A stretch of 20,000 nt of DNA from positions 52,261 to 72,260 of IMG/VR virus record IMGVR_UViG_3300047407_000118; one strand, 5' to 3'. The notes beneath the pieces were generated by a model. That model ran no database searches. It was not told the DNA's origin and was given only the letters and a program-made list of their open reading frames with translations. Source of the stretch: an uncultured virus (IMG/VR IMGVR_UViG_3300047407_000118). Lineage: Duplodnaviria; Heunggongvirae; Uroviricota; Caudoviricetes. Made by a program: the position numbers and the translations under genes. This document shows, one piece after another, positions 1 to 20,000 of this stretch (the first letter of the stretch is position 1; the number at the start of each line of letters is the position of its first letter).

Positions 1-2005
1 ATCCGGTACCGCCTGATCCCAACAACATAACCGGATAGGTCCAGTAGTTGTTGGTAACAGTACTGGGTGTGCCATTTATCTGCCAGCGTTGATAATTGGC
101 ACTGTTGGCTCGATCCTGTATGGTTATTACTTCGGTATTCTGGATCAGAGCCAAGAATATGTCAATGTCCTGACCATCATCTGTGAGGTGATCAATATTG
201 ATAGATGTGGCACTGGTCTGGGCCAAGTTATTCCAGATTACCTTGCCATCACCTGGATCACCACTGGTACTACCAGTATTGGCTCGATAATTGAATAGGT
301 TGCTACTGCTACCTTGATTACCTTGCGTACCCTGTGTGCCTGTAGCACCCTGTGTGCCTTGAATGCCTTGAGTACCCGTGATGCCTTGCACGCCTTGTGC
401 ACCTGTGGTGCCTTGGGCACCTGTGATGCCTTGAGTGCCTTGTATACCCGTGGTTCCTTGTACACCTTGTGTGCCTGTAGTGCCTTGTGCACCCGTGGTG
501 CCTTGTGCACCTGTTGTGCCCTGAGCACCTGTTGTGCCTTGTGTACCTAGAGTGCCTTGAGCACCTTGGGTGCCTTGTGCGCCTGTGGCGCCTTGTGCGC
601 CTGTGGTACCTGTTGTGCCCTGAGTACCTGTGGTGCCTTGTGTGCCATTTGTTCCTGCAGTACCCTGTGTACCATCTGTGCCCTGTGCACCTGTTGTGCC
701 CTGAGCACCTGTTGTGCCTTGTGTACCTGTTGTGCCTTGTGTACCTGTGGTGCCTTGTGTACCTGTGGTACCTGTTGTGCCTTGGGCTCCGGTTGTGCCT
801 TGTGTGCCTGTGGTACCTTGTGTACCTGCGGTACCTTGTGAGCCAGTGGTACCTTGATTGCCCGCAGTGCCTTGCGTACCAGTTTGTCCTTGGATGCCCG
901 TGGTGCCTTGAGCACCTGTGGTACCCTGTGCACCTGTTACCCCTTGAACGCCTTGTGTACCTGTAGTGCCTTGTGCACCCGTGGCGCCTTGAGCTCCGGT
1001 TATACCTTGTGTGCCATCCGTGCCTTGTGTACCTGTGGCACCTTGAGTACCTGTGATGCCTTGAGTACCTACAGTGCCTTGCACGCCTTGCAAGCCCACA
1101 GTGCCTTGTGCACCCTGTACACCCTGTGTGCCGAGAATGCCTTGGAGACCCTGTGTACCTAGAGTACCTTGTACACCCTGAGTACCTACAGTTCCTTGCA
1201 CACCTTGTGTGCCTTGAACACCCTGTGTGCCCGTAGTACCTTGTGAGCCAGTTGCGCCTTGAGCACCCACGGTGCCTTGGCTACCAATCACGCCCTGCGC
1301 ACCTGTGACGCCTTGAGCACCTGTGGTACCTTGTGCGCCTGTGGTACCTTGAGTGCCTTGACTACCTGTGGTGCCTTGTGTGCCGTCTGTGCCCTGACTA
1401 CCGGTAGTGCCCTGTGTACCCGTTGTGCCTTGAGCACCTGTGACGCCTTGAGCACCTGTGACGCCTTGATTACCAATTATGCCCTGGAGACCTTGTGTGC
1501 CTGTAGTGCCCTGACTACCAGTAGTGCCCTGGATTCCCGTAGTACCTTGCGCACCTGTGACGCCTTGAGTGCCCGTGACACCTTGAGATCCCAAGATACC
1601 CTGGATGCCTTGCGCACCTGTTGCACCTTGCGCACCCGTGACACCATTGACCAAGGCCACAAATAGATTAGTTTCGTCTGCAAAATTGCTTGATCCGGTA
1701 CCGCCTGATCCCAACAACATAACCGGATAGGTCCAGTAGTTGTTGGGTACCGAAGTGGGTGTACCATTTACCTGCCAGCGTTGATAATTGGCACTGTTGG
1801 CTCGATCCTGTATGGTTATTACTTCGGTATTCTGGATCAATGCCAAGAATATGTCAATGTCCTGACCACCGTCGGTTAGATGACTGATATTGATTGATGT
1901 GGCGTTGACTTGGGTGGCGTTGTTCCACAACAGATGACCGCTACCAGGATCACCACTGATTATGTTGGTATCTGACTTGTAATTGAATAGATTACTGCTA
2001 GAGCC
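1..2005 (-). repeat. Duplicated ~110-120 aa non-collagen domain within the giant fibre (copies at ~1-313 and ~1646-2005, offset 1692 bp)
   Basis: Both copies encode SSSNLFNY...SGDPG.G...[50 protein letters not shown]....[17 protein letters not shown]. Nucleotides 1-54 are identical to 1693-1746. Confidence 0.95.
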
Positions 2006-5000
2006 AGTATTACCTTGGCTGCCTGTAGTGCCTTGTGTGCCAGTTGTGCCTTGTGTGCCCGTGGTACCTGTGACGCCTTGAGCGCCTGTTGAGCCTTGGG
2101 CACCTGCAATACCCTGTGCGCCCGTGGTACCTTGGCTTCCAGCTACCCCTTGTGTTCCTGTGGTGCCTTGAGCACCTGTGACGCCTTGCCCGCCCGTGAC
2201 ACCTTGTGTGCCCTGTGTGCCTGTGACGCCTTGAGCGCCTGTGGTGCCTTGTGTGCCCGTAGCGCCTTGTGAGCCTGTTGTGCCCTGTGTGCCTGTGACG
2301 CCTTGCGCTCCTGTGGTGCCTTGACCGCCAGTTGATCCTTGTGTGCCCGTAGTGCCCTGACTACCCGTAGTACCCTGAGCACCCGTAGTGCCTTGTGTAC
2401 CCGTAGTGCCCTGTACGCCCGTAGTGCCTTGTGCACCTGTTGAGCCTTGGGTACCCTCAACTCCTTGGATACCTTGAATACCTTCTACACCTTGAGCACC
2501 TGTGACACCTTGGGTTCCAGTAACCCCTTGAACCCCCGTGGTGCCTTGTGCACCTTGTGCACCTGTAATGCCCTGAGTACCTACAGTACCTTGGGCACCT
2601 GTTGAACCTTGGGTACCCGTGGCTCCTTGCACTCCCTGTGTGCCCGTAGTACCTTGTGCACCCGTGGTGCCTTGGCCTCCTGTCGCCCCTTGTGTGCCTT
2701 GTGTGCCTGTGGTACCTTGTACACCCTGTGTACCAGTTTGCCCTTGGACTCCTTGTGCTCCAGTAGTACCTTGCGAGCCTGTCACTCCTTGCGTACCCTG
2801 TGTACCTGTGACGCCTTGTGCGCCATCTGTGCCCTGTGCACCTGTGGTGCCTTGACCTCCGGTAGCACCTTGTGTACCCTGTGTACCTGTGGTGCCTTGT
2901 GTGCCCGTGATGCCTTGGCCGCCTGTGGCACCTTGACTACCTGTGGTGCCTTGTGTGCCTTGACTACCAGTAGATCCCTGCGCACCTGTGGTGCCCTGTG
3001 CGCCATCCACACCTTGTACACCTTGTGTACCAGTGGTACCTTGTACACCTTGGCCGCCTGTAACACCTTGTGTGCCTTGTGTACCTGTTGTGCCTTGAGC
3101 ACCCGTAACGCCTTGGGTGCCTTGCGTACCGGTTTGTCCTTGAGTTCCTGTGGTGCCTTGTGCACCAGTGACGCCTTGAGTTCCTCCTACTCCCTGTACA
3201 CCTTGGCTGCCTACAATACCTTGGGTGCCTGTGGTTCCTTGTGCACCTGTAGTGCCCTGCGTACCTGTGGCGCCTTGTGTGCCTGTGGTACCTTGTGTAC
3301 CCGTAACGCCCTGTGCGCCATCTGTACCCTGAGCGCCTGTGATGCCTTGTGTGCCAGTTGTGCCCTGAGTGCCTGTGGTGCCCTGTGAGCCAGTTGTACC
3401 TTGTGTGCCAGTTGTACCTTGTGTGCCAGTTGTACCTTGGGAGCCAGTTGTACCTTGGGAGCCGGTTGTACCTTGTGCGCCTGCGGGTCCGGGCGTACCA
3501 CCAAGATTTACCTCCCAAGATGTGTAACTACCGGTTCCCGTTGCTGTGGTAATATTGGCCACCATGGCGCCGGTACCACTGTCATAACTGGTAACAGTAC
3601 CATCCATGTAGTTGTTGGCATCGTAACTGATGATAATGTTCTGAGATGGGATATAGGCCAGGCTGGTTCCCACCGTGAGAGATTTAGATCCTGTGCCAAT
3701 GGATAGATTGGTTGAGCTAGTGGTTTGATAGGCATCGCCTGTGATGCCTTGTGATCCAATCGTGCCTTGTACACCCTGCGTACCTTGCGAGCCATTTGTT
3801 CCCTGTGTACCTGTAGTGCCTTGACTACCTACAGTACCTTGCGAACCAGTAGTGCCTTGGATACCTGTGATACCTTGGCCGCCTGTAACTCCCTGTGTAC
3901 CCTGTGTGCCTTGCGTACCTGTGACACCTTGACCGCCCACAGCACCTTGACTGCCTACCGCGCCCTGTACGCCCTGACCTCCCACTGCACCCTGTACACC
4001 TTGAGTGCCCGTGATACCTTGAGTGCCCGTAGTGCCTTGTGCACCAGTAGATCCTTGAGCGCCAAGAACTCCCTGTGTGCCTTGTGTGCCAGTATTGCCT
4101 TGTGTGCCCGTAGTTCCTTGAGCACCTGTGGTGCCCTGTGTACCCGTAGAGCCTTGAGCTCCTTGACTACCTGTGGTTCCTTGCGAGCCCGCAGTACCCT
4201 GTGTGCCTGTTATGCCTTGTGAGCCAGTAGTGCCTTGTACACCTGTCGCGCCTTGCGAGCCCGTAGTGCCTTGTGTGCCAGTTGTACCCTGTGATCCAAT
4301 CGTGCCTTGTGTGCCTTGACTACCTGTGGTGCCTTGCGAGCCCGCAGTACCCTGTGTGCCTGTGGTGCCTTGAGCACCTGTGGTGCCTTGGCCGCCCGTG
4401 ACACCTTGTGTGCCTTGAGTGCCCGTAACGCCCTGTGTGCCAGTTGTACCTTGTGCTCCAGTTTGTCCTTGACTACCGGTCACTCCCTGCGTACCCTGTG
4501 TGCCTGTGACGCCTTGCACTCCTGTAGTGCCTTGTGTGCCTGCGGTGCCCTGCGTACCTGTGGTGCCTTGTGATCCAACCGTACCTTGTGATCCGGTAGT
4601 GCCTTGTGTGCCCGTAGTGCCTTGTGCACCAACGGTGCCTTGCGATCCTAGGGTGCCTTGAACACCTTGACTGCCTACGATACCTTGTGCACCAGTCTGA
4701 CCTTGCGTACCTGTGGTGCCTTGAGTACCCGTGATGCCTTGTGTACCCGTGGTGCCTTGTGTTCCCTGTGTGCCTGTAGTGCCTTGCGCACCCGTGATGC
4801 CTTGAGCGCCTGTGGCTCCTTGCACACCTTGAATTCCAGTAGTACCTTGGCTGCCCACGCTACCTTGTACGCCTACCAGGCCTTGTGTGCCTACCACGCC
4901 TTGGAGACCTGTGGTTCCTTGCAAACCCTCAGTACCCTGTGTGCCCGTAGTGCCCTGAGTGCCCGTGGTACCCTGTGTGCCTGTGGTACCTTGCGCACCT

Positions 5001-5881
5001 GTGGTGCCTTGAGTGCCCGTGGTACCCTGTGTGCCTGTGGTACCTTGTGCGCCATCTGTTCCCTGTGTGCCTACCACGCCCTGGATGCCTTGTGCACCCA
5101 CGGTGCCTTGACTTCCGGCTACGCCCTGACTGCCTGTGGTACCTTGGGTGCCACTCACTATGGACTGGCCGTTGGCTAGATAGAATGCATCGCCTACGAT
5201 ATTGCCGGCGGTTGTCAGTCCCTCGGCAGAAAACGTGGTCTGGCTACCAGTAGGATCACTGAGGATAAGGCTGTCGGCATTGGCCGAGATCTCAGCTGAA
5301 CCCAGATATATGGTGCTGTTGGATAGATAGAGGTCGCGCCAACGAGCTGTGTCACTGCCTAGATCATAGGTGATGTTGGCTGCGGGTTCTAGATTGGCTG
5401 CGAATGTCACCTGGTTGCTGGCAAAAACAACCACATTACCGGTGCCGTTGATGCCCACTGTGATATTGCTGTCAGCTGCTAACACGCTCACGTTGGAAGT
5501 ACCATTGGCGATGGCAGTACCATTGCCTGCACCGCCGCCGGAGATACCGGTTAGAAATCTACCATTGCCATAATAGTAGCGGCTGTAGGTGCTGTCAAAG
5601 TAGCGATTGGCCGATCCTAGGTCATAAACGGAATCTATATTGGGCACCACGGTACTGGCCATGGTCACATTGCCTATCCCGTTGCCGGCTAAGACCAGAT
5701 CTAGATTGGTTTCATTGGTACTGACACGATTGTTGGAGATCTGGACTTGGCTGTTGACCGGTCCCGCTGTCCATATATTGGCAAAATTGTTATTGACCGC
5801 TTGAAAAGCGTCGCGCAGACTTTCACCCGTGCCGTCATTTACCGCACCGATGTCTATTAGCTGTTGTGGTGTATCGCTCAT
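1..5881 (-). CDS. Giant collagen-like fibre protein (>1960 aa, 3'-partial) with T4 gp9/gp10-like N-terminal motif and interspersed globular domains
   Basis: Hand translation from ATG at 5881-5879 gives [33 protein letters not shown]..., similar to the T4 gp10 N-terminal DGTGDxLR...NxNF motif. Gly-X-Y repeats ([12 protein letters not shown]) begin at 5152. The frame is the same at 5152, 3739, 3499, 2005, 1645, 313 and 4. The ORF track reports nothing in this frame, consistent with no stop before the window edge. TAAATA box and AGGA lie upstream. Confidence 0.9.
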
Positions 5882-5883
5882 TT

Positions 5884-5925
5884 AGTGGGATCCTATAGGA
5901 TATTTACCAATTTAGATCCCAAACT
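5884..5925 (-). promoter_or_regulatory. T4-late-like promoter box (GTAAATA, 5907-5901) inside a TGGGATC/GATCCCA inverted repeat that overlaps the RBS
   Basis: Minus strand reads TTTGGGATCTAAATTGGTAAATATCCTATAGGATCCCACTAA-ATG. Confidence 0.55.
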
Positions 5926-5933
5926 ATTTTGCG

Positions 5934-8900
5934 CTAGACTCTGCCCACCACGATTTCAATCAGGCCCTGATCGCCCTCAAAGTTTTCCAGACTCTTGCCT
6001 ATAATAGCACCAGTTGGGGGGTCTGCATCCGATCTGGCCGCGCCGTTGCCCGCGCTCACCATCATGTCGCCCTTGCGTATCACGCCCGTGACACGGGTTT
6101 TTACCCGCCCCTGCAGAGCCAGCAGTACCGGATGTTCAGCTGATATGCCCGCGTTCATGACGTGTCCCGGACCGGTACTGACCACACCGGCCACGGCTCG
6201 ATCACCATCAACTGAACTGATAGTTACTTCGTGTGTGCCACCAAAGCAGAGCACAGTACCCGGTTCATAGTCTTGATCGGCGCTGTATTTTTCGGCCAAG
6301 TCGGCATATTGAGCTTGTGTTGATGTGACCTGTAGCGTGTTATTTGCTGCATCAAAACTGAATGCCGTGGCTGCTGTTCGAACTGAGGCTGTTTGGTTGC
6401 TACCGGCTGCGGCCACAAAAACCGGATAGAATGTACCAGTTGTGACCGCTGTGGCATTGATAGCCGTACTGGGTCCAGTGGAGCCCTGAGTGCCCGTGGA
6501 GCCCTGAGTGCCCGTGGAACCCTGAGCGCCTGTAGCACCTTGAGTACCAGTACCTGTGGTACCCTGTGCACCTGTTGTGCCTTGTGCACCTGTGGTGCCT
6601 TGTGTGCCATTTGTTCCTGCAGTACCCTGTGCACCTGTGGTGCCTTGAGCACCTGTGGTACCTTGTGTGCCATTTGTTCCTGCAGTACCCTGTGCACCTG
6701 TGGTGCCTTGAGCACCTGTAGTACCTTGTGTGCCATTTGTTCCTGCAGTACCCTGTGCACCTGTGGTGCCTTGTGCGCCATTTGTTCCACTAGTACCCTG
6801 TGCACCTGTGGTGCCTTGTGTGCCATTTGTTCCACTAGTACCCTGTGCACCTGTGGTGCCTTGGGCACCTGTAGTACCTTGTGTGCCATTTGTTCCTGCA
6901 GTACCCTGTGCACCTGTGGTGCCTTGTGCGCCATTTGTTCCACTAGTACCCTGTGCACCTGTGGTGCCTTGAGCACCTGTGGTGCCTTGTGCACCTGTGG
7001 TGCCTTGTGTGCCATTTGTTCCACTAGTACCCTGTGCACCTGTGGTGCCTTGGCCGCCGGTGGCACCTTGTGTGCCATTTGTTCCACTAGTACCCTGTGC
7101 ACCTGTAGCACCTTGGCCGCCAGTGGCACCTTGTGTGCCATTTGTTCCACTAGTACCCTGTGCACCTGTGGTGCCTTGAGTGCCAGTACCTGTGGTGCCT
7201 TGTGCACCTGTGGTACCTTGTGTGCCATTTGTTCCACTAGTACCCTGTGCACCTGTGGTACCCTGTGCACCTGTGGTGCCTTGTGCGCCATTTGTTCCAC
7301 TAGTACCCTGTGCACCTGTAGTGCCTTGTGTGCCATTTGTTCCACTAGTACCCTGTGCACCTGTGGTGCCTTGTGCACCTGTTGTACCTTGAGCACCTGT
7401 GGTACCTTGTGTGCCATTTGTTCCACTAGTACCCTGTGCACCTGTGGTGCCTTGAGCACCTGTAGCACCTTGTGTGCCATTTGTTCCATTAGTACCCTGT
7501 GCACCTGTGGTGCCTTGGCTACCAGTAGCACCTTGACTACCTGTGATACCTTGAGCACCTGTTGTTCCTTGAACACCTGAACCTGTAGTGCCTTGAGTAC
7601 CTTGGGTACCCGTAGCTCCTTGGGTACCAGTAATTCCCTGTCGACCTTGAATACCTTGAGTGCCCTGTGCACCTGTGGTGCCTTGGCTACCAGTAGCACC
7701 TTGACTACCTGTGGTGCCTTGAGCACCTGTGGTGCCTTGAGAACCTGCACCTGTGGTGCCTTGTGGTCCCGGAGTTCCACCAAGATTTACTGACCAAGAA
7801 CTATAAGTACCAGATCCAGTAGTACTAGTAATATTGGTTACTAGCTGTCCAGTACCGCTGTTATAACTGGTAACAGTTCCTGACATATAATTGCTACCGT
7901 CATATGAGATAACAATATTTTGAGATGAGATATATGCTAAATTGGTACCAACAGTTATCGTTTGACTGCCAGTTGCAATAGTCAGACTAGTTGAGCTAGT
8001 GGTTACATAAGCGTCGCCAGTTATACCTTGTGAACCTAGAATACCTTGCGATCCAGTGCTGCCTTGACTACCTGTAGCACCTTGGGTACCTGTGGCTCCT
8101 TGGGTACCAGTAATTCCCTGTCGACCTTGAATACCTTGAGTGCCCTGTGCACCTGTAGTGCCTTGGCCACCAGTAGCGCCTTGACTACCTGTAGCACCTT
8201 GACTACCTGTGATGCCTTGCGCACCTGTGATGCCTTGGCCGCCGGTGGCACCTTGTGTGCCATTTGTTCCACTGGTACCCTGTGCACCTGTGGTGCCTTG
8301 TGTGCCATTTGTTCCACTGGTACCCTGTGCACCTGTGGTGCCTTGGCCACCAGTAGCGCCTTGACTACCTGTGATGCCTTGAGTACCTGCACCTGTGGTG
8401 CCTTGGCCACCAGTAGCGCCTTGGCCACCAGTAGCGCCTTGACTACCTGTGGTGCCTTGAGTACCTGCACCTGTGGTGCCTTGGCCACCAGTAGCGCCTT
8501 GTGTTCCCAATAAACCTTGAACGCCTTGAGTGCCCATGGTTCCTTGGCTGCCTGTGACACCTTGAGCACCTGTGCTACCTTGTGTTCCTTGTATTCCGGT
8601 AGCTCCTTGAGGACCGGTTGTGCCTTGCGCACCAGATCCAGTACTGCCCTGTATGCCCGTGGCACCTTGAGCACCAGAAGCTTGCACAGCCACACCATTG
8701 GCATATTGGAATCCTGCAGCAATGACGTTGCCAACTGCTGTGACTTTACCGCTAGAAAACACATTTCCGCTGGCAGAAATTGCACCAGTGGCATTGACAT
8801 TTGCACCCTGGACATTGCCCGATGCTGATACTGTAACACCTTGCACCAGCGCGGCAGATATTAGATTACCACTGGTGACATTTCCCGAAACTGAAACTGT

Positions 8901-9230
8901 GGTCCCAGTATGGATCACTGCGTTGACATTGGCCCCACCAAGTATATTGGCACCAGTAATATTGCCCGTGACTGATAGTCCAGTACCGTTGAATATTGCT
9001 GCTTGAGATCCACCAATACCCACTGTGACCGCACCGCCGGCGCTGACCACCTTGACATTGCTGGTACCATTGGTTATTTGATTAACCGATACGTTGCCAC
9101 CAATACTGGTATTTCCGTTGATGGTTAGATCCCCGGTGATGGTAGTTGCCCCAGCCGAAAGCTTGATCGAATCTGTAGGATCTATGGTTTCGATGGTGTA
9201 ATTGCCGCTAACGCGCTTGATTGTGCTCAT
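5934..9230 (-). CDS. Collagen-like tail fibre/appendage protein (1098 aa) with C-terminal Peptidase G2-like intramolecular chaperone domain
   Basis: N-terminal GNITG/VSASGNV beta-repeats. Gly-X-Y region at ~8675-6478 with one globular insert (~8020-7780). C-terminus AQYADLAEKY...EPGTV...GVVST...ALQGRV...KGD...IIGKSL...IEIVVGRV resembles the DxAE autoproteolytic chaperone of the phi29 gp12 type. Ends in TAG. AAGGA lies upstream of the ATG. Confidence 0.9.
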   Translation of the reverse strand: MSTIKRVSGNYTIETIDPTDSIKLSAGATTITGDLTINGNTSIGGNVSVNQITNGTSNVKVVSAGGAVTVGIGGSQAAIFNGTGLSVTGNITGANILGGANVNAVIHTGTTVSVSGNVTSGNLISAALVQGVTVSASGNVQGANVNATGAISASGNVFSSGKVTAVGNVIAAGFQYANGVAVQASGAQGATGIQGSTGSGAQGTTGPQGATGIQGTQGSTGAQGVTGSQGTMGTQGVQGLLGTQGATGGQGTTGAGTQGTTGSQGATGGQGATGGQGTTGAGTQGITGSQGATGGQGTTGAQGTSGTNGTQGTTGAQGTSGTNGTQGATGGQGITGAQGITGSQGATGSQGATGGQGTTGAQGTQGIQGRQGITGTQGATGTQGATGSQGSTGSQGILGSQGITGDAYVTTSSTSLTIATGSQTITVGTNLAYISSQNIVISYDGSNYMSGTVTSYNSGTGQLVTNITSTTGSGTYSSWSVNLGGTPGPQGTTGAGSQGTTGAQGTTGSQGATGSQGTTGAQGTQGIQGRQGITGTQGATGTQGTQGTTGSGVQGTTGAQGITGSQGATGSQGTTGAQGTNGTNGTQGATGAQGTTGAQGTSGTNGTQGTTGAQGTTGAQGTTGAQGTSGTNGTQGTTGAQGTSGTNGAQGTTGAQGTTGAQGTSGTNGTQGTTGAQGTTGTGTQGTTGAQGTSGTNGTQGATGGQGATGAQGTSGTNGTQGATGGQGTTGAQGTSGTNGTQGTTGAQGTTGAQGTTGAQGTSGTNGAQGTTGAQGTAGTNGTQGTTGAQGTTGAQGTSGTNGTQGTTGAQGTSGTNGAQGTTGAQGTAGTNGTQGTTGAQGTTGAQGTAGTNGTQGTTGAQGTTGAQGTAGTNGTQGTTGAQGTTGAQGTTGTGTQGATGAQGSTGTQGSTGTQGSTGPSTAINATAVTTGTFYPVFVAAAGSNQTASVRTAATAFSFDAANNTLQVTSTQAQYADLAEKYSADQDYEPGTVLCFGGTHEVTISSVDGDRAVAGVVSTGPGHVMNAGISAEHPVLLALQGRVKTRVTGVIRKGDMMVSAGNGAARSDADPPTGAIIGKSLENFEGDQGLIEIVVGRV
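6560..7510 (-). repeat. Near-perfect tandem repeats (45/63-bp units) encoding [15 protein letters not shown](GAQGTT)
   Basis: The unit tgtgccatttgttccactagtaccctgtgcacctgtggtgcct recurs many times on the + strand. Confidence 0.9.
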
Positions 9231-9818
9231 CTAAAGGTCCTTTGGATTATTTAGTCGTCGTTGTAGGTCTTCTAGATCCAGATGAAACAGGTTAGCCAAT
9301 CCATCAAATTGAGCAATATGCGCCGTGGTTGATCCACGCACTCGGACAAAACGTATCCGCGGGAAATCGCCGGCGATACGCAGAATCTGCCGTGTCCAAT
9401 TACCGGTATAAGTGGGTTGACTGCTGCTTTTTTTGTAGAATTCGGTATCCGCATACACATTGTTGAACAGATCGCCCGGCATTGGCCCCATATCAAATCC
9501 CACGAGATATATGGGATCATGATGGGCCAGTGCAGCCAAACTCACGGCCAATGGACCTGAACTAAATCCAAAATACTGCTGGGGTACAGACTTGGCACCT
9601 AGACCCGGAATAGGTTTACGAGTATAGAACTCGTATTGAGCCGAATAGCCACTCTCTTGTATGGCCGTGCTTATGGGTCTATCTGTAGACACCAATACTG
9701 TGGGTATAAATTCACGATAGAGAGCATTACAACCATAGACGGGACCATGTCTTTTTACCTGATCCAGATCCAGCCCCATGCGACTGCGCCCGTTACCCAA
9801 CACAAAAGCCACACTCAT
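9231..9818 (-). CDS. CstII/Maf (DUF115)-like glycosyltransferase-fold protein, 195 aa
   Basis: Motifs AFVLGNGRSR, YGCNALY, SSGPLA and IYLVGFDM match the GNGPS...CN...SG...IYL.G.D pattern of CstII-type sialyltransferase/Maf/MptE-like proteins. GGAGG SD upstream. The TAG stop directly abuts the next ATG. Confidence 0.7.
   Translation of the reverse strand: MSVAFVLGNGRSRMGLDLDQVKRHGPVYGCNALYREFIPTVLVSTDRPISTAIQESGYSAQYEFYTRKPIPGLGAKSVPQQYFGFSSGPLAVSLAALAHHDPIYLVGFDMGPMPGDLFNNVYADTEFYKKSSSQPTYTGNWTRQILRIAGDFPRIRFVRVRGSTTAHIAQFDGLANLFHLDLEDLQRRLNNPKDL
9248..9254 (-). promoter_or_regulatory. T4-late-like promoter box CTAAATA upstream of the 9230 fibre gene
   Basis: Minus strand reads CTAAATAATCCAAAGGACCTTTAG-ATG. 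The box lies within the 3' end of the upstream CDS. Confidence 0.5.
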
Positions 9819-9850
9819 AAAAAATCCTCCCAGTAGTTATCTGGGAGGAT
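9819..9850 (-). terminator. Intrinsic terminator hairpin that also sequesters the GGAGG SD of the next gene, with ATAACTA (late-box variant) in the loop
   Basis: Perfect 10-bp stem ATCCTCCCAG (9824-9833) / CTGGGAGGAT (9841-9850) with a 7-nt loop. On the minus strand it is followed by a T-tract and then the ATG at 9818. Confidence 0.8.
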
Positions 9851-9869
9851 CCTTTTGGTTTGACAAATG

Positions 9870-10697
9870 TTACGAAGTAAGGTTGTTGATCTGGGCCAAT
9901 TGCAGACTACCATTCTGTGCGGAAGCACCATTGATAACTTCTGCACCAGACCATGTGACCGTACCTTCATCAGTGAAGAAGTTGGTGGGATAAAAGTTTT
10001 CGCTACTTTGTACATTGGTACCATAGTTGCTGTCAGCGTAGTTGCCATAGGTCATGCCATTCCAGTCACGTACCCATTTATTGGTGATATAAGAAGCGTA
10101 AACAGCCGAACTATCACCCACAGAGTATGCCACGCTCATATATCCTGCGCTGGGAGAACCAGTGTTGGCCAGAACACAGATACCCACATTCCACACGGTA
10201 CCGTTGTCAACAACAGCCGAACTACCACTGATAGTGGCTGTGAAAATATCACCCTGTGCTGCATTGGGGCTAGCACCAAACTGAGACCAATCTGTACCGC
10301 TGGCACTGTTGATCATATAGGTATTACCGGCCACGATGTCCTCATCTTGTATGTCCGAGGCTTTGGCCACCAAGAATTTGTGTGCACCCTTTTGGCGCAA
10401 GATGCGGCCCGATCCCGAACCAGTGCTAGAACCGCTGTTTAGTACGATATTGACCGTGCAGTTGATGTAGGGATTGGCAGCTGATCCCTGACCTTCTTGG
10501 AATCCACCCACCACGCCCAGATAATCCGAGGCGCTGAGTGTGCCAGCTGAGTTGTAAACCGGATCTGTCAGTGACCCAAAGTTGGGATAACCCACATCCA
10601 CATTGACCGCGGCTGCGGGTTGATTTATGGTACCATCGGCGTTGATCGTGATGCCCTGTGCAGGACCACGTTTGGAGATTTTGAGAGCTCGACCCAT
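9870..10697 (-). CDS. Hypothetical protein, probably virion structural (275 aa)
   Basis: Clean ORF MGRALKISK... rich in G/S/N/T/A. AAGGA SD, late box upstream, terminator downstream. Function inferred from context only. Confidence 0.75.
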   Translation of the reverse strand: MGRALKISKRGPAQGITINADGTINQPAAAVNVDVGYPNFGSLTDPVYNSAGTLSASDYLGVVGGFQEGQGSAANPYINCTVNIVLNSGSSTGSGSGRILRQKGAHKFLVAKASDIQDEDIVAGNTYMINSASGTDWSQFGASPNAAQGDIFTATISGSSAVVDNGTVWNVGICVLANTGSPSAGYMSVAYSVGDSSAVYASYITNKWVRDWNGMTYGNYADSNYGTNVQSSENFYPTNFFTDEGTVTWSGAEVINGASAQNGSLQLAQINNLTS

Positions 10698-10711
10698 TTT
10701 GTTTGTTCCTT

Positions 10712-10783
10712 GTGTAAAGTTGCGGGTTCTATCCCGCTACGCTGTTTGGGGAAACAGCATAAGCCGCATGATTACGGACCAAG
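10712..10783 (-). promoter_or_regulatory. Structured 5' leader (three consecutive hairpins) between the late box and the 10697 gene
   Basis: Minus strand stems: CCGTA-atca-TGCGG; TATGCTGTTT-cccc-AAACAGCGTA; GCGGG-atagaa-CCCGC. An A-rich stretch with AAGGA follows. Confidence 0.5.
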
Positions 10784-10827
10784 TATTTATGCAAAAACCA
10801 AATTATACCAGAGTACCGTAGTAAATA
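10784..10827. promoter_or_regulatory. Divergent pair of T4-late-like boxes: ATAAATA on - (10790-10784) and GTAAATA on + (10821-10827)
   Basis: Both are TAAATA cores in the divergent intergenic region. The + box is 4 nt before the GTG at 10832, with no SD. Confidence 0.6.
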
Positions 10828-10831
10828 CCCC

Positions 10832-11980
10832 GTGAATACTGCACAGCTAATTGAAACCGGCAATCAACATCGTGCTGATCGCCAATATGATGCGGCTCTG
10901 GCCTGCTATGCCCAGGCCTTTGCCCAGGATCGCGGCTCATCTGCGGCCTTCAACAATTATGGCAATGTACTGCGTGAGATCGGGGAACCTGCTGGGGCAT
11001 TGCCGTTCTTGGAACGTGCCATCCAGCTCAATCCCCAGGATCCCATGGCACAGTTCAATCGATCCGTGTGCTTGCTGCTCTTGGGCGACTATGAGCGCGG
11101 CTGGCCCGCATACGAGACCCGTTGGAACTACGAACATCTCGCGGGCACCTTGCCCCAGCTTGATCGACCGCGCTGGACCGGACAAGATCTCCGGGATCGC
11201 TCTATACTGGTCATAGGCGAACAGGGACATGGTGACTGCATACAATTCAGTCGCTTCCTATGGAACCTACATGTGTTGGGAGCCCGCGTACATTTGCAGA
11301 CCACCGATGGTTTGATACCGTTGTTCCAGAACAGCACCGTCATAGCATCGGTCTCGGCATACAGTAGTGCCATGCCCGAGGTTGATTACTGGATACCCAT
11401 CATGAGCATCCCGGCCGTGCTGGGCCTGACCCTGCAGAATCTACCGCGATCCATCAACTATATCACAGCACCCGACAATTTGTGCCAGCAATGGCGCCAA
11501 CTGTTGGGCAACAAAACGCGATTGAGAGTAGGCTTGTCCTGGAGTGGCCGCCGGGACGCCTGGCTCAACACCCACAAAGGTATGCCATTTGCTCAGGCTC
11601 TCACGCTGATACGATCAAACCCGCAATGCGAATGGATCAATCTCCAGATTGATGCCACCCCAGAAGAAACAGCGGCCTTGGCCGAGCTGGGTGTGCGCAT
11701 GTTTCCCGGTACCATCACTGGATTCCATGATACTGCGGCCCTGCTGATGAACTTAGATGTGGTGCTGAGCGTGGATACTGCCATAGCGCATCTAGCTGGG
11801 GCGCTGGGTCGTCCCACCTGGGTCATGTTGCAGCGATTTGCCGTGGACTGGCGCTGGCTTCTAGCGCGATCAGATTCGCCCTGGTATCCCACAGCACGCC
11901 TGTTCCGTCAGGAGAATTTTGATGACTGGTCCACGGTCATACGCGAAGTCAGTCAATATATCTCATGGTTCAAGGTATGA
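10832..11980 (+). CDS. TPR-repeat protein with C-terminal GT-B/GT9 (heptosyltransferase-like) glycosyltransferase domain, 382 aa
   Basis: N-terminal TPRs (AFNNYGNVLREIG...ERAIQLNP). Then RW.G.DL....ILVIGEQGHGDCIQFSR, RVGLSWSG, and DTAALLMNLDVVLSVDTAIAHLAGALGRPTW...DWRW...DSPWYPTARLFRQ, the typical TPR-GT9-like signature. Confidence 0.9.
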   Translation: MNTAQLIETGNQHRADRQYDAALACYAQAFAQDRGSSAAFNNYGNVLREIGEPAGALPFLERAIQLNPQDPMAQFNRSVCLLLLGDYERGWPAYETRWNYEHLAGTLPQLDRPRWTGQDLRDRSILVIGEQGHGDCIQFSRFLWNLHVLGARVHLQTTDGLIPLFQNSTVIASVSAYSSAMPEVDYWIPIMSIPAVLGLTLQNLPRSINYITAPDNLCQQWRQLLGNKTRLRVGLSWSGRRDAWLNTHKGMPFAQALTLIRSNPQCEWINLQIDATPEETAALAELGVRMFPGTITGFHDTAALLMNLDVVLSVDTAIAHLAGALGRPTWVMLQRFAVDWRWLLARSDSPWYPTARLFRQENFDDWSTVIREVSQYISWFKV

Positions 11981-12147
11981 GTCGACAACCAACCAAACTG
12001 ATCGCAGCCGGAGACATAGTGCGCAGACCCACAGACCGTGCGCAGGGCGTGGTATTGTCACGCCGGGGCATATGGACCGTGGAGGTCAAATGGCCCAGTG
12101 GTGCCAAGGAAATCGTGAAAATCTCGGAGCTGATCAGGGTGGCCTAG
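11977..12147 (+). CDS. Small hypothetical protein (56 aa), SH3/KOW-like pattern
   Basis: ATGA overlap with the upstream stop. Sequence MSRQPTKLIAAGDIVRRPTDRAQGVVLSRRGIWTVEVKWPSGAKEIVKISELIRVA. Ends in TAG. Confidence 0.7.
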   Translation: MSRQPTKLIAAGDIVRRPTDRAQGVVLSRRGIWTVEVKWPSGAKEIVKISELIRVA

Positions 12148-12150
12148 ATT
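12132..12150 (+). repeat. Left copy of 19-bp direct repeat GATCAGGGTGGCCTAGATT
   Basis: Matches 12840-12858 (GATCGGGGTGGCCTAGACT) at 17/19 positions, with a 12-bp exact core GGGTGGCCTAGA. Confidence 0.85.
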
Positions 12151-12161
12151 GTCCAATTTGT

Positions 12162-12191
12162 TTGTAAACCACCTGCAGAATCGTGCATAAT
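12162..12191 (+). promoter_or_regulatory. Putative sigma70-like promoter for the tRNA (TTGTAA-N18-CATAAT)
   Basis: The -35 and -10 like hexamers end 8 nt before tRNA position 1. An overlapping ATAATTA could alternatively be a late-box variant. Confidence 0.45.
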
Positions 12192-12199
12192 TACCATAT

Positions 12200-12273
12200 G
12201 CGCCCGAAGCTGATCGGATAGCCGGAGCCTCTAAAACTCCTGGTAGCGGGTTCGACTCCCGCCTGGCGCACCA
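12200..12273 (+). tRNA. tRNA with CUA anticodon (amber suppressor, tRNA-Sup(CTA))
   Basis: Cloverleaf: acceptor GCGCCCG/CTGGCGC (one C-T mismatch), D arm GCT-GATCGGAT-AGC, anticodon arm GGAGC-CTCTAAA-ACTCC (CTA at 12231-12233, C-A at the loop-closing pair), variable loop TGGTA, T arm GCGGG-TTCGACT-CCCGC, discriminator A, encoded CCA. Confidence 0.9.
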
Positions 12274-12291
12274 CTAACCAAGGAGACTTTC

Positions 12292-12834
12292 ATGTCCTAG
12301 ATTGAATATGCATGCCGAGATTGTGTTTTTCATTTCAACAAAAAACATCTAGAAGACCCCACCGTGCCCATGTGGGTAATCAAAACACATGGTGAAACGT
12401 TCTATGTGAATCATGTCACATGCGAACTTGCCTGGTCAACCAAAGAAACCCCCGACAACACGCATACCAAAGGATCTCTCAAGATCCGTGAATGCCTGCT
12501 GACCATTGACGATGCCAATGAGGCCCGACTCACTGAACTCACAGTCTGGGATCGGGTTCGTCTGCGCAATCAGCGACTGGGTATAACTCGAATCATATTT
12601 GCATACGGTAGTGATATCCATCGTGCGCTCAAGGCCAAGGAGTTCCGGCACAGCTCTTTCAAGAACGTGAGCGGAGGATGCGGTACCAGTTTTGTGGTCT
12701 GTGATCTCCTAGATCCAGCAGAGGCCACGTTTGCTGCTCTCAAATATCAGTTCAGAGTAATGAAACCCAATGAAGATTATTATCGAGCCTATGATCAACC
12801 CGGATCTCACATAGAGGAATCGGGAGAATACTGA
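12292..12834 (+). CDS. Hypothetical phage protein (180 aa) with in-frame TAG at codon 3; requires amber read-through
   Basis: AAGGAG SD (12280-12285), 6-nt spacer, then ATG TCC TAG ATT GAA TAT GCA TGC... = MS*IEYACRDCVFHFNKKHLEDPTVPMWVIKTHGETFYVNHV.... This is in frame with the 12364-12834 ORF of the track, which has no convincing SD of its own. Confidence 0.8.
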
Positions 12835-12839
12835 GGACA

Positions 12840-12858
12840 GATCGGGGTGGCCTAGACT
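12840..12858 (+). repeat. Right copy of 19-bp direct repeat GATCGGGGTGGCCTAGACT
   Basis: Lies 708 bp from the left copy and contains the TAG stop (12852-12854, minus strand) of the convergent lectin gene. Confidence 0.85.
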
Positions 12859-13547
12859 CCATATTGCCCACGTGAGGCATTGAAGTTTTGCAAGACTTCC
12901 CAGTCAGACAAGGATCTATTGTAGCAGAAAAACTGGCCTATACTGCCACTCAAGAGATTGCCATGATCGTAACTGGCTATGTCGGTGCTACCGTCGCCGG
13001 GATGCGGGTTGAGATTGTAGCTTGAACTGGCGTCAAATACACCGTTCACATAGGTTTTCATACTTACATAGGCTTCAAATGTCACGGCTATGTAATACCA
13101 CTGACCTAGATCAAACGTGGCCACGGTGGGAAATGCATTGTAGTTGGCCCAGTCCTGGTGTCCGCTATAGAAACGGTTGCCACCTGATCCAAAAGTGAAG
13201 TGACCACCTGCGAAACTACTCACTATGTTGTTGTTATAGCTGTAGCTGTTAAGACGCAACCACATGCTCTTGGTATACTGATTGTTGGGTAACACATTGG
13301 CAGTGAATCCCACACCGTACTGATTGGCGCCATTGAACGTGAAGTAGGAGGGTGTGCCTGAGGTCCACGTGGGCGAATTCTGCAAGCTAATATTGGCTCC
13401 AAAACCCGAAAGATCATACCAGGTGGTTCCAGATCCCGGATAGCTGGCAGGGTTATTGGCATCCAACCACATGGTCAGTCCTGTGGTGACATATCCAGGT
13501 TCATCCTGCAAGATTGTGCCTTGAATTTTGCCGCCTGAGATAATCAT
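12852..13547 (-). CDS. Concanavalin A-like/LamG-like lectin domain protein (231 aa)
   Basis: LDANNPASYPGSGTTWYDLSG...FTFNG...WYYIAVTF...YVNG...G.IG....YNRSLS..EVLQNFNA pattern. ATGA-coupled to the upstream gene. Ends in TAG. Confidence 0.85.
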   Translation of the reverse strand: MIISGGKIQGTILQDEPGYVTTGLTMWLDANNPASYPGSGTTWYDLSGFGANISLQNSPTWTSGTPSYFTFNGANQYGVGFTANVLPNNQYTKSMWLRLNSYSYNNNIVSSFAGGHFTFGSGGNRFYSGHQDWANYNAFPTVATFDLGQWYYIAVTFEAYVSMKTYVNGVFDASSSYNLNPHPGDGSTDIASYDHGNLLSGSIGQFFCYNRSLSDWEVLQNFNASRGQYGV

Positions 13548-14263
13548 ATTCCAAACCTTGATCTATTGGCATTGAAGTTCTGTGACACACCGCTGGTACC
13601 AATATCTGCGTTATAGATTCTTACAATGCTGAGTTTGCCGCCCCAGTATTGATAATTGTCCCAACGACTCATCAATCTGATGCCATTTCCACCACGCACT
13701 GAGTTGAAGCCGGGCCATGCACGACTGTTAACCAAGACGCCATTTACATACAGTCGCACGGTGGTGCCGTCCCAAGTGCCTGTGACCTGATACCAATTGC
13801 CTGTGATTAGTGTGACCTGCCCAGAATAAGTTGATGCCCAACCACCATTGAATGAACCAGACTGGAGGTAGGGAAAACTGTCTTCGGTGTTGCCCAAAGT
13901 AAAGTTGAGGGGATTGCCAAAATACATTTCTGTCACAATACAAGGAGATCCCGAGCCCATGTTGGTAGTGTCATGATACAACCAGGCTTCCACAGTCCAG
14001 TTTGAAAATGTTGATGCAAATGATGGTCCCTGAGCATACTGACTCAAAGCCGGATCAAACAATATACTACCGCCATTGCCAGCATCGTAGGCAGGGCTGT
14101 TGGCCAAAGTATATACCAATCCGCTTTCAGTATCAGTCCATGTTGAGCCTGAGCCTGGATAACTGGCAGGATTACCGGCGTCAAGATTCAAGATCAAATT
14201 GGCCTGCACCACTCCGGGTGTTTGATATCTACCGCCGCGATAGGTTCCACTTCTTATGATCAT
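13544..14263 (-). CDS. Concanavalin A-like/LamG-like lectin domain protein (239 aa)
   Basis: LDAGNPASYPGSGSTWTD...WTVEAW...WYQVTGTWDGTTVRLYVNG...VRIYN...QNFNANRSRFGI. The ATG at 14263 is preferred over the TTG at 14269. Confidence 0.85.
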   Translation of the reverse strand: MIIRSGTYRGGRYQTPGVVQANLILNLDAGNPASYPGSGSTWTDTESGLVYTLANSPAYDAGNGGSILFDPALSQYAQGPSFASTFSNWTVEAWLYHDTTNMGSGSPCIVTEMYFGNPLNFTLGNTEDSFPYLQSGSFNGGWASTYSGQVTLITGNWYQVTGTWDGTTVRLYVNGVLVNSRAWPGFNSVRGGNGIRLMSRWDNYQYWGGKLSIVRIYNADIGTSGVSQNFNANRSRFGI

Positions 14264-14265
14264 AA

Positions 14266-15027
14266 TCAAATTCCGTAGGTAGTTTTCACAGCATTGTAGT
14301 TTGCGGTGACTTGAGCTTGACTCAAAGCAATGTTGTAAGCTCTCATTTGATAATAGGTGCCAATAGCAACATCAGTTGGCGTGCCTGAGGTACCAGCATT
14401 AGGATGGCGAGAACCAAAGTTCAATCCTGTGGCGGCAGGGCTTTGTGCAGAATTATATCCAGTGGAGACTGAGTTTTGTAGCGTTCCGTTGATGTATAAC
14501 TTGAGGCTAGGTGTAGCATCTACTGTGATAATAAATTGTCTAATAGCTCCTGAGTTGGCAGTGACATTATAAAGGTTGTATTTGCTGGTCACTCCACCTA
14601 TAGAGATTTGAGTTGAGCTTGCCCAATACGCCATCCAACCAAGGCTCGCCAGGTAACTTTCATTGCCAAACAGTGTAGACCAAAAACTCGTTGCAGTAAT
14701 ATTTGCAATAACTTCAACGGTGAACGGGACTGCCAAATTATATGATGTATTGGCTACCATGGCCATGTTTGTGGCTTGACTTGGTCCCAATATCAACCCT
14801 CCATTGTTGCTGGAGGTATAAGTAGCGGTTCCGGTGCCTGTTTTGTATATCGTACCATTGCGACCATTGCCCGACTCATCTAGCCAATAGTTGAAGCTGG
14901 CAGTTGGTGCATTGAGATAGTTGATCTGTAGGCCTGATGTAGTGCCGGTCCAAGTATTATTGCTGGGGTACACAGGTGATGAAGCTGATCCCACGTTGTT
15001 CATCATATTCATCATGATGCCAGTCAT
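14266..15027 (-). CDS. Concanavalin A-like/LamG-like lectin domain protein (253 aa)
   Basis: WLDESGNGRNGT...FTVEV...LKLYINGTL...RAYNIALSQAQVTANYNAVKTTYGI. Start moved to the ATG at 15027 because of a TAATG overlap with the upstream stop and an AGGAG SD. Confidence 0.85.
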   Translation of the reverse strand: MTGIMMNMMNNVGSASSPVYPSNNTWTGTTSGLQINYLNAPTASFNYWLDESGNGRNGTIYKTGTGTATYTSSNNGGLILGPSQATNMAMVANTSYNLAVPFTVEVIANITATSFWSTLFGNESYLASLGWMAYWASSTQISIGGVTSKYNLYNVTANSGAIRQFIITVDATPSLKLYINGTLQNSVSTGYNSAQSPAATGLNFGSRHPNAGTSGTPTDVAIGTYYQMRAYNIALSQAQVTANYNAVKTTYGI

Positions 15028-18000
15028 TAACTTACTCCTGTGCCGTTGATCATCCAAACGTTGGCGGCAACATTCAATAGTGTCGCCATGCCATATGTGG
15101 TCACGGTTCTATTACCAGCAGTGGCATTGCCTGCAAGATACAGACTTACTCCGGTGTCTTGTGCAATAGTGATGTTGCCGGTTCCACGATTTACAATACT
15201 GATTGCTGTGCCCACGGTCCAACTCACAGATGAGTTATTTGCGATAGTCAATGTGTTACCAGTGGACAATGTTGAGTAGTAATGCTTGCCTGCATCGGCT
15301 GCTGCTATTGTGGCATTGCCAGCGAACGATATTTGGGGAAGATCTCTATAACCAATGGCATAGTTAGCAGTGGTTACTGTTGCTGAATTGCCTAACACTG
15401 CTCCAGGAGCAATGATATTGCCACCCAGTTGCACATTACCGCCCAAAGGATTCAACACGATTGGATAGTAAGTGGCATTTTGTGAATATCCGCTTTGTAT
15501 CCATTGTGCATAGGCTGTGCTCACACCATTTAGTGTAGATCCAACTGGATACTGACCCAAAGCCAGATAGTTGCTGCCGGAACCGCCTATTGATACCGCA
15601 GCATTGGCAGTGATTGCGTTGGCTGCTGGGGCAAGCTGAATTCCGCTTAGTAAACTATGTTGTAATGTGGCTGTGGCGTTGGAGCCTACATTCAAGTTAC
15701 CTGTAACACTGGCAGTTCCTGCGGTGCTGATGTTACCACCAATGATATTACCTGTGGCTGTGATCAATCCGCCAGTTAAAATGTTACCGTGTGTGGCATT
15801 ACCAGTAGAACTCATAATGCCAGCAGTTAAGATATTGCCACCAGTGATGTTACTCGAGGCTGATATCAATCCACCTGTTAATACGTTACCACCTGTGATA
15901 TTACCAGCGTTAACTGTGCCGGTGGTAGATATTGTGTTACTGCCATATGCAGCCAACAATGTGGTTACGTTTGAGTTTCCATAACTGCTACCTGCAGCAA
16001 CCGCGGCAAACACACCATTACCATATAACACGGTGCTGGCGTTGCCGTTTAAGTTGATTGAACTAATATTGCCCAAGTTTGCGGCTGTGATATTACCTGT
16101 GGCCGAAATCAAACCTGCTGTGAGTAAGTTGCCACCCGTGATGTTGGCTGACACTGACACTGTGGTTCCTGTGTACGTGGTAGCATTGACATTGGCACCA
16201 CCTAGGATATTACCACCTGTGATGTTGCCAGTAGCTGAGATCAAACCTGTGGTCGTGACGTTGCCGCTGATTACGTTACCAGTCACAGATGCATTACCAC
16301 TGGTAACTGAGAATCCACTTACAATCAAGTTAGATTGGGCATTGACATTACCAGTTACAAAAATACCATTTGTGCTGTTGAAGTTTACTCGCTGACCAAA
16401 CTGAACTGCGGAGCCATTCTGAGTTGTAATCGTATTGTTAGAACCATAAATGGTCAGTGCTGTACCAATAGTTGCGTTGCCTGTTGCAGTCACATCAGAT
16501 AAGGTCGTAGCTCCGGTTACCTGCAACGATGTGGCTGTAACTGTGCCCGAAGCTGATATACCAACACCAAGTAAGTTGCCGCCACGCACGTTACCAGTTG
16601 CACTGATTGCACCACCTGTGAGTATATTTGCACCAGTGATGTTGCCAGTGGCATTTACCTGTCCTGCGGTAGACAAATTGCCACCAATCACATTGGCTGC
16701 GCTGGTGACAGTACCAGTTGCACTGATTGCACCACCTGTGAGTATATTTGCACCAGTGATGTTACCTGCGGTCACAGTGCCAGTAGTGGATATTGTGTTG
16801 CTGCCAAATCCAGCTAGCAAAGTGGTCACATTTGAGTTGCTGTAGGCGGCTGGTAATCCTGTGAGCTGGCTACCATTGCCAAAAAAGTAGTTTGCTGAGA
16901 TATTTCCCGAAGCACTGACCACTCCTGTGGCAACAAGATTGCCACCTGTAACGTTACCGGTAGTGCTGACTGGCGCAGAACCACTGACTTGTATATTGCT
17001 TAGTAAACTGCCATCGCCTAAGATATAGGCACCACGCACGTTACCAGTGGCCGAAATAGCACCACTGGTAGTGATCCCTGTGTTGGAGATTTGCGCCACG
17101 GTGTTTGCTGAGCCCGAGCCGCCGGCATTGAACTTGATACCGTAGCCTGCTGTTGTGGTACCAAGAACCAAGTTGCCACCTGCTGCCCCACCTTGCACAT
17201 ACAGATAACCGTCTCTGCGCTGCACTGCTGAACCAAGACTGTTGTCTTGTGTACCGTCCCACACACTGCTGGCTATACCCATGTCAAGATAGTTTGTGGT
17301 ATCTGTGCCGTCATCTGCTGTGATCGCCAGTTCCATAGACGCCACATTACCGTGATTGGTATTCTGCAGGTTTACTTGGGTATAGCTGTTGTCATCGCCT
17401 GTTATTTGTACCACAGTGTTGGGCAGAGGTGTATAACCGGTCTTGCCAGCATAGATAGCACCAATACCTGTTGATATATTGCCGTAGAACACACCCGAGT
17501 TGCCAGAAATCTGTGTGACGTTTCCTGTAAAGTTTATGTTGCCAGTCACAAACAAGTTACCACCAATGGTAGCGTTACCATCTAAATCAAAGTTTTTTGA
17601 GCCGTTGATGTTGCCACTTATGGTAGCGTCGTAAACACTCAGGTTGCCAGTTGTTGTGATATCTCCGGGAGCAGTCAGTGCACCTGTGTTATCAAATGTC
17701 CAATGGCTTGTGAATGCGCTTATGCTCACATTGCCATTGGCATAGATCTGGATATCGTTGGCATCCATGTAGATGGCTGTGAGATCATCCACAGTAGAAG
17801 TTAGATAGGCAGTGTTACCACCGTTTTCGTTCAGCGACAGTTTTGAGTTGCCCTGTACAACGTTGCCAGGTATAGTCAAGTTACCAGTATAATCAAACAC
17901 CCAACTGTTAGAACCAGCTGTGATGTTTACATTACCTGCATGGCCTGCTGGGTCTGCACTGTTGCCTGTTGTGAGATAGATGCTGCCGCCAGGACCTCCT

Positions 18001-20000
18001 CCACCTCCATCATTGAAGGCACCAACGCCGCCTGTGATCACAACGTCTCCACCAGAAGTGGTATAGTAGTCGCCTAGATCTGCTGATCCAGCTGTGATAG
18101 CTATGTTGTATCCATCAACCGCACCTGTAGCAGACACTGTGGAAACGGTTGTATTACCCGACACAGTGACATTGCCAGTGGTATCAAACGTCCATACTGC
18201 TGTGTTGGCGGCCAGTTCAATGTTGCCTGTTCCGCCTTGGAACGTGACATTGCCTGCGGTATCAAATGTCCAGGCATACGATCCAGCAATGACTTCTACA
18301 TTGGGGTTGGTGCCTACAAACGCACCTGCACTCACATTACCTGTGGTCACCACATTGCCCGGAGCAAACAACTGGCCATTGGTATCAAAGTTCCAAAGAT
18401 TGCTGTTGCTGACCAGTTGCATATTGCCACTGGCGCCCAAGTTACCTGTGCTGTCAAATGTCCAACCATACACATTGCCTGCATTGCCCACATTGGTTTG
18501 GATGACCACATTGGCATTAGCATACGTATAAGTGTCAACTCCATTTTCCATGCTGACACCATTGACATCACTTTGTATGTTGGCTGTAACAGTGAGTCCA
18601 GTGTTGCTGTAGGCCCAAAAAGCCTGATTGGTGTCTAAAATGATATTGCCGGGTGCTGTAAGATTGCCAGTATTGTCAAAGGTCCAAATATATACATTGG
18701 CCACCAGTTCAATATTGGCCTGATCGCCTACAAATGTGTTGGCTGTGATATTACCTGTGGTTGATATCACATTTGATCCAAAGTTGGCCATGAGTGTGAC
18801 CACGTTGGAGTCACCGTAATTACTGATTACGCCATCTAGAATACTGACACCATTGGCATAGTTGATGTTTGATGTGTTACTGGGTAGATCTATATTGCCA
18901 TTGCTTCGGAAGGAGTATGATCCTGTGCCCACATTGAGAACAACACCACTACCGCTGGTGCTGTAGATTTGAACAGGTTGACTGCTTTGATTCAGTACTG
19001 ATGGAAAAGTCATACCGGCATTGCTTTCAATGCCGGGATCAATGCGTATACCTTCATTGCCTAGACCACTATTGGGGGCACCTAAATTGCCATTGAATTC
19101 ACCGATGGTCCATTCACCGTCCAACCATGATATTAAATTACCCAATCCGTATTGAATGACGTTGCTAGCAGCCATCGGGGTATTGGTCATCGTGATACTG
19201 GCAAATGTATTACCGCCACCACCATAGGGATTACCATTGGCATAGTTGATACTGCTGGTGTCTGAGGGCAGGGTAATATTGCCATTGTTTTCAAAACGCC
19301 ATTGGCTAGCACCAGCATTGACCAGCACATTGCCGTAAAAACCTAGACCACCGGTGCTGATACCGCCACCAATGGTGACATTACCCCCGGGACCATCCCC
19401 ACCATAACCTCCGGTCATTGTGATGGCTCCACCAGAACCACCGCCTCCATAACCGCCTAAGATCTCAACATAACCACCCGAGCCACCGCCACTGTCCCCA
19501 CCTTTGAGGTATAGATATCCAGCTGTGCCTGCACTTTGTACATCCCCGGCTTCTACACGAATATATCCGCCTGAACCGTTGCCGGGTCCATATCCGCCGC
19601 GTATCTTGACGTCACCGCCATTGCCGTCTGTATCGCCACCGCGACCGGCCCAGAGATAGATATCGCCACCTTCTCCGCCAGTACCGTCGGCACCTTTGCC
19701 AGGATTGATTACCAAACGTTGTGAGTTTATGTTTGTATTTGCATCGCCATTGGCCGTGGTTATTACAGACTCGTAGTTGTTGTCTGTCAACGACAACGTG
19801 TAACCATACACTGTACCACTGGATATATCTCCACGAGTCGTGTATTGCAATGGAGCAAGAAGTTGACCATTGTTGTCAAAGGTCCATGTGGCCGCGGTCA
19901 CCCCAGTATTGTTGCCAGTTTGTAACGCTAGGTTACCATAGAGATTGAACAGCGTGGTCGTGTTGTTGATTGCACCATTAGTGGGCAGAATCAAGGCCGC
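15027..20000 (-). CDS. Very large repetitive tail-fibre/adhesin-like protein (>1657 aa, 5'-partial)
   Basis: Frame is open to the window edge (GCG GCC TTG...). Contains WTFDxxG repeats, Gly-rich GGDxxIxGG repeats, GNITGGNILTGGLISAT repeats, three YxxSNVxTLxAxFGSNxISTTG blocks, and a globular C-terminal domain (IGYRDLPQ...WMINGTGVS). Confidence 0.85.
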   Translation of the reverse strand, partial: AALILPTNGAINNTTTLFNLYGNLALQTGNNTGVTAATWTFDNNGQLLAPLQYTTRGDISSGTVYGYTLSLTDNNYESVITTANGDANTNINSQRLVINPGKGADGTGGEGGDIYLWAGRGGDTDGNGGDVKIRGGYGPGNGSGGYIRVEAGDVQSAGTAGYLYLKGGDSGGGSGGYVEILGGYGGGGSGGAITMTGGYGGDGPGGNVTIGGGISTGGLGFYGNVLVNAGASQWRFENNGNITLPSDTSSINYANGNPYGGGGNTFASITMTNTPMAASNVIQYGLGNLISWLDGEWTIGEFNGNLGAPNSGLGNEGIRIDPGIESNAGMTFPSVLNQSSQPVQIYSTSGSGVVLNVGTGSYSFRSNGNIDLPSNTSNINYANGVSILDGVISNYGDSNVVTLMANFGSNVISTTGNITANTFVGDQANIELVANVYIWTFDNTGNLTAPGNIILDTNQAFWAYSNTGLTVTANIQSDVNGVSMENGVDTYTYANANVVIQTNVGNAGNVYGWTFDSTGNLGASGNMQLVSNSNLWNFDTNGQLFAPGNVVTTGNVSAGAFVGTNPNVEVIAGSYAWTFDTAGNVTFQGGTGNIELAANTAVWTFDTTGNVTVSGNTTVSTVSATGAVDGYNIAITAGSADLGDYYTTSGGDVVITGGVGAFNDGGGGGPGGSIYLTTGNSADPAGHAGNVNITAGSNSWVFDYTGNLTIPGNVVQGNSKLSLNENGGNTAYLTSTVDDLTAIYMDANDIQIYANGNVSISAFTSHWTFDNTGALTAPGDITTTGNLSVYDATISGNINGSKNFDLDGNATIGGNLFVTGNINFTGNVTQISGNSGVFYGNISTGIGAIYAGKTGYTPLPNTVVQITGDDNSYTQVNLQNTNHGNVASMELAITADDGTDTTNYLDMGIASSVWDGTQDNSLGSAVQRRDGYLYVQGGAAGGNLVLGTTTAGYGIKFNAGGSGSANTVAQISNTGITTSGAISATGNVRGAYILGDGSLLSNIQVSGSAPVSTTGNVTGGNLVATGVVSASGNISANYFFGNGSQLTGLPAAYSNSNVTTLLAGFGSNTISTTGTVTAGNITGANILTGGAISATGTVTSAANVIGGNLSTAGQVNATGNITGANILTGGAISATGNVRGGNLLGVGISASGTVTATSLQVTGATTLSDVTATGNATIGTALTIYGSNNTITTQNGSAVQFGQRVNFNSTNGIFVTGNVNAQSNLIVSGFSVTSGNASVTGNVISGNVTTTGLISATGNITGGNILGGANVNATTYTGTTVSVSANITGGNLLTAGLISATGNITAANLGNISSINLNGNASTVLYGNGVFAAVAAGSSYGNSNVTTLLAAYGSNTISTTGTVNAGNITGGNVLTGGLISASSNITGGNILTAGIMSSTGNATHGNILTGGLITATGNIIGGNISTAGTASVTGNLNVGSNATATLQHSLLSGIQLAPAANAITANAAVSIGGSGSNYLALGQYPVGSTLNGVSTAYAQWIQSGYSQNATYYPIVLNPLGGNVQLGGNIIAPGAVLGNSATVTTANYAIGYRDLPQISFAGNATIAAADAGKHYYSTLSTGNTLTIANNSSVSWTVGTAISIVNRGTGNITIAQDTGVSLYLAGNATAGNRTVTTYGMATLLNVAANVWMINGTGVS
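16592..16763. repeat. Exact 52-bp direct repeat at 120-bp spacing inside the fibre gene
   Basis: taccagttgcactgattgcaccacctgtgagtatatttgcaccagtgatgtt occurs at 16592-16643 and 16712-16763. Confidence 0.9.

Follow-up and report, generated by a model that had tools for sequence, protein, structure and literature searches.

Why would a phage that ends its own genes with TAG carry a tRNA with a CUA anticodon, and why would that tRNA lie directly in front of a gene with a TAG at its third codon? The question is raised by the last 20 kb of the 72,260-nt virus record IMGVR_UViG_3300047407_000118 (labelled G000), the 20,000-nt stretch called the window here. An earlier note on this DNA proposed a key-and-lock unit, in which the tRNA is the key, the TAG is the lock, and the protein is made only once the tRNA has been matured and charged.

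The unit and its reading frame

The unit consists of the following features (window positions).

12162..12191, plus strand: sigma-70-like promoter TTGTAA-18-CATAAT, 9 of 12 matches, ending 8 nt 5' of the tRNA
12200..12273, plus strand: tRNA with CUA anticodon (the key), called by ARAGORN and by Rfam RF00005 (45 bits)
12280..12285, plus strand: Shine-Dalgarno (SD) sequence AAGGAG, 6 nt 3' of the CCA and 6 nt 5' of the ATG
12292..12834, plus strand: gated gene, ATG-TCC-TAG, 177 open codons and TGA at 12832-12834; 180 aa if read through
12298..12300, plus strand: in-frame TAG at codon 3 (the lock), next base A, seen in the sequence and in relatives
12301..12543, plus strand: N-terminal beta-domain, residues 4-84
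12544..12816, plus strand: C-terminal alpha/beta domain

The CUA tRNA ending in CCA at 12273, as first described, was confirmed by ARAGORN and Rfam RF00005, and the SD, the ATG-TCC-TAG and the 177 codons up to the TGA at 12834 were all recovered in the sequence. The tRNA is the only one on the 72,260-nt contig and has G1-C72, C2-G71, A73, a C31.A39 mismatch and an encoded CCA, features that are common to its relatives. Its transcript would begin almost at tRNA base 1, although the promoter call is weak taken alone, three sigma-70-like sites being found against 1.3 expected.

The 675 nt around the gene are identical in two other viral records. In addition, the TAG is spanned unchanged by contigs X4, X6 and X7, which come from three studies and from runs that carry no flag as the source of the record, and in which every difference sits elsewhere, while the contig of run X8 does not bridge the site. 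This retention in other assemblies argues against a sequencing error (reads with CAG or AAG), which the earlier note had named as a possible undoing. A scan for the pattern SD-ATG-(at most 10 codons)-stop-(at least 60 open codons) returned two candidates in the window contig, the gated gene and one TGA case, and three in the complete 352-kb relative G001; with so few candidates, the window TAG pattern is more than chance.

Upstream of the unit lies a TPR and glycosyltransferase-9-like gene (10832-11980, plus strand). Positions 10703-10777 (minus strand), 5' of a 275-aa gene, match a profile built from four freshwater-2 RNA (RF02980) hits. In relatives, the commonest neighbours are AhpC and AhpD-like genes (42 and 39 of 146 loci, respectively).

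A genome that is not recoded

The earlier note had seen no TAG recoding here, and this is upheld by TAG-free large genes and frequent true TAG stops. Three large genes run for 1960, 1099 and 1656 codons inside the window without a TAG, and TAG is the true stop of 17 of the 46 non-overlapping ORFs of at least 150 aa in G000; in G001 it ends 6 of 229 such ORFs. When the two genomes were compared with TAG read as X, 9013 aligned codons held two TAG sites, of which only the window gate is shared, the other preceding a gene start. Judged by these counts, the window phage is not recoded: it shares a phage-encoded CUA tRNA with code-15 phages, and neither many in-frame TAGs nor a scarcity of TAG stops was found. 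The long TAG-ended genes of G000 have no close backup stops (median 14 codons), and with so many true TAG stops left without close backup, suppression must be weak.

Among gated genes, TAG is the final stop in 4 of 141, only weakly lower than in other genes (82 of 1066). Coding density, taken as an indicator of local recoding, flagged four loci (L122, L198, L214 and L218), a noisy signal. A second candidate read-through site, a TAG directly before and in frame with the ATG of a 1098-aa fibre gene (window 9231-9233, minus strand), was rejected: it was present in all eight loci at first, but TAA takes its place in L020 and L036, as at an ordinary stop-start junction.

Conservation of the lock in two-domain relatives

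The window protein matched 937 database proteins, the closest of which are called from Met27 and others of which carry Q at position 3. In a first scan of DNA loci with an intact start, TAG occupied the Q position in 49 of 49, which makes code-15 gene calling the most likely source of the Q; Gln at codon 3 was therefore discarded as evidence. Four scans yielded 287 loci, and removal of 7 without the anchor motif and of 76 duplicates left 204 distinct genes. The two-domain class comprises 154 of these, including a few 3'-cut genes and L215, a fusion to a Pth2-like domain, and its start is intact in 151. Strict gating was found in 148 of these 151 relatives (61-99% identity); the 148 gated genes are related to one another and do not count as independent events. 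One more, L221, looks gated, and two are ungated with Met at the TAG position (L112 and L143), one of them with a CUA tRNA 234 nt away.

The TAG falls at codon 2-10, and at codon 3 in 106 genes. The start at 12292 proposed in the earlier note is upheld on two counts: all 148 gated relatives have an SD-like motif (permissive pattern) ahead of the upstream start, against 0 of 132 with one ahead of Met27, and residues 4-26 are conserved as well as the remainder, with synonymous variation. The internal starts at 12364 and 12370 were rejected, a GTG at codon 25 being found in 8 of 132 genes and an SD before Met27 in none of the 132. The contig search gave 7 matches, all in metagenome bins, which are probably phage contigs.

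Linkage and build of the putative suppressor tRNA

A CUA tRNA was found in the locus of 57 of the 64 genes with 3.9-kb flanks, a strong association of lock and key of the kind that the earlier note had predicted. Key and gated gene share a strand in 112 of 112 cases at a median distance of 411 nt, with the tRNA sometimes 3' of the gene or more than 10 kb away. Four of the five tested records lacking a local CUA tRNA have one elsewhere, and in gated L224 (93% complete) two patterns detected no CUA tRNA. In G001, the only CUA tRNA adjoins the gated gene, and some 220 kb separate it from the other 34 tRNAs. This variable distance and placement indicate a tRNA acting in trans, and they do not support the dependence on co-transcription originally suggested, which is not general. 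A sigma-70-like promoter stands directly 5' of the tRNA in 50 of 101 related loci, against a 3.3% background in random windows, which suggests that the tRNA is present early.

Among 99 distinct tRNAs of this kind, 97 have G1-C72 and 91 have A73, while the 31:39 pair is mismatched in 75 and G-U in 12 more, compared with mismatches in 19 of 526 other tRNAs. Initiator tRNAs have a mismatch at 1:72 and an anticodon stem with three G-C pairs, neither of which agrees with the paired 1:72 and mostly mismatched 31:39 positions seen here. In single-domain loci (described below), acceptor stems vary and the 31:39 pair is normal in 36 of 46 tRNAs, so that the anticodon and the discriminator base are probably what sets identity. 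Amber tRNAs of such build often take Lys in E. coli, and the G1-C72/A73 acceptor differs from the Gln type (U1-A72, G73). According to the accessible part of a preprint, 28 of 29 phage CUA tRNAs tested gave Gln, with Lys nearly isobaric (PMC12636597). Charging of the gate tRNA by a host synthetase and decoding of the codon appear likely.

In L003 (3632-3938) and in L004, L006, L007, L019, L044 and L049, the interval between tRNA and gated gene holds a conserved, apparently structured 100-nt element, which gave no Rfam match at gathering score in L003 and L006. A small lipoprotein-like ORF occupies the same interval in these loci. Several CUA tRNAs are labelled otherwise in GenBank, as Arg(tct) in Catera and Phabba or as Phe in Arash (L415:4105-4178, L425:1365-1435, L433:3798-3872).

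The gate moves between genes

The beta-domain was also found as a stand-alone protein, preceded by a helical domain, or in fusion with a PTH2 domain. In the 50 single-domain loci, 19 genes are gated at the start, 3 have a TAG inside the domain and 24 have a strictly gated Pth2-like neighbour, which often overlaps the start of the beta-domain gene; the domain or the neighbour is gated in 41 of 50, and a strict gate is absent in 9. The internal TAGs occupy two further sites, one in L166 and L170 and another in L154. Of 37 Pth2-like matches, 25 are strictly gated, 6 have the TAG and a later ATG, 1 is a gated fusion and 5 are ungated. The unit had been described as local, a view that no longer holds, since in unrelated phages Pth2-like genes next door are gated as well. 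The domain tree (57 rows, 70 columns) is poorly resolved, and gated and ungated single-domain genes interleave in it.

The association was also approached from the tRNA side. A DNA pattern for CUA tRNAs recovered 104 stretches, 80 of them flanked, representing 42 distinct CUA loci of at least 3 kb. A beta-domain (15) or a Pth2-like gene (15) lies within 3 kb in 29 of the 42, a share biased upward because the pattern was built from these same tRNAs. Other short-leader TAG ORFs occur near CUA tRNAs in L330, L333, L343 and L368; they match neither family and may be additional gated genes or chance occurrences.

Cultured phages

Rhizobium phage RHph_I1_18 carries a gated, unannotated beta-domain gene directly 5' of a CUA tRNA. 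Furthermore, the Pth2-like gene is TAG-gated in 13 of 15 cultured phages examined (Catera, Myrna, Phabba, ScoobyDoobyDoo, IkeLoa, Cane17, pT24, fHe-Yen9-04, RsoM2USA, ME3, Arash, Phosso and XacN1), and each of these 13 also has a CUA tRNA; the Catera stretch recurs at 95% or more in 202 phage records. In RaK2, the Pth2-like gene is ungated, and no CUA tRNA was present in the 6 examined of 10 loose pattern matches. Atu_ph07 has TGA at the gate position and a UCA tRNA, reported as a suppressor without named targets in the accessible part of its description (PMC6102473). In this one genome, lock and key thus appear to change together, TAG/CUA giving way to TGA/UCA. A sequence resembling a tRNA, in which a CUA loop sits on an extended arm (L455; Atu_ph07 323920-323949, minus strand), was not called by ARAGORN and is perhaps a relic of an earlier key.

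For XacN1, the available text states that the targets of its two CUA tRNAs were not identified and that read-through was tested only at annotated gene ends (PMC5852040). A candidate target lies at record position 243735, where an SD-led start, one codon and a TAG are followed by 283 codons encoding HD-like and Pth2-like parts; an ATG five codons past the TAG could bypass the gate. The same could apply to six mycobacteriophages with a GTG and usable SD directly 3' of the TAG, in which the first start lies 6-7 nt behind the -10 box, as a leaderless start would.

Matches to Pfam PF01981 (PTH2, cut-off 23) reached 44.1 bits in L146, 34.3 in L192 and 31.4 in Catera, placing these partner genes in the PTH2 family by profile score; fHe-Yen9-04 falls below the cut-off at 17.2. 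Behind the Pth2-like gene, or in one protein with it, comes an HD-like family (weak Pfam HD match, E 0.035), whose members in RsoM2USA and XacN1 have a TAG gate themselves. A helical family is joined to the beta-domain in Phosso and Atu_ph07 or occurs by itself. HD-like or helical genes occur at L431:3391, L483:937, L417:3447, L317 and L374.

The gated protein and its neighbours

The window protein matched no Pfam or PHROG family. Its beta-domain has a confidently predicted fold (pLDDT 97), for which the fold search gave a best Z of 3.6 (rmsd 3.6, 64 aligned), not above background and naming no function. In an ADP-ribosyltransferase/OB fold comparison, ART chains scored Z 2.4-3.2; a lack of fold match does not in itself demonstrate a new fold. 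The C-terminal domain has a generic ACT/RRM-like (ferredoxin-type) arrangement with a mostly conserved Cys pair, and its best match (Z 5.3, rmsd 3.2, 72 aligned) is within chance range. Pth2 was not among the listed fold matches of the window protein. Conserved Lys, His, Trp and Tyr residues would suit RNA binding.

The best lead to function comes from the genomic context. In the 50 single-domain loci, Pth2-like genes were found in 34, a CCA/poly(A)-type enzyme in 14 and an RF1-like gene in 9. Of 14 loci scanned, 3 have a tmRNA adjoining the tRNA or the gated gene, and so does XacN1. These neighbours, together with the PTH2 fusion, point to translation termination and rescue. In the window clade, the gated protein combines the beta-domain with the ACT/RRM-like domain, and no Pth2-like match was found in the near-complete two-domain phages G001-G003; the rescue link of this clade therefore depends on the beta-domain it has in common with the other loci and on the nearby tmRNAs.

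Permuted tmRNAs were located at L021:4501-4855, L023:4360-4752, L013:5525-5913 and L484:2624-3044, the betaproteobacterial type of the first three hinting at the host group. The RF1-like gene is truncated (PxT and GGQ motifs, Pfam RF-1 and PCRF) and lies about 2-4 kb upstream of the module. It has two in-frame TGA codons at L173:1880, L186:2501, L192:2008, L209:1721, L210:595 and L218:2717, and a CTT-TAG break at the second site at L174:418, L175:2191 and L197:2006, with the +1 frame continuing in L197. This break resembles the RF2 frameshift and would represent a second stop-gated termination factor. A short GGQ protein, presumably ArfB-like, is encoded inside the main tRNA cluster of G001 (L414; G001:C1:312348-312635, minus strand).

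Probable read-through and competing explanations

The evidence favours a conserved, phage-encoded stop-codon read-through gate, to which we assign a probability of about 0.8. The TAG is conserved, the start lies upstream of it, coding conservation continues behind it, the tRNA is linked to it and general recoding is absent; in addition, several independent sites and partner genes are gated, with one TGA/UCA swap. The key-and-lock idea accordingly stands well supported, every computational check that could have overturned it having come out in its favour. In the proposed mechanism, a ribosome would start at the SD-led ATG (12292 in the window) and meet the UAG after 1-9 codons. Where host RF1 wins, only a peptide of 2-3 residues would result (a dipeptide in the window); where the charged phage tRNA wins, an amino acid would be inserted at a place where no particular residue is needed, and the full protein would be made.

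What the gate is for is a more tentative matter. The purpose we favour, at somewhat short of even chances, is that the gate reports the competition between tRNA and RF1 and thereby turns on a peptidyl-tRNA recycling or ribosome-rescue kit. Slow termination or a shortage of release factors would then raise output, and the kit would comprise the Pth2-like hydrolase, the beta-domain, and the HD-like and helical partners. A sensor of tRNA damage fits less well, because damage would shut off a repair gene.

An unlikely alternative, though one that deserves weighing, is a fixed low-dose limiter or infection-only lock, in which a deliberately weak suppressor would hold down a product that does harm at high levels. 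Initiator or peptidyl tRNAs could be stripped by surplus Pth activity, the mismatch at 31:39 in 75 of 99 tRNAs should weaken decoding, and many true TAG stops of G000 have no close backup. However, a weak SD would be a cheaper means to the same end, and the SD is strong; most tRNAs of single-domain loci (36 of 46) show normal pairing at 31:39. A purine after the stop favours suppression, and all 148 genes have one behind the gate TAG, 144 of them A and 4 of them G; among true TAG stops, A follows 27 of 82.

A timer, also offered in the earlier note, would let the protein appear only once the tRNA has accumulated, as for the late genes of recoded gut phages, and has been proposed for code-15 phages (10.1101/2021.08.26.457843). 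We consider it improbable for these loci. A TAAATA motif is found 5' of 74 of 144 gated genes compared with 25-33% of other genes, which would suit such timing. This motif we take to be the T4-type late promoter. Yet the tRNA has a sigma-70-like promoter of its own in half of the related loci (50 of 101, background 3.3%), the mycobacteriophage gates sit right behind such a promoter, and no gated lysis or structural gene was found in G000 or G001.

Suppression might also not occur at all, the ATG-NNN-TAG minigene terminating, the ribosome re-initiating at the next codon or beyond and the tRNA serving otherwise. In line with this, ATT is the codon after the TAG in 127 of 148 genes, in ungated relatives Met takes the very place of the TAG, and mycobacteriophages have GTG behind the TAG. 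Re-initiation, however, needs no given stop, and the stop is TAG in 148 of 148; it cannot bypass the internal TAGs of L154, L166 and L170, the next codon may be ACT, AAC, CAA or GTA, and in Atu_ph07 the TGA is paired with a UCA tRNA. These points make it highly improbable.

GenBank labels imply insertion of a special, pyrrolysine-like residue, and ARAGORN and several records say tRNA-Pyl, a reading also taken in the part of PMC5966550 that was available. ARAGORN, however, gives this name to any CUA tRNA, and the chance that the labels are right is very small. The TAG moves and sits in a variable leader or loop. True tRNA-Pyl has G73, a short variable loop and non-canonical D and T loops, unlike the canonical cloverleaf with full D and T arms and A73 (91 of 99) seen here. 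Neither pylS, pylBCD nor any other synthetase was found among 30 annotated neighbour clusters. A relic or onset of code-15 recoding, a pseudogene or a sequencing error is remoter still, for although suppressor acquisition can precede recoding (10.1101/2021.08.26.457843, as far as the accessible text goes) and TAG stops are few in G001 (6 of 229), each gene has one fixed TAG that is strongly conserved across distant phages, no other in-frame TAG is shared in 9013 aligned codons and other assemblies agree.

Relation to known systems

The read-through gate is best seen as a variant of tRNA-gated expression that is, on the genomic record, real and conserved. In Streptomyces, the bldA tRNA licenses a few genes through a TTA codon that is often near the 5' end, and the gate likewise ties one tRNA to a private codon in a few genes. 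The bldA system differs in using a sense codon, in being cellular and developmental and in lacking release-factor competition. Pyrrolysine and selenocysteine systems have a dedicated tRNA, few in-frame stops, a special residue at the active site and their own enzymes, unlike the gate, whose position is unconstrained. RF2 (prfB) is made through an autoregulatory frameshift. ArfA is controlled by tmRNA, the step that it backs up (PMC8012679, accessible part). Here too, synthesis of a termination or rescue factor would depend on failure of the step it backs up, if the gated products do back up termination; RF2 and ArfA, however, have no dedicated tRNA and use frameshifting or non-stop mRNA.

Lambda bar minigenes also consist of a start, one codon and a stop, and such start-codon-stop minigenes cause peptidyl-tRNA drop-off and are tied to Pth (PMC8012679, same part); unlike the gate, they have no conserved in-frame gene behind the stop and no suppressor tRNA. 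In code-15 phages (crAss-like and Lak), a phage tRNA reads UAG in a standard-code host, which is proposed to control expression, and many late and lysis genes carry TAGs read as Gln, according to the available portion of the report (Borges et al., 10.1101/2021.08.26.457843). In contrast, the phages described here have one or two translation-related genes with a single TAG close to the start codon, still use TAG commonly as a stop and have a tRNA with no Gln-type acceptor.

The same tRNAs have been reported for XacN1 (PMC5852040) and Atu_ph07 (PMC6102473), with peptidyl-tRNA hydrolase genes in the same genomes. Other jumbo-phage papers describe PTH2, release factors, tmRNA or tRNA-Pyl and, in their accessible portions, no gate (PMC7824862, PMC7162821, PMC13037316, PMC5966550, PMC11242549, 10.1101/2024.03.08.584096). 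A description of the gate was not found in the literature searched, although tRNA tables in supplements may bear on this. The present analysis adds that the gate can move and that the beta-domain is shared, together with test cases in cultured phages and a TGA/UCA swap, the last in one genome.

Significance

The gate provides a candidate target and purpose for the suppressor tRNAs of standard-code phages, which genome papers had described with no target found (XacN1, Atu_ph07) or labelled pyrrolysine. It also brings to light a group of phage genes that annotation overlooks, cuts short or fills with Gln, and it suggests that phages may read translation termination as a signal. The proposal is directly testable in cultured phages whose hosts are harmless, namely the cluster C mycobacteriophages of M. 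smegmatis and RHph_I1_18 of Rhizobium phaseoli, and the gate tRNAs constitute a natural set of tuned suppressors. More broadly, and with rather less confidence than the read-through itself commands, a widespread circuit can be envisaged in which a private suppressor tRNA would probe host release-factor activity and gate a mobile rescue and tRNA-recycling kit, including a possibly new-fold beta-domain, with switching between UAG/CUA and UGA/UCA; we hold this to be less probable than not. If true, phages of Proteobacteria, Bacteroidota and mycobacteria could sense and counter defences that target translation.
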